Positions 1 through 64,000 of a DNA stretch of 64,000 nucleotides are shown here, one piece after another. This DNA comes from an uncultured Candidatus Rokubacteria bacterium (lineage in GTDB: Bacteria > Methylomirabilota > Methylomirabilia > Rokubacteriales > DASRDR01): the NCBI GenBank assembly GCA_963708025.1, contig CAVPSB010000012.1:411195-475194 (forward strand), read 5' to 3'. A program made the translations under genes and the position numbers. The notes below the pieces were generated by a model that saw only the letters and a list, made by a program, of their open reading frames with translations, ran no database searches and was not told where the DNA came from. How positions within the stretch are numbered: the first letter of the stretch is position 1; the number at the start of each line of letters is the position of its first letter.

Positions 1-246
1 GTACCCGAACCACGACGAAACGCCGCCGAAGACCGCGGCCAGCGTGGCCGCGATGGGAATCGGCAGGCCACCCCGCCGGGCTGTCCGGGACGCGTCGTAG
101 CCCAAGACGAACAGGTCGAAGCCGAAGCCGAGGAAGGCCAGGAGCAGGACGAAGACACCGATCAGGAACCAGGTCATCCGCTTGTTCGCCGCCTGCTCGG
201 CGAAGAGGTTCCGCGGCGTCGCCGGCCGCGGCGGCCCTTCGGCCAT
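1..246 (-). CDS. htpX: M48/HtpX-like membrane protease, 5' part (runs off the window)
   Basis: Manual translation from ATG 246: MAEGPPRPATPRNLFAEQAANKRMTWFLIGVFVLLLAFLGFG... The 'N.F.QxxxNKRxT' + TM start is typical of LemA-associated HtpX. It lies downstream of lemA. The catalytic motif is outside the window. Confidence 0.7.
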   Translation of the reverse strand, partial: MAEGPPRPATPRNLFAEQAANKRMTWFLIGVFVLLLAFLGFGFDLFVLGYDASRTARRGGLPIPIAATLAAVFGGVSSWFGY

Positions 247-249
247 GTC

Positions 250-411
250 TCAGCCTTGCCGGGGGGGAGCTGCGCGCTCCATCCGAATCGCCGCGGCGCC
301 CACCCGCAACCGGGTACGGGCCTGCGGCCCTCGGGACGCCGCGTCCCTCCGGTGGCCCGGGTCCCCCCTCCGGGCGTCCCGTCGCTCGCGCATCCGCGGT
401 GATGGCTGCAC
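250..411 (-). repeat. GC-rich palindromic insert between lemA and htpX that reads as a 53-aa mini-ORF
   Basis: Shares motifs with the 48040-49003 repeats (G-run, CCACCGGAGGG, GGCC-GCA-GGCC hairpin, GATGG, C-run). GTG 411 is 6 nt after the lemA stop and TGA 250 is 3 nt before the htpX ATG. Confidence 0.55.
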
Positions 412-417
412 GGGGGC

Positions 418-969
418 TCAGCGCCCGCCCAGATCCACGCGGGGGACCGCGCGCTCGGCCGCCTCCATCTCGAAGAACTCGGCGGGGCGGAAGCCGAGGG
501 CGCTGGCCACCAGGTTCAGGGGGAAGACCTGTTGGCGGGTGTTGAAGCGGGCCGCCATGTCGTTGTAGAGCTGGCGGGCGAAGCCGATCCGGTTCTCGGT
601 GCTGACCAGCTCTTCCTGGAGCGCCAGGACGTTCTGGTTGGCCTTGAGGTCGGGATAGCGCTCCATCACGGCGATCAGGCGTCCCACCGCCTGGCTGAGC
701 TGGCCCTCGGCCTGGCCGACCTGGGCGGCACCGGCCGCGTTCATGGCCCGCGCCCGCGCCTCGCTCACCCGTTCGAAGATCTCGCGCTCGTGCTGCATGT
801 AACCCTTGACGGCGGCGACCAGGTTCGGGACCAGGTCGTGGCGGCGCTTGAGCTGTACGTCGATCTGGGCCCAGGCGTTCTTGACCTGGTTCCGCAGCCC
901 GACCAGGCTGTTGTAGAGCCAGATCGCGATCGCGGCGAGGGCGATCACCACCACCAGCCCCAGGGTCAT
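418..969 (-). CDS. lemA: LemA family protein
   Basis: N-terminal TM, YNSLV..NAWAQIDVQLKRRHDLVPNLV, YPDLKANQN, ENRIGFARQLYN motifs. Confidence 0.95.
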   Translation of the reverse strand: MTLGLVVVIALAAIAIWLYNSLVGLRNQVKNAWAQIDVQLKRRHDLVPNLVAAVKGYMQHEREIFERVSEARARAMNAAGAAQVGQAEGQLSQAVGRLIAVMERYPDLKANQNVLALQEELVSTENRIGFARQLYNDMAARFNTRQQVFPLNLVASALGFRPAEFFEMEAAERAVPRVDLGGR

Positions 970-1057
970 CGGCCTACCCTCCGGTCAGACAGGGCGCACC
1001 ACACCCGCCATCGGCGAGGCGCCATCGGCGAGGCGATTGTAGCGGACTCGGCGCCGG

Positions 1058-2140
1058 TCAGTCGACCCAATCGGCGACGAACACGTTGAACTCGCGCGGC
1101 GCGGCGGCGCCGCGGCTCGAGCAGAAGACGAGCCGGGACCCGTCGCGGGAGAACATCGGGAAGGCGGCGAACGACTCCGCGTAGGTGAGGCGCTCGAGGC
1201 CACCGCCGTCGCGGCGCACCAGGTAGAGGGCGAAGTCGAAGCGCCCCGGGTCGTGCAGGTTGGAGGCGAAGACGATCCGCTCGCCGTCGGGGTGGAGGAA
1301 GGGCGCCCAGTTGGCGGCGCCGTTGGCGGTGACCTGCCGGGTCCCGGTGCCGTCGGCGTCCATGACGAACAGCTCGGCGCGGTGCGGCCGCACGAGGCCC
1401 TGGGCCAGGAGGGCCCGGTACTCGGCCAGCCCCGCCGCGTCGGGCGGGTGCCAGGCGCGCCAGACGATCTGCCGGCCGTCCCACGAGAAGAAGGGTCCGC
1501 CGTCGTAACCGGGCCGGTCGGTCAGGCGTCGGATCCCGCCCCCGTCGGCATCCCAGAGGTAGAGGTCGAGGTCCCCGTCGCGAAGCGAGGTGAACAGGAC
1601 CCGCCGCCCGTCGGCAGCGACCGAGCCCTCCGCGTCGTAGCCGGGGTGGGCCACGAGCCGCGTGGTGCCGCTCCCGTCGGAGGCGCAGGTGTAGAGGTCG
1701 TAGTCGTAGAGCGGCCAGACGTAGCCGCGCGAGCGATCGGGCGCGGGCGGGCAGTCCGGGCCCGCGTGGTGGGTGGAGGCGTACAGGAGCCGGCTCCCGT
1801 CGGGAAAGAACCAGGCGCAGGTGGTGCGGCCCCGACCGGTCGAGACCAGGCGCACCTGACTGCCGTCGGCGTCCATCGTGAAGATCTGGTCGCAGCCGAA
1901 CGGCGGACGCGTGGACTGGAAGACCAGGCGCCGGCCCGTCCCGTCGAAGTAGGCCTCGGCGTTCTGGCCGCCGAAGGTGAGCTGGCGGAGGCTGCCCAGG
2001 TGCCGCTCCCGCGGGTCCCGCGGCGGCGCCGGGCCGGCGGCCCGCGCCCGCCGGGCGCCCAGGTGCTCGCGGAGCGCGGCGGCCGCTCCGGCGAGGCCGA
2101 GCCGCAACAGCGCGCGCCGATCGAGCGCCCGGTCCAGCAC
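1058..2140 (-). CDS. Tat-exported TolB-like (PD40 beta-propeller) protein
   Basis: DRRALLR twin-arginine signal; QLTFGGQNAEAYF, GYDAEG, GYDGGPFFS, ANWAPF repeats. Confidence 0.85.
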   Translation of the reverse strand: MLDRALDRRALLRLGLAGAAAALREHLGARRARAAGPAPPRDPRERHLGSLRQLTFGGQNAEAYFDGTGRRLVFQSTRPPFGCDQIFTMDADGSQVRLVSTGRGRTTCAWFFPDGSRLLYASTHHAGPDCPPAPDRSRGYVWPLYDYDLYTCASDGSGTTRLVAHPGYDAEGSVAADGRRVLFTSLRDGDLDLYLWDADGGGIRRLTDRPGYDGGPFFSWDGRQIVWRAWHPPDAAGLAEYRALLAQGLVRPHRAELFVMDADGTGTRQVTANGAANWAPFLHPDGERIVFASNLHDPGRFDFALYLVRRDGGGLERLTYAESFAAFPMFSRDGSRLVFCSSRGAAAPREFNVFVADWVD

Positions 2141-2203
2141 TACGAGCCCGTAGGAGTCTGGCGTGTTACAGGCCTTGCGACATGAGCCATGAAGAGCCTC
2201 CGA

Positions 2204-2265
2204 GCGGCGGCTTTGCCGCCGCCACGACAGGGGGGCATCGGGGGGGTCTTCCGAGACCCCCCCGA
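2204..2265. repeat. Palindromic intergenic repeat (two hairpins)
   Basis: GCGGCGGC-TTT-GCCGCCGC (2204-2222) and a perfect 12-bp IR TCGGGGGGGTCT-TCCG-AGACCCCCCCGA (2238-2265). A near-identical hairpin occurs at 17429-17457. Confidence 0.8.
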
Positions 2266-2271
2266 AGGATA

Positions 2272-2781
2272 CTATCGGGCGTCGGGCAGTCCGACCGCCT
2301 TCCGGATCTTGGCGAGCTGACCGGCGTGGTTGTTCCAGTGGAAGTCGAACATCCCGCCGACGAACATGGCCAGGGAGATCTCGTCAGTCCCCATGAACTG
2401 CTTGAACAGCGGGATCCGGAGCTTCCGGCGCGCGAGGTCCTCCTCCGGCAAGCTGTCGAGGTACTGGTAAACGCCACGACGCTGGGCGTCCAGGGAATCA
2501 GAGTACTGCTTCAGCGTCATCGCGCGTCGCTCCGGCGTCATGTGGACCTCGCCGGGCTTGAACTCCACGACCGCGTAGTCGCGCTCCGAGAACGTCTTGA
2601 GGAGATCGACCGGGTTCGAGCCCGGCTGGAAGAGCAGGTGCGACAGCACCTCCCGGGCGGTCCATTCGCCGGGGGCATCGGACCTCTCCAGGTGCGGCTC
2701 CATGCCCTGGAGCTGTCGCGTGAGGTTCCCCCAGGCGGCGTCCGTCTTGCCTCGCAGCTCGTTGACGGTCTTGTTCGGCAT
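2272..2781 (-). CDS. DinB/YfiT-like four-helix metal-binding protein
   Basis: GEWTAREVLSHL and C-terminal HWNNHAGQL His motifs; strong GGAGG RBS. Confidence 0.8.
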   Translation of the reverse strand: MPNKTVNELRGKTDAAWGNLTRQLQGMEPHLERSDAPGEWTAREVLSHLLFQPGSNPVDLLKTFSERDYAVVEFKPGEVHMTPERRAMTLKQYSDSLDAQRRGVYQYLDSLPEEDLARRKLRIPLFKQFMGTDEISLAMFVGGMFDFHWNNHAGQLAKIRKAVGLPDAR

Positions 2782-2784
2782 CGG

Positions 2785-4635
2785 TCACCTCCGTTGCTCC
2801 AGGGTTGCTTGCATGGTCCGCTCGACGCCGCCGCGGACGACCGTCACCTCGACGATGTCGCCGGCGCGGCGGGTCCTCAGCACAAACGTGAAATCGTCCA
2901 GGGTGCGGATGCTCACGCCGGCGAAGCGGACGATGACGTCGCCCGCCTGGAGCCCGGCGCGCTCGGCGGGGCTACCCGGCCGCACCCCGCTCACCCGGAC
3001 GCCGGGCGTCGGGCTCTCGCCGAAGTCCGGGACCGACCCGAAGTAGGGGCCGTACCCGCCGGCGCCGCGCCCGGAGGGTGGCGCCGCCGGCGCCACCCGG
3101 ACGAAGGTCACGCGGTCGGGGCGGTCGGCCAGCGCCTGCACCGCGCGGTAGGCGACCGCGACAACCTTCCGCATGCCCTCGGCGTTGATCTTGTCGGCGG
3201 TGTCGCTCGGCCGGTGGTAGTCCCCGTGGGTCCCGGTGAAGAAGAACGCGACCGGCCGATCCCGGTTCACGAACGCCGTATGATCCGACGGCCCGACGCC
3301 GTCGCCGCGCAACACGAGCTTCACGGAGAGCCCCGCCGCCGCCTGCTCGACCAGCGCCCGGAGCCCTTGCCCGGTGTCCACCCCCATCACGTAGAGCTGG
3401 TCGTCGCGCATCCGTCCCACCATGTCGAAGTTGACCATCGCCACCGTCCGCTCGATCGGCACCGGCGGCTGGCGGACGTAGTGGGTCGAGCCGAGCAGGC
3501 CCAGCTCTTCGCCGGAGAAGGCGGCGAAGACCAGGCTCCGTCGGGCGCCGCCGGCCCTGGTGAACGCCTCCGCCAGCCCGAGGACGGCGGCCGTCCCCGA
3601 CGCGTTGTCGTCGGCGCCCGGGTGGACATCATCGGTCTCGGCGGCGGCGAGCGAGAAGGGACTGCCGCGGCCGAGGTGGTCGTAGTGGGCGCCGACCACG
3701 ACGACCTCGTCGCGCAGCCCGGGGTCGGTGCCCGGCAGCAGGCCGACGACGTTCGCCGTCCGTCCGTGCTCGCGGACGAGCGCGATCCGCAGGTGGGCCG
3801 TGACCCCGGGAAGCGGTCGCGACTGCGGTGCCAGGCGGCGGTCGATCTCGGCCCGGAGGGCCGGGAGGCCGAGACCGGCCGGGGCGAGGAGCGCGTCCGC
3901 CACGGCGCGGGTGGCGCTCACCGCGAAGATGCCCCAGGCCGGCGTGGTGCCCCGGATGGGGCGCGGCGCGTCCTGGGCGCGAGCGGGGGTCTCGACGACG
4001 ACGATGGCGGCCGCCCCGTGCTCGCGGGCGTTCAGGATCTTGTGCCGAAGCTCGGTGTAGTGGAAGTGCTCGGGCGGCCGGAAGGGCCCCTGCGGGTTCT
4101 GCTCCTGCGGCTCGCCGGTCATGACCAGGACGACCTTGCCCCGGGCGTCGAGCCCCGCGTAGTCGTCGTAGCCGAGCGGGGGCGCCGTGATGCCGTAGCC
4201 GGCGAAGACCACCTCGCCCGACGCCTCCCCGTCGTCCGAGAAGGTGAACGGAAGGAAGTCCGCGCCGGCGTTGAACGGCCGCCCGGCCGCCCCGGCGGCC
4301 GAGACCTCCAGGCGGTTGTCGGCGCCGAGGCGCACGCGGGTCAGGACGGTGAAGGGCTGGAGGTACGTCCCCCCACCCTCGCCCAGCGGACGGAGCCCGA
4401 TCCGGCGAAAGTGATCCGCGAGGTACTGGGCCGTCCGATCCGCGCCCGGTGTCCCGGTGGCACGGCCGTCCATGGCGGGCGCCGCCAGATCGCGCACCCA
4501 GCCCAGGAGGCGCGTGGCGTCCGGTAGGGGATCGCCGGCTCCGAGGGCGGCACCGGCGAGGATCAGGAGGCCGGCGACCGTCAGGAGCCGGAGTCGGGTT
4601 GCGGTTATTCGGGACCTCCCGCCCGCCCGATCCAT
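2785..4635 (-). CDS. M28 family aminopeptidase with PA and C-terminal PDZ domains
   Basis: Signal peptide; VFAGYGI (PA); GAHYDHLG, GADDNASG, SGEELGLLGS, SDH, HGDYH; GSPAERAGLQAGDVI (PDZ). Start uncertain (4635 or 4713). Confidence 0.9.
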   Translation of the reverse strand: MDRAGGRSRITATRLRLLTVAGLLILAGAALGAGDPLPDATRLLGWVRDLAAPAMDGRATGTPGADRTAQYLADHFRRIGLRPLGEGGGTYLQPFTVLTRVRLGADNRLEVSAAGAAGRPFNAGADFLPFTFSDDGEASGEVVFAGYGITAPPLGYDDYAGLDARGKVVLVMTGEPQEQNPQGPFRPPEHFHYTELRHKILNAREHGAAAIVVVETPARAQDAPRPIRGTTPAWGIFAVSATRAVADALLAPAGLGLPALRAEIDRRLAPQSRPLPGVTAHLRIALVREHGRTANVVGLLPGTDPGLRDEVVVVGAHYDHLGRGSPFSLAAAETDDVHPGADDNASGTAAVLGLAEAFTRAGGARRSLVFAAFSGEELGLLGSTHYVRQPPVPIERTVAMVNFDMVGRMRDDQLYVMGVDTGQGLRALVEQAAAGLSVKLVLRGDGVGPSDHTAFVNRDRPVAFFFTGTHGDYHRPSDTADKINAEGMRKVVAVAYRAVQALADRPDRVTFVRVAPAAPPSGRGAGGYGPYFGSVPDFGESPTPGVRVSGVRPGSPAERAGLQAGDVIVRFAGVSIRTLDDFTFVLRTRRAGDIVEVTVVRGGVERTMQATLEQRR

Positions 4636-4722
4636 CGACGGCCTTCGGCCTTTGGCCGGGGGGAGGGGGGAGCGGGAGGACGGCATCGTGTCACACGCTC
4701 TCGACTTCCTCATGGGGCTCCG

Positions 4723-4830
4723 CTAGTGCCGTTCCAACTTGTTCCAGCTAGTGCTTTTCGGGGAATGCGCCAAGTCCGTGCTTCGAGGATTGCTTGCCCA
4801 TTTTGGCTCATGGAGTTGGAACGGCACTAG
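4723..4830. mobile_element. MITE-like element, 108 bp
   Basis: Perfect 17-bp terminal IR CTAGTGCCGTTCCAACT / AGTTGGAACGGCACTAG, CTAG at both ends, lower-GC interior, no transposase. Confidence 0.8.
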
Positions 4831-5525
4831 CGCGGCAGGTGGACGGTGCGGAAGCCCTCCGCGTAGGTGTAGCCGTGGGGCTTCCCGACATCGGCGGCGC
4901 GCTCGCGGACCCGTGCCTCCACGCCGGCGAAATCCTTGAGCTGGCTCTGGTGGCAGCGGAGGGCGGCCAGCTTCTGCTCCATGGTCCCCGTGATGTCCAC
5001 GAACAGGTCGGGCTCCTCGTGGCCCATCAGGTAAACCTCGCGCACCTTGTGCGGCTGCCAGCCCTCGGCCAGGAGCTCCGCGAAGTGGAGCCGGTCCCGG
5101 GCATAGGGATAGACGGCGTCGAGCGCCAGGCGCCCGGCGTGGCGGTGGTCCCGATGGCCGGAGTACGGGTTCAGGCTCGGGAAGGGGCTCTGGGCGACGA
5201 CCCGCTCCGGGCGGAACCGCCGGATCGCCCGGACCACGTCGCGGCGCGCCTCGCGCGTGTCCTCCAGCTCCCCGTCGGGGTACCCGAGAAAGATGGTGTC
5301 CCTGACCCCGAGCGCGCGGGCGGCCGCCCGTTGCTCGTCCTCCCGGATCGCGGCCAGGCGCTCCGGTGTCATGGCCGGATCGTCGGAGCCCCGGTTGCCG
5401 TTCGTGAGGATGCAGTAGAAGACGTCGCGACCCTCGCCCACCCACCGCGCGGTGCTGCCCGCGCAGCCGAATTCGGCGTCGTCGGGATGGGCGACGATCA
5501 CGAGGATCCGGCGCACCTCGGTCAC
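4827..5525 (-). CDS. PIG-L/LmbE family N-acetylglucosaminyl deacetylase
   Basis: AHPDDAEFG, YPDGEL, HRDH, HQSQ motifs; GTG 5525 with AGGGAGG RBS. Confidence 0.9.
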   Translation of the reverse strand: MTEVRRILVIVAHPDDAEFGCAGSTARWVGEGRDVFYCILTNGNRGSDDPAMTPERLAAIREDEQRAAARALGVRDTIFLGYPDGELEDTREARRDVVRAIRRFRPERVVAQSPFPSLNPYSGHRDHRHAGRLALDAVYPYARDRLHFAELLAEGWQPHKVREVYLMGHEEPDLFVDITGTMEQKLAALRCHQSQLKDFAGVEARVRERAADVGKPHGYTYAEGFRTVHLPR

Positions 5526-5704
5526 TGGGGCCTCCCTTGCTGGACGTTGGAACCCGCGTCGCGTCGGCTTCACTCTATCACGCGCTCCGACGGAGACGGG
5601 TTCGCCCCGGGTGGTCGCTTGGACACTCCGGGAGGGAGTGCGTCAGCGTGGCCCGAACACCCCGACGCGAGTGCCCGTCCGAATCGACGAGGGAGGAGCC
5701 GGCC

Positions 5705-5980
5705 ATGTGGAACGTCGCGATCTGCCTGGCCGTGCTGGTGTTCGTGGCGGGGTGCGGATCATCCCACCGCCGGTCCAGTCCTCAGTCCCAATCGTCACAG
5801 GAGCAGCGGCAGGGGACCGGCGGGAGCTGGACCCCGGGTGGGGCGACGTCGCTCACGGCCGAAGTGCCGTGCCCACAAACCGCAGCCGACTGCGCGCGCC
5901 AGCTGGAGGCGCAGGCCCGGGCGGCCGGGGTGCGCGTCACCGTGCGGGAGACCCGGCCAAAGAACCGAGGCTTCTCCTGA
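5705..5980 (+). CDS. Small putative lipoprotein (91 aa)
   Basis: GGAGG RBS; MWNVAICLAVLVFVAG-C lipobox. Confidence 0.65.
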   Translation: MWNVAICLAVLVFVAGCGSSHRRSSPQSQSSQEQRQGTGGSWTPGGATSLTAEVPCPQTAADCARQLEAQARAAGVRVTVRETRPKNRGFS

Positions 5981-6104
5981 GTGGGCGACGTGCAGAGATA
6001 GCCAGCGTTCACGCCAGGTTACCCAGCATCACCCATCGCGATCGGGCGCCCCCCTGACGCTCCTCCGAGGCGGCAGCTTGCCCGCGGTGCTCCCACCCGA
6101 GATG

Positions 6105-6135
6105 CTGGACAAACGAGAAACGTCGGTTTATCATT
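6105..6135 (+). promoter_or_regulatory. Probable sigma70 promoter with overlapping imperfect palindrome (possible IclR autoregulatory site)
   Basis: TGGACA...TATCAT; ACGAGAAAC-GTCG-GTTTATCAT dyad in an AT-rich patch. Confidence 0.45.
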
Positions 6136-6175
6136 CTGCTCGACGCCTGTTTGGGAGTTGGGGAGCCCAACCATC

Positions 6176-6964
6176 ATGAAGAAGGCAAAGTCGGACTACC
6201 TGATCCAGTCGGTCAGCCGGGCGCTGGACATCCTCGAGGCGTTCGCGATCGGGCAGGAAGAGCTGGGCGTGACCGAGCTCTCGCGGAAGCTCAAGCTGCA
6301 CAAGAACAACGTCTTCCGTCTTCTGGCCACGCTCGAGACGCGCGGGTACGTCGAGCAGGACAAGGAGACGGGGAACTACCGGCTCGGCATGAAGACCTTC
6401 GAGGTCGCGAGCGTGTTCCTCCATCACCTCGGGGTCGCCACGCAGGCCCGACCCGTCCTCGAGCAGCTGGCCGCCGAGACGGGTGAGACCGCGTACCTCG
6501 CCGTCCTCGACGGCCCGTGGGCGGTCTGCGTGGACATGGTCGAGACGGGCCACGCGGTCCGCGTCGTGTCGCAGCTGGGCCGCCGGCTCCCGGCTCACGC
6601 GAGCGCGCTCGGCAAGGCGCAGCTCGCGTTTCGGCCCCAGGAGGAGCTGGAGCAGCTCTGGAAGCAGCACGAGCTGGCGGCGGTCACCGGTCGCAGCATC
6701 ACCGATGCGGGCCGGCTCGGCGAGACGCTGGCGCAGGTCGCCGCCCAGGAGCTGGCCGTCGAGGACGAGGAGTTCGCCCCGGGGGTGCGCGGCGTGGCGG
6801 CGCCGGTGCGGGACTACCAGAAGCGGGTCGTCGCGGCCGTCGGCGTGACGGGTCCCGTCCTGCGCCTGACGCTCGAACGGCTCCAGGGCGAGCTGGCTCC
6901 GCGCGTGAAGGGCGCGGCGCAGAGCCTGTCGAGACGCCTCGGCTATGCCGTCATTCCAGGGTGA
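6176..6964 (+). CDS. IclR family transcriptional regulator
   Basis: IQSVSRALDILE, HTH, GRRLPAHASALGKA, EEFAPGVRGVAAPV. Confidence 0.95.
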   Translation: MKKAKSDYLIQSVSRALDILEAFAIGQEELGVTELSRKLKLHKNNVFRLLATLETRGYVEQDKETGNYRLGMKTFEVASVFLHHLGVATQARPVLEQLAAETGETAYLAVLDGPWAVCVDMVETGHAVRVVSQLGRRLPAHASALGKAQLAFRPQEELEQLWKQHELAAVTGRSITDAGRLGETLAQVAAQELAVEDEEFAPGVRGVAAPVRDYQKRVVAAVGVTGPVLRLTLERLQGELAPRVKGAAQSLSRRLGYAVIPG

Positions 6965-6989
6965 CCCCGGCCCCGACTGATCCCCCTTC

Positions 6990-7250
6990 GTGACGCGCCC
7001 CGATTCGGCGACGGGGGCTCTCCGCCAGCGGTTTCGCCGCCATCGCCACCGAGCCCTCGGCGCCTCGGCTCTGCTCCTGACGCCGCTCGGCTTCGTCGGC
7101 TGGCTCCTCGGCGCACCCCAGGGGCTCGCCGGCATCCGGCTCGCCGAGGTGAGTCTCGCCTGGTGGGCGGTGGCCGCCGCCTGGCTGCTCGGGCTGGCCG
7201 CCCTCGTTCTCCGCCCCCGGGCGGGCCGCCCCGGCGGCGAGCCCCGGTAG
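6990..7250 (+). CDS. Small two-TM protein, possibly a symporter small subunit
   Basis: Two hydrophobic segments, directly upstream of the symporter-like gene. Confidence 0.5.
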   Translation: MTRPDSATGALRQRFRRHRHRALGASALLLTPLGFVGWLLGAPQGLAGIRLAEVSLAWWAVAAAWLLGLAALVLRPRAGRPGGEPR

Positions 7251-7259
7251 GCGGCGCGG

Positions 7260-8885
7260 TTGGTGGTCGCGGCGCTCCGGCTTGCCGGGGTCTGGCTGTC
7301 GCCCGCGATTCTCTTCGGGACGGCGCCGCTCCTGCTCGCCGACGGCACCCGCGGGCTGTGGCCGCCGCTCGTGCTGGCGGCCGCCGCCTCGCTCGTCGTC
7401 GTGGTGCTCGCCGCCCCCTGGGCTCGCCTCGGGGCGGACGGACGCCCGACGCTCCTCGATCTCGTGCGACAGCGGGCCCCGATCGCTATCGACGCCGGGC
7501 TCCCGCTGGGCGTGGCCGTGCCGGGCGCTGCGGTCCTGTTCCTGTGGGCTCAGCTCGCCGCCGCCCGCGAGCTGGCGCGCGCGCTCGCCTGGCCGGAAGC
7601 GGTGGCGGTGGGGACCGGGCTGCTGGGGCTTGCGCTGGGTGGCTGGACCGAGCGTGTCGAGCGCCGGCTCGCCGCCGCCGGGGGCGCCTTGGCCGTGGCC
7701 GGGCTCGTCCTGCCCCTCGTCATGGTCGGCGGCGCGACGGATCCGGTGTGGCCCCGCGTCTGGAGCGCGGTCGCCTCGCGGCCGCGCGTGGTCTTCGAGG
7801 GGCCCGGGACGGGGGTGCCGGAAGGTCAGCCCGTGCGCGGCCCGGGCCGCCAGACCGAGCTGCGGATCAGCGAGGAGCAGCGCCTCACGCTGCTCGGACG
7901 GGGGCCGGTCCGTCTCGACCCGCGGGACGGCGGCGGGTGGACCCGCGAGGTCACGGGGCCGCTCGCGCTGACCCTGCGTCCCGGCGATCGCCTCGTCGTC
8001 CCCGACGGCTTTCCCGTCCGGTTCCAGCCCGGGCGCGCGATTCCCGGGGCGCCGTCCACCGGGGCGGACTGGGTGGATCCGGGCGACGGTGGGGGAAGCC
8101 CGCGGCGACTCGCCGGGCTCGCCGTCACGCTGCTCGTCGGGGCGCTCGGGCTGGCGCCGGTGCACGGCGCATTGCCCGCGGGCCGATTCGCCGACGACCG
8201 TGCGGCCGCCCTGGGCGCCGTCCTCGCCGCCGCCGGCCAGGCGGCCGCCGTCCTGTGGGCGCTCTACGCCGTCTGGCTCACGCCCGAGATCTACGCCGGC
8301 GGCGTGGTCGGGAGCGAGGTGTACGAGCTGCCCGGCCGGATCGCGGGGCGAGTCGGCCTGGCCGGGCCGCTGGGTGCCCTGGTGTGGCTCGGCTTCGTGG
8401 GCGGCGGACTGGCCGCCGGACTCGCCGCGCTCGGCGGCTTGCCCTCGAGCTTCGGTGCCGCCGGCCCCGGCGACTCGCGGCGGGCCCCGGCGATCCGGCT
8501 GGCCGTGCTCGGACTCGCGGGTCTCCTGGCGATCCTCGGGCCCGCCGACGCTTGGCCGGTGGTGCTGGGCGCCTTCGGCCTGGCCGCCTCGGCCTGTGCG
8601 CCGGCCGCGGTCCTCGCCTGCTGGCGCGAGCGGATCGGTCCCGCCGCCCTCGGAGCCGGCGCCGGCGTCGGCCTGGCGGCGTTTCTCGCGCTGACGGCCG
8701 TCCACCTCGTGAGTGGGGCGGGTGGGGCAGTGACGGCGGACCGCTCGTGGCTGGGCTGGCTGGCCGCCTGGCCGGCGCTGGTGGCGGCGCCGCTGAACGC
8801 CCTCACCGCCTGGCTGCTCTCGTCCGCGCCGCGACCGTCGCCGCGGACGCCGCTGCCGCCGGGGCTTGCCGAGCTGCACGGGTAG
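7260..8885 (+). CDS. Divergent sodium:solute symporter (ActP/SSS-like) with an inserted soluble domain
   Basis: Many TMs; [24 protein letters not shown]-like segments; ~100-aa hydrophilic insert. Confidence 0.6.
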
Positions 8886-8969
8886 CGCAGTCCTCCGACT
8901 TGCCCCGCGAAGATACTTCGGGCAGGATAGCGACGGTTCCGACTTCGTCGAGTCGGAACCGGGAGTGAC

Positions 8970-11885
8970 ATGGCCAGCGACCGCATCGTCATCCGGGGCG
9001 CCCGCGAGCACAACCTCAAGAGCATCGACCTCGAGATCCCCCGCGACCGGCTGGTCGTCATCACCGGGCTCTCCGGGTCGGGCAAGTCCTCCCTCGCCTT
9101 CGACACCATCTACGCCGAGGGGCAGCGGCGCTACGTCGAGAGTCTCTCCGCTTATGCGCGCCAGTTCCTGGAACAGATGGAGAAGCCCGACGTCGACTCG
9201 ATCGAGGGCCTGTCACCGGCCATTTCGATCGAGCAGAAGACGACCTCCAAGAACCCGCGCTCCACCGTCGGCACCGTCACGGAGATCTACGACTACCTCC
9301 GGGTGCTCTACGCGCGGGTCGGGACCCCGCACTGTCCCCAGTGCGGCCAGGTGATCGCCGCCCAGACCGTCCAGCAGATGGTCGACCGCGTCCTCACGCT
9401 CCCCGGCGGAAGCCGGATCGTGGTCCTGGCGCCGATCGTCCGCGGCCGGAAGGGCGAGTACCGGAAGCTCTTCTTCGATCTCCGCCGCCAGGGCTACAGC
9501 CGCGTCAGGGTCAACGGCGCCGTGCGCGAGCTGACCGAGGAGATCGAGCTGGACAAGAACAAGAAGCACACGATCGAGGTGGTGGTGGACCGCCTGGTCG
9601 TGAAGCCGACCATCGCCGCCAGGCTGGCCGACTCGCTGGAGACCGCGCTGAAGCTCGCGGACGGCGTGGTGGTGGTCGAGCCCGCGGACAGCGGGCAGGC
9701 CTTCGTCTTCTCGGAGCGCCTGGCCTGCGCCCGCTGCGGGATCTCGTTCCCCGAGGTCTCGCCCCGGATGTTCTCCTTCAACAACCCCTACGGCGCCTGT
9801 CCGGAGTGCGGTGGGCTCGGGACGCGCTTCGAGCTGGACCCCGAGCTGTTGGTGCCGGATCCGCGGAAGTCGCTGAAGGAGGGCGCCCTCGCCCCCTGGG
9901 CCGGCCGCGAGTCGGTCTACTTCAAGCAGACCCTCCAGATCCTGGGCCGCCGCCGGCGCTTCAGCCTCGACACGCCGTGGCGCGAGCTGCCGAAGGCGAC
10001 CCGGGAGCTGGTCCTCCACGGCACCGGCGAGGAGGGCGGCTTCGAGGGGATGGTCGGTGTGCTCCAGCGTCGTTACAAGGAGACGACGTCCGAGGAGACC
10101 CGGCTCGAGATCGAGCGCTTCATGTCCGAGCGGCCGTGCCCGGCGTGCCGGGGCGGCCGGCTCCGTCCGGAGAGCCTGGCCGTCCGGGTCGGGGCCCGCT
10201 CCATCCAGGAGGTCGGCGCGTTCACCATCAAAGAGGCGTCGGCCTTCTTCGAGACCCTGGTGCTCGGCGAGCGGGAGCAGACCATTGCCCGCCGCGTAAT
10301 GAAGGAGATCCGGGAGCGGCTGGGCTTCCTGCGGGACGTCGGCCTCGAATACCTGACCCTCGACCGCGCCGCCGGCACGCTGTCGGGCGGCGAGGGGCAG
10401 CGGATCCGGCTGGCGACGCAGATCGGCTCGAGCCTGGTCGGCGTGCTCTACATCCTGGACGAGCCTTCGATCGGCCTCCACCAGCGGGACAACCGGCGGC
10501 TCCTGGATACGCTGCTCCGGCTCCGCGACCTGGGCAACACCGTGCTGGTCGTCGAGCACGACGAGGAGACGATCCGCGCCGCCGACCACGTGATCGACCT
10601 CGGCCCCGGGGCCGGCGAGCTGGGGGGCCACGTCGTCGCCACCGGCACGCCGGCCGAGATCACGGTGGACCCGAAGTCGCTCACCGGGCGCTATCTGGCC
10701 GGCGATCTCTCGATCCCGCTCCCGCCCGTGCGCCGGCCGGGCACCGGCAAGTGGCTCGTGATCCACGGGGCGCGGGAGCACAACCTCAAGGGCATGCCGG
10801 TCCGGATCCCGCTCGGGACCTTCACCTGCATCACCGGCGTCTCGGGCTCCGGCAAGTCGACGCTGGTCAACGACATCCTCTACCGCTCCCTGGCCCAGGT
10901 CTTCCACCGGGCCCAGGAGAAGCCGGGCGCCCACGAGCGGATCGAGGGGCTCCAGCACCTCGACAAGGTCATCAACATCGACCAGTCCCCCATCGGGCGG
11001 ACGCCGCGCTCGAACCCGGCCACCTATACCGGCGTCTTCACCTTCATCCGATCGCTCTTCGCCCGGACCCCCGAGGCTCGCGCGCGCGGCTACCAGCCGG
11101 GCCGCTTCTCGTTCAACGTGAAGGGCGGGCGTTGCGAAGCCTGCCAGGGCGACGGCCTGGTGAAGATCGAGATGCACTTCCTGCCCGACGTCTACGTGAC
11201 GTGCGAGGTTTGCAAGGGGAAGCGCTACAACCGCGAGACGCTGGAGATCCACTACAAGGACCGGAACGTCGCCGGGGTCCTGGAAATGACGGTGCGGGAG
11301 GCGCTCGCCTTCTTCGAGGCGGTGCCGCCCATTCGACAGAAGCTCCAGACGCTCCACGACGTCGGCCTCGACTACATTCGGCTGGGTCAGGCGGCCACGA
11401 CGCTGTCGGGCGGCGAGGCTCAGCGGGTGAAGCTCTCGACGGAGCTCTCCCGCCGGGCCACCGGCCGGACCCTCTACATCCTGGACGAGCCGACCACGGG
11501 GCTCCACTTCGCCGACATCCAGCGGCTGCTGGACGTCCTGAACGAGCTGGTTGGGCAGGGCAACACGGTGGTCGTGATCGAGCACAACCTCGACGTGGTC
11601 AAGACCGCGGACCACGTCGTCGACCTCGGGCCGGAGGGGGGCGACGCGGGCGGGCGCGTGGTGGCGACCGGGACGCCGGAAGCGGTGGCGGGGCAGGCCG
11701 AGCGGTCGTATACGGGCCAGTTCCTGCACCGCGTGCTGGGCAGGGCCGATGAGCGTCGCATCGCGTCGTCCTCGGTCGTCGCCCATCCTCGGCGTACTCG
11801 GAGTACGCCTGCGGTGGGCGACTCCCTGCGTCCTAGCGCTGCTCGCTCCTCGGCCCCGCCCTCGGAGGACTCGGGAGTCGGGTAG
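8970..11885 (+). CDS. uvrA: Excinuclease ABC subunit A
   Basis: [16 protein letters not shown] and GVSGSGKS Walker A, LSGGE, zinc fingers; ~50-aa non-conserved tail. Confidence 0.98.
11748..11852. repeat. REP-like palindrome inside the uvrA 3' end
   Basis: GTCGCCCAT(11778)...GGCGTACTC-G-GAGTACGCC...GTGGGCGAC(11822) nested stem-loop. Confidence 0.65.
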
Positions 11886-11899
11886 CCAGGAAGGGGAGA

Positions 11900-12808
11900 G
11901 TGAAGGTGAGCTGGCGGCGGGTTTCGCTCGGCCTCGCGCTGATGGCGTGGATTCTCGCGGGCGCCTTGCCGGCCGCCGGTCAACCGGCAGCCGGGCAGGA
12001 AGAAGAGGAGACCCGGGCCCGGGAGGTGTACGTGCCCCTCCCCGAGTTCCGGACCCACGGAGAACAGGATCAGCTCCTGGTGGAAGCGGTCACGCTCATC
12101 CGCGTGCGGCGCGTGGACCAGAGCGAAGCGCTGGTCGCCCGCGAGACCACCGGCTGGGAGCACGTGGTCCTCGAAGGCTTCCGGCTCACCTTCTACAACC
12201 AGGCTCGCCAGGCGCTCCGGCGCGGCCCGGGCCGGCACGTCATCGTGCAGGACTGGTCGGGCGGCGCCCACTGCTGCTTCGACTACCACGTCCTCCACAT
12301 CCACGGGACCGAGGTCCGGCGGGAAGGCACGATCCGGTCGGGGGATTGTCGCCTCCACGTGGCCGACATCGACCACGACGGGACCCTGGAGCTGATCGCC
12401 TGCGACGCCCGGTTTGCCTACGCCTTCGACCTGCCGTTCGTCGATTCGCCGCTGATCCCGGTCGTGTACACCTTCCGGGAGAAGGCCTACGTCGCCGACA
12501 ACCGCCGCTTCCCTCAGGTGTTCCGCTTCCGGATCGCGCGGGAGCGGCGACGGCTCGCCGAGGCCGAGCAGGCCGCCGACAGCCGGACCGCGCGCGCCGC
12601 CACGCTCGGCATCGTCCTCAACATGCTCTACTCCGGGCGGGCGACCGACGGCTGGTGCGCCTTCGACCGGCTGTATCGGTGGGCCGATCGGAGCGCGGTC
12701 CGGCAGGAGCTCGTCGAGGGGTTGCGGAAGCCGCCGGATGCCGACGACCCGCGGGTGCCGCCCATCGACCTCGGCTACACGGTGGCCCCGCCGAAAACCT
12801 GTACGTAG
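11900..12808 (+). CDS. Secreted hypothetical protein (GGAHCC motif, DxDxDG Ca-binding-like loop)
   Basis: Signal peptide, RBS, WSGGAHCC, DIDHDGTLE. Confidence 0.7.
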   Translation: MKVSWRRVSLGLALMAWILAGALPAAGQPAAGQEEEETRAREVYVPLPEFRTHGEQDQLLVEAVTLIRVRRVDQSEALVARETTGWEHVVLEGFRLTFYNQARQALRRGPGRHVIVQDWSGGAHCCFDYHVLHIHGTEVRREGTIRSGDCRLHVADIDHDGTLELIACDARFAYAFDLPFVDSPLIPVVYTFREKAYVADNRRFPQVFRFRIARERRRLAEAEQAADSRTARAATLGIVLNMLYSGRATDGWCAFDRLYRWADRSAVRQELVEGLRKPPDADDPRVPPIDLGYTVAPPKTCT

Positions 12809-12998
12809 ATCCCCCGCGTCCCCTGGTCGAGGATGGTCGGGCGCTGACCTGCGCCTCGCCCGCCGCCGGAACCGACCGCCGCCGGGGCGCGCCCTCCCGC
12901 CGGGCGGGGTCCTGTGCTAGGATTCCCCCACCGCCGGTCCTCATCTCGGCCGTCGCCCGGGGCGACGGCCTCGGGCTCACCCGCCTCAGGAGGCGTGA

Positions 12999-15092
12999 AT
13001 GGCGATCGAGATCTCGCGCATCCGCAACATCGGCTTCGTCGGCCACGGCGGCGTCGGCAAGACGTCGCTGGTCGAGGCGATCCTGTTCCGGACCGGCATG
13101 ACGAGCCGGCTCGGCCGGGTGGACGACGGCACCGCCACCACGGACTTCGACCCCGAGGAGGTGAAGCGTAAGATCTCGATCAACACCGCGGTCGCCTTCT
13201 GCGACTACAAGGACCACCGCTTCCACCTCGTGGACATGCCGGGCTACGGCGATTTCGTCGCCGAGGCCCGGGCGGGGCTCCGGGTAGTCGAGGGCGCGGT
13301 GATCGTGGTCGACGCCGTCGCCGGCGTCGAGGTCCAGACGGAGAAGGTGTCGAAGTTCGCCCAGGAGTACGGGCTCCCTCGCCTCTGCTTCGTCAACCGG
13401 ATGGACCGGGAGCGGGCCGACTTCACCCGGACGCTCGACTCGATCCAGCGCCGGCTCAAGGGCCGGTTCGTCCCGCTCAACCTGCCGGTCGGGCAGGAGT
13501 CGGCCTTCCGGGGGGTCGTGGACGTGGTGCGGATGAAGGCGAACGTCCAGGGTGGCGACGGCAAGATCGTGGAGATCGAGGTGCCCGACGACCTCGCCGT
13601 CACCGCCCGCGAGTACCGGGAGAAGCTGGTGGAGGCGGTGGCCGAGACCGACGACGACCTGCTGGCCCGGTATCTCGAGGAGGGGAGCCTGGCCGACGAC
13701 GAGGTGATCAAGGCCCTGCGGGCGGCGATCGCGGCCGGCAAGCTGGTTCCGGTCCTGTGCGGCTCGGCCGCCAAGACGCTCGGGGTGGGGTCGCTCCTGA
13801 CTCTGGTGATCGACTCCTTCCCCTCGCCGGCCGAGCGCGGCCCCGTCGAGGGGACCGACCCGCGCACCAAGGAGCTGGTGACCCGGGCGCCGGGAGCGAA
13901 GGAGCCGTTCTCGGCCCTCGTCTTCAAGACGTTCACCGACCCGCATGTTGGGAAGCTCAGCCTCTTCCGCGTCTTCTCGGGCACGGTGGCCGGGAACTCC
14001 CAGGTCTACAACGCGGCCCGCGAAGCCCGCGAGCGGGTCGGCCAGGTCGCCCACATGCAGGGCAAGGAGCAGCGGGGCGTGGACGCGCTGGGGCCCGGCG
14101 AGATCGGCGTCGTCGCCAAGCTGAAGGAGACGCTGACCGGCGACACGCTCTCCGTGGACAATGCGCCCATCGTGTTCTCGCCGGTCGCCTTTCCGGAGCC
14201 GGCGATCTCGTTCGCGCTCCAGCCGAAGGCCAAGGGTGACGAGGACAAGATCTCCAACGCCCTGGCCCGGCTGGCCGAGGAGGACCCCACCCTCCGCTAC
14301 CACTACGATCCGGAGACCAAGCAGCTCCTGATCTCCGGCGTCGGGCAGCTCCACATCGAGGTGACCCTCGAGCGGATGAAGCGCAAGTTCAACGCCGAGG
14401 TGGTCCTCCTGCCCCCACGCATCCCCTACAAGGAGACGGTCCGGGGCCGGGCCCAGGTCCAGGGGCGTCACAAGAAGCAGACCGGCGGCCGCGGGCAGTT
14501 CGGCGACTGCTGGATCGAGATCGAGCCCCTGACGCGGGGTGGCGGCTTCGAGTTCGTGGACAACATCTTCGGGGGGTCCATCCCGCGCAATTTCATCCCC
14601 TCGGTGGAGAAGGGGGTCCGGGCCCGGCTCGAGCGCGGGGTCATCGCGGGCTTCCCCGTCGTCGACATCCGGGTCAGCCTCTACGACGGCTCGTACCACT
14701 CGGTCGACTCGTCGGACATCGCCTTCCAGCTCGCCGGTCAGATCGCGGCCGAGAAGGCGGTGCAGGAGGCCCGGCCCTGCCTGCTGGAGCCGATCACGAA
14801 CGTCGAGGTCACCGTGCCCTCCGGCCTGGCCGGCGACGTCATCGGGGACCTCAACAGCCGCCGGGGGAAGATCGCCGGGATGGACAGCGGGGGAGAGACG
14901 ACGACGGTCCGGGCGCAGGTGCCGATGGCGGAGATGCTGAACTACGAGCCCCACCTGCGCTCGATGTCGGGCGGCCGCGGCAGCTACTCCATGGAGTTCT
15001 CCCACTACGAGGAGCTGCCCGGGATGCTCGCCGAGAAGGTGGTCGCGGAGGCGAAGAAGGAGCGGGAGGCCAAGGCGGCCGAGAAGCACTGA
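12999..15092 (+). CDS. fusA: Elongation factor G paralogue (EF-G2/FusA-like)
   Basis: IRNIGFVGHGGVGKT, DMPGY, NRMD, KKQTGGRGQFG, DGSYHSVDSS; standalone, not in an str operon. Confidence 0.92.
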   Translation: MAIEISRIRNIGFVGHGGVGKTSLVEAILFRTGMTSRLGRVDDGTATTDFDPEEVKRKISINTAVAFCDYKDHRFHLVDMPGYGDFVAEARAGLRVVEGAVIVVDAVAGVEVQTEKVSKFAQEYGLPRLCFVNRMDRERADFTRTLDSIQRRLKGRFVPLNLPVGQESAFRGVVDVVRMKANVQGGDGKIVEIEVPDDLAVTAREYREKLVEAVAETDDDLLARYLEEGSLADDEVIKALRAAIAAGKLVPVLCGSAAKTLGVGSLLTLVIDSFPSPAERGPVEGTDPRTKELVTRAPGAKEPFSALVFKTFTDPHVGKLSLFRVFSGTVAGNSQVYNAAREARERVGQVAHMQGKEQRGVDALGPGEIGVVAKLKETLTGDTLSVDNAPIVFSPVAFPEPAISFALQPKAKGDEDKISNALARLAEEDPTLRYHYDPETKQLLISGVGQLHIEVTLERMKRKFNAEVVLLPPRIPYKETVRGRAQVQGRHKKQTGGRGQFGDCWIEIEPLTRGGGFEFVDNIFGGSIPRNFIPSVEKGVRARLERGVIAGFPVVDIRVSLYDGSYHSVDSSDIAFQLAGQIAAEKAVQEARPCLLEPITNVEVTVPSGLAGDVIGDLNSRRGKIAGMDSGGETTTVRAQVPMAEMLNYEPHLRSMSGGRGSYSMEFSHYEELPGMLAEKVVAEAKKEREAKAAEKH

Positions 15093-15175
15093 TTTTCGGG
15101 ACCTCCCTCCCACCCCCCCAGCCCCCCTCCCCCACCCACCGGGGGGAGGGGGGAGCCGGAGGCCCGATTCCCGAG
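15093..15175. repeat. C-run/G-run REP-like palindrome
   Basis: CCCCCCTCCCC-ACCCACC-GGGGGGAGGGGG within TCGGGA...TCCCGA arms. Confidence 0.55.
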
Positions 15176-15253
15176 CTGTCGTGCGACGTGGAATGCCTGG
15201 CCGCGCATCCGATGTCAGAGGGTCACGAGAAGCCGACGGGTGGTGGAGGGGGG

Positions 15254-16144
15254 ATGCCGCAGCCGGACCTCGAGCTGATCGCGGAGACCGCCAAGGCCCT
15301 GTACGTCAGGGCGCTGAAGCTCCTGCCCCCGGACGTCAAGGCGGCGCTGGCCCGCGCTCACGCCGGCGAGCGACAGCCGCGGGCGCGCGAGATCCTCGGC
15401 ACGATGCTGGCCAACCTCGACGTCGCCGAGACGCGCGGCCTTCTGGTCTGTCAGGACACGGGCACCCCTGTCTTCCGGGTCCGCGTCGGCCGCGCGTTCC
15501 CGCTCGACGCTCTCGGCGGCCACGCGATCGCCGAGGCCCTGGCCGAGGGCGTGCGGCGGGCGACCGCCGAGCATCCCCTCCGGTCCAGCATCTGCCACCC
15601 GCTCAGCCGGGAGAACCCGCAGACCAACACCGGCTGGCGCATCCCGGTGGTGGACTGGACGTTCCGCCCGGACGGCGACACGCTCGATCTGGCGATGATG
15701 CCGAAGGGCTCCGGCTCGGAGAACATGTCGTTCCTCCGCATGCTGACGCCGGCGGCCGGAGTGGCCGGGATCAAGCGGTTCGTGATCGACTGCGTCCTGG
15801 AGGCGGGCGGGAAGCCCTGCCCCCCGACGATCGTGGGGGTCGGGATCGGCGGGACCTCCGACCTCTGCATGAAGCTGGCGAAGGAGGCGATCTGGCGGCC
15901 GGTCGGGGAGCCGAACCCGGATCCCGACCTGGCCCGGCTCGAGGCCGACCTGCTGGAAGCCATCAACATGACCGGCTTCGGGCCGATGGGGCTGGGTGGT
16001 GACACGACGGCGCTGGCGGTCATGGTGGAGGCCGCCTACACCCACATCACGCAGAACCCGGTGGCGGTGACCCTCCAGTGCTGGCGCGGCGAGCGCGCCT
16101 CTGCCCGGATCCATGCCGACGGCCGGGTGGAGCATGGCTACTGA
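15254..16144 (+). CDS. Fe-S hydro-lyase alpha subunit (class I fumarase/TtdA family), copy 1
   Basis: CQDTG, KGSGSEN, GGKPCPP, VGIGG, GPMGLGG, QCW. Confidence 0.9.
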   Translation: MPQPDLELIAETAKALYVRALKLLPPDVKAALARAHAGERQPRAREILGTMLANLDVAETRGLLVCQDTGTPVFRVRVGRAFPLDALGGHAIAEALAEGVRRATAEHPLRSSICHPLSRENPQTNTGWRIPVVDWTFRPDGDTLDLAMMPKGSGSENMSFLRMLTPAAGVAGIKRFVIDCVLEAGGKPCPPTIVGVGIGGTSDLCMKLAKEAIWRPVGEPNPDPDLARLEADLLEAINMTGFGPMGLGGDTTALAVMVEAAYTHITQNPVAVTLQCWRGERASARIHADGRVEHGY

Positions 16145-16727
16145 GCACCGCCTGACGCCGCCCCTGACCGAGGCGCAGGCGCGGGACCTGCGAGCCGGCG
16201 ACACCGTCACGCTCGACGGGATCGTCTACGGCCTCCGGGACGCCACGCTGATCCGGATGTTCGATCAGGGGGTCGCGCCGCCAGTGGACCTCGCCGGCAC
16301 CGTCGTCCTCCACACGGCCCCCAACGTGAAGCGAGGCCCGGAGGGCCGCTACGTGCCGCTGTCCGTCGGCACCACGACCAGCATGCGCATGGATCGCTTC
16401 ACACGGCCCCTGCTCGCCCGCCACGGGGTCCGCGCCATCATCGGGAAGGGCGGCCTGTCCGGGGAGAGCCTGGCGGCGTTCCGCGAGCACGGGAGCGTGT
16501 ACCTGGCCATCACCGGCGGCGCCGCGGCGCTCGAGACCGTGCAGATCGAGGCCATCGAGGCCGTGTGGTGGGAGGATCTCCTGCCAGAGTGCCTCTGGCG
16601 CTTCCGGGTCCGCGGCCTCGGGCCCCTGATCGTCGCGATGGACGCCCAGGGCGGCGACCTCTACGCCGATGTGGCGGACGAGGCGCAGCGTCGGCTCGCC
16701 GCCATTCACGCCAGGCTCGGCATCTGA
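16134..16727 (+). CDS. Fe-S hydro-lyase beta subunit (TtdB family), copy 1
   Basis: GLRDA, HTAPNV, GTTTSMRM, IIGKGG; overlaps the alpha stop. Confidence 0.9.
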   Translation: MATEHRLTPPLTEAQARDLRAGDTVTLDGIVYGLRDATLIRMFDQGVAPPVDLAGTVVLHTAPNVKRGPEGRYVPLSVGTTTSMRMDRFTRPLLARHGVRAIIGKGGLSGESLAAFREHGSVYLAITGGAAALETVQIEAIEAVWWEDLLPECLWRFRVRGLGPLIVAMDAQGGDLYADVADEAQRRLAAIHARLGI

Positions 16728-16958
16728 CCGGTCAGGCCTCGATGGAGTGACGAGGAGGGGCGAACGTTGCTGTGGCGCCTGCGTCCGCCAGGTCGGTCGG
16801 CGCTCACACGCCCTCCGACCGCGGGTGGCGGACCGGCGTCTTCGCTGAGAACAGTGACCCCCCGCCCGCGTCAGCTGGCGAGCGGCGTCAGGGCCCTCGG
16901 CCCTCGTGAGGCTCGGCGGTGGCGCGCCAGACCGGGGCATCGGCGGGCCCTGAGCCCC

Positions 16959-16974
16959 CGGCATGACCCGTGCA
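16959..16974 (+). promoter_or_regulatory. Candidate sigma54 -24/-12 promoter
   Basis: CGGCATGACCCGTGCA (GG-N10-GC) ending 32 nt before ATG 17007. Confidence 0.45.
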
Positions 16975-17006
16975 TCGGTGCCGGCAGCACCCTAAAGGAG
17001 GGCACC

Positions 17007-17408
17007 ATGAGCAGCAAGGAGCGGCTGGACCGGCGGACGGTCCGGGAGATCGAGCAGTTCCTGAAGGTCAAGCAGATCCAGCTCAAGGAAGCGGTGCGGA
17101 GTGTCGTGAGCGAGCGTCGCTCTACCGAGTCCGGCCGCACGGCCGACGTGACGGTGTGGGCGACCGAGACGCTGAACGACGAGATCCAGGTTGCGCTGGC
17201 CGATCGCCACAGCCGCCAGCTCGCCCAGATCGAGGCCGCCCTCGAGCGGCTCGCGCGCGGCGAATACGGGGTCTGCCACGACTGCGAGGAGTTCATCGGG
17301 CTGGCCCGGATCAAGGCGCTCCCCTTCGCCCACCGGTGCAGCGCCTGCCAGTCACGCGCCGAGCGCAAGGCGCGCCAGATGGCGCCGGCCGTCCGCGAGG
17401 CGGCCTGA
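17007..17408 (+). CDS. TraR/DksA C4-type zinc finger protein
   Basis: AAGGAGG RBS; coiled coil; YGVCHDCEEFIGLARIKALPFAHRCSACQ. Confidence 0.88.
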   Translation: MSSKERLDRRTVREIEQFLKVKQIQLKEAVRSVVSERRSTESGRTADVTVWATETLNDEIQVALADRHSRQLAQIEAALERLARGEYGVCHDCEEFIGLARIKALPFAHRCSACQSRAERKARQMAPAVREAA

Positions 17409-17428
17409 CCGACTGCCGACCGCTCCTT

Positions 17429-17457
17429 CTCGGGGGGGGTCTTCGAGACCCCCCGAG
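17429..17457. repeat. Palindromic repeat between convergent genes (possible terminator)
   Basis: CTCGGGGGGGGTCT-TCG-AGACCCCCCGAG; same family as 2238-2265. Confidence 0.7.
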
Positions 17458-17461
17458 GCAT

Positions 17462-17898
17462 TCAAACCGGGATGAGGATCAGGATCAGCCAGCCGGCGAG
17501 GAGCGTCAACACCGTCAGCGGGACGCCGACCTTGCAGTACTCCACGAAGCCCACCTGAACCCGCTCGCCGCGGGCCACCTCGACGACGATGAGGTTGGCG
17601 ACCGACCCCAGCAGGGTCAGGTTGCCCGCCAGCGTGGAGGCCATCGCCAGGATGAGCCAGCCGCGCGCCGGCTCCCCGAACGTCGGGATGACCGACTTGA
17701 AGAGCAGGACGGCGCATCGACCGAGGCCACCGCCCGGTCCCACGGGATGACGCCGGTGACCACCATGACCGCCGCGCCGATGATGGCGACCCCGGTACGG
17801 TCGACGCGGAACCCGGGGACGCGGCCGAGGGCCAGGCCCACGTAGGTCCACATGAAGGCGGCCAGCGCGATCACGCGGCCGAGCGCCACGTCGTGCAT
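17462..17898 (-). pseudogene. Internally deleted ArsB/NhaD-type anion transporter
   Basis: N-terminus (LGRVPGFRVDRTGVAIIGA...ASVD) is joined out of frame near 17715 to the C-terminus (AVLLF...LAMASTLAGNLTLLGSVANLIV); the middle is missing. Confidence 0.75.
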
Positions 17899-17981
17899 GA
17901 CGTGAAGTATACCGGCTGGCTTGACACTCCTCGCCACATCTGGGAGAGTACCGGCATCGCGGAGCCGCCCCGGAACCCGAC

Positions 17982-18977
17982 GTGGAGCTTCATCGCCGCG
18001 CGATCCAGATCGTTCACGCCCGACTCGGCTTGGCGTCGAACAACGGGCCGCTGATCCACCGGGCCGAGTACTTCCGGGACCGGGTCCCGCAGTCTCTCCT
18101 GACCGACTACCATCGGGTCAACGACGTGCCCTGGGACGAGCGCCATCCGGTGGACGCCCGGATCGACGTCGTGGACGCCGCCGGCGCCGAGCCCGCTATC
18201 ACGCTTGGCCCGGACCGCGTGCTGGCGGTGGGGGACTGGACTGGGTGCGAGGCGACGGCCTCCGACCGGCGCTACTCGCTCTTCGGCAACCTCGGCTTCC
18301 TGTTCCGCTACGCGATCCACGCCCTGGAGCGCTACCACGACACCTGGTCGTTCCACGCCAGCGCCATGGTCGACGACAAGGGCGACCTGTGGCTCATCCC
18401 GGGCGGCGCCGGCGCCGGCAAGACGGTCTTCCTCCTCGAAGGACTCGGTCGCGGGTGGACCATCTTCTCGACCGAGATGACCCACGTCCGGCTCACCGAC
18501 GGCGGCTACGAGCTCTACAAGGGATCGCTGTTCGACAACATCCGGCTCGGCACCCTCCTCTACGACTTCCCCCAGGTGCTGGAGCGCCTCGGCCTGACGC
18601 TGCCGGAGTCACGAGACCCGTGGGGCACGAAGATCGCGCTGGACCTGGGCCACGTCCAGACCCCCGCCGATGTCCTGCTGAGCCCCTCTCTCCGGATCGT
18701 CGCCCCCAAGGTCGAGTCGGGGCGCGACCGGGCCATCGTCGGGCGCCTCGACCGGCGCGAGAAGCTGGTCAAGCTCCTCTTCGACAACGCGACGGAGAAG
18801 CACGGCGGCACGGTGCTGCTCTACGACCGGCTGCCGCTCCCGTCGCTCGACACGCCCGAGCTGATGACCCGCCGGCTGGCGGCCATGCGGGGGCTCGTCG
18901 AGCGGGCGACGATCAAGAGCGCGCGGACCACGCTCTGCGGGGCGCGCAACTGCCTGGAGGGTCTGCTGGATGACTGA
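17982..18977 (+). CDS. HprK-related P-loop kinase-like protein
   Basis: FHASAMV...GGAGAGKT...FSTE matches the HPr kinase-like H-A-S/Walker A/sDD layout. Confidence 0.7.
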   Translation: MELHRRAIQIVHARLGLASNNGPLIHRAEYFRDRVPQSLLTDYHRVNDVPWDERHPVDARIDVVDAAGAEPAITLGPDRVLAVGDWTGCEATASDRRYSLFGNLGFLFRYAIHALERYHDTWSFHASAMVDDKGDLWLIPGGAGAGKTVFLLEGLGRGWTIFSTEMTHVRLTDGGYELYKGSLFDNIRLGTLLYDFPQVLERLGLTLPESRDPWGTKIALDLGHVQTPADVLLSPSLRIVAPKVESGRDRAIVGRLDRREKLVKLLFDNATEKHGGTVLLYDRLPLPSLDTPELMTRRLAAMRGLVERATIKSARTTLCGARNCLEGLLDD

Positions 18978-19806
18978 GCCGAACGAGCGGCCGGCCTGGG
19001 ACGGCGTGATCGAGTGGCCGGTTCCCGACCGTGCCCGCAAGCCGCGGGAGAGCGGCTGGACGATGGTGATCGACAAGGTGCTCGGCCTTCACGTCATCGA
19101 CGACCTGATGCAGGTCGCCGCCCCGGTGATCGACGTCGTGAAGCTCACGTTCGGGACCTCGGCCTTCTTCGGCTACGACCTGCTGAAGGAGAAGGTCCGG
19201 ACCATCGTCGCCCACGGCGTGGACTGCATGCCCGGCGGCACCCTCGGCGAGGTCGCGCTCTGGCAAGGGGCCTACGACCGGTATCTCGATCGGGCTCGGG
19301 CCCTCGGCTTCACCGCGATGGAGGTCTCCGACGGCACGATCGAGATGGACGCGAAGACCCGGGCGGAGGCCATCACCCGGGCGGTGAAGGCCGGCTTCCG
19401 GGTGCTGTCCGAGGTCGGCAAGAAGGACCCGAGCGACGCCCAGCCGATGGCCGTCCTGGCCGACACCGTGAACGCCGACCTCGACCACGGCGCCTTCATG
19501 GTCATCATGGAGGCCCGGGAGGCGGGCAAGGGGGTCGGCATCTACGACGCCTCCGGCCTGCCGAAGGAAGCCGAGATCGACGCGTTCCTGGCGGGCGTCC
19601 GGGACCCCGCGCGCATCCTCTGGGAGGCGCCGCTCGGCCCCCAGCAGCGCTACCTCGTCCTCCGCTTCGGCCCCAACGTGAGCCTCGGCAACGTCGCGCC
19701 CGAGGACATCCTGGCCCTGGAGGCGCTCCGCTGCGGCCTCCGGGGGGACACGCTGAAGCGGGCGTGGCTGGCCAACCGAGATTACCGCCCGCGTGGCGCC
19801 GGCTAA
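18970..19806 (+). CDS. comA: Phosphosulfolactate synthase (ComA) family
   Basis: KPRESGWTMVIDK, KLTFGTS, PGGTLGE, EVSDG, SEVGKK, EAP, FGPNVSLGNV, LEALRCGLRGDT. Confidence 0.92.
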   Translation: MTEPNERPAWDGVIEWPVPDRARKPRESGWTMVIDKVLGLHVIDDLMQVAAPVIDVVKLTFGTSAFFGYDLLKEKVRTIVAHGVDCMPGGTLGEVALWQGAYDRYLDRARALGFTAMEVSDGTIEMDAKTRAEAITRAVKAGFRVLSEVGKKDPSDAQPMAVLADTVNADLDHGAFMVIMEAREAGKGVGIYDASGLPKEAEIDAFLAGVRDPARILWEAPLGPQQRYLVLRFGPNVSLGNVAPEDILALEALRCGLRGDTLKRAWLANRDYRPRGAG

Positions 19807-20087
19807 ACATCATGTTCAACAACATGACCACGGGCAAGGGCACGCCGGTCGTGGATCCCCGGGTGCGCCGACCGCATGGCGCTGGGATGGGAGTACAACT
19901 TCGCGAGCCCGCGCCACTCGACGCTGCTCCACCGTCCGGGGCGTTCTCGGGGTTCGTCGCCTGCGCTGTGCTCGTGCCGGGGCGCAACGTCGGCGTGTTC
20001 GTCGCCACCAACCGCGACGCCGACCTCCTCCGGCTCATCGGGCTGATGGCCAGCGTGAACATGGTCGCGGGGATCGCGCCCCGCTGA
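19807..20087 (+). pseudogene. 3' remnant of a serine hydrolase/AmpH-like gene
   Basis: Frameshifted pieces MALGWEY... and SGAFSGFVACAVLVPGRNVGVFVATNR resemble a beta-lactamase-family C-terminus. Confidence 0.5.
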
Positions 20088-20113
20088 TCCGACCGGCGCC
20101 GCTCGCGAGCCCC

Positions 20114-22859
20114 CTACTCGATCCGCAAGCCCCGGGGGAGGGCGTCGCCGAGGACCAGCCGCTGCTCGTCCTCGCGGAGCGGGCCGCCCTCGCGAACCAG
20201 CTCGACGTGGTGCGCCGCGGCCCCCCGCTCGACGAGCCAGGCCGCCACCGCCTGGCGCCGGGTGGCCGGCAGGTCGCGGTAGCGGTCGCCGGTGCGGCGG
20301 GCGAGCTGGACGAGGTGGAAGGGCGTGCCCGGGTCCGGGAGCCCGAGCGCCACGAGGCGACCGACCCAGTCCTCCACCACCTCGGCCGGCACGAGCGCGT
20401 TCAGCGGCCCGTACACCGGGACGCGGGCCCCGAGGCGGCCGAGCGCCCAGAGGGCGGCCTCGCGGAGGACGGGCTCCCGGCTCCGGCCGGCCAGGTCGAG
20501 CGCCAGCCCGCCCAGCTCGACCTTCGCGCTCGCCGGCAGGAGCTCGAGGGCGCCGAGGAGCCGCCAGACCTCCGCGCGCTCGTGGAGCCCCGTCCGGCCG
20601 GCCGGCTCCCGCAGCGCGGCGGTGAGCGGGCCGGCTAGCGTCTGCTGCTGGCCGGCGGTCATGCCCCCGGCGGTCCGGCGCCAGAGGATCCACCACTCGG
20701 CGCGGCAGCCCTCGTTCCGCGGGTGCGCGACCCCGCCCGCGAAGAGCCGCCAGGTCTGGGCCACCCGCCAGTCGTCGAGCGCCAGGCCGAAGCCGGGGCG
20801 GAGGGTGTAGCCGGTCAGGTTGAGCCAGCGCGTCTCGTGCGCCGGTGACCGGCGGCGGCAGTCGCCGGCCTCGCGGAGCGCGTCCCACAGGCTGCGCAGG
20901 AGCGTCGGGGGCCACTGGGCGCGGCCGAGCTCGGTGGCCGCCTCGAGCCGCTTGACGAGGCCGCCGGGGTCCGCCGCCGGACTCCCCGGCGCGGGCCCGA
21001 AGGCCTGGCGGACCAGGTCGGCCGCCCGCGTCCGGACCGCCTCGTCGAGGATCCCCCCGGCCTCGCCCGCGGCGTCGGCGTCCCGGCCGCCGCGCGGCCC
21101 GCCCCGCGCGTCGAACTGGAGCCGCCAGCGCCGGTCCCCGGAGAGCTCCGCGCACCAGAGGTCGAGGGTGCCGATCTCTGTCAGCCGCGCGTGGAGCCGG
21201 ACCGGCACCGCGGCCGCCGCGCTCCGCTTGCCGGACTGGAGCACGGTGCGGATCGGCGGCAGTGGCGTCAGCTCTCGCGGTCGACGACCACCAGCGCGCC
21301 CGCGCGGTCCCCGGTGCGCGTCGTGGACAGGAAGAGCGGGAACTCGACCGGCTGGCGGATCAGCAGCTCGAAGGTCTGCGGCAGCTCGGTCTCCTCGCCC
21401 TCCTCGGTGCCGGCGGGCACGAGGCACACCGCCTCCGCCGCCGTCGCCTCGCGGCGCGCCACGCCGACGTAGTACGCCTGGGCGAGGCCGCCGGCGATCC
21501 GGACGCCCTCGCCGCGGCGCACCATGCCGTAGTACGCCGCCCCCCGCGCGACGGCCAGGTCGAGCCGGTCGCTGGCGAGCCGCTCCGGGCGGCCCTCGCC
21601 GTACCAGCTCTGGAGGACCTCGGCCAGCCGCCGCTGCAGCGCGGGCGAGTCGAAGACGCCGCCGTTGAAGAGCACGAGGTCGGGCGCCGCCCCGGCCGGG
21701 CGGTGCGCCCGCAGGAACGCCGCCAGGTAGCGCGTGATGGCCGGGTCGGGCGCGTAGGGGAGGCCGAACTCCTGGAAGCCCGCGCGCCGGGCGGCCGGCA
21801 CGTCGTCGGGGCCGACCCGCGGGAAGAAGCCGTCGACGAGCAGGGCCTCGGCCTCCGCGCGGCCGACCTCGACCTGGCGCGCGCCGCCGATCAGGCGGGT
21901 GCCGGCCACCGCGACGTTGACGGCGAGCCGCTCGGGGGCGTCTCGCCCAGGAGCGGCTCCTTGACCTCGCGGCACCGGCGGACCAGCACGCCCCAGTCGC
22001 GCGGCGCCAGCTCGCCCTCGGGCCCCAGCCGCTGCTCGACGTGGTGGGCCAGGGCCAGGTCGAGGTTGTCGCCGCCGAGGATCAGGTGCTCGCCGACGGC
22101 CACGCGATGGAACCGGAGCCCGCCGCCCGCCCCGCTCCCGCTGGAGCTCGCGGGACCCGATCAGCGTGAAGTCGGAGGTGCCGCCGCCGATGTCGCAGAC
22201 CAGGATCTTCTGGCCCGCGGCCACCCGCTCGGCCCACTTGTCGCCCTGGCGCTAGATCCAGGCGTAGAAGGCGGCCTGCGGCTCCTCGATCAGCACGACC
22301 CGCGGCAGCCCGGCCCGGGCGGCGGCCTTGACGGTCAGCTCGCGGGCCACCTCGTCGAACGAGGCCGGCAGCGTGAGCACGACGTCCTGCGCCTCGAGCG
22401 GATGGGCCGGGTGGCGGTCGTCCCAGGCGTCGCGCACGTGGGCCAGGTAGCGACCGCTGACCTCGACCGGCGAGAGCCGCTCGACGTCGGCGGCGCCGTG
22501 CCACGGCAGGAGCGGGGCCGTGCGGTCCACGCCGGCGTGGCAGAGCCAGGACTTGGCCGAGGCGATCAGCCGGCCGGGGACGGCGGCCCCGTGGTCGCGG
22601 GCGAAGACGCCGACCGCGTGGTCCGGCTCCCCGGCGTGCCAGGGCAGCCGCAGCGCGCCCGCCGGGAGCTCCCCGGCGGCCGGCTGGTAGTGGAACGACG
22701 GGAGCGTGTCCCGCGCCTCGACCCGCCCGGGGCCACCAACTGCGGGAGGGGGACATCCTCGACGTCCACGGCTCGGCCCGCCGTGTCGACGTAGGCGACC
22801 GCCGAGTTCGTCGTGCCCAGGTCGATGCCGACGACGAACCGCGCGGCCTCGCAGCTCAC
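20114..22859 (-). pseudogene. Hsp70/DnaK-related protein with DUF3731-like C-terminal domain (multiple frameshifts and one in-frame TAG)
   Basis: GIDLGTTNS, TLPASFDEVAR, EEPQAAFYAW, DIGGGTSDF, GGDNLD, LFNGGVF, AVARGAAYY; WLNLTGYTLRPGFG, EWWILWRR; GTGA coupling to the upstream gene. Confidence 0.8.
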
Positions 22860-24713
22860 GCAGCCGGGGTCTCCTCCCGGACGCTGAACTCCAGCTTCCA
22901 CCGGTCCGCCGACACCTGGCTCACGCACCACAGCTCGAAGACGCCCAGCTCGGTGATCCGCGAGTGGAAGCGGACCGGCACGGCCCCTTGCTCGGCGCTC
23001 GCCGCCGGCGGGAGCGTGGCCTCCAGCGAGTCGGTCTCGGCCAGCTCGCCCTCGGCCCAGCGCCGCAGCACGTCGCCGGGCTGGTCGTGCTTCCGCACCG
23101 GGAGCTGAAGAAGCGGAACTGGGCCGGCTCGCCCGACGACCAGGCCGATACTCGCCGAGGGCACGTCGGCCTCGGTGCCTTCCTCCATGCCGATGGGCAC
23201 CACGCACAGCGCCGGCAGCGGCCGCGGGGCCCCGGGGACCGCCAGGCCGGCGGTCTCGATGCCGACGTAGTACGCCCGGGCCGTGCCGCCGCGGATGCGC
23301 ACGCCGCCGCCCTGCTTGACCCAGCCGTAGTAGGCCGCGCCGCGGGCGACGGCGTGGTCGAGGTCGGGCGCCGCCTCCAGGGCGACGCGGCGGCCGCGGC
23401 CGGGAACCAGCGGCCGAGCACCTCCAGCAGCGCGCTCGCGCAGGGCCTCGGCCTTGAACACGCCGCCGTTGAAGAGCACGTGCGTCGGCCGGGCCGGCCC
23501 GGCCTTCGCCGTGGACCTGCGAGGAACGCGGCCAGGTGCCGGGTGACGGCCGTGTCGGACTCGAACGGCAGGCCGAGCTCCCGGAAGCCGGACGCCCGCC
23601 GCCGGGCCGGCCGCTCGTCGAGGCCGGCGAGCGGGAAGAAGCCGTCCACCAGCAGGGCCGCCGCGCTCTTCCGCGTCGACTTCGACCGAGACCGTGCCGC
23701 CGATCAGCCTGCTGCCGCGGCCGAGGACGGCGACCGGATGGCTGTCCGGCCCGCCCGCGGCCAGGAGCGCTTCCTTGGCCGCGCGGCACGAGTGCCACAG
23801 GGCGACCGACTGCCAGGGATCGAGGCCGACGCCCCTCTCGGCGAAGGCGCCGGCGACGAGGTGGGCCAGGGCCAGGTCCATGTTGTCGCCGCCGACCAGC
23901 AGGTGGTTGCCGACGGCGATCCGCCGCAGCACCAGCTCGCCCTCCTCCTCGGCCACGCCGACCAGCGTCAGGTCGGTCGTGCCGCCGCCCACGTCGCAGA
24001 CCAGGAGCATGTCGCCGACGGCGACCCGCCGCCGCCAGCGCTCGCCGGTGTCGGCCAGCCAGGCGTAGACGGCGGCCTGCGGCTCTTCGAGCAGGACGAG
24101 CGTCTCGGGCAGGCCGGCGGCCAGCGCCGCCTCGCGCGTCAGCTCGCGCGCGCTGGCGTCGAACGAGGCGGGCACGGTGAGCACGACCTGCTGCTCGGCG
24201 AGCGGGGCGTCGGGCAACGCCGCCTCCCAGGCCGCGACCAGGTGCTCCAGGTAGCGCCGCGAGGCCGCGACCGGCGAGACCTTGGCGACCTCGGCCGGGG
24301 CGTTCCAGGGCAGGATCGGCCTGGCGCCGATCCACCGCGGTGTAGGCCAGCCACGACTTGGCCGCCGCGACCGTGCGGTCCGGCACCTCGGCCGCCTGGC
24401 GCCGGGCGAGCTCGCCGACCCCCCAGCTCCGGCCCCGGCTCCAGGGGAGGTCGAGCGTCCCGGCCCGGGCCTCCTCGTCCCTCCCGAGATAGAGGAACGA
24501 GGGCAGCATCGGCCGCGCCTCGACCGTCGCCGGGGCGACGAGCTGGGGAACGGCGAGCAGCACCGGCCGGGCGTCCGCCTCCGGGTCGAGCGGCGCGAAG
24601 GCGAGGACGCTGTTGGTGGTGCCGAGATCGATGCCGACCGCGTACTTTACCGGCCCGGGCCGGGGCCCGGTCCTACCCGCGGGCACCGACGGCTCCGCTG
24701 TCCCCAGGCTCAC
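22856..24713 (-). pseudogene. Hsp70/DnaK-related protein (multiple frameshifts)
   Basis: GIDLGTTNS, TVPASFDASAR, EEPQAAVYAW, DVGGGTTDL, GGDNMD, GMEEGT, WKLEFSVR spread over three frames. Confidence 0.8.
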
Positions 24714-25324
24714 CGGATCTCGACCTCTGCCGGGGCGATCACCCGCGCCGCCGCCGGGCTCCCCGTCCAGACGGGGAGCTCCACGCGCGTCGCCTCCCAG
24801 CCGGGGTGCCGGAGCGTGCCGCGATACGGCGGCTGGCCCGCTACCTTGCCGGTGAGCCGCAGGGCGGCGGCGTCGAACCCGGGCGGGACGCCGACGTCCG
24901 CGCCTTCCGGCTCCTGGCGCAGCGGGCGCACGGCGAAGAGCCGCTCGAGGACGGCGGCGCCGTCCCGCTGGACGTCGCGGACGACCGCGCCGATCTGGGC
25001 GTCGCTGTAGCCGTCCAGGGATTCTTTGAAGAAGTCCACGAGCCGAGCCTCCTGCTGGAGGATGCCGAGGAGGCTCAGGGCCTCGCTGCGGGCCGGCGGG
25101 GCCGGCTTCGGCTCGGCGCGGACGGCGGGCGCTGGCTCGGGGCGGACGGCCGGCGCCGCCGCCGGCTGCGGGGCCGCGAGCCGCTCGGCCGCCGCCGGGT
25201 CGCGCAGCACCCGCCACGCGAGGCGGAGCCGCGGGCCGGCCCACGCCGCGACGACGAGGGCGACCAGGCCGATCACGGCCAGGAGGCCCACCAGCACCGC
25301 GAGGACGATCGGGATCCCGTTCAT
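24710..25324 (-). CDS. DUF2760 family membrane-anchored protein
   Basis: TM; ALSLLGILQQEARLVDF, DAQIGAVVRDV, GTLRHPGW, APAEVEI. Confidence 0.85.
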   Translation of the reverse strand: MNGIPIVLAVLVGLLAVIGLVALVVAAWAGPRLRLAWRVLRDPAAAERLAAPQPAAAPAVRPEPAPAVRAEPKPAPPARSEALSLLGILQQEARLVDFFKESLDGYSDAQIGAVVRDVQRDGAAVLERLFAVRPLRQEPEGADVGVPPGFDAAALRLTGKVAGQPPYRGTLRHPGWEATRVELPVWTGSPAAARVIAPAEVEIR

Positions 25325-25389
25325 GCTTCGCTCCTCATGCAGACTAGGGTACCAGCGCCCGGCCCGCCGTGCTGCCGGCGTGTAAGCTC

Positions 25390-25707
25390 TGGACCGGCGT
25401 GGCGTTCCACCTGCCCGGGGGGCTGCGGGTCGAGGCGGAGACGGCGCCGCCCGCGGCTTACCACGCGCTCCTCCACGCCCTCACCGGCTCGGAGGCCCAC
25501 CGGGCGCGCCTGGTCGAGCGGGCGGCCCGGCTCGGGCTCGTCGTGGGGCTGTCGGTGCCGCCGACCGTGCCGAGCTGGGGGAACATGCTGGCCGACGGGC
25601 GGAGCTACCTGACGACGTCGTGGTGAATCGCCACGTTTCCCGGGCTGGCCATCCTGGGAGCGACCACCGGCATCAACCTCCTCGGCGACTGGCTGCGCCA
25701 GCTCTGA
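25390..25707 (+). pseudogene. Chimeric debris: PolX-like fragment fused to a DppC ABC-permease 3' end
   Basis: LLHALTGSEAHRARLVERAARLGL (PolX-like) then PSWGNMLADGRSYLTTSW*IATFPGLAIL...INLLGDWLR. Confidence 0.6.
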
Positions 25708-25759
25708 GCCCCCGGCTCCTCTTGTAACCTCTTCGCCGTCTGTGCGATTCTAGGGGCCC

Positions 25760-27268
25760 GTGCGCTACGGCTTCGTCATCGACCAGACCCGCTGCATCGG
25801 CTGTCACGCCTGTACCGTCGCCTGCAAGGAAGAGAACCGGGTGCCCCTCGGCGCGTTCCGGACCTGGGTCAAGTACGTCGAGAAGGGCGAGTTCCCGAAC
25901 ACGCGACGGCACTTCGCGGTCCTCCGCTGCAACCACTGTGACAATGCGCCGTGCGTGACCATCTGTCCGACCGTGGCCCTGTACCGCCGGGCCGACGGCA
26001 TCGTGGACTTCGACGGCGACCGCTGCATCGGCTGCAAGTCGTGCATGCAGGCCTGCCCCTACGACGCGCTCTACATCGACCCCGACACCCTCACCGCGGC
26101 CAAGTGCCACTTCTGCGCCCACCGGGTGGAGCGCGGGCTCGAGCCGGCGTGCGTCATCGTCTGTCCCGAGCGGGCGATCCTGGCCGGCGATCTCGACGAC
26201 CCGGCGAGCGAGGTCGCCCGCATCGTCGCCCGCGCGCAGGTCGCGGTCCGGAAGCCGGAGCAGGGAACCCGACCCAAGCTCTTCTACGTAGGTGCCGACG
26301 CCGCCGCGCTGACGCCGCAGATGCTGCAGCCGGCCGAGGCCTTCCTGTGGGGGCAGCCGCGGCATCCCGCGGCGCCGGTCTCCGAGGACGGGGCGCCGGA
26401 CCGGCGCGCGACCCCGAAGGCGGTGGAGACGCTCGGCCGCACGGTCTACGACGTGCCGCACGAGCCCCGGCCCTGGGGCTGGCGGGTCTCGGCGTACCTC
26501 TGGACCAAGTCCATCGCGGCCGGGGTGGCGCTCGTCGCCGGCCTCGGGACTCTCGGCCGGTGGCCGAAGGCCGGCGGGGTCGGGCTGCCGCTCCTGGCGC
26601 TCCTCTTCCTGCTGCTCACGACGGTCCTGCTGGTCGCCGACCTCAAGCGCCCCGACCGGTTCCACTACATCCTCTTCAAGGCGAATCCCCGGTCGTGGCT
26701 CGTCTGGGGCGCGTGGATCCTCATGGGCTTCGGCCTCGTCCTGGGGCTCTGGCTGGTGGCGGTCGTGACCGGGCGCCCGGCCCTGCTCGCGCTCCTGGCG
26801 GTCCCCCTCGTCGCGCTCGCGCTGGCGGCGGCCGGTTACAGCGCGCTCCTGTTCGCCCAGGCCGAGGGGCGCGACGCCTGGCAGAGCCCGCTCGTCCTGC
26901 CCCACCTCCTCGTGACGGCGCCGATGGCGGGGGCGGCGGCCGCGCTCGTCATGTACGGGCCGAGCCCGGTGCTCCGGGGCGGTTTCCTGGCCGCCCTCGG
27001 TGCGGGGCTGCTGCTGATCCTGGCCGAGCTGTACACGCCCCACGCTAACGTGGACGCCGCCGCGGCGGCACGGGCGATCACCCACGGACCATCGCGGCCG
27101 GGGTTCTGGGGCGGCGTGGTGATCGGCGGCCACCTGCTCCCGGCGTTCCTGCTCCTCGTCTGGCCCTCGGGGGCCACGGCGGCCATCGCCGGCCTGCTTG
27201 CGCTCGGCGGCCTCTATCTCTGGGAAGACTGCTGGGTGAAGGCCGGCCAGACCCCAGCTCTGAGCTGA
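25760..27268 (+). CDS. Fused 4Fe-4S ferredoxin (NrfC/PsrB-like) + NrfD/PsrC membrane anchor
   Basis: CIGCHACTVAC, CNHCDNAPCVTICP, CIGCKSCMQACP, KCHFC; ADLKRPDRF, SWLVWGAWIL. Confidence 0.9.
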   Translation: MRYGFVIDQTRCIGCHACTVACKEENRVPLGAFRTWVKYVEKGEFPNTRRHFAVLRCNHCDNAPCVTICPTVALYRRADGIVDFDGDRCIGCKSCMQACPYDALYIDPDTLTAAKCHFCAHRVERGLEPACVIVCPERAILAGDLDDPASEVARIVARAQVAVRKPEQGTRPKLFYVGADAAALTPQMLQPAEAFLWGQPRHPAAPVSEDGAPDRRATPKAVETLGRTVYDVPHEPRPWGWRVSAYLWTKSIAAGVALVAGLGTLGRWPKAGGVGLPLLALLFLLLTTVLLVADLKRPDRFHYILFKANPRSWLVWGAWILMGFGLVLGLWLVAVVTGRPALLALLAVPLVALALAAAGYSALLFAQAEGRDAWQSPLVLPHLLVTAPMAGAAAALVMYGPSPVLRGGFLAALGAGLLLILAELYTPHANVDAAAAARAITHGPSRPGFWGGVVIGGHLLPAFLLLVWPSGATAAIAGLLALGGLYLWEDCWVKAGQTPALS

Positions 27269-27285
27269 CGCGGAGACCCCCGACC

Positions 27286-30136
27286 ATGCCCCCCTCCGAG
27301 CCGCTCCACCCCGTCGCCCGCGACCTGACCCCGGCGCTCCAGAGCTACCCACCGGCGTCCCGCTGGGACGACTGGGAGGAGTACGACCCGGTCGCGTGGC
27401 CCAAGAAGGTGGCGCGGCGCTACCGGCTCATCCCGACCATCTGCTTCAACTGCGAGGCGGCCTGCGGGCTCCTCGCCTACGTGGATCGCGAGACGGGGAA
27501 GGTCCAGAAGTTCGAGGGGAACCCCGAGCACGCGGGGAGCCGGGGGCGGAACTGCGCCAAGGGCCCGGCCACCCTGAACCAGATCGAGGACCCCGAGCGG
27601 ATCCGCCATCCCCTCAAGCGGGTGGGGAAGCGGGGCGCCGGCCAGTGGCAGCGGGTCAGCTGGGACGAGGCGCTCGACGACATCGCGGCGCGGGTGCGCC
27701 GCGCGCTGGCCGAGGGCCGCCGCAACGAGATCATGTACCACGTCGGCCGCCCCGGCCACGAGCTGGTTTACCACCAGCGGATTCTCCACGCCTGGGGGAT
27801 CGACGGCCACAACTCCCACACCAACGTCTGCTCCGCCTCGGCCCGCGCCGGCTACGCCTTCTGGCACGGCTTCGACCGCCCGTCCCCGGACCACAGCCAG
27901 GCCCGCTTCATCCTCCTGCTCTCGTCGCACCTCGAGACCGGCCACTACTTCAACCCCCACGCCCAGCGGATCATGGAGGCGAAGCAGCGGGGGGCGAAGG
28001 TCTGCGCCATCGACACCCGGCTCTCGAACACGGCGTCGATGGCCGACTACTGGCTGTCGACGTGGCCGGGGACCGAGGCGGCCGTCCTGCTCGCGATGTG
28101 CCAGATGATCATCAGCGAGCGGTCCTACGACCGGGAGTTCCTCCGGCGCTGGACGAACTGGGACGTCTACCTGCGCGAGGAGCACCCCGGCCAGCCGTGC
28201 ACCTTCGAGAGCTTCGAGGCCCTCCTGCCCGGGCTCTACGCCGAGTACACGCCGGAGTTCGCGGAGCGGGAGTCGGGGGTTCCGGCGGCGACCATCGTGG
28301 AGGTGGCGCGCGAGGTGGCCCGGGCCGGCTCGGCGCTCTCGACCCACGTCTGGCGGAACGCGGCGGCCGGGAACCTGGGGGGCTGGCAGGTGGCGCGGGC
28401 CCTCGAGCTGCTGGTCGTGCTGATGGGCGCCGTCGCCATGCCGGGCGGCACCGCCCCGAGCTTCTGGAACAAGGCCGTCCCGGCCCCGCCGCTGATGCCG
28501 CCGCCGGCCAAGGTGTGGAGCGAGCTGCTCTACCCGCGCGAGTACCCGCTGGCCTTCTTCGAGATGAGCTTCCTGCTCCCCCACTTCCTGAAGGAAGGGC
28601 GGGGCAAGCTCGACACCTACTTCACCCGGGTCTACAACCCGGTCTGGACCAACCCCGACGGCTTGTCCTGGATCGAGATGCTGACCGACGAGGCCCGGCT
28701 GGGCCTCCACGTCTGCCTGACGCCGATCTGGAGCGAGACCGCGTGGTTCGCCGACTACGTGCTGCCGATGGGCCACGGCTCCGAGCGCCACGACCTCATG
28801 AGCCAGGAGACCCACGCCGCCCGCTGGATCGGCTTCCGCCAGCCGGTGCTCCGGGTGGCGATGGAGCGGGCCGGCCGGCGCTTCGCCACCACGTGGGAGG
28901 CCCACGCCGCCGCCGGCGTCGGCGAGATCTGGGAGGAGGACGAGTTCTGGATCGAGCTGTCCTGGCGGATCGACCCGGACGGCGCCCTCGGCATCCGGAA
29001 GTACTTCGAGTCGCCGGCCCGGCCCGGGGACGAAGCTCACCGTCGACGACTTCTACGGCTGGATGTTCGAGCACTCGGTGCCCGGGCTGCCGGCCGCCGC
29101 CGCCAAGGAAGGGCTGACCCCGCTCCAGTACATGCGGAAGTACGGCGCCTTCCTGGTGGAGGACGGGGTCTACCGGACCCACGAGAAGACGCTGGGGCCG
29201 GGCGAGCTCGAGGGCGCGACCGTCGAGCCCGCGACCGGGCTCATCACGAAGGGCGGAGCCGCGATCGGCGTCCAGATCGACGGCCAGGCGATGGCCGGCT
29301 TCCCGACGCCGTCGCGGAAGCTGGAGCTCTACTCGACGACGCTCCGGGACTGGAAGTGGCCGGAGTACGCGCTGCCCGGCTACATCCGGAGCCACGTCCA
29401 CTGGTCCCAGATGGACCGGAGCAAGAACGAGTTCCTGCTGCTCCCGACCTTCCGGCTGCCCACGCTCATCCACACCCGCTCCGGCAACGCCAAGTGGCTC
29501 TACGAGATCTCGCACTCGAACCCGGTGTGGCTGCACCCCCGCGACGCCGACCGGCTCGGGGTCCGGACCAACGACCTGGTGAAGGTCGCCACCGAGATCG
29601 GCTCGTTCGTGGACAAGGTCTGGGTCACCGAGTCGATCCGGCCGGGGATCGTCGCCTGCTCCCACCACCTGGGGCGCTGGCGCCTGGCCGAGGAGACCGG
29701 CGGCGACCGCTGGTCCACCGCGCTGGTGGACCTCCGGCCGGACGGCGCCGGCCGCTGGCGGATGCGGACGATCCACGGGATCCGGCCCTTCCCGAGCGAG
29801 GACCCGGACTCGAGCCGCGTCTTCTGGGAGGACGCCGGGGTCCACCAGAACCTGACCTTCCCCGTCCAGCCCGACCCGGTCAGCGGCCAGCACTGCTGGC
29901 ACCAGAAGGTGCGCGTCGAGCGGGCCGGCGTGGACGACCGCTACGGCGACGTCGTGGTCGACACCAACAAGGCGCACGACGTCTACCGCCGCTGGCTCAA
30001 CATGACCCGGCCGGCGCCGGGACCCGGGGGCCTGCGGCGCCCGCTCTGGCTGCCCCGGGCCTACAAGCCCGATCCCTCGAGTTACCGGTTGACAGAAGGG
30101 AGCGACGTCCCGAAGGCCGAAGGCCGTCCGAACTAG
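27286..30136 (+). CDS. Molybdopterin oxidoreductase catalytic subunit (one frameshift at ~29027)
   Basis: CFNCEAAC...CAKG FS0 cluster, HTNVC, SETAWFADYVLP, C-terminal MGD-binding domain; an extra G in GGGG splits the frames; no Tat signal. Confidence 0.88.
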
Positions 30137-30168
30137 GCCGAAGGCCGGAGCCGTCGCGACCAGATGGA
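30098..30168. repeat. Core of the GGCCGAAGGCC repeat family at the Mo-enzyme/ThDP-enzyme junction
   Basis: AGGCCGAAGGCCGTCCGAAC is shared with ~48103-48122; two GGCC-GAA-GGCC hairpins. Confidence 0.7.
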
Positions 30169-30171
30169 GAC

Positions 30172-31899
30172 ATGATGGCGACCAAGACCATCCGCGTCGA
30201 GACCGTGGCCCAGGCTTACCTCGAGATCCTGCGCGAGCGCGGGGTCGATGTCTTTCTCGCGAACGCCGGCACCGACTTCGCCTCGATCGTGGACGCCTTC
30301 GCGAAGTTCGCGGCCGAGGGGAAGACCGTCCCGCGCCCCCTGGTGGTGCCGCACGAGTTCGTGGCGGTGTCGATGGCCCACGGCTACTACGCGGTCACCG
30401 GACGCCCGCAGGTGGTCATGGTCCACGTCACGGTGGGGACCGCCAACGCGTCCGGCGCCGTGATCAACGCGGCGCGGGGCCGGACGCCCGTGATCTTCAG
30501 CGCGGGCCGGACGCCGATCACCGAGGACGGCGCCCTCCGCGGCGCGCGGGACACCCACATCCACTGGGCCCAGGAGGCCTTCGACCAGGCCGGGATGCTG
30601 CGCGAGTACCTCAAGTGGGACTACGAGCTGCGCCAGCCGACCCAGATCGAGGCCGTCGTGGACCGGGCGCTCGAGCTCGCGATGGCGGAGCCCCGGGGCC
30701 CCGTCTACCTCACGCTCCCCCGCGAGGTGCTGGCCCAGCCGCTCGGCGAGGTCACCGTCACCGTCCCGAGCCGCCGCCAGGTCGAGAGCCGCCGGTTCCC
30801 GGATCCCCGGCGGATCGAGGAGGCGGCCGAGATCCTCGCCACCGCCCGCGCCCCGCTCATCCTCACCGCCGAGGCGGGACGCGATCACGCCGCCATCGAG
30901 GGGCTCGTGGCCCTCGCCGACGCGGGAGCGATCGCCGTCGCCGAGGTGAGCCAGACCTGCGTCAGCTTCCCGGCCGCGCACCCGTGCCACGTCGGCTACG
31001 CCTACGGGAGCCAGACCCACCCGGCCGTCTCGGAGGCCGACGCGATCCTCGTGGTGGACTCCGACGTCCCATGGTTCCCGGCCCGCGTGAAGCTGCGGGA
31101 CGACGCCCGGGTGATCCAGCTCGCCGTGGATCCGTTCTGGAGCCGCTACCCGATGCGCTCGTACCCCTGCGACGTCCCGATCGCCGCCGAGCCGGCGGTG
31201 GCGCTGCCGCTGCTCGCCGAGGCGGTGCGGCGGCGCGCTCGCCGGGACGAGGTCGAGGCCCGGCGGTCCCGGCTCGCCGCCGAGCACCAGGCGCAGCGGG
31301 CGGCCTGGGCTGCCGCCGCCGAGGCCGAGCGGAGCCGGACGCCGATCGGCTTCCAGTGGGCCTCCCGCTGCATCGGCGAGGTCCTCGGGCCCGACACCAT
31401 CGTGTTCAACGAGTACCCGCTCGACACCCGCCACGCGCCGCCGCCGGGGCCGGGCTCCTACTTCGGCTCGCCCCACGCGGGCGGCCTCGGCTGGGGGCTG
31501 GGGGCGGCGCTCGGCGCGAAGCTCGCCCGGCCCGACAAGACGGTGATCGCGACGCTGGGGGACGGCGCCTACATCTTCGGCGCCCCCACCGCGGCCCACC
31601 TGGCGGCACGGATGCACGACCTCCCGATCCTGACGATCGTGTTCAACAACGAGTCGTGGGAGGCGGTGGCCCGGGCCACGCTCCAGGTCCACCCCGACGG
31701 CTGGGCCGCCACGACGAAGACCATGCCGCTCTCCCACCTCGGGCCGTCGCCGCGCTACGAGGAGATCGTCCGCGCCTTCGACGGCCACGGCGAGCGCGTC
31801 GAGGCGCCGGAGGCGCTGCCCGGCGCCCTCCAGCGCGCGCTGCGGGCGGTCCGCGAGGAGCGCCGCCAGGCCGTCCTCAACATCATCTGCCGCCGCTGA
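30172..31899 (+). CDS. Thiamine pyrophosphate-requiring enzyme (ALS/BFD-like)
   Basis: HEFVAVSMAHGY, GPVYLTLPRE, GLGWGLGAALG, GDGAYIF...NN. Confidence 0.9.
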   Translation: MMATKTIRVETVAQAYLEILRERGVDVFLANAGTDFASIVDAFAKFAAEGKTVPRPLVVPHEFVAVSMAHGYYAVTGRPQVVMVHVTVGTANASGAVINAARGRTPVIFSAGRTPITEDGALRGARDTHIHWAQEAFDQAGMLREYLKWDYELRQPTQIEAVVDRALELAMAEPRGPVYLTLPREVLAQPLGEVTVTVPSRRQVESRRFPDPRRIEEAAEILATARAPLILTAEAGRDHAAIEGLVALADAGAIAVAEVSQTCVSFPAAHPCHVGYAYGSQTHPAVSEADAILVVDSDVPWFPARVKLRDDARVIQLAVDPFWSRYPMRSYPCDVPIAAEPAVALPLLAEAVRRRARRDEVEARRSRLAAEHQAQRAAWAAAAEAERSRTPIGFQWASRCIGEVLGPDTIVFNEYPLDTRHAPPPGPGSYFGSPHAGGLGWGLGAALGAKLARPDKTVIATLGDGAYIFGAPTAAHLAARMHDLPILTIVFNNESWEAVARATLQVHPDGWAATTKTMPLSHLGPSPRYEEIVRAFDGHGERVEAPEALPGALQRALRAVREERRQAVLNIICRR

Positions 31900-32002
31900 G
31901 GCGGCTGTCCCGAAAGCGGTCGTGACGTCGGCCGCCCAGGGCGTCACCTCGGCGCCTCGTAAGGTAGTGCCCCCTCCCTCCTCAGGAGAGGGTCCACGCG
32001 AG

Positions 32003-32031
32003 TTGATCTGGAGGACAAATGTCTATACACT
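32003..32031 (+). promoter_or_regulatory. sigma70 promoter, probably leaderless
   Basis: TTGATC-N17-TACACT; GTG start follows after a 6-nt gap. Confidence 0.6.
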
Positions 32032-32037
32032 AGCCGG

Positions 32038-32316
32038 GTGCGGTTCGAGTGGGATCCTCCCAAGGCGGAGGCGAACCTACGGGCTCACGGAGTGAGTTTC
32101 GCGGAAGCGGTCACGGTTCTCGAAGACGACTTTGCCCTGACTCGTGAGGATGCCGGGGTCGTGGAAGAGTCGCGCTTCGTAACCCTGGGCCTCAGCAACG
32201 CAGGAAACCTGCTCGTCGTGGTGTACATGTATCGCGAGCCCGACATCGTCCGCGTGATCTCGGCCTGGAAGGCCAACAAGCGCCAGAGGGTGCACTATGA
32301 AGAAGGTCGTAGCTGA
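32038..32316 (+). CDS. brnT: BrnT family toxin
   Basis: FEWDPPKAEANLRAHGVSFAEA...RVISA. Confidence 0.9.
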   Translation: MRFEWDPPKAEANLRAHGVSFAEAVTVLEDDFALTREDAGVVEESRFVTLGLSNAGNLLVVVYMYREPDIVRVISAWKANKRQRVHYEEGRS

Positions 32317-32620
32317 GAAATATCGCGACATCGACTTCTCGCGCGCCAAGCGCGGCCCCGTCGTCAAGCCCGAGCCAGGCAAGACCAAGATCTCGATTCG
32401 CCTGGACAACACCGTGCTGGAATACTTCCGGGATCTGGTGGAGAAGGCTGGCGGAGGGAACTACCAGACTCTGATCAACGACGCCCTGCTGGGGCATGTG
32501 CACCGACTCTCCGTGCTCGACGTCGTGCGGCAGGTGGTGCGGGAAGAACTCGCATCGTACGGCGCCACGCGATCTACGTCAGGCCGCGCTCCAGCCGGGA
32601 CTCCCGGCGCAGCGCGATGA
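32297..32620 (+). CDS. brnA: BrnA family antitoxin
   Basis: DFSRAKRG, KISIRLD..VLEYF, NYQTLINDAL. Confidence 0.88.
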   Translation: MKKVVAEKYRDIDFSRAKRGPVVKPEPGKTKISIRLDNTVLEYFRDLVEKAGGGNYQTLINDALLGHVHRLSVLDVVRQVVREELASYGATRSTSGRAPAGTPGAAR

Positions 32621-32822
32621 AGGTGTCCCTGAGGCCCGTTGCGTCTCGGCAGATCCAGGTTGTTCTAACCTAGCTACCAGACGGTCGGCGAACTCCTCGG
32701 TCAGCCCGTTGGCCCGGATGAGACTCTGGACGTCGGCCAGGTCGCGCATCGGAATCGTTCCTGGCTGGCAGCGGGGACCCGAGCTATGCTGAGACGTCAC
32801 GGCATCGCGCCGGACGGGAGAC

Positions 32823-33816
32823 ATGACGGCCTCACTCATCCTCATGGTCACCCTGACTGTCGGCCTCCTCGCCGCGCCGGTCGCCGCCGAGGCCCAGCAG
32901 GCGGCCAAGGTCGCTCGAATAGGCTACCTGGCGGGCAACCTGGCCGCTGGCCCCCACCTGCGAGAGGCCTTCCGTCAAGGACTGCGTGACCTCGGTTACG
33001 TCGAGGGCCGCAACGTCGTGATCGAATACCGAGATGCCGAGGGGAAGCTCGAGCGGCTCCCCGCTCTTGCGGCCGAACTGGTTGCGCTCAAGGTTGATGT
33101 CATCGTGGCCCCAAGCACACCCGCCGCCCTGGCCGCCAAGCAAGCGACCAGGACCCTCCCCATTGTCTTCGCTGCTGCTGCCGATCCGGTTGACGAGCGG
33201 GCTCGTCACCAGCCTTGCGCGGCCGGGCGGCAATGTCACGGGGTTGTCCATCCTCGCCCCGGAGCTAGTCGGCAAGCGTCTGGAACTGCTCACGCAGGCC
33301 GTTCCGGGGGTCAGTCGGGTCGCTGTCCTCTGGCAGCCAGGTGCCCTCGGCGAACGCACGGAAAAGGACATGCTGAAGGAAGCAGAAGTCGCGGCACGGG
33401 CGCTGGGGGTGCGGCTTCAATTCGTTGAGGCGCGAGGTCCCGCCGATTTCGACAGGGCCTTCTCGGACATGACCAGGGCGCGCGCGGGTGCTCTGACTGT
33501 GTTGGGAAGCACCATGTTCTTCAGTGAGCGAAGACGCCTCGTGGACCTGGCGGCCAAGAACCGGCTGCCGGCAGTGTACCCATTGAGGGAGTTTGTCGAT
33601 GCCGGGGGCCTTATGTCCTATGGACCGAACCTTGCTGATTTGTATCGGCGCGCCGCTACCTACGTGGACAAGATTCTCAAGGGCGCCAAGCCCGCCGACC
33701 TGCCCGTCGAGCAGCCGACGAAGTTCGAGCTGGTGATCAACCTCAAGACCGCCAAGGCGCTCGGCCTGACGATCCCGCCGTCGCTGCTCGCGCGGGCGGA
33801 CGAGGTGATCCAGTGA
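32823..33816 (+). CDS. ABC transporter substrate-binding protein (frameshift at ~33190)
   Basis: RDLGYVEGRNVVIEYR, LARPGGNVTG, GGLMSYGP, GAKPADLPVEQPTKFELVINLKTAKALG. Confidence 0.85.
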
Positions 33817-34012
33817 CGCGGGAGAAACCGAACGCCTCCCCGCATTCTTCGGATCAACTGGGCCACCACTACCCGAGCGACCAGGGAGGCGCTTCGTCAC
33901 CAAACTCATGACCCGGCTGTCTCATTCTTGTTGACAGGCTCCGTGAGCCCCGCCGGGCGTTGGAACCGAGGCCCGGGGCGGCCATAATAGGAGTAATCTG
34001 ACCGGCTCGGGG

Positions 34013-37000
34013 GTGGGCATGGACGGGACGGGGCGGGGGACGGCGGCGACGAGCGGGATCACGCTGGACGACCGCTACCTGCGCGAGCGCGGGCCCGTGT
34101 ACCTCTCCGGGCTGCAGGCGCTGGTGCGGCTGCCGATCGAGCAGAACCGCCGGGACCGGCGGGCGGGGCTGCGGATCGGCACCTTCGTCAGCGGCTTCCC
34201 GGGCTCGCCGCTCGGCGGCTACGACCTGGCCCTCCGCCAGGCCCGGGCGATCCTGCAGCAGCACGACGTCTCGCACGTCCCCGGCGCCAACGAGGAGTTG
34301 GCGGCGACCGCCATCAGCGGGACCCAGATGCTCGACCACTATCCGCACTCGAAGTGGGACGGCGTGGTCGCCCTCTGGTACGGGAAGGGGCCGGGGGTGG
34401 ACCGGAGCGGCGACGCCCTCAAGCACGGGAACTTCGCGGGGACCAGCCGCCACGGCGCGGTCGTGGTCCTGTCCGGCGAGGACCACGAGGCGAAGAGCTC
34501 GACCATGCCGTACCAGGACGACTACGCGTTCGTCGGCCACGGCATGCCGATCCTCTACCCGGCGTCGACCGGGGAGTTCCTGACCCTCGGCCTTCACGCC
34601 ATCGCGCTCTCGCGCTTCTCCGGCTGCTGGGTGGCGATGAAGCTGGTCGGCCAGCTCGCCGACGGCGGGGAGATCGTGGACGTCGCGCCCGACCGGCCGG
34701 CCATCGTGCTTCCCGAGCTCTCGTTCGGCGGCAAGCCCTTCCAGAAGTCCACCGACTTCACCTTCTTCCCGGGGCTCAACATCGAGACCGAGCGCCGCCT
34801 CTACTACGAGCGCCACCGGGCGGTGGTGGCCTACGCGCGCGCCAACGGCCTCGACCGGGTCGAGGTGCGGGGCGAGCGCGACCGGCTCGGCATCGTGACC
34901 GCCGGCAAGAGCTACGCGGACACCCGGCAGGCGCTCGCCGACATGGGGCTCGACGAGGCGGCCCTCCGGCGCCTCGGCGTTCGGCTCCTGCGCATCGGCC
35001 TGATCTATCCGGTGGACGCCGACCTGATCCGTGAGTTCGCGCGGGACCTCGACGAGGTCCTCGTGATCGAGGAGAAGCGCGGCTTCCTCGAGTCCCAGGT
35101 GAAGGAAGCGCTGTGCGGGCTTCCCCGGGCGATCCGCGTGCTCGGCAAGTTCGACGAGAGCGGGGCGCCGCTGTTCCCGATCCAGGGCGGCATGGACTCC
35201 GACGCGATCGCCGAGCGCCTGGGCCCCCGCCTGAGCATGCTCGCCCCCGACCATCCCGGCGACTTTTCGAGAATCGGGGGCCGCCTGGCCGAGCTGCGGG
35301 TGATCCGCGGCCGCGCCGCCGAGACGCTGCCGGGGCGCACCCCCAACTACTGCTCGGGCTGCCCCCACAACGTCTCGACCCGCCTCCTCGAAGGGCAGGT
35401 GGCCTGGGGGAGCCCGGGCTGCCACTCCTTCGCCTCGATCATCGAGCAGCCCGAGCGGCACATCGTCTCGATGACCCAGCTCGGAGGCGAGGGGCTCCCG
35501 TGGATCGGCCTGGCCCCGTACACCGACCGCCCCCACATGGTCCAGAACGTCGGCGACGGGTCGCTCTTCCACTCGAGCTACCTCAACATCCGCTTCTGCG
35601 TCGCGGTCGGGGTCAACATCACCTTCAAGATCCTCTACAACGGCTACGTCGCGAACACCGGCGCCCAGGAGATGGTGGGCGGCAAGCCCATCCCCGAGCT
35701 GACCCGCCTCCTGGAGATCGAGGGCGTCAAGCGGATCGCCCTCTTGACGAAGGACCCTGCCGCCTACCGGGACGCCCGGCTGGCGTCGAACGCCGTGGTC
35801 TACCCGGTGACCCGCCAGGACGCGGTGCTGAAGGAGCTGCAGGAGACTCCGGGTGTCACGGTGTTCATCTACGACGGGACGTGCGCCAACGAGCGCCGCC
35901 GCCGCCAGAAGCGGGGCCAGCTCCCGGTCACGAATCGCTTCGTGGTGATCAACGAGGAGGTCTGCGAGAACTGCGGCCACTGCGGGGTCGTCACCAACTG
36001 CATGTCGCTCCAGAAGGTGGACACCGAGTTCGGCCTCAAGACCCGGATCCACACCTCCTCCTGCAACCAGGACTACTCCTGCTTGAAGGGCGACTGCCCG
36101 TCGTTCATGACCGTCGAGACGCAGGCGGGCACCGGCTACCGCCGGCCGGCCACGCCGGAGCTGGCGGCCGACGCCATCCCCGAGCCCGCGACCCGGGCGT
36201 CCCTCGACCGGCCGTACCACCTCTACGTCCCCGGCGTCGGCGGCACCGGCGTCATCACCATCAACGCCCTCCTCTGTTACGCGGCGTGGATGGACGGCGT
36301 CCGCGTCCTCTCCTACGACCAGACGGGCGCCGCCCAGAAGTGGGGACCGGTCCTCTCGAGCCTCGTCCTGGCCGTGCCCGGCCAGGCGCTCCACGCCAAC
36401 AAGGTCGGGCTGGGCAAGGCCGACCTCTACCTGGCCTTCGACCTGATGGCGGCCGCGAGCCGCGTGAACCTCGACCGCTGCGACCCGGCCCGCACGGCCG
36501 CCGTCGTGAATCCTGGGCTCTTGCCGAGCGGCGAGATGATCCGCGACGTCCACTTCACGCCGCCGGTGGAGGCGATGCGCGAGGCGATCGGACGCGTCAC
36601 CGACCCGACCCGGAGCGTCGCGGTCAACGCGCGACAGATCGCCGAAGCGCTCTTCGGCGACTACATGGCGACGAACATGGTCGCCCTCGGGGTGGCCTAC
36701 CAGGCCGGGCTCCTCCCGCTCACGTCGGCCAGCATCGAGGGGGCCATCCGTCTCAACGGGGTCGGGGTCGCCCAGAACCTCCAGGCGTTCCGCTACGGGC
36801 GCCTCCACGTGGCCGATCCGGCCCGGGTGCGGGCGCTCGTGGAGCCGCCGCGGCCGACGTTCGAGGAGGAGCGCGCCCGGGTGCTGGCGCGCCTGGGCGG
36901 CCGGGACGCCCACGCCTACGTGTCGCTCCTCGACCGCTGCGCGGCCCTCGACGCCGAGGCGCGGCGGCTGCTCGCGGTGCGCATCGCCGAGCTGATCGAC

Positions 37001-37603
37001 TACCAGGACGCCCGCTACGCGGGGCGGTACGTGGACACCGTCCTCCGGGTGGCCGCCCGGGAGCGCGAGGCGGTCCCGGGACGCGCGGAGCTCACGCACG
37101 CGGTGATCCGCTATCTCTACAAGCTGATGGCGTACAAGGACGAGTACGAGGTGGCGCGCCTGCACCTCAAGCCGGCGTTCCACGCGGAGGCGAGGGGTCT
37201 GTTCGCGGCGCCAACGCGCCTGGTCTGGAACCTCCACCCGCCTGTCCTGCGGGCCTTCGGGCTCGAGCGGAAGCTGGCCCTCGGCCCCTGGTTCGCGCCG
37301 GCGCTCCGGCTCCTGCGCGCGCTGAAGGGCCTGCGCGGCACCGCGCTCGACCCGTTCGGCTACGCCGCCGTCCGGCGCGAGGAGCGGCGGCTCGTCGCCT
37401 GGTACACGGACCTCCTCGACACCGCGCTCGCGCGCCTCGACGCCGGCAGCCACGCCACCGCCGTCGAGCTGGCCCAGCTCCCCGACGCGATCCGCGGCTA
37501 CGAGGCGATCAAGCTCGAGAGCGCCCGGGCCGCCCGGGCCCGGGCCGAGACGCTCGTCGCCCGCCTGCGCGGCGCCCCGGCGCCGGCGGCGCCGCGCGCC
37601 TAA
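34013..37603 (+). CDS. Indolepyruvate:ferredoxin oxidoreductase family, fused alpha-beta
   Basis: SGFPGSPLGG, WYGKGPGVDRSGD, YCSGCPHN, GDGSLFHS, CENCGHC, GVGGTG, KLMAYKDEYEVARL. Confidence 0.93.
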   Translation: MGMDGTGRGTAATSGITLDDRYLRERGPVYLSGLQALVRLPIEQNRRDRRAGLRIGTFVSGFPGSPLGGYDLALRQARAILQQHDVSHVPGANEELAATAISGTQMLDHYPHSKWDGVVALWYGKGPGVDRSGDALKHGNFAGTSRHGAVVVLSGEDHEAKSSTMPYQDDYAFVGHGMPILYPASTGEFLTLGLHAIALSRFSGCWVAMKLVGQLADGGEIVDVAPDRPAIVLPELSFGGKPFQKSTDFTFFPGLNIETERRLYYERHRAVVAYARANGLDRVEVRGERDRLGIVTAGKSYADTRQALADMGLDEAALRRLGVRLLRIGLIYPVDADLIREFARDLDEVLVIEEKRGFLESQVKEALCGLPRAIRVLGKFDESGAPLFPIQGGMDSDAIAERLGPRLSMLAPDHPGDFSRIGGRLAELRVIRGRAAETLPGRTPNYCSGCPHNVSTRLLEGQVAWGSPGCHSFASIIEQPERHIVSMTQLGGEGLPWIGLAPYTDRPHMVQNVGDGSLFHSSYLNIRFCVAVGVNITFKILYNGYVANTGAQEMVGGKPIPELTRLLEIEGVKRIALLTKDPAAYRDARLASNAVVYPVTRQDAVLKELQETPGVTVFIYDGTCANERRRRQKRGQLPVTNRFVVINEEVCENCGHCGVVTNCMSLQKVDTEFGLKTRIHTSSCNQDYSCLKGDCPSFMTVETQAGTGYRRPATPELAADAIPEPATRASLDRPYHLYVPGVGGTGVITINALLCYAAWMDGVRVLSYDQTGAAQKWGPVLSSLVLAVPGQALHANKVGLGKADLYLAFDLMAAASRVNLDRCDPARTAAVVNPGLLPSGEMIRDVHFTPPVEAMREAIGRVTDPTRSVAVNARQIAEALFGDYMATNMVALGVAYQAGLLPLTSASIEGAIRLNGVGVAQNLQAFRYGRLHVADPARVRALVEPPRPTFEEERARVLARLGGRDAHAYVSLLDRCAALDAEARRLLAVRIAELIDYQDARYAGRYVDTVLRVAAREREAVPGRAELTHAVIRYLYKLMAYKDEYEVARLHLKPAFHAEARGLFAAPTRLVWNLHPPVLRAFGLERKLALGPWFAPALRLLRALKGLRGTALDPFGYAAVRREERRLVAWYTDLLDTALARLDAGSHATAVELAQLPDAIRGYEAIKLESARAARARAETLVARLRGAPAPAAPRA

Positions 37604-37837
37604 GGCCGTCTACTCGAAGCCCCACCCCGGGTCGCGGCCCTGGGCGATCTCCGTGTCCTGGGCCCGGACCCGGGCTGCCGCCTCCCTTCGCGTCTCGCCC
37701 AGCTCGGTGACCCGGAGCGCCTCGCGTTCGCTCGGGAAGAGCTGGGCGCGCTGGGTGTTCCGGAGCACGTCCGGCGCGCGGAGGCCCTTGCCGGGCGACT
37801 CGGCACCCCGCCTCCTTCGGCGAGCTCATCTGCGACG

Positions 37838-37866
37838 TTGACTATGTAGCTTCGTGAAGCTACATT
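37838..37866 (+). promoter_or_regulatory. TA promoter with a perfect operator palindrome; leaderless
   Basis: TTGACT-N17-TACATT; ATGTAGCTTC-GT-GAAGCTACAT (37844-37865); GTG at 37873. Confidence 0.8.
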
Positions 37867-37872
37867 GGCCAG

Positions 37873-38169
37873 GTGAAGCGGGTCGGCCTGCGCGAGCTCA
37901 AGAATCGCCTCAGCGAGTACGTCCGCCTGGTCCGGGCTGGCGAGGTCGTCCAGGTGACCGACCGCGGTGAGGTGGTCGCCGAGCTGCGCCCGCCCGGCGG
38001 GCCGGCGGCTCCAGCCGACCACATTCCCCCGGGGCTGCTGGCGCTCGCCAGGAAAGGCTCCGTGACTCTGGGAGGCCCCCATGACCCCCGGGTGTACAGG
38101 CCCCAGCCGAGAGTCTTGCCCCCCGGGGAGCTCCAGCGGCTCCTCGACGAGGAGCGAGGCGACCGCTGA
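37873..38169 (+). CDS. Phd/YefM-type antitoxin (VapB-like)
   Basis: VGLRELKNRLSEYVRLVRAGEVVQVTDRGEVVAEL. Confidence 0.88.
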   Translation: MKRVGLRELKNRLSEYVRLVRAGEVVQVTDRGEVVAELRPPGGPAAPADHIPPGLLALARKGSVTLGGPHDPRVYRPQPRVLPPGELQRLLDEERGDR

Positions 38170-38600
38170 GACTCTACGCCGACTCCAGTGCCGTCCTGGC
38201 CTGGCTGCTCGGCGAGCCGGCGGGCGCGGGCGTCCTCGAAGCGCTGACCGACGCCGAATTGGTGCTGGCGTCCGACCTGACGATGGTGGAATGCGAACGG
38301 ATCCTGATCCGGACGCACGCCGCCCAGCGGCTCTCTGACACCCGGTTCGCGGATCTGAAGGCGTTGCTCGACGAGGCCGCAGCGGGATGGCACCTCCTGC
38401 GCCTCGATGCCGACACGATCGCCCGGGCTCGGCGCCCCTTCCCGAGAGAGCCGATCCGGACGCTCGATGCGCTCCATCTCGCCAGCGCGCTGTCGGCGCG
38501 GACCGGGGTCGGCGGCCTCGCGCTGTTGACCCTGGACCGGAGGCTCCGTGAGGCGGGTCGTGATCTCGGCCTGGACGTCCTGCCGAGCGGTGGCGCCTGA
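38166..38600 (+). CDS. PIN-domain toxin (VapC-like), probable CTG start
   Basis: RLYADSSAVLAWLLGE, LTMVEC, RTLDALHLASA, TLDRRL; the only plausible start is the CTG overlapping the antitoxin TGA. Confidence 0.85.
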   Translation: MRLYADSSAVLAWLLGEPAGAGVLEALTDAELVLASDLTMVECERILIRTHAAQRLSDTRFADLKALLDEAAAGWHLLRLDADTIARARRPFPREPIRTLDALHLASALSARTGVGGLALLTLDRRLREAGRDLGLDVLPSGGA

Positions 38601-38620
38601 GCGGGGGGATTCGAGGCCCG

Positions 38621-40348
38621 ATGGAGCGGATCGAGGCTGATCTCCTGATCCTGGGCGGCGGCGGGGCCGGGCTGTGCGCGGCCCTTCACGCCGCCGACCG
38701 CGCTCCCGGCCTCGCCATCACGCTGGTGGTGAAGGGCCTGCTCGGCCGGGCCGGCTGCACCCGCATGGTGCAGGGGGGCTACAACGCGGTCCTCCGCGCG
38801 CCGGACTCGCTCGAGGCCCACCTCCTCGACACGCTGAAGGGCGGCAGCTTCCTCAACGACCAGGAGCTGGTCTGGCGACTCGTCGAGACGGCGCCGGCGC
38901 GCGTCGCCGAGCTGGAGGATCGCCACGGCTGCTTCTTCGACCGCGCCGGCGCCGGCGCCATCCACCAGAAGCCGTTCGCCGGGCAGAGCCACGACCGGAC
39001 GATCCACAAGGGCGACCTGACCGGCATCGAGATCATGAACCGCCTGACCGAGCAGGTCTGGGCGCGGCCGGCGATCGGCGTCCTCGAGGAGCACCGGGCG
39101 CTCGATCTCCTCCAGGACGGCGAGGGGAGGGTAAGCGGCGCGCTGCTGCTCGACATCCGGACCGGCGGCGTCGTGCTGGCGCGCGCGCGGGCCACGCTCC
39201 TGGCCTGCGGGGGCGGGCCCACCATGTACCGGGTCATCGCGTGCTCGGCCGACAAGTCGGCCGACGGCATCGCGCTCGCCTACCGGGCCGGGGCGCCGCT
39301 CCGCGACATGGAGATGGTGCAGTTCCACCCGACCGGGCTCGTCGTGCCGGGCTCGCTCATGACCGGGGCGCTCCTCGAGGAGGGGCTCCGCGGGGCGGGC
39401 GGCCGCCTCTTCAACGCCGCTGGCGAGCGCTTCATGGCGCGCCACGACCCCGCCCGGCTCGAGCGCTCGACGCGGGACGTCGTCGCCCGGGCCAGCTACC
39501 TCGAGATCGCCCACGGGCGGGGGACCCCCGAGGGCGGCGTGTGGCTCGACGTCTCGCACCTCGGCGCCGACTTCGTCGAGCGCAACTTCCGGGGGATGGT
39601 CCGCCGCTGCCGCGACTTCGACCTCGACCTCCCGCGCCGGCCCGTCCCCGTGATGCCGACCGCCCACTTCCTGATGGGCGGGGTCGTGATCGATCCCGAC
39701 TGCCGCACGGCGCTCGAGGGGCTCTTCGTCGCCGGCGAGGACGCGGGCGGGGTGCACGGGGCCAACCGGCTCGGCGGGAACGGGGTGGCGGACTCGACCG
39801 TGTTCGGCGGGATCGCGGGTGACGTGATGACGGACTGGGTGGCGGAGCGACCGCGGCCGGCCGTCTCGGCCGCCGACGCCGAGCGCCGGGCGGCGGCGGC
39901 GCGGGCGCCGCTCGCGCGTCGGGGTCCCGACGACGTGGTCGCGATCCGAGCGATCATGCGCGACCTGATGTGGGAGCGGGCGGGTCTCATCCGGACCGGC
40001 GGCGGGCTCGAGACGGCGCTCCGGGTGCTGGGGGAGCTGGAGGCCCGGCTGGAACGGGCCGCCGTCCCCGGCGGCCCGGCCTACAATCCAGCCTGGCAGG
40101 CCTGGCTCGACACCCGGAACCAGATCCTGGCCGCCCGGCTGATCGCCCGCAGCGCGCTCGAGCGCCGCGAGAGCCGGGGCGCCCACTACCGGGCCGATCA
40201 CCCGGAGCCGGACGACGCGCGCTGGCTGGTCAACGTGTTGATCGCGGAGCGAGAGGGGCGGCCCGCGGTGTGGACCGAGCCGGTCCGACTGACGCGAGCG
40301 CGGCCGGAGGCTGCCACCGCGCCCGCGACGGTGGAGATCGGGGACTAG
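38621..40348 (+). CDS. SdhA/FrdA-like flavoprotein (second, divergent type)
   Basis: GGGGAG, CTRMVQGG, QFHPTG, EEGLRGAGG, TRDVVAR, HFLMGG, HGANRLGGN, ESRGAHYR. Confidence 0.88.
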   Translation: MERIEADLLILGGGGAGLCAALHAADRAPGLAITLVVKGLLGRAGCTRMVQGGYNAVLRAPDSLEAHLLDTLKGGSFLNDQELVWRLVETAPARVAELEDRHGCFFDRAGAGAIHQKPFAGQSHDRTIHKGDLTGIEIMNRLTEQVWARPAIGVLEEHRALDLLQDGEGRVSGALLLDIRTGGVVLARARATLLACGGGPTMYRVIACSADKSADGIALAYRAGAPLRDMEMVQFHPTGLVVPGSLMTGALLEEGLRGAGGRLFNAAGERFMARHDPARLERSTRDVVARASYLEIAHGRGTPEGGVWLDVSHLGADFVERNFRGMVRRCRDFDLDLPRRPVPVMPTAHFLMGGVVIDPDCRTALEGLFVAGEDAGGVHGANRLGGNGVADSTVFGGIAGDVMTDWVAERPRPAVSAADAERRAAAARAPLARRGPDDVVAIRAIMRDLMWERAGLIRTGGGLETALRVLGELEARLERAAVPGGPAYNPAWQAWLDTRNQILAARLIARSALERRESRGAHYRADHPEPDDARWLVNVLIAEREGRPAVWTEPVRLTRARPEAATAPATVEIGD

Positions 40349-40350
40349 GA

Positions 40351-41142
40351 GTGTCCACGGAGGTCTGGGCGAGCGGGGCGGCCTACGAGCCGTACGTCGG
40401 GCGATGGAGCCGGCTCGTCGCGAAAGAGTTCCTGGGCTGGCTGGCGGTGCCGCCGGCGAAGCGATGGCTCGATGTGGGCTGCGGGACCGGCGCCCTCACC
40501 GCCACGATCGTGGCCATGGCCTCCCCGTCCCACATCGACGCCGTGGATCCGTCGGAGGGCTACGTCGCCTACGCGCGGGAACAGGTGCCCGACCCGCGGG
40601 TGCGCTTCGGCGTCGCCGACGCCCGGGCGTTGCCCTCCGAGGCCGCGTCGTACGACGCCGTGGTCTCCGGCCTGGTGCTGAACTTCGTCCCCGACCCGGC
40701 CCGCGCCGTCGCCGAGATGGCCCGCGTGGCGCGGGCGGGCGCCCCGGTCGCCTGCTACGTCTGGGACTACGCCGGCAAGATGGAGCTGATGCGCCATTTC
40801 TGGGACGCGGCGGCGGCCCTGGACGCCGCCGCGCACGACCTCGACGAGGGTCGCCGCTTCCCGATCTGCCGGCCGGAGCCGCTCGCCGCCCTGTTCCGGG
40901 ACGCCGAGCTGCGGGAGGTCGAAGTCCGGGCGATCGACGTGCCGACCATGTTCCGCGACTTCGACGACTACTGGACGCCGTTTCTCGGGGGCCAGGCCCC
41001 GGCGCCCGGCTACGCGATGGCCTTGGACGAGTCCCGGCGGGCGACGCTCCGCGAGCGGATCCGCGCCGAGCTTCCGACCCAGCCCGACGGCTCGATCCGC
41101 CTGATCGCCCGCGCCTGGGCCGTGCGGGGCAGCCGCGGATGA
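40351..41142 (+). CDS. Class I SAM-dependent methyltransferase
   Basis: YVGRWSRLVA, WLDVGCGTG, LVLNFVPD. Confidence 0.88.
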   Translation: MSTEVWASGAAYEPYVGRWSRLVAKEFLGWLAVPPAKRWLDVGCGTGALTATIVAMASPSHIDAVDPSEGYVAYAREQVPDPRVRFGVADARALPSEAASYDAVVSGLVLNFVPDPARAVAEMARVARAGAPVACYVWDYAGKMELMRHFWDAAAALDAAAHDLDEGRRFPICRPEPLAALFRDAELREVEVRAIDVPTMFRDFDDYWTPFLGGQAPAPGYAMALDESRRATLRERIRAELPTQPDGSIRLIARAWAVRGSRG

Positions 41143-41576
41143 ACCTCCCGCTGGTCGCGCTGGGGGCGACCATGGCTCTCGGCCTCGTGCTCCTTGCCGT
41201 CGGCACGCGGCAGATGCGGGAGGAGAAGCGAGGCCGCTTCGCCGAGCGACCGGATGTCGCGCCCGACGAGTTCTTCGAGCGCTACTACGGTCAGTCGGGG
41301 CTGCCCAGGGACCGCGTGCTGCGGGCGCTGCGAACGGTGGCGGTGGACACCGAGACCCCCGAAGCGAGGCTCCGACCTGGCGACCGCTTCGCGGAGGAGT
41401 TGAAGCCGGTGCGAGGCTGGGAGTTTGACGACGGCATCGGGATCCTGTCCTGGGAGCTGGACCGGCTGGCGAGGAAGGCAGGAGTCGCGATCGACCTCGG
41501 GAGCATCGTCACGCTGGACGACTACATCCGGTGCCGCGTCACGCTCGAAGCGACGACACGGAGCGGCCATGACTGA
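41139..41576 (+). CDS. Hypothetical membrane-anchored protein, ACP-like C-terminal fold suspected
   Basis: ATGA coupling; TM then LRPGDRFAEEL...IVTLDDYI. Confidence 0.6.
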   Translation: MNLPLVALGATMALGLVLLAVGTRQMREEKRGRFAERPDVAPDEFFERYYGQSGLPRDRVLRALRTVAVDTETPEARLRPGDRFAEELKPVRGWEFDDGIGILSWELDRLARKAGVAIDLGSIVTLDDYIRCRVTLEATTRSGHD

Positions 41577-41898
41577 GCCTCGCGCACCGGTGCTGACCCG
41601 AAGCTGGACGAGCCGTGACGCGTGGCGGGGGACGCGGCTGGGGCTCTGGGCGTGGCTCATCCAGCGGGGGGCGGCGGTGGCGCTGGTCGTGGTGATCGCG
41701 CTCCACCTCCGGAACCCCTTCGGCCGGCCGGTGCAGGCGGTGCTGCTCGCCCTGGTGCTCCTCCACGGGCTGCTCGGCGTCCGCGCCATCCTCCTGGACC
41801 TCGGCCTGCCGGTCCGCCTGCACCGGGTGCTCTTCGTCGGGGCCGTCCTCCTCGGGCTGGCCCTCTTTACCCTGGCCTGGTGGTGGCGATGGTACTGA
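41569..41898 (+). CDS. Small SdhC/D-like membrane anchor
   Basis: WLIQRGAA, HGLLGVRAILLD; three TMs. Confidence 0.7.
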   Translation: MTEPRAPVLTRSWTSRDAWRGTRLGLWAWLIQRGAAVALVVVIALHLRNPFGRPVQAVLLALVLLHGLLGVRAILLDLGLPVRLHRVLFVGAVLLGLALFTLAWWWRWY

Positions 41899-42581
41899 GG
41901 GTCTTCCGCTGGAGCGCCGAGACGGGCGGCCACTTCGAGGAGTTCCCGATCCGGACCGTCGCCGGGACGACGGTGCTCGATGCCCTCGTCCGGCTGCGCG
42001 AGTCCCAGGTGCCCGACCTCGCCTTCCGCTACGCCTGCCGGGTCGGCATGTGCGGCTCCTGCGCGATGGTGGTGAACGGCCGGGAGCGCTGGGCGTGCCG
42101 GACCCGGCTGGCGACGGTCGCCTCGCCCGGCGCGACGGTCACTGTCCGCCCCCTCTACCACTTCCCGCTGATCCGGGACCTCGTCGTCGACATGGCGCCC
42201 TTCATGAGGAAGATGAAGGAGGTCGGCGGCGCCTTCGTGCCGGGCGGGCGGCCGCCGCGGGCCGGACTGGCCGAGCGACCGGCGATCGACGCTGCCATCG
42301 AGTGCATCGGCTGCGGGGCCTGCCTCTCCGCCTGCACGATGGTCCGCTGGGACCCGCGGTTCCCGGGACCGGCCGCCCTCAACCGGGCCTTCACGCTGAA
42401 CGCCGACGGCCGCGACGCCGGGGCCGCCGCCCGGTGGCCGGCGCTCTTCGGCGAGGACGGCGTCCTCCGCTGCCACGGGCAAGCCCAGTGCACGGCCGTC
42501 TGCCCGATGCAGATCTCGCCGGCGGACTCGATCCTGCGACTGCGCCGCAAGGCCGCGCGGTCTCTGTTTTTGCGCACTTAG
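41889..42581 (+). CDS. SdhB/FrdB-like Fe-S subunit
   Basis: ACRVGMCGSCAM, CIGCGACLSAC, CHGQAQCTAVCP. Confidence 0.9.
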   Translation: MVLRVFRWSAETGGHFEEFPIRTVAGTTVLDALVRLRESQVPDLAFRYACRVGMCGSCAMVVNGRERWACRTRLATVASPGATVTVRPLYHFPLIRDLVVDMAPFMRKMKEVGGAFVPGGRPPRAGLAERPAIDAAIECIGCGACLSACTMVRWDPRFPGPAALNRAFTLNADGRDAGAAARWPALFGEDGVLRCHGQAQCTAVCPMQISPADSILRLRRKAARSLFLRT

Positions 42582-42595
42582 CGGCGTTCCGGTGC

Positions 42596-42624
42596 TTGAC
42601 ACGTCGCGGCAGCGCGAGTAGCAT
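42596..42624 (+). promoter_or_regulatory. sigma70 promoter of the TCA operon
   Basis: TTGACA-N17-TAGCAT. Confidence 0.7.
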
Positions 42625-42690
42625 CGAGTCGCTGACTGACCCTCGCCTCCTGCCTCTCCGGTGGGAGGCGAAATTGTTGGGGGGCGCTCC

Positions 42691-44936
42691 ATGGTCGAGC
42701 AGATCCGCGCGCTGTACGCCACGATGCCCGAGCGCATCGCCCGGGCCCGCGCCGCCTGGAAGCGACCCCTGACCCTCTCCGAGAAGATCCTGGTCAGTCA
42801 CGTCCACGACTGGGGGCGTCAGACCTGGGAGCGGGGCGCCGTCCAGCTGCGCCTCCGGGTGGACCGGGTGGCGATGCAGGACGCGACCGGCCAGATGGCG
42901 CTCCTCCAGTTCATGCAGGCCGGGAAGGCCCGGGTGGCCGTTCCCTCCACGGTCCACTGCGACCACCTGATCCGGGCGGAGACCGGCGCGTCGGCCGACA
43001 CGGTCCGGGCCCTCACCGAGAACGACGAGGTCTACAACTTCCTGCGCTCGGTCTCGCGGAAGTACGGGATCGGCTTCTGGCGGCCAGGCTCGGGCATCAT
43101 CCACCAGGTCGTGCTCGAGAACTACGCCTTCCCCGGCGGCCTGATGATCGGGGCCGACTCCCACACCCCAAACGGCGGCGGCCTCGGGATGCTGGCCATC
43201 GGCGTGGGCGGCGTCGACTGCGGCGAGGTGATGGCCGGGCTTCCGTGGGAGGTGCTCCACCCGAAGCTGATCGGGGTCCACCTCACCGGGAAGCTCGCGG
43301 GGTGGACGGCGCCGAAGGACGTCATCACCTTCCTGTGCGGGCTCCTCACCGTCAAGGGCGGGACGAACAAGATCATCGAGTACTTCGGGCCGGGCGCGGC
43401 GTCCATCAGCGCCACCGGCAAGGGCACCATCTGCAACATGGGCGCCGAGCTGGGCGCGACCACGTCGGTCTTCGCCTTCGACGACCGGATGGCCGCCTAC
43501 CTCCGGGCCACCGAACGGGCGGACGTGGCCGCCCTCGCCGAGCAGCACCGCGAGCACCTGGTCCCGGACCCCGAGGTGCTGGCGGAGCCGGCCCGCTTCT
43601 ACGACCAGGTGGTCGAGATCGACCTCTCGCAGCTGGAGCCGCACATCGTCGGGCCCCACTCGCCCGACCGGGACCGGGCGGTGTCGAAGCTGGCGGCCGA
43701 GGTCAAGCAGAACGGCTGGCCGGCCGAGATCAAGGCGGCCCTGATCGGCTCCTGCACCAACTCCTCCTACGAGGACATGCGCCGGGCCGCCCACGTGGCC
43801 ATGCAGGGGATCAAGGCCGGGCTGAAGGCGAAGACCCCGTTCCTGGTGACGCCCGGCTCCGAGCGCGTCTACCAGACGATCAAGCGCGACGGGATCATGG
43901 CCACCTTCGAGCAGATGGGCGGGACCGTGCTGGCCAACGCCTGCGGCCCGTGCATCGGCCAGTGGAAGCGGTCGGACGTCAAGCGAGAAGAGGCGAACAC
44001 GATCGTCTCCTCGTTCAACCGGAACTTCCCCGGCCGGAACGACGGGAGCGCGGCGACGCTCTCCTTCCTGACCAGCCCGGAGATCGTCACCGCGCTGGCC
44101 TTCGCCGGCACCCTCGAGTTCGACCCGGTCAACGGGACGCTGCCCGGGCCCGGACGGCCGGCCCGTTCCGCTTCACGCCGCCCGAGGGCGAGGAGCTGCC
44201 GCGCGACGGCTTCGCCCGGGGCGAGGAGGGCTACGAGGCGCCGGCCGCGGATGGCGCTGGCGTGACGGTGGAGGTCCGCGCCGACAGCGAGCGGCTCCAG
44301 CTCCTCCAGCCGTTCCCGCGCTGGGATGGCCGGGACTTCGAGAAGCTGCCGATCCTGGTCAAGACCCAGGGCAAGACCACCACCGACCACATCTCGCCGG
44401 CCGGGGCCTGGCTCCGCTACCGCGGCCACCTGGACCGGATCAGCGACAACATGTTCCTGGGCGCGGTCAACGCCTTCACCGGCGAGATCGGCAAGGGCGT
44501 GAACCTGCTGACCGGCGAGACCGGCTTGCCGTTCGCGAAGATCGCGCGCGACTGGAAGGCCCGGGGGGTGGGCTGGATGGTGGTCGGCGACGAGAACTAC
44601 GGCGAGGGGTCGAGCCGCGAGCACGCCGCGATGTCGCCCCGCTACCTGGGCGCCAAGATGGTCGTCGTGAAGAGCTTCGCCCGGATCCACGAGACGAACC
44701 TCAAGAAGCAGGGGATCCTGCCGCTGACCTTCGCGAACGCCAGCGACTACGCGCTCTTCGAGCGGGACGACCGTGTGTCGGTCGTCGGTCTGGCCGCGCT
44801 GGCCCCCGAGCGCCCGGTCGAGGTGCGGATCCACAAGCCGGACGGGCGGACGGTCACCATCACGACCCGCCACACCATGACCAACGAGCAGATCGGCTGG
44901 TTCAAGGCGGGGTCGGCTTTGAACGCGCTCACGTAG
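42691..44936 (+). CDS. acnA: Aconitate hydratase, mitochondrial-like type (frameshift at ~44150-44165)
   Basis: [56 protein letters not shown]. Confidence 0.92.
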
Positions 44937-47171
<2,235 letters not shown>

Positions 47172-47177
47172 CACGCC

Positions 47178-48020
47178 ATGCGCGAGATCCGGGCGAGCGA
47201 GATCACCGCGACCATCAAGCGCCTCTGCCAGGAGGCCAACCTGGAGCTGGGCGAGGACATGCTGCGCGCCTTCGACCGCGCCCTCGGGCGCGAGCGCTCG
47301 CCGGCCGGCCGCCAGGTCCTGGAGATGATCAGGGAGAACGCCGTCATCGCGAAGACCCGGCGGCTCCCGTACTGCCAGGACACCGGCTTCCTCATCTGCT
47401 TCGTCGAGCTGGGCCAGGACGTCCACGTGACCGGCGGTCTCCTCGGCGACGCCATCGACGAGGGCGTGCGCCAGGGCTACCGGGAGGGGTACCTCCGGGC
47501 CTCGATCGTGCGCGACCCCTTCGACCGGGTGAACACCGGGGACAACACCCCGGCCGTCGTCCACGTGGACGTGGTGCCGGGCGAGCACCTGACCCTCAAG
47601 GTCATGGCCAAGGGCGGCGGCTGCGAGAACCGCTCGAAGTACCGGATGCTGACGCCAGCCGAGGGGTTGGCCGGCGTCAAGGCCTTCATCGTCGAGTGCA
47701 TCAAGACGGCGGGGCCCGACGCCTGTCCGCCCCTGATCGCCGGCGTCGGCGTGGGCGGGACGTTCGAGAAGGCCGCGCTCCTCTCGAAGAAGGCGCTCTT
47801 CCGGGAGATCGGCAAGCCGAACCCGAGCGCGGAGCTGGCCGCCCTGGAGACCGAGCTGCTCGACGAGGCCAACCGCCTGGGCATCGGGCCCCAGGGTTAC
47901 GGCGGCGACACGACGGCCTTGGCCATCCACATCGAGACGTACCCCTGCCACATCACCTCGCTGCCGGTCGCGGTCACGATCGAATGCCACGCCCACCGCC
48001 ACAAGGAGGCCGTCCTGTGA
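47178..48020 (+). CDS. Class I fumarate hydratase alpha subunit
   Basis: CQDTG, NTGDNTPA, KGGGCEN, ACPP, GIGPQGYGG, CHAHRH; inside the TCA operon. Confidence 0.92.
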   Translation: MREIRASEITATIKRLCQEANLELGEDMLRAFDRALGRERSPAGRQVLEMIRENAVIAKTRRLPYCQDTGFLICFVELGQDVHVTGGLLGDAIDEGVRQGYREGYLRASIVRDPFDRVNTGDNTPAVVHVDVVPGEHLTLKVMAKGGGCENRSKYRMLTPAEGLAGVKAFIVECIKTAGPDACPPLIAGVGVGGTFEKAALLSKKALFREIGKPNPSAELAALETELLDEANRLGIGPQGYGGDTTALAIHIETYPCHITSLPVAVTIECHAHRHKEAVL

Positions 48021-48193
48021 TCCGCCGACGGAGCGGGGACCCGGAACCCCCAGGTGGGGGGGTCCAGGGGGGGACCACCGAGAGGGCGGGACGGACGCCC
48101 AGAGGCCGAAGGCCGTCCGAACGACGTAGGCCGAGCGCGTCCCGGCGACCCGATGGTTGGGACTCCCCTTCTGCCAAGGAGGTGGTCCTGTGA
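48017..48193 (+). repeat. Structured repeat copy 1 forming a 58-aa relay mini-ORF
   Basis: GTG overlaps the fumarase-alpha TGA; the ORF ends ...KEVVL*, mimicking ...KEAVL*; repeat core 48040-48173. Confidence 0.8.
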
Positions 48194-48288
48194 GCCGCCG
48201 ACGGAGCAGGGCCCCGGAACCCCCAGGTGGGGGGGGCCAGGGGGGGAGTGGTTGGGACTCCCCCCCTGATAAGGAAGCAGTCCTGTGA
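48190..48288 (+). repeat. Structured repeat copy 2 (short) forming a 32-aa relay mini-ORF
   Basis: MSRRRSRAPEPPGGGGQGGSGWDSPPDKEAVL*; GTGA overlaps at both ends; perfect 12-bp stem CAGGGGGGGAGT/ACTCCCCCCCTG. Confidence 0.8.
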
Positions 48289-48872
48289 GCTACGAGCGCG
48301 TGGGAGAGCTCGTCCACCTGACCACACCCCTCGCGGACGACGACGTCGTCCAGCTGAAGGCGGGGGACCGCGTGCGACTCTTCGGTGTGCTGCTGACGGG
48401 GCGGGACGCCGCCCACAAGCGGCTGATCGAGGCCCTGGACGCCGGGCAGCCCCTCCCGGTCGACGTCCGCGGGCAGATCATCTACTACGTGGGGCCGACC
48501 CCGCCGCCACCCGGCATGGTGATCGGCTCGGCGGGGCCGACGACCGGGGGCCGGATGGACCGGTACGCGCCCCGGCTGATGGCGCTCGGCCTCAAGGGGA
48601 TGATCGGCAAGGGCCACCGCTCCCAGACCGTCCGGGACGCGATGCGCGAGCACAAGTGCGTGTACTTCGGCGCGGTGGGCGGCGCCGGCGCGCTCCTCTC
48701 CCGGTTCATCACGGCGGCCGAGGTGGTCGCCTACGCCGATCTGGGGACCGAGGCCATCCGGCGGCTCACCGTCGAGGACTTCCCGGTCATCGTCGTGGAC
48801 GACACCCACGGCAACGACCTCTACGAGGAGGGCGTGAAGCAGTGGGCCCGCCCCGCGGGAGCACCGTCATGA
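48285..48872 (+). CDS. Class I fumarate hydratase beta subunit
   Basis: GRDAAHKR, YYVGP, GPTTGGRMD, IGKG. Confidence 0.92.
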   Translation: MSYERVGELVHLTTPLADDDVVQLKAGDRVRLFGVLLTGRDAAHKRLIEALDAGQPLPVDVRGQIIYYVGPTPPPPGMVIGSAGPTTGGRMDRYAPRLMALGLKGMIGKGHRSQTVRDAMREHKCVYFGAVGGAGALLSRFITAAEVVAYADLGTEAIRRLTVEDFPVIVVDDTHGNDLYEEGVKQWARPAGAPS

Positions 48873-49024
48873 AGGAGCTGATCGCGACAGCCCGGAACCC
48901 CCAGGTGGGGGGGTCCAGGGGGGGACCACCGGAGGGGCGGTACGGACGCGAGGCCGAAGGCCGAGCGCGTCCCGGCGATCGGACGGTTGGGACTCCCCCC
49001 CTGCTGGAGGTCGCACCGGCATGA
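48869..49024 (+). repeat. Structured repeat copy 3 forming a 51-aa relay mini-ORF
   Basis: ATGA overlaps at both ends; flanks GCACCGTCATGA / GCACCGGCATGA; core 48891-49003. Confidence 0.8.
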
Positions 49025-49828
49025 GCGGCATCACGGCGACGAAGTACCCGGGCGCCGACGGCCGCACCCACGTCGCCGGCATCCTCCGCTGGGACGCCTG
49101 GTGGGTGGAGCCGACCCTGGTGGTGGTCGTGCTCGGCTCCTTCATCCTCTACTCCACCTGGGCCGCGCTCCAGAACGCCTACTACTACGCCCCGCCGTAC
49201 CTCTCGCCGTTTTACTCGCCGTGCCTCTCGACCGAGTGCCTGCACGTGACGGTGCCGCTCTTCGGCAAGCTCCCCCAGCTTCCCGTCATCGGCGTCCTGT
49301 CGCCGGCGTTCCTGATCCTGTGGGCGCCCGGCCTCTTCCGGCTGACCTGCTACTACTACCGCAAGGCCTACTACCGCTCGTTCTGGGGGGCGCCGCCGGC
49401 CTGCGCCATCCCCGACGTCCGGCGGGGCTACACCGGGGAGACCCGCTTCCCGCTGCTCCTCCAGAACCTCCACCGCTACATGTTCTACGTCGCGGTGCTG
49501 TTCATCGTCGTCCTCACCTGGGACGCGCTCCTGGCCTTCCGGTTCCGGGACGGGTTCGGCATCGGGGTCGGGACGCTGGTCATGTGGGCCAACGTGGTCC
49601 TCCTGGCCGGCTACACGTTCTCCTGCCACTCGTGCCGGCACGTCTGCGGCGGGGTCCTCGACGTCTTCTCGAAGTCCCCGGCGCGCTACCGCGCGTGGCG
49701 GCTCGTCAGCCGACTGAACGAGCGCCACCCGACCTTCGCGTGGCTCAGCCTGTTGCGGCGTCGGCCTCACCGACCTCTACATTCGCCTCGTGGCCATGGG
49801 CGTCATCCGCGACCTCCGGATCATCTGA
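49021..49828 (+). CDS. SDH membrane anchor, mycobacterial Sdh1 (Rv0249c-like) type (frameshift at ~49755)
   Basis: SPFYSPC, FRLTCYYYRKAYYRSF, QNLHRY, SCHSCRH; C-terminus ...LTDLYIRLVAMG in another frame. Confidence 0.85.
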
Positions 49829-49838
49829 GGACCACCCG

Positions 49839-51638
49839 ATGGCACGCGTGCCGAGCGAGACCCACGACTACGACGTGATCGTCGTCGGGGCGGGGGGCGC
49901 CGGGCTCCGGGCCGCCGTCGAGGCCTCGGCCCAGGGCGCCAAGACCGCGCTCGTCTGCAAGTCGCTCCTGGGCAAGGCCCACACCGTGATGGCCGAGGGC
50001 GGGATCGCGGCCGCGCTCGGCAACGTGTACCCGGAGGACAACTGGCAGGTCCACTTCCGGGACACCATGCGCGGCGGCAAGATGCTGAACAACTGGCGGA
50101 TGGCTCAGCTCCACGCCCAGGAGGCGCCCGAGCGCGTGCTGGAGCTGGAGCGCTGGGGGGCGCTGTTCGACCGGACCTCGGACGGGCGGATCCTCCAGCG
50201 CGACTTCGGCGGCCACCGCTACGCCCGCCTGGCCCACGTCGGCGACCGGACCGGGCTGGAGATGATCCGGACCCTCCAGCAGCACGCCGTCCATCGCGGC
50301 ATCGACGTGTTCATGGAGGTCACGATCCAGCGCCTCCTCGAGGACGGGGGCCGCATCGCCGGGGCCCTGGGCTACTACCGCGCCACCGGGGAGTTCGTGC
50401 TGTTCCGGACCAAGGCGGTGGTCCTCGCCACCGGCGGGATCGGGAAGGCCTACGCCATCACCTCCAACTCCTGGGAGTACACCGGCGACGGCCACTCCCT
50501 CGCGCTGTGGGCGGGGGCCGACCTGATCGACATGGAGTTCGTCCAGTTCCACCCGACCGGGATGGTGTGGCCGCCGAGCGTGCGGGGCATCCTGGTGACC
50601 GAAGGCGTCCGGGGCGACGGCGGGACCCTCAAGAACAGCAAGAACGAGCGGTTCATGTTCCGCTACATCCCCGAGTTCTTCCGAGCCGAGACCGCGGACA
50701 CCGAGGAGGAGGCCGATCGCTGGTACACGGACAAGAAGGGCGCCCGCCGCACGCCCGACCTCCTGCCGCGGGACGAGGTGGCCCGCGCCATCAACGCCGA
50801 GGTGAAGGCGGGCCGGGGCAGCCCGCACGGCGGCGTGTTCCTCGACATCGCCTCCCGGCGCCCGGCTGACTACATCCAGCGGCGACTTCCCTCGATGTAC
50901 CACCAGTTCAAGGAGCTGGCCGACGTCGACATCACCCGGGAGCCGATGGAGGTCGGGCCGACCTGCCACTACGTCATGGGCGGCGTCCGGGTCGACGCCG
51001 ACTCCGCCGCCTCGACGGTGCCGGGACTCTTCGCGGCCGGCGAGGTGGCCGGCGGCATGCACGGGGCCAACCGGCTCGGCGGCAACTCGCTCTCGGACCT
51101 GATCGTGTTCGGGCGGCGGGCCGGGCTCTACGCGGCGGAGTACGCGAAGGGGATCAAGGGCGCGCCTGCGGTGGACGACGGCCAGGTCGCGGCGATCACC
51201 CGCGAGATCCTGGCGCCGTTCGAGCGGACGGGCGGCGAGAACCCGTACACGATCCAGCGCGACCTCCAGGAGATGATGCACAGCCTGGTCGGCATCATCC
51301 GGACGGAGCCCGAGCTGAAGGAGGCCGTCCAGCGGCTCGAGGCGCTCAAGGACCGGGCGCGGCGGGTCCGGGTCGAGGGCGGCCGGGTCTACAACCCGGG
51401 CTGGCACCTGGCGCTCGACCTCGCCTCGCTGCTCACCGTGTCGGAGGCGGTCACGCTGGCCGCGCTCGAGCGCCGGGAGAGCCGGGGCGGCCACACCCGC
51501 GACGACTACCCGAAGCCGGACGGCCACTTCGCCAAGGTGAACGTCGTCATCCGCCAGTCCAGCGGCCGGATGACCGTGACCCAGGAGCCGCTGCCATCGA
51601 TGCCAGATGAGCTGAAGAAACTCCTGGAGGAGAAGTAG
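49839..51638 (+). CDS. sdhA: Succinate dehydrogenase/fumarate reductase flavoprotein
   Basis: GAGGAG, KAHTVMAEGG, QFHPTG, EGVRGDGG, HGANRLGGNSL. Confidence 0.93.
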   Translation: MARVPSETHDYDVIVVGAGGAGLRAAVEASAQGAKTALVCKSLLGKAHTVMAEGGIAAALGNVYPEDNWQVHFRDTMRGGKMLNNWRMAQLHAQEAPERVLELERWGALFDRTSDGRILQRDFGGHRYARLAHVGDRTGLEMIRTLQQHAVHRGIDVFMEVTIQRLLEDGGRIAGALGYYRATGEFVLFRTKAVVLATGGIGKAYAITSNSWEYTGDGHSLALWAGADLIDMEFVQFHPTGMVWPPSVRGILVTEGVRGDGGTLKNSKNERFMFRYIPEFFRAETADTEEEADRWYTDKKGARRTPDLLPRDEVARAINAEVKAGRGSPHGGVFLDIASRRPADYIQRRLPSMYHQFKELADVDITREPMEVGPTCHYVMGGVRVDADSAASTVPGLFAAGEVAGGMHGANRLGGNSLSDLIVFGRRAGLYAAEYAKGIKGAPAVDDGQVAAITREILAPFERTGGENPYTIQRDLQEMMHSLVGIIRTEPELKEAVQRLEALKDRARRVRVEGGRVYNPGWHLALDLASLLTVSEAVTLAALERRESRGGHTRDDYPKPDGHFAKVNVVIRQSSGRMTVTQEPLPSMPDELKKLLEEK

Positions 51639-51732
51639 TGGGGTCAGGCTTTTACTCCTTGACACTCCCACGCCTCGGCCCGGGACCGGCGGCCGTTCAA
51701 CCGGAATGTATGGAAAGAAAGGCCTGACCCCA
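51639..51732. repeat. IR-bounded insert filling the sdhA-sdhB junction
   Basis: Perfect 11-bp IR TGGGGTCAGGC / GCCTGACCCCA running from the sdhA stop to the sdhB ATG. Confidence 0.75.
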
Positions 51733-52472
51733 TGGAAGCGGTGATGCACGTCTTCCGCGGCGATGCGGGGGGCGGCGACTTCCGGGAGTACCGGGTGCCG
51801 TACGAGGAGGGCATGGTCGTCCTCGACGTCCTCCACCGGGTCCAGGCCACCCAGGCCAACGACCTGGCCATCCGGTGGAACTGCAAGGCCGGGAAGTGCG
51901 GCTCCTGCAGCGCCGAGGTGAACGGCAAGCCGCGGCTCACCTGCATGACGCGGATGAACCTCTTCCCGCCCGACGCGCCGATCATCGTGGCGCCGCTCCG
52001 GACCTTCCCCGTCATCAAGGACCTGGTGACCGACGTCGCCTTCAACTTCGCGATGGCCCAGCGGATCCCCGCCTTCCAGCCCAGGCCCCCGGAGCCGGAC
52101 GGCACCTACCGGATGATGCAGGAGGACATCGACCGCGGGCAGGAGTTCCGGAAGTGCATCGAGTGCTTCCTCTGCCAGGACGTCTGCCACGTCATCCGGG
52201 ACCACGACGAGAAGAAGCGGAGCTTCGCCGGTCCCCGCTTCTTCATCCGGCTGGCCGAGCTGGAGATGCACCCGCTCGACACCGCCGACCGCCGCGAGTT
52301 CGCCCGCGACGTGGCGGGCATCGGGCTCTGCAACATCACCAAGTGCTGCACCGAGGTCTGCCCCGAGCACATCCACATCACCGACAACGGCATCATCCCC
52401 CTCAAGGAGCGCGTGGTCGACCGCTACTACGACCCGGTCCTGTGGCTCCTCCGCAAGGTGACCGGCAAGTAG
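51732..52472 (+). CDS. sdhB: SDH/FRD iron-sulfur subunit
   Basis: NCKAGKCGSCS, CIECFLCQDVC, CNITKCCTEVCP. Confidence 0.93.
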   Translation: MEAVMHVFRGDAGGGDFREYRVPYEEGMVVLDVLHRVQATQANDLAIRWNCKAGKCGSCSAEVNGKPRLTCMTRMNLFPPDAPIIVAPLRTFPVIKDLVTDVAFNFAMAQRIPAFQPRPPEPDGTYRMMQEDIDRGQEFRKCIECFLCQDVCHVIRDHDEKKRSFAGPRFFIRLAELEMHPLDTADRREFARDVAGIGLCNITKCCTEVCPEHIHITDNGIIPLKERVVDRYYDPVLWLLRKVTGK

Positions 52473-52473
52473 C

Positions 52474-53649
52474 GTGCGGATCCACGAGTACCAGGCCAAG
52501 GCGCTCCTGAAGGACTTCGGCGTCCCCGTCCCCCGGGGCGAGGTCGCCGACAGTCCGGCGGCGGCCCGGGCGGTCGCCGGGCGGCTGGGCGGCAAGGTCG
52601 TCGTCAAGGCCCAGATCCATGCCGGCGGGCGTGGGAAGGCCGGCGGCATCAAGGTGGCGGCGACCCCGGACGAGGCCGAAGCGGCGGCCCGCCAGATCCT
52701 CGGCATGCGCCTGAGGACGCCGCAGACGCCGCCCGAGGGCATCGTCGTCCAGAAGGTCCTGGTCGAGGAGGCGTTCCCCGTCGCCAAGGAGCTGTACCTG
52801 GCGGTCACCCTCGACCGCGAGGTCGGCGCCCCGGTGGTGATGGCCTCCGAGGCCGGCGGCATGGAGATCGAGGAGGTGGCGGCGCGGTCGCCCGAGAAGA
52901 TCCTCCGGGAGCCGGCCGATCCCGCCCTCGGCCTCCTGCCGTTCCAGGTCCGGCGGCTCGTCTTCGGGCTCGGCCTCGACGGCGACCTCGGCAAGGCGGC
53001 CGGGGCGGCCATCGGCGGCCTCTACATGACCTTCGTCGCCCGCGACTGCTCGCTGGCCGAGATCAACCCGCTGGTCACGACCGCCGACGGCCGGCTGCTG
53101 GCGCTCGACGCCAAGCTCAGCTTCGACGACAACGCCCTCTTCCGCCACCCCGAGATCAAGGGCCTCCGCGACACCAACGAGGAGACCCCGCTCGACGTCG
53201 AGGCCTCGAAGTTCGGCCTCAACTACATCAAGCTCGAGGGGACCGTGGGCTGCATGGTCAACGGCGCCGGCCTGGCCATGGCCACGATGGACATCATCAA
53301 GCACGCCGGCGGCGCTCCCGCCAACTTCCTCGACGTGGGCGGCGGCGCCAACGCCACCCAGATCGAGAACGCCTTCCGGATCCTCCTGTCGGACCCGAGC
53401 GTGCGGGCGGTCCTCGTCAACATCTTCGGCGGCATCCTCCGCTGCGACGTCCTGGCCGACGGCATCATCCGGGCCGCCCGCAATTTGAAGATCGGCGTGC
53501 CCGTCGTCGTCCGGATGGAGGGGACCAACGTCGAGGAAGGGCGCCGGATGCTGAAGAGCTCCGGGCTCGACTTCACGACCGCCGACGGGATGAAGGACGC
53601 CGCCGAGAAGGTCGTTCGCCTGGCTGCCGGGGCGGGGGCCGGCCGGTGA
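52474..53649 (+). CDS. sucC: Succinyl-CoA synthetase beta subunit
   Basis: [42 protein letters not shown]. Confidence 0.97.
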
Positions 53650-54521
53650 GCGTTCTCGTCGGCCGCCAGACCCGGCTCCTGGTCCAGGGGATCACCGGGC
53701 GGGAGGGCTCCTTCCACGCCGCCCGCTGCCGCGAGTACGGCACCCAGCTCGTGGCCGGCGTCACCCCGGGCAAGGGCGGCACGACCCACGAGGGCACGCC
53801 GGTCTTCGACACCGTGGACGCCGCCGTCCGGCAGACCGGCGCCGACGTCTCGCTGATCTTCGTCCCCCCCGTCGCCGCCGGCGACGCCATCATGGAGGCG
53901 GCCGACGCGGGGGTCGAGCTGATCGTCTGCATCACCGAGGGCATCCCGACGCTCGACATGGTCCGCGCGCGGGCCTTCCTGGCCGACCGCCGCTCCCGGC
54001 TCATCGGTCCCAACTGCCCGGGCCTGATCACGCCGGGGCAGGCCAAGGTCGGCATCATGCCCGGCCACATCCACAAGCCGGGCCCGGTCGGCGTCGTCTC
54101 CCGCAGCGGCACCCTGACCTACGAAGCGGTCCACCAGCTCACCGGCCTCGGCATCGGGCAGTCCACCTGCGTGGGCATCGGGGGCGACCCGCTGATCGGG
54201 ACCTCGTTCGTGGACGTGCTCCGGCTGTTCCGCGACGACCCCGACACCCGCTACGTGGTCCTGATCGGCGAGATCGGCGGCACCGGCGAGGAAGCGGCGG
54301 CCGGGTTCCTGGCCGAGGGATTCGGCAAGCCGGTCGTCTCCTTCATCTGTGGCCAGACCGCGCCGCCCGGCCGGCGCATGGGTCACGCGGGGGCCATCAT
54401 CGCCGGCGGGAAGGGCACCGCCGCCGAAAAGATGGTGGCGCTCGCGCGGGCGGGGGCCCAGGTGGTCAAGAGCCCCGCCGACATCGGCGAGACGATGGCC
54501 CGCGTGATGAAAGGCCGCTGA
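53646..54521 (+). CDS. sucD: Succinyl-CoA synthetase alpha subunit
   Basis: [28 protein letters not shown]. Confidence 0.97.
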
Positions 54522-54525
54522 CCGG

Positions 54526-54951
54526 GTGGCCCTCGAGCGCACGCTGGTCATCGTGAAGCCCGACGCGGTGCAGAAGGGCGTGGCCGGCCAGGTGATCACG
54601 CGCTTCGAGCGGGCCGGGCTGCGCATCCTGGCCCTGCGGATGGTCCACCTGTCGGTCCTCCAGGCGGAGGGCTTCTACGCCGTCCACCGCGAGCGGCCGT
54701 TCTTCGGGAGCCTCACCAGCTTCATGAACCAGGGCCCCTGCATCCCGATGGTGCTCGAGGGCGAGGGCGCGATCGCCCGGGTCCGCGAGCTGATGGGCGC
54801 GACGAACCCCGCCCAGGCGGCGCCGGGGACCATCCGGAAGGACTTCGCGGAGTCCATCGAGGCGAACGCCGTCCACGGCTCCGACTCGGCGGCCTCCGCC
54901 ACCTTCGAGATCCCGTACTTCTTCCCCGGCCTCGATCTCTCCGGACGCTGA
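54526..54951 (+). CDS. ndk: Nucleoside diphosphate kinase
   Basis: [22 protein letters not shown]. Confidence 0.97.
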
Positions 54952-54992
54952 TGGACGAGGCGCTCCGGACGCTGCCCCGGTAAGCGGCCCCC

Positions 54993-56501
54993 GTGGGCCT
55001 CTTCGCCAAGCTCCTCGTCGCCAACCGGGGCGAGATCGCCGTCCGGGTGATCCGCGGCTGCCGGGACGCCGGCGTCCGGAGCGTCGCCGTCTATTCCGAG
55101 GCCGACCGGGACGCGCTCCACGTCCGCCTGGCCGACGAGGCGTATCCCATCGGGCCGCCGCCCGCGAGCCAGAGCTATCTCCGCATCGACCGCCTGATCG
55201 AGGTCGCCGGGCGCGCCGGCGCCGACGCCGTGCATCCCGGCTACGGCTTCCTGGCCGAGAACGCGCAGTTCGCCGAGGCCTGCCGGGCGGCCGGGCTCGT
55301 CTTCGTCGGCCCGCCTCCCGCGGCGATCGCCGCCATGGGAGACAAGACGGCCGCCCGGCGGATGGCGGCGGCCTGCGGCGTGCCGCTGGTGCCGGGGACC
55401 CGGGAGCCGGTGGGCTCGGACGAGGAGGCGGCGCGGGTCGCGCGCGAGCTGGGCTACCCGGTGATGATCAAGGCGGCCATGGGCGGCGGCGGGAAGGGGA
55501 TGCGGCTCGTGGCCTCGCCCACCGATCTCGGCTCGGCGCTCCGCCTGGCCCGCTCGGAGGCGACCTCCGCCTTCGGGGACGGCGCCGTGTACCTGGAGAA
55601 GGCGCTGGTCGAGCCACGCCACATCGAGATCCAGGTCCTGGCCGACGCCCACGGCCAGGTGGTGTCGCTGGGCGAGCGCGAGTGCTCCATCCAGCGCCGT
55701 CACCAGAAGCTGATCGAGGAGGCGCCGTCGCCCTTCGTGGACCCCGCCCTGCGGGCGGCGATGGGCGAGGCCGCCTGCCGGCTGGCGGCGGCCGCCGGCT
55801 ACCGGAACGCGGGGACCGTGGAGTTCCTCGTCGACGCCGAGCGGCGCTTCTACTTCCTCGAGGTGAACACGCGGCTCCAGGTCGAGCACCCGGTCACCGA
55901 GCTGGTCACGGGGCTCGACCTCGTGCGGGAGCAGCTCCGGGTGGCGGCCGGCGAGAAGCTCGGCTTCACGCAGGACGAGGTGACCCCGCGCGGCTGGGCC
56001 ATCGAGTGCCGCATCTCGGCCGAGGACCCGGCGGCTCACTTCCGGCCGTCGCCCGGGCGCATCACGGCCTGGCGACCGGCCGCCGGCCCCTGGGTGCGGG
56101 TCGACACCGGCGTCTACGAGGGCGCCGAGGTCCCGCTCCACTACGATCCGCTCATGGCCAAGCTCATCGTCTGGGGCCGGGACCGGCCAGAGGCCATCCG
56201 GCGGATGGCGCGCGGCCTCCGCGAGTTCGGGGTGGCCGGCGTCCGCACCACGATTCCCTTCCACGCGGCGGTCATGGCGCACCCGGACTTCCTCGCCGGG
56301 AGCATCTCGACCGCCTTCGTGGAGCGCCACGGCGGCGCGCTCGTCGCGCCGCCGGACCCGGCCCGGGCCCGGGCGGCGATGGTCGCCGCCGCGCTCCACG
56401 CCCACCGGCGAGCGAGTCGCGCCCGCCTGGTCGCGCCGGCGGCGCCGGTGTCGCCGTGGGCGCTGGCCGGGCGGCCGGGGCTCCGGCGCTTCTCCCGCTA
56501 G
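54993..56501 (+). CDS. accC: Biotin carboxylase subunit (acyl-CoA/pyruvate carboxylase)
   Basis: ANRGEIA, HPGYGFLAEN, GGGGKGM, ECSIQRRHQK, EVNTRLQVEH. Confidence 0.9.
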   Translation: MGLFAKLLVANRGEIAVRVIRGCRDAGVRSVAVYSEADRDALHVRLADEAYPIGPPPASQSYLRIDRLIEVAGRAGADAVHPGYGFLAENAQFAEACRAAGLVFVGPPPAAIAAMGDKTAARRMAAACGVPLVPGTREPVGSDEEAARVARELGYPVMIKAAMGGGGKGMRLVASPTDLGSALRLARSEATSAFGDGAVYLEKALVEPRHIEIQVLADAHGQVVSLGERECSIQRRHQKLIEEAPSPFVDPALRAAMGEAACRLAAAAGYRNAGTVEFLVDAERRFYFLEVNTRLQVEHPVTELVTGLDLVREQLRVAAGEKLGFTQDEVTPRGWAIECRISAEDPAAHFRPSPGRITAWRPAAGPWVRVDTGVYEGAEVPLHYDPLMAKLIVWGRDRPEAIRRMARGLREFGVAGVRTTIPFHAAVMAHPDFLAGSISTAFVERHGGALVAPPDPARARAAMVAAALHAHRRASRARLVAPAAPVSPWALAGRPGLRRFSR

Positions 56502-56504
56502 CCG

Positions 56505-57011
56505 ATGCGCTCGACGGTGACGCTGGGCGGCGAGACGAAGGCGGTCGAGGTCGTCGAGGAGGGCGAACGCTACCGCGTGCGGCTGGGTGACGAATGGCTC
56601 GACGTCGACGCCCAGGGCGGCGCCGGCGGCCCCATGTCGCTCCTGATCGACGGCGTCGCCTGGCTCGCGGACCTCGACGAGGCGAACGGCGAGATCGTGG
56701 TGACGCTGGACGGCGAGCCGTTCCGGCTGCAGGTCGAGGAGGCCGGGCGCCACGTCGGGAGGCGCCGGAGCGCCGCCGGCGGCGCCGGGCAGCGCCTGGT
56801 GGCCCCCATGCCCGGTCGCGTGGTGGCGGTCCACGTCCGGCCCGGCGACCGCGTCGAGCCCGGCGCGCCGCTCGTCGTCCTCGAGGCGATGAAGATGGAG
56901 AACGAGTTCCGGGCGACGGCGGGCGGCGTGGTGGCCGAGGTGGCGGTGTCCCCGGGTCAGGCCGTCAACGCCGGCGACCTCCTGGTGGTCGTGACGCCCG
57001 ACGCGGCGTAG
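56505..57011 (+). CDS. accB: Biotin carboxyl carrier protein
   Basis: APMPG, EAMKMEN biotinylation motif. Confidence 0.88.
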   Translation: MRSTVTLGGETKAVEVVEEGERYRVRLGDEWLDVDAQGGAGGPMSLLIDGVAWLADLDEANGEIVVTLDGEPFRLQVEEAGRHVGRRRSAAGGAGQRLVAPMPGRVVAVHVRPGDRVEPGAPLVVLEAMKMENEFRATAGGVVAEVAVSPGQAVNAGDLLVVVTPDAA

Positions 57012-57017
57012 CGGCCG

Positions 57018-58061
57018 GTGAACGCGATCCGGCTGGGCCTGAGCGTGCCGAACCGCGGCATCGTCATCGGCGCCGGCGATCCACACGATCTCCTCGCGAT
57101 GTGCGAGGTCGCCGACCGCTCCGAGCTGTTCGACGCCGTCTTCACCGGCGACAGCCTCGTCGCCAAGCCCCGCATCGACGCCATCGTCTTCCTGTCGATG
57201 GTGGCCGGGCGGACCCGCCGGGTGACGCTCGGCACCGCGTGCCTGGCGAGCTTCATCTTCCGGCACCCGATCGTGCTGGCCAACCAGTGGGCGGCGCTCG
57301 ACCTCCTGAGCGGCGGCCGGACCCTCATGGTCGCCTGTCTCGGCGGCGGCCCCAACACCACCAGCGGCCATCGCTCGCCGAGCGGGGCCCGGTGGGACAC
57401 CGAGTTCGCGGCCATGGGCGTGACCATGGCCGAGCGGGTGGCGCGGCTGGTCGAGGGCATGGCCATCCTGCGCGCCCTGTGGACCGGCGAGCCGGTGACG
57501 CACCACGGCCGCTTCTACCGGTTCGACGACGTCCAGCTCAACGTGACGCCGGTCCAGCGGCCGTGCCCCATCGCCATCGCCAGCAACCCGCAGCCCCCTT
57601 ACGCCGACGCGGCGCTGATCGAGCGCGCCCTCAAGCGGGTCGGCGAGCTGGGCGACGGCTGGCAGGTCGAGATGAGCACGCCCGAGGAGTTCGGCGCGCG
57701 CTGGCAGCGGATCCGGGCGCACGCTCGCGCGGCCGGGCGGGACCCGCTCCCGTCGACCTCGATGATCCACTTCTACGTGAACGTCCAGGATCGGAGCGAG
57801 GCGGCCTTCGACGAGGCCCGGCGCTTCTACGAGGCGTACCACCTGGGCACGTTCCCCGACGACTACCTCCGCTGGCGCCTCGTCACCGGCTCGCCGGCCG
57901 AGGTGACGGAGCGGCTCGCCCGCTTCCTGGACGCCGGCTGCACGCTGCCGATCCTCCGCTTCGCGAGCTGGGATCCGGTCGGCCAGATGCGCCGCGCGGT
58001 GGAGACGGTCATCCCGGCCCTCCGCGACCACGCGAGCCGTCTGGCAGGGTCTTGCTACTAG
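57018..58061 (+). CDS. LLM class flavin-dependent oxidoreductase
   Basis: AGRTRRVTLGTA, RHPIVLA, LDLLSGGR, GEPVTHHGRFY. Confidence 0.88.
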   Translation: MNAIRLGLSVPNRGIVIGAGDPHDLLAMCEVADRSELFDAVFTGDSLVAKPRIDAIVFLSMVAGRTRRVTLGTACLASFIFRHPIVLANQWAALDLLSGGRTLMVACLGGGPNTTSGHRSPSGARWDTEFAAMGVTMAERVARLVEGMAILRALWTGEPVTHHGRFYRFDDVQLNVTPVQRPCPIAIASNPQPPYADAALIERALKRVGELGDGWQVEMSTPEEFGARWQRIRAHARAAGRDPLPSTSMIHFYVNVQDRSEAAFDEARRFYEAYHLGTFPDDYLRWRLVTGSPAEVTERLARFLDAGCTLPILRFASWDPVGQMRRAVETVIPALRDHASRLAGSCY

Positions 58062-58172
58062 GTAAGCTAACGTCGGGTTCGTGAGTTCCGGGTTAGGGCG
58101 GTCAAGCCACTCCTTGACCCCTCCCGCCCCACGGGCTAGGCTTGGCGCACTCCCCCAGCTGGAGGCTGCGGC

Positions 58173-58322
58173 ATGCAGTGTCCCCGGTGCCACGCGGAAA
58201 ACGAGGGAGGCTCCCGATTCTGTGAGGAGTGCGGGGCCTGCCTGGAAATAGCCTGCCCAAGCTGCGGGCCAACGGCGGCCAGGGGGAGCTCTGGGGGCAC
58301 GGAATGGGCTCGCGAACGGTGA
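58173..58322 (+). CDS. 49-aa zinc-ribbon peptide (truncated double zinc ribbon)
   Basis: GGAGG RBS; MQCPRCHAENEGGSRFCEECGACLEIACPSCG...; TGA overlaps the in-frame GTG 58319 of the next gene; not in the ORF track. Confidence 0.65.
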   Translation: MQCPRCHAENEGGSRFCEECGACLEIACPSCGPTAARGSSGGTEWARER

Positions 58323-61224
58323 CCGCTCGAGACCCCGAGGTCCCGAGGGGTGTGTGGCTCACCCTCGGGCCGGTACGGAGCGCGATCGAGACGCTGCTGG
58401 CCGAGCTGTTGAAGCCGCAGCAGCCGAGCGCCGCCCTCCAGCAGGCGGTCATCGAGGAGCTGGGGCGGCCCGTGAAGCGGACGGACGTGGTCCTCGAATA
58501 TCTCGGCCTGAGGATGGTCGGCCCGGACCCCGAGGGCGGGGTGCCGCTGCTGCTGGTGGCGCCGCACCTCGCGAAGGACCCGTGGCGAGAGGCGCTCCTC
58601 GTACCCGGCGGGGAGTGTCCTATCGGGATCGTCATCAACACGTGCGATCGCGGGACGGTGGCGCTCGTCCACGAGGTCTTCGCCCACTTCTCAGCCCCGC
58701 AAAAGCACTGGGTCACGCGCTACGTTGCGCTCGCCGCGCGCGGGGACCGCCACGAGCGGATCATCGAGCGCCTGAGCGGGGACACGGACAACGCGCAGGC
58801 GTTCGCGGAGCTGGTGGTGGGGGCGCGGCGGGAAGTTCAGCTCATGGACCCGTCCCTTCTGGTCAGCCGGGATGGCCAGATTCGAGTCCAGCTCGGCAGC
58901 CTGTTCGATACGACCCGGAACCTCCTGCGGGAAGGGGTGTCCGGGGAGCAGGTGTTCATCCTTCCTCCCACGCTCTTCGCGGACAGGACGAACTACTTCG
59001 ACATCGAGTTCCTGGTCTACCTGAACTTCTTCGTTCGGAGAGGGCGGCGCACGCGGATCGTCGGGACGGCCGAGCAGCGCGTGACGCTGAAACGGCTGCT
59101 GACGCTGACCGTGTTCGGCGTCTTCGACCCGGAGACGAGTGAGCCGCCCACCTTCGACCAGCTTCACGAAGCCTATGGCGTGCCGGACCGGGAAGCCTAC
59201 GCGCTGTTCCGCGCCGCCCACGAGGAGTACTGCGCCCGACAGGGCCCGGGGCCCGCGAGCCCGGTGCTGGGCCTGGACGCGTACGTGGAGTTCTTCGAGC
59301 TCCAGGGCGGCGAGACCGTGGTGCCTCTCCACCCGCCGGCTGCCCCCGACGGCTCCGCACTCGGCCAGGTTCACGTGAAGCAGACCGACCCCGGGAGCGT
59401 CCACGTCCGTATCGTGCAGGGCGACGGTCGATCCATCGACAAGCGGCTGGAGGTGGCCGCGCCCCGCCGCAAGCGCGCCGGCATCCCGGAAGAGTTTCGC
59501 CGGGCCCTCCACTTCGCCACCGATCGGCCCCGGTTCGGCGTGACGCCGCTCGGGACCAGTCACGGGTTCGATCCCGCGGGGGACCTGACCAGCTTCGTCG
59601 TGTGGCTCAACGGGAAGGGCATCCTGGTAGACCCGTCGCCGGAGGCGCTCGCCTATCTGGAGCAGATCGGCGTGGCACCGGTCGATCTGCCCTACGTGTT
59701 CCTGACGCACGTGCATGCGGACCACGACGGCGGGCTCCTGGAAAAGCTCCTGAGCGGCAGTCGAACGACCGTCATCGCCTCGGACCCGGTCTTCCGCGCC
59801 TTCTGCGAGAAGGCCCGGCTCATCACCGGTCACGACTTCCAGCGCGAAAGCCTCGTCACCCAGCTGTCGGCCAACCCGGGCGCACCCGTGACCATCGAGA
59901 TCGGTGGCGAGCGCGCGGTTCTCGAGACCCGATGGAATCTCCACCCGATCCCCACCAACGGGTTCCGGCTGAGCTTCGGTGGGCGGACCTTCGGCTATTC
60001 CGGCGACACGCAGTACGACCCGAGCCTCCTGGCGCGGTTGCACGAGGGGGAAAGCTGACCCGGGCCCAGTTCGACGCCCTCATGTACTTCTTCTGGACCC
60101 CGACCGGGATCCCGCGGGTCGACCTTCTCTACCACGAAGCCGGCATCCCGCCGATCCACACGGCCAAGGAGGCGCTCCAGGCGCTGCCCGATCCCGTCAA
60201 GGCCGCGACCTTCCTCGTGCACATCGCCGACAAGGAGGTGCCGGGGGGCTTCCGCCCGGCGAAGCCACCCGTGTTCGCCACCCACGTGCTCCTGCCGCCG
60301 AGCGAGCGCTGCCGGGAGAGGATCCTGCTGGAGACCTTCCGGCAGGTCGCCTACCTCTACGACACCCCGGCCGAGACGCTGGGGGAGCTAGCCCGCGCCG
60401 CCGAGATCCGCGAGTACTCACCGGGCGAGGTCGTCATCCGGAAGGGCCCCGTCGCGAGGGACGAGACGCTGCACTTCTACCTCGTCGCGGACGGCGAAGT
60501 GGCGGTGAAGGACGGCCGGCGCCTCGTCAGTACGCTCAAGAAGGCCGACAGCTTCGGCGAGTGGGGGATCAGTCACCAACGCGGGTTCCGGGCGGCCGAC
60601 GTCGTGGCGGTGCGTCCCTCCCAGTGCATTCGGCTGTCGGAGGCCCAGTACCGACAGCTTATCGAGCGCCATCCGGTGATCCAGGAGCGGATCGGCAAGA
60701 TCCGCAGCCTGCTGCCGCGCCTCGAGCTGGCGCAGGCCCGGTCACGGCTGAAGGTGGAAGCGGACCCCTCGAGAGAACGGAGCGTGATCACGAGCATGAC
60801 AACGAGCCAGCTCTCCGCCTTCGCCATCTTCAGCGAGGTCAGGGCCTTCACGTCGGGTCAACCCATCGTCGTCGAAGGGGAGAAGGCCGATGGTTTCTAC
60901 ATCTTGCTTTCCGGCCATCTGATGGCGACGGTCCGGGGCCGGGTCGTCAGAGAGCTCGGCGAGGGGGACGTCTTCGGGGAGATGGGGCTCCTCGAAGGCG
61001 GGCGGCGCGGAGCGACCGTGACGGTCGTGTCCGCCGACGCCGAAGTCTTGTTCATGGGGAGACGGAGCTTCGAAGACCTCCTCGAGACGGTGCCCGTGTT
61101 TTCCTGGGAGATTCGGGAAACGGCCCTCCTTCGCCGCGACCCTTCTCGACATGGCCCTGAGGCCCCCGACAGGCCCGCGCCCGTCGTGGCGAAACCCGAG
61201 GGGGCGGCCAGGGATGCTGGGTGA
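58304..61224 (+). CDS. Metallo-beta-lactamase-fold cyclic-nucleotide phosphodiesterase with two cNMP-binding domains (frameshift at ~60050)
   Basis: FGVTPLGTSHGFD, ILVDP, THVHADHD, HPIPT, YSGDT, HEAGIPPIHT; two CNB domains (FGEWG..RAADV; FGEMGLL..RGATV). Confidence 0.82.
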
Positions 61225-61304
61225 CGCTCGAACCGGCGGATAGAACGCCGGGTAGTAGCCGAAGCCGACCACTGGGTACTCGAGGAAGACGCCCCGCATC
61301 GCCC

Positions 61305-62387
61305 TCAGCGCTCCCCTGTCCAGCAGTCGAGGAAGGCCCGCACCTCGTCGCCCCAGACGAGCGCCCCGTCCCGGGCGAAGACATGGCCCTCGTCCGGTGT
61401 CAGCCCGAAGGCCGGGAAGACGCGGGCCTGGTGGGGGTGGCCCAGTCGCGCGAGGTCGGCGGCCAGCTCGCGGGTCGGCGCCGTGCTGTAGTCGTTCGCG
61501 GCCTGGACGAGGAAGATGGGCACCTGGAGCCGCCGGGCCGCCGCCGTCATCGTCTCGCGCAGCCGGGGCGTCCGCTCCCAGTTCATGGCGGCGCCCGCGA
61601 AGTTGACGACGCAGCGGAAACGTGCGCAGCGCGCGCCGGCCAGCAGGGAGACCGTGCCGCCGAAGGAGCTGCCGAGGACCGCGATGCGCCCGGGCGCGAC
61701 CTCGGGGCGGCGCTCCAGGAACTCCAGCGCGGAGACCACGTCCTCGCTCTCCGCCTCGAGCCGGCGGGCCAGCTGGTCGTCGTACTCGGCCGTCCCGAAG
61801 TCGCCCGTCACCTCGCTCCGCCAGGCGGGTCCCGGGGAGTTCCCGTAGCCGCGGCGGTGAGGGAGGAGTGAGGCGTAGCCCCAGCTCATGAGGAGCGCCG
61901 CCGTCCCCGGCCGGCAGACGTCGGTTGACCCCTGGTGGATGGTGCTCCCATGGTTGGTGACGACGCAGGGGAACGGCCCGGGCCCTGGCGGCGTGTACAG
62001 GTAGCCGGCCAGCTCGAGCGGCCCGCTCCGGAACCGGACCTCCTGCGGGAGGATCGGCTGGCCCTCCGGCACGCGGGCCGCATCCTCGCCGTCCGGCCGG
62101 GCCACCTGGCGCTCGAAGCGCGTGAGCAGCGCCGTCATCTCGGCCCGCACCGCGGCGAACTCCGGGCTCGCGGCCCGCACCGCCAGGTCCTGGGCGTGCG
62201 CCTCGGCCGAGGCGAAGGCGCACTCCCACGCCACGTCGGGGCCCTGGGCCGCCGGGTCGGCCTTCGCGAAGATCACGCCGGGCAGGAGCCCCAGTCGCCG
62301 CCGCACGGCGCTGGCCTTGCGTCGCGTCCGCAGGACGTCCTCGGCCCGGCCGGGGCGGGCGTAGTAGCACGTTCGCTCGACGATCAT
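61305..62387 (-). CDS. Dienelactone hydrolase/S9-like alpha/beta hydrolase with an N-terminal NIPSNAP/ABM-like domain
   Basis: NHGS, RRGYG, GSSFGG nucleophile elbow, AAND, EGH; ~95-aa N-terminal dimeric alpha-beta barrel-like segment. Confidence 0.8.
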   Translation of the reverse strand: MIVERTCYYARPGRAEDVLRTRRKASAVRRRLGLLPGVIFAKADPAAQGPDVAWECAFASAEAHAQDLAVRAASPEFAAVRAEMTALLTRFERQVARPDGEDAARVPEGQPILPQEVRFRSGPLELAGYLYTPPGPGPFPCVVTNHGSTIHQGSTDVCRPGTAALLMSWGYASLLPHRRGYGNSPGPAWRSEVTGDFGTAEYDDQLARRLEAESEDVVSALEFLERRPEVAPGRIAVLGSSFGGTVSLLAGARCARFRCVVNFAGAAMNWERTPRLRETMTAAARRLQVPIFLVQAANDYSTAPTRELAADLARLGHPHQARVFPAFGLTPDEGHVFARDGALVWGDEVRAFLDCWTGER

Positions 62388-62444
62388 GCGTTCCCCGTCA
62401 GTTGGCCTGGAGGCTAGCGTGGCCCCCCGCGGGCCGGGGCGTGG

Positions 62445-62705
62445 TCACTCTCCGTAGTGAGTCCTGGCTCGCTCAACGTAGATGATTCGGCGTTCCTCAT
62501 CGAGGCTGTAGACGATTCGGTCCTTGTAGGTGAGGCGATACGAGTAGCTTCCCGCCAGATCCCCGAGCAGTTTCTTCCCCTCGTAGGGGTTCTGGGCTAG
62601 GACTTCAAGGAGGATATCTCGGAGCTTGCCCTTGAGCTTGGGCGGGAGGTGTTCGACGTCTTTCTTGGCCTGCTTCGTGAAGCGGATCTCCCAGGGGGCG
62701 CTCAC
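62445..62705 (-). CDS. RelE/YoeB-type toxin
   Basis: FTKQAKKD, NPY, KLLGDLAGSYSYRL..KDRIVY, THYGE. Confidence 0.88.
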   Translation of the reverse strand: MSAPWEIRFTKQAKKDVEHLPPKLKGKLRDILLEVLAQNPYEGKKLLGDLAGSYSYRLTYKDRIVYSLDEERRIIYVERARTHYGE

Positions 62706-62959
62706 TGCGCGCCCAGCACCTCTTCCAGCGAGTAGGTCTCACCCCGAGCGATCTCGCGCCGAGCTCGGCGAACACTCTTGAGTAATCCCGGCGTGGAGAG
62801 AAGCTCCAACGTTTCCAGCAGGCTTTCGTAATCCTCCTGAGAGAGAAGGATTGCATCACCATCCTTGTGTGTGATCCGGTACTGGCGATGGCCCCGAACT
62901 GATCGTTTCAGCAAGCCGAACAGTTCCCTCCGCGCCTCCGTCGCTGTCACGGTCTTCAC
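62702..62959 (-). CDS. Phd/YefM antitoxin
   Basis: TATEARREL, LLSQEDYESLLETLELL. Confidence 0.9.
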   Translation of the reverse strand: MKTVTATEARRELFGLLKRSVRGHRQYRITHKDGDAILLSQEDYESLLETLELLSTPGLLKSVRRARREIARGETYSLEEVLGAQ

Positions 62960-62971
62960 GGCCTTGCCTCC

Positions 62972-63023
62972 TGTACCACTTTCTGTACACCAGAGCGTAC
63001 CGTAACCCCCTCACGCTCGTCAA
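62972..63023 (-). promoter_or_regulatory. TA promoter and operator
   Basis: Minus-strand TTGACG-N18-TACGCT; TGTACA (62984) and TGTACC (62972) spaced 12 bp, like the yefM-yoeB operator. Confidence 0.7.
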
Positions 63024-63103
63024 GCCATGGCGGAAAGCGTGAGCGAGCAGAGAGTTATAGCGAGGTGGCCCGGCGCCTGGGGCGATGGGACTGGGGGGGA
63101 GTC

Positions 63104-64000
63104 CTAGCCGGCGGAGTTGCGGAGCAGCTGCACGTAGAACTTGATCAGCGCCGCGTACGCGTTGACCGCCATGCGCTCGTTCGTGCCGTGGATGCGGCTC
63201 AGGTCCCCCGGCGTGAAGGTCATCGGGCGGAACCGATACACGGCCTCGGTGATGCCGAGGAAATGGGCGCTGTCGGTGCGGGCGAGCACCAGGCCCGGCA
63301 CGACCAGCACCCCCGGAAACGTCTGCCGGATCGTGGTGGCCACGGTGCGGAAGCTGGCGGAGTCGGTCGGGGAGACGGGGCTCGGTTCTTCCTGCTTCAC
63401 GGCCTTGATGCTCACCCGCGGGTCGCCGATCACGCCCGTGGCGTGCTCCGTGACGCTCGCCGAGCTGTCCCCCGGTAGGATCCGGAAATTGACGACGGCG
63501 GTGGCCACCTTGGGGAGCACGTTGTCCCTCGTGCCGCCCTGGGCGATCGTCACCGCCGTCGTGGTGCGGATGGCCGCATTCGTCGCCGGCGAGCGCGCGA
63601 GCGGGCGTTTCACGACCGGCCCGAAGAGCCAGAGGTTGACGAAGGCCATCCGGGGCAGGAAGGGCATCTCCGGCGCCGCCCCCACGAAGAGCTCGATGGC
63701 CGGCGGCCTGAGGACCGCCGGCATGGGGTTGGTCTCCAGGCGCTGGATGGCGGCCGCGAGAATGCCGATCGCCGTCTGCGGCGGCGGCATCGAGGCGTGG
63801 CCCCCGCTGTCGGTGGCGGTCAACTCTAGGGTCAGCCAGCCCTTCTCGGCGGTGCCGATCATGACGACGGGGCGACTCACGCCGGGGATGAGGCCGTCGC
63901 CGATGACCAGCCCCTCGTCGAGCGCGAAGTCGAGCGCGACCCCCCGCGACTTCAGGAGGGCCGCGATCCTCTGGGCGCCGTCGTGGCCTCTGATCTCCTC
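63104..64000 (-). CDS. M20 family peptidase (carboxypeptidase S/PM20D1-like), 3' part
   Basis: EE..G, LDEG, IGTAEKG, GGHASMPP, RTTTA, IHGTNE; the frame is open to the window end. Confidence 0.88.
   Translation of the reverse strand, partial: EEIRGHDGAQRIAALLKSRGVALDFALDEGLVIGDGLIPGVSRPVVMIGTAEKGWLTLELTATDSGGHASMPPPQTAIGILAAAIQRLETNPMPAVLRPPAIELFVGAAPEMPFLPRMAFVNLWLFGPVVKRPLARSPATNAAIRTTTAVTIAQGGTRDNVLPKVATAVVNFRILPGDSSASVTEHATGVIGDPRVSIKAVKQEEPSPVSPTDSASFRTVATTIRQTFPGVLVVPGLVLARTDSAHFLGITEAVYRFRPMTFTPGDLSRIHGTNERMAVNAYAALIKFYVQLLRNSAG

Follow-up and report, generated by a model that had tools for sequence, protein, structure and literature searches.

Three inserts that separate genes of a tricarboxylic acid (TCA) cycle operon, in the 64,000-nt stretch of DNA analysed here (the window), belong to one dispersed family of short palindromic repeats, family A. 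Each insert lies at a 4-nt stop/start overlap (NTGA) and carries an open frame that runs from the stop of the upstream gene to the start of the downstream one. We suggest, with a probability of about 0.6, that the inserts are non-autonomous double-hairpin repeats which settled at former NTGA overlaps and survive where the junction stays translatable, either as a relay or in frame.

By Pfam, the operon encodes aconitase, icd, mdh, Fumerase, Fumerase_C, sdhA, sdhB and sucC. The features of its fum/sdh region are as follows.

47178..48020, + strand: fumarate hydratase class I alpha gene (fumA), an ORF matching PF05681 (E 2.8e-111)
48017..48193, + strand: putative relay mini-ORF 1, 58 aa, its GTG start overlapping the fumA stop
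48047..48168, + strand: family A copy 1, 122-nt form, with a small 5' hairpin CCCCC-AGGT-GGGGG and an outer stem CAGGGGGGGA..TCCCC
48176..48193, + strand: junction near-copy AAGGAGGTGGTCCTGTGA, resembling the fumA 3' end and translation-initiation region
48190..48288, + strand: putative relay mini-ORF 2, 32 aa, GTGA to GTGA, spacing 95 nt
48220..48263, + strand: family A copy 2, the short form of 44 nt, which contains a perfect hairpin of 12 bp, CAGGGGGGGAGT/ACTCCCCCCCTG
48271..48288, + strand: second junction near-copy AAGGAAGCAGTCCTGTGA, source of the SD-like motif and GTG start for fumB
48285..48872, + strand: fumarate hydratase class I beta gene (fumB), an ORF matching PF05683 (E 1.8e-61)
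48869..49024, + strand: putative relay mini-ORF 3, 51 aa, ATGA to ATGA, spacing 152 nt
48898..48998, + strand: family A copy 3, a 101-nt form whose nested module spans about 48926-48984
49013..49024, + strand: near-copy of the fumB 3' end, GCACCGGCATGA, 11/12 identical, with GGAGG just before it
49021..49878, + strand: downstream gene, 285 aa, free of Pfam matches, followed by sdhA and sdhB

Every gene or mini-ORF boundary from 47178 to 49878 is a GTGA or ATGA overlap. The last 18 nt of fumA (AAGGAGGCCGTCCTGTGA, 48003-48020) comprise an SD-like AAGGAGG and the GTGA stop/start overlap, and the FumA C-terminus, ..ECHAHRHKEAVL, is kept in relatives. The TGA stop of mini-ORF 1 overlaps the next GTG, at a GTG-to-GTG spacing of 173 nt. 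fumB ends in GCACCGTCATGA (48861-48872), an ATGA overlap, and the copy of this end at 49013..49024 supplies the start of the downstream gene. That gene is probably the succinate dehydrogenase membrane anchor, judging from its position alone; its N-terminus MSGITATK aligns with MNGITATR in the related genome G006 and with VNAITAAK in G003. By eye, MKELIATA in the left arm of insert 3 bears a suggestive resemblance to the same N-terminus.

An earlier note, made from the letters of this DNA alone, had described three related inserts between TCA genes, and its description of them holds in each detail examined. The inserts are present and share one core without mismatch; the mini-ORFs of 58, 32 and 51 aa are open from stop to start and NTGA-coupled; recomputed, the spacings of 173, 95 and 152 nt agree and all equal 2 mod 3. 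The near-copies of the upstream junctions were located as three of 18 nt and two of 12 nt, and the hairpin GGCCGAAGGCC, said to be limited to the two long copies, is found in copies 1 and 3 only. Mini-ORFs 1 and 2 end in ..AKEVVL and ..DKEAVL, the KE(V/A)VL endings that the note had likened to FumA (..HRHKEAVL). Translations confirm that copy 3 is read in a different frame (..PQVGGSRGG..) from copies 1 and 2 (..PPGGGVQGG..), which supports the frame, and not the peptide, as the common feature of the three inserts; a Pfam search gave no family match to mini-ORFs 1, 2 or 3. At 71% GC the chance of an open frame of such length is, by our rough estimate, about 0.35-0.55 each. Three features of the inserts remain non-trivial, namely their phase, the core that they repeat and the junctions copied beside them. 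From the sequence we infer that the mini-ORFs are translated.

Within the window CCGGAACCCCCAGGTGGGGGG has three perfect occurrences (48041, 48214 and 48892; shuffles expect 0.04), and GGTTGGGACTCCCC has exactly three (48155, 48250 and 48985) plus one unrelated match with two mismatches. The core of family A is a 44-nt double hairpin, to which the 101- and 122-nt forms add a nested REP-like module. That of copy 1 (about 48075-48154) contains the GGCCGAAGGCC hairpin and matches a separate, abundant repeat. Between long and short forms the size differs by 57, 78, 66 or 42 nt, each divisible by 3. When the genome that carries the window (G000, 8.2 Mb, 71% GC) was searched with a 21-mer, 22 matches were obtained against 2 for a reversed control, and a search for both cores gave 33 places, one of them a false positive, or about 32 loci. 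Of 20 further genomes in the same taxonomic family, 4 contain a family A 28-mer; among 20 drawn from other families of the order, none does. The search for the core that the earlier note had called for thus bears out its dispersed REP-like family. Tandem arrays occur in G000 at fum copies 1-2, at C12:62245/62417 and at C18:5360-5630 (three units), and in relatives at L109 of G006 (at least three units) and L107 of G002 (two units).

The copies have a marked preference for position and orientation. Among 25 nhmmer matches in G000, 20 lie in sense orientation between co-directional genes, 3 are antisense and 2 fall inside called genes; none of the 25 is in a convergent or divergent gap. A start codon overlapping the upstream stop (NTGA) is found at 15 of the 19 assessable loci, the genome-wide baseline for this overlap type being 801 of 2635 co-directional gaps. 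Gene calls in G000 come from a simple, crude custom caller, and the upstream stops that automated locus classing had misplaced at C2:67774, C14:441587, C44:130574 and C22:150512 were reassigned by eye. The conserved core sits 16-55 nt from the NTGA, and the NTGA ends are therefore not part of family A.

Junctions that lack the repeat are seen in several places. Public metagenome contigs from runs X1, X3 and X4 have joints that skip exactly 152 nt between fumB and the next gene. That length equals the distance between the junctions and takes in the element together with one of its two 12-nt flanking copies; insert 3 is, by these contigs from three runs, a presence/absence polymorphism. In none of the public sequencing runs did the share of sampled words exceed 31%, and in RNA runs it was 5-7%. 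In the genomes of relatives, the fumB junction is a bare ATGA/GTGA overlap in G006 and G003, reading by eye shows an NTGA overlap at coxS|coxL in 12 of 15, and 15 of 16 have NTGA at the start of purF together with a short propeptide; at the three junctions tested, the orthologous empty sites are bare NTGA overlaps. At fumA|fumB the public contigs examined gave no clean empty-site joint, and one joint skips 433 nt.

The fum junctions of other genera hold repeats of other kinds. A different repeat, family B, occupies fumA|fumB in relay phase both in G006, where it measures 134 nt, and in G001, where it measures 158 nt, with relay ORFs ending in ..HRHKEGVL and ..RHKEATL, respectively, and fumB|sdhC of G001 carries a third repeat, of 230 nt, also in relay phase. 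Family B has 11 matches in G000, none of them within the fum operon. One and the same junction carries the short form of family A in G002 (92 nt) and the 122-nt form in G000 (170 nt), both 2 mod 3. Outside the family, the nearest FumB relatives are in MAGs labelled Deltaproteobacteria and Binatia.

These comparisons bear on the possible, if doubtful, explanation that the ORFs are incidental, the inserts being GC-rich REP- or MITE-like spacers without stops, their NTGA ends products of tandem duplication, and the downstream genes able to start by themselves. An SD-like motif of its own precedes every real start, so initiation may not need the relay, and open frames are common at this GC content. 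Repeats of some kind occupy 30% of co-directional gaps in G000, which has hundreds of hairpin repeats, and an R2-type repeat, considered as a relay cassette, was rejected with only 16 relays among 521 copies. However, incidental ORFs fit poorly with junction inserts that are in relay phase throughout the fum operons of three genera although built from three unrelated repeats, with later size changes in multiples of 3 (78 nt between G000 and G002, 24 nt between G001 and G006), or with a sense bias of 20 to 3.

Phase counts point both ways. NTGA-type family A loci with an assessable phase divide into 7 relay, 4 in-frame and 4 other (n=15), a split that for family A alone is not significantly non-uniform and that incidental ORFs could produce by chance. 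Across the genome, gene pairs with NTGA at both ends fall into phases 0, 1 and 2 as 85, 95 and 151 (p = 4e-4, phase 2 versus 1). Control pairs that have NTGA at just one end, or at neither, show a flat distribution genome-wide, and it is this confinement to gaps with NTGA at both ends that speaks against incidental ORFs. The excess is real but generic, being equal in repeat-free gaps (81 versus 47/46, compared with 56 versus 35/32 in gaps with repeats), and part of it may represent unannotated small genes. The conserved phase proposed in the earlier note is seen at the fum junctions, where relay phase recurs across genera; the 7:4:4 split of family A alone does not bear it out. That selection keeps the phase is a reading supported only moderately.

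Relay and in-frame reading recur at other G000 loci and in other genera. Further family A relays occur at seven or more G000 junctions. At C12:62201 (coxS|coxL-like) a single 281-nt ORF spans two copies; other relay loci are C16:402393, C18:366504, C49:105159, C14:372484, C22:116017 and C32:161702. About eight copies are in frame with a gene, including those in the purF propeptide and at C18:152819, C25:336616 and C23:134266. The purF element follows the start codon and precedes ..DDKFHDEC, and in an AMP-binding gene the element occupies about residues 135-168 of 556, where a single Pfam match spans it. Because no start codon intervenes between the element and the conserved N-terminus in purF, in a FAD-binding gene and in a miaB-like gene of G002, the element must be read in these three, a further point against incidental ORFs. 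The phase is 'wrong' at three or four loci (C18:555238, C22:140467, C19:201645 and C16:166793). The peptide differs by locus, with readings PPGGGVQGG.., PQVGGSRGG.. and PRWGGPGG.., and antisense frames are used too.

In the relay or in-frame reading that we prefer, family A copies would have entered junctions that began as 4-nt NTGA stop/start overlaps, with the start codon kept and the element placed a few codons after it. Survivors would be of two kinds. In one, the insertion is in frame with the downstream gene. In the other, represented by the fum operon, an initiation region (SD-like motif, spacer and NTGA) would have been re-created at a distance of 3n+2, as a copy of the end of the upstream gene. 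A ribosome stopping at the upstream UGA would then restart on the overlapping GUG or AUG, melt the hairpins as it passes, stop at the next UGA and restart on the real gene. Copies 1-2 would be a two-unit array of junction plus element, one unit having gained a 78-nt nested module, itself a multiple of 3.

Similarity between flanks supports this last point. Units 1 and 2 are alike in flank and junction along 33 nt (score 23, at a null quantile of 0.002), which agrees with the tandem duplication proposed in the earlier note. The 12-nt repeat of fumB has a suffix-anchored score of 9.5; in the shuffled null, 3 of 2635 pairs score at least 8. Flank similarity above the 99th percentile of the null is confined to the two tandem arrays, and most single copies show none. 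Junction duplication as a general mode of entry, which the note had also proposed, is contradicted by this distribution, as is a fixed-length target-site duplication for family A; duplicated flanks vary from 11 to about 45 nt. Both this confinement and the existence of junction tandem duplications without an element (C15:311829 and C32:288914) would be expected if the ORFs were incidental.

A source of mobility was sought without success. Y1/RAYT (PF01797), suggested in the note as a cognate transposase, has 0 matches in G000, the same search being positive in 6 of 14 control genomes; six IS110-type transposases score above the cut-off in G000, with no link to the element. Flank complementarity, considered as terminal inverted repeats, is no better than in a mismatched control (p = 0.30). 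The sole inverted family A pair within 2 kb, on C23, flanks a methyltransferase and a glycosyltransferase gene; a parent element between the two copies was rejected, since the genes there are ordinary metabolic ones.

It is quite unlikely, in our judgement, that the repeats act chiefly at the RNA level, whether by stabilising the mRNA, by directing its processing, by pausing or attenuation, or as a G-quadruplex/hairpin switch, with the frame secondary and the hairpins giving FumA, FumB and the Sdh subunits their different levels. The strong sense bias would suit such a role, as would the perfect 12-bp stem of copy 2 and a subfamily whose stem has gained a compensating A-U pair (CAGGAGGGGGAGT/ACTCCCCCTCCTG). 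When copy 2 is folded, its flank forms base pairs with GUCCUGU, located where fumB starts, and G7-TCCA-G7 fits a G-quadruplex pattern when read from the sequence. Folding energies, however, are no better than those of shuffled sequences (z -0.06 to -1.56), a comparison that is uninformative at such composition, and Rfam gives no family at gathering score in the window. An RNAalifold consensus retains the two internal hairpins and nothing more. A covarying closing stem formed by the flanks was rejected (-4.87 versus a null of -4.55 kcal/mol, p = 0.30), its complementarity not being specific to the copy. The host genes of the copies are functionally unrelated, and copies also lie inside coding regions.

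We regard it as highly improbable that misassembly of a repeat-rich, indel-prone metagenome produced the inserts or distorted their lengths. G000 is listed as 99.67% complete with 8.18% contamination, icd carries a 1-nt frameshift in the assembly, and at ddl and a glnE-like gene the in-frame fit requires that odd G8/C8 runs be read as 7. For these last two reasons the lengths of G/C runs, and hence the phases, are not fully secure. An X2 contig nevertheless runs through copy 1 and the second junction (48043-48211) without a gap and with 3 mismatches, copy 1 being the only one of the three copies confirmed gap-free by independent contigs; further independent contigs span the first junction, and the family and its architecture recur in separately assembled genomes.

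Relay-type repeats have, to our knowledge, so far been described essentially for the mycobacterial MIRUs, which as far as we know are not palindromic. The original description is reportedly that of Supply et al. 1997, Mol Microbiol 26:991. In the parts of a later account drawn on here (PMC12548453), MIRUs are short dispersed repeats within operons, oriented like the genes, whose ORF is coupled to a neighbouring gene by a 4-nt overlap; they form tandem arrays, are thought to enter at start codons with little effect on expression, and have already prompted the idea of a termination-reinitiation relay. The tuning of stoichiometry or mRNA processing that the earlier note put forward as a possibility likewise has a precedent in what that account describes for MIRUs. 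Measured against those parts, family A is similar in being dispersed between operon genes with a sense bias, in having -4 overlap ORFs at all three window copies and at seven or more further junctions, and in its tandem arrays of differing unit number. It differs in that not every copy is a relay (three or four in another phase, about eight in frame and so read within genes), in its strongly palindromic make-up of two hairpins plus nested hairpin modules, and in NTGA ends that lie outside the repeat. In R1, a second repeat family of G000, NTGA forms the conserved ends (census threshold at most 2 mismatches, matches with 4 being mostly spurious). The host lineage, judged from its relatives, is non-mycobacterial, and the likeness is one of description, not sequence. 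We do not file family A as a member of the MIRU family; the likeness would be one of functional class.

Other known repeats offer partial parallels. REPs are usually common in convergent gaps, where family A is absent. Like REP/BIME elements and MITEs, family A is short, GC-rich, hairpin-forming, multi-copy, mosaic and nested, but it lacks the Y1/RAYT gene of REP/RAYT systems and, compared with MITEs, a fixed-length target duplication and a parent IS between its inverted pair, and its terminal inverted repeats are weak. The RPEs of Rickettsia (Ogata et al. 2000) are, in the portion of PMC10969869 consulted, palindromes of about 150 bp lying in frame in protein genes and translated with the host in one frame to give a conserved peptide. 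Family A resembles the RPEs, as described there, in its in-frame copies in the purF propeptide, the AMP-binding enzyme and other N-termini; it differs from that description in having no single conserved peptide, in using at least three frames, in lying mostly at gene boundaries and in its core of 44 nt.

A broader and rather doubtful proposal is that unrelated repeats form a guild adapted as 'translated spacers', spreading independently of a transposase, with relay chains put to use by the host. Family A, hairpin family B, the R1 cassette, R3 and a 21-nt hairpin module may be members; a route such as template switching, in which a junction stretch of 11 to about 45 nt is copied, may account for their spread; and relay chains may set subunit ratios such as FumA/FumB, CoxS/CoxL and Sdh.

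The finding has a practical side for annotation, in that, in genomes of this kind, many 'intergenic' repeats are probably translated and gene starts behind them, as in purF and the FAD-binding gene, are easily mis-called. More generally, repeat DNA would be able to sit inside an operon without cutting off the downstream genes, much as is thought for MIRUs. If this is true, the MIRU solution would exist in an unrelated, uncultured high-GC lineage, in palindromic form, in several independent repeat families and across genera, and would offer a testable case of selfish DNA colonising operons without polarity and of termination-reinitiation through strong hairpins.

By re-reading the fum operon (aconitase, icd, mdh, fumA, fumB, membrane protein, sdhA, sdhB, sucC) we recover the layout described in the earlier note, three related inserts at NTGA stop/start overlaps with open mini-ORFs. 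The features are:

47178..48020, + strand, fumA (PF05681), 3' end AAGGAGGCCGTCCTGTGA
48285..48872, + strand, fumB (PF05683), 3' end GCACCGTCATGA
start at 49021, + strand, gene downstream of fumB, a membrane protein in the operon listing
48003-48020, 48176-48193, 48271-48288, 48861-48872 and 49013-49024, junction copies

Three ORFs of 58, 32 and 51 aa intervene between fumA and the gene at 49021, and in all of them the GTG or ATG start overlaps the preceding TGA and the TGA stop overlaps the next start. We call a mini-ORF running in this way from NTGA to NTGA a relay, and a length of 2 mod 3 the relay phase (phase 2). The junction-copy coordinates reproduce the claimed spacings of 173, 95 and 152 nt, and the translations confirm that copies 1 and 2 (fumA|fumB) share one frame and copy 3 (fumB|sdhC) lies in another. 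Both common cores occur three times each in the window without mismatch; for the 21-mer core, three perfect matches compare with 0.04 expected by chance. The sense strand at 48055-48073, 48228-48246 and 48906-48924 reads G7-TCCA-G7 (GGG-G-GGG-TCCA-GGG-G-GGG), matching a four-tract G-quadruplex pattern; folding into such a putative quadruplex would come at the expense of the hairpin in which the second G run pairs.

The inserts belong to a dispersed REP-like family (family A), as had been supposed. In the genome holding the window (G000; 8.17 Mb, 49 contigs, 71.2% GC), the 21-mer has 22 matches with up to 3 mismatches versus 2 for a reversed control, and requiring both cores yields 33 loci, including one false positive. 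Beyond G000, a search with a 28-mer from the element was positive for 4 of the 20 further genomes tested from its taxonomic family, and for none of the 20 tested from the order's other families. The basic unit of about 44 nt combines a small hairpin, CCCCC-AGGT-GGGGG, with a perfect 12-bp hairpin, CAGGGGGGGAGT-GGTTGGG-ACTCCCCCCCTG; in one subfamily the long stem has gained a compensating A-U pair. The longer forms (about 101, 110, 122 and 88 nt) hold in place of the loop top a nested module that includes a GGCCGAAGGCC-type hairpin, itself very abundant alone in G000, and exceed the short form by 57, 66, 78 and 42 nt, each a multiple of 3. At C32:296040-296192 (contig:position in G000) the 5' hairpin recurs six times at 21-25-nt spacing, with a 21-nt periodicity. 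A 21-nt hairpin module (GCCACAGGCCGAAGGCCGTCC) is also inserted once or twice in repeats of other kinds, and relatives carry it close to the purF junction (L169 of G009, L170 of G017).

Repeated sequence in gaps of 25-400 nt in G000 amounts to 30% for co-directional, 38% for convergent and 8% for divergent gaps. The 25 family A matches found by nhmmer comprise 20 in sense and 3 in antisense between co-directional genes and 2 inside called genes, with none in convergent or divergent gaps. The distance from the core end to the downstream start is 9-30 nt at most loci. A start codon overlaps the upstream stop at 15 of 19 assessable family A loci, against 801 of 2635 co-directional gaps overall. 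Locus-by-locus reading, which leaves out about eight loci, gave a complete relay at C12:62201, where a single 281-nt ORF passes through one long and one short copy between 2Fe-2S and molybdopterin subunit genes. Other relays lie at C14:372484, C16:402393, C18:366504, C49:105159, C23:101241, C22:116017 and C32:161702, with one in antisense orientation at C25:462289. The element is read in frame at purF (C12:146036), an FAD-binding gene (C18:152819), C25:336616, C23:134266 and C34:31724, and a 101-nt antisense form (C14:441587-441687, locus L126) is embedded in frame in a gene resembling AMP-binding acyl-CoA synthetases, where it covers roughly aa 135-168 of 556 and is spanned by one Pfam match. 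Three or four loci are neither relay nor in frame (C18:555238, C22:140467, C19:201645, C16:166793). Copies inside a glnE-like gene (C22:150512-150613) and directly before ddl (..KKLRIGIVFGGRSG; C22:95427-95471) are in frame only with G8/C8 runs taken as 7, these runs being assembly errors or slippage-prone.

Orthologous sites without the insert bear out the expected empty junctions. At fumB|sdhC, relatives G006 and G003 show only the plain ATGA/GTGA overlap, and contigs from public runs X1, X3 and X4 span the site with exactly 152 nt missing. By eye, coxS|coxL is an insert-free NTGA overlap in 12 of 15 relatives. The purF gene starts at NTGA in 15 of 16 relatives, and a short propeptide comes next (M-K-T-x-W-L-D-D-D-K-F-H-D-E-C or a close variant); in G000 the ATGA is retained, with the 101-nt form in frame ahead of ..DDKFHDEC, and G005, G009 and G017 carry other repeats there. 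The junction at C16:402393 has the 122-nt form in G000 and the short form in G002, with a GTGA-to-GTGA relay in both (170 and 92 nt).

Other repeats occupy the same operon in two further genera. At fumA|fumB, G006 (L115) and G001 (L117) carry a second hairpin repeat, family B (..GGAAGGGGGGCGGAGCCCCCCTCC..), with 21-33 nt of the fumA end copied beside it; the resulting mini-ORFs measure 134 nt, ending ..ACHAHRHKEGVL, and 158 nt, ending ..NRHKEATL, respectively. The position of the fumB start in G006 is a CTG codon, so that this start is uncertain. At fumB|sdhC, G001 carries yet another repeat type (R3), 230 nt from GTGA to GTGA, with CCGTGAACGGC duplicated. Because these are relay lengths, every junction insert seen in the fum operon of the three genera is 2 mod 3; for about four independent inserts chance would give this on the order of 1/81, a post-hoc estimate.

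The earlier proposal of entry by junction duplication is not supported as a general rule. When left and right flanks are aligned locally, similarity is significant in just two cases, both tandem arrays: fum copy 1 (score 23) and C12:62245 (score 50), against 15 for the 99th percentile of the null. Insert 3 needs an end-anchored test for its 12-nt copy to become conspicuous (9.5; shuffled null at least 8 in 3 of 2635 pairs). One copy in G006 lies in frame next to a 45-nt duplication taken from the start of the gene downstream, and two tandem duplications of about 70 nt (C15:311829-311898, C32:288914-288980) span an ATGA junction in relay phase with no repeat element. The duplicated stretch ranges between 11 and about 45 nt, and many copies have none, a pattern that does not fit a fixed-stagger transposase. 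As to the suggested cognate Y1/RAYT enzyme, no RAYT gene was found in G000, and its six IS110-type transposase genes above the Pfam cut-off (C14:20670, C13:384521, C15:73035, C31:269824, C31:21355, C31:30276) have no established link to the element.

According to a 2025 review (PMC12548453, citing Supply et al. 1997), MIRUs apparently integrate at start codons, the ORF within the MIRU then being coupled to the gene at −4 spacing; RPEs are described in a 2024 review (PMC10969869) as palindromic elements that enter Rickettsia genes in frame. Among the papers listed in searches for relay or junction-overlapping repeats, none offered a parallel other than the MIRU passage, which is weak ground for concluding that there are no others. 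The most MIRU-like element in G000 is another repeat, R1 (116 or 158 nt; C18:331008-331119, C19:16470-16581, C3:26085-26196, C22:249712-249865 and others), in which the NTGA tetranucleotides form the conserved ends. In 12 of 12 copies (up to 2 mismatches) NTGA stands exactly 13 nt ahead of the 5' module, the preceding sequence being unconserved, and 18 of 22 copies terminate in NTGA.

Possible errors of assembly bear on phase. The icd gene (44967..46230) is in two frames, an extra G at ..TACGCCGGGCATCGAGTGG.. (45440-45470) breaking ..IYAGIEW..; the extra base is an indel of the assembly or else a genuine frameshift in an essential gene. Given this break and the 8-runs that fit only as 7 at ddl and the glnE-like gene, homopolymer lengths are uncertain; indel errors would blur a phase signal, not create one. 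Gap-free support from independent contigs extends to copy 1 and the second junction, the listed pieces leaving out copies 2 and 3. Listed contamination of G000 is 8.18%.

Using our own gene calls in G000, 331 co-directional pairs with gaps of 25-400 nt and NTGA at both ends have phases 0/1/2 of 85/95/151, including 120 complete relays; with NTGA at one end or neither, phases are flat (134/156/180, 195/201/229, 409/395/405). The excess is greatest at 25-120 nt, with 29/36/72 without repeats and 11/8/20 with them. Since it is equally strong without repeats, it is general to G000 junctions and not a property of family A, and the preference in repeat-free gaps suggests numerous short ORFs that bridge junctions, or small genes missing from the annotation. 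In family A itself the NTGA-type loci divide into 7 relay, 4 in-frame and 4 other, phase alone being non-significant. The phase argument rests on NTGA enrichment at both ends, conservation across genera and multiple-of-3 indels. Beside the insert positions, empty sites and phases observed here, we infer that the mini-ORFs are translated and that their phase is under selection, by which the inserts would act as a termination-reinitiation relay.
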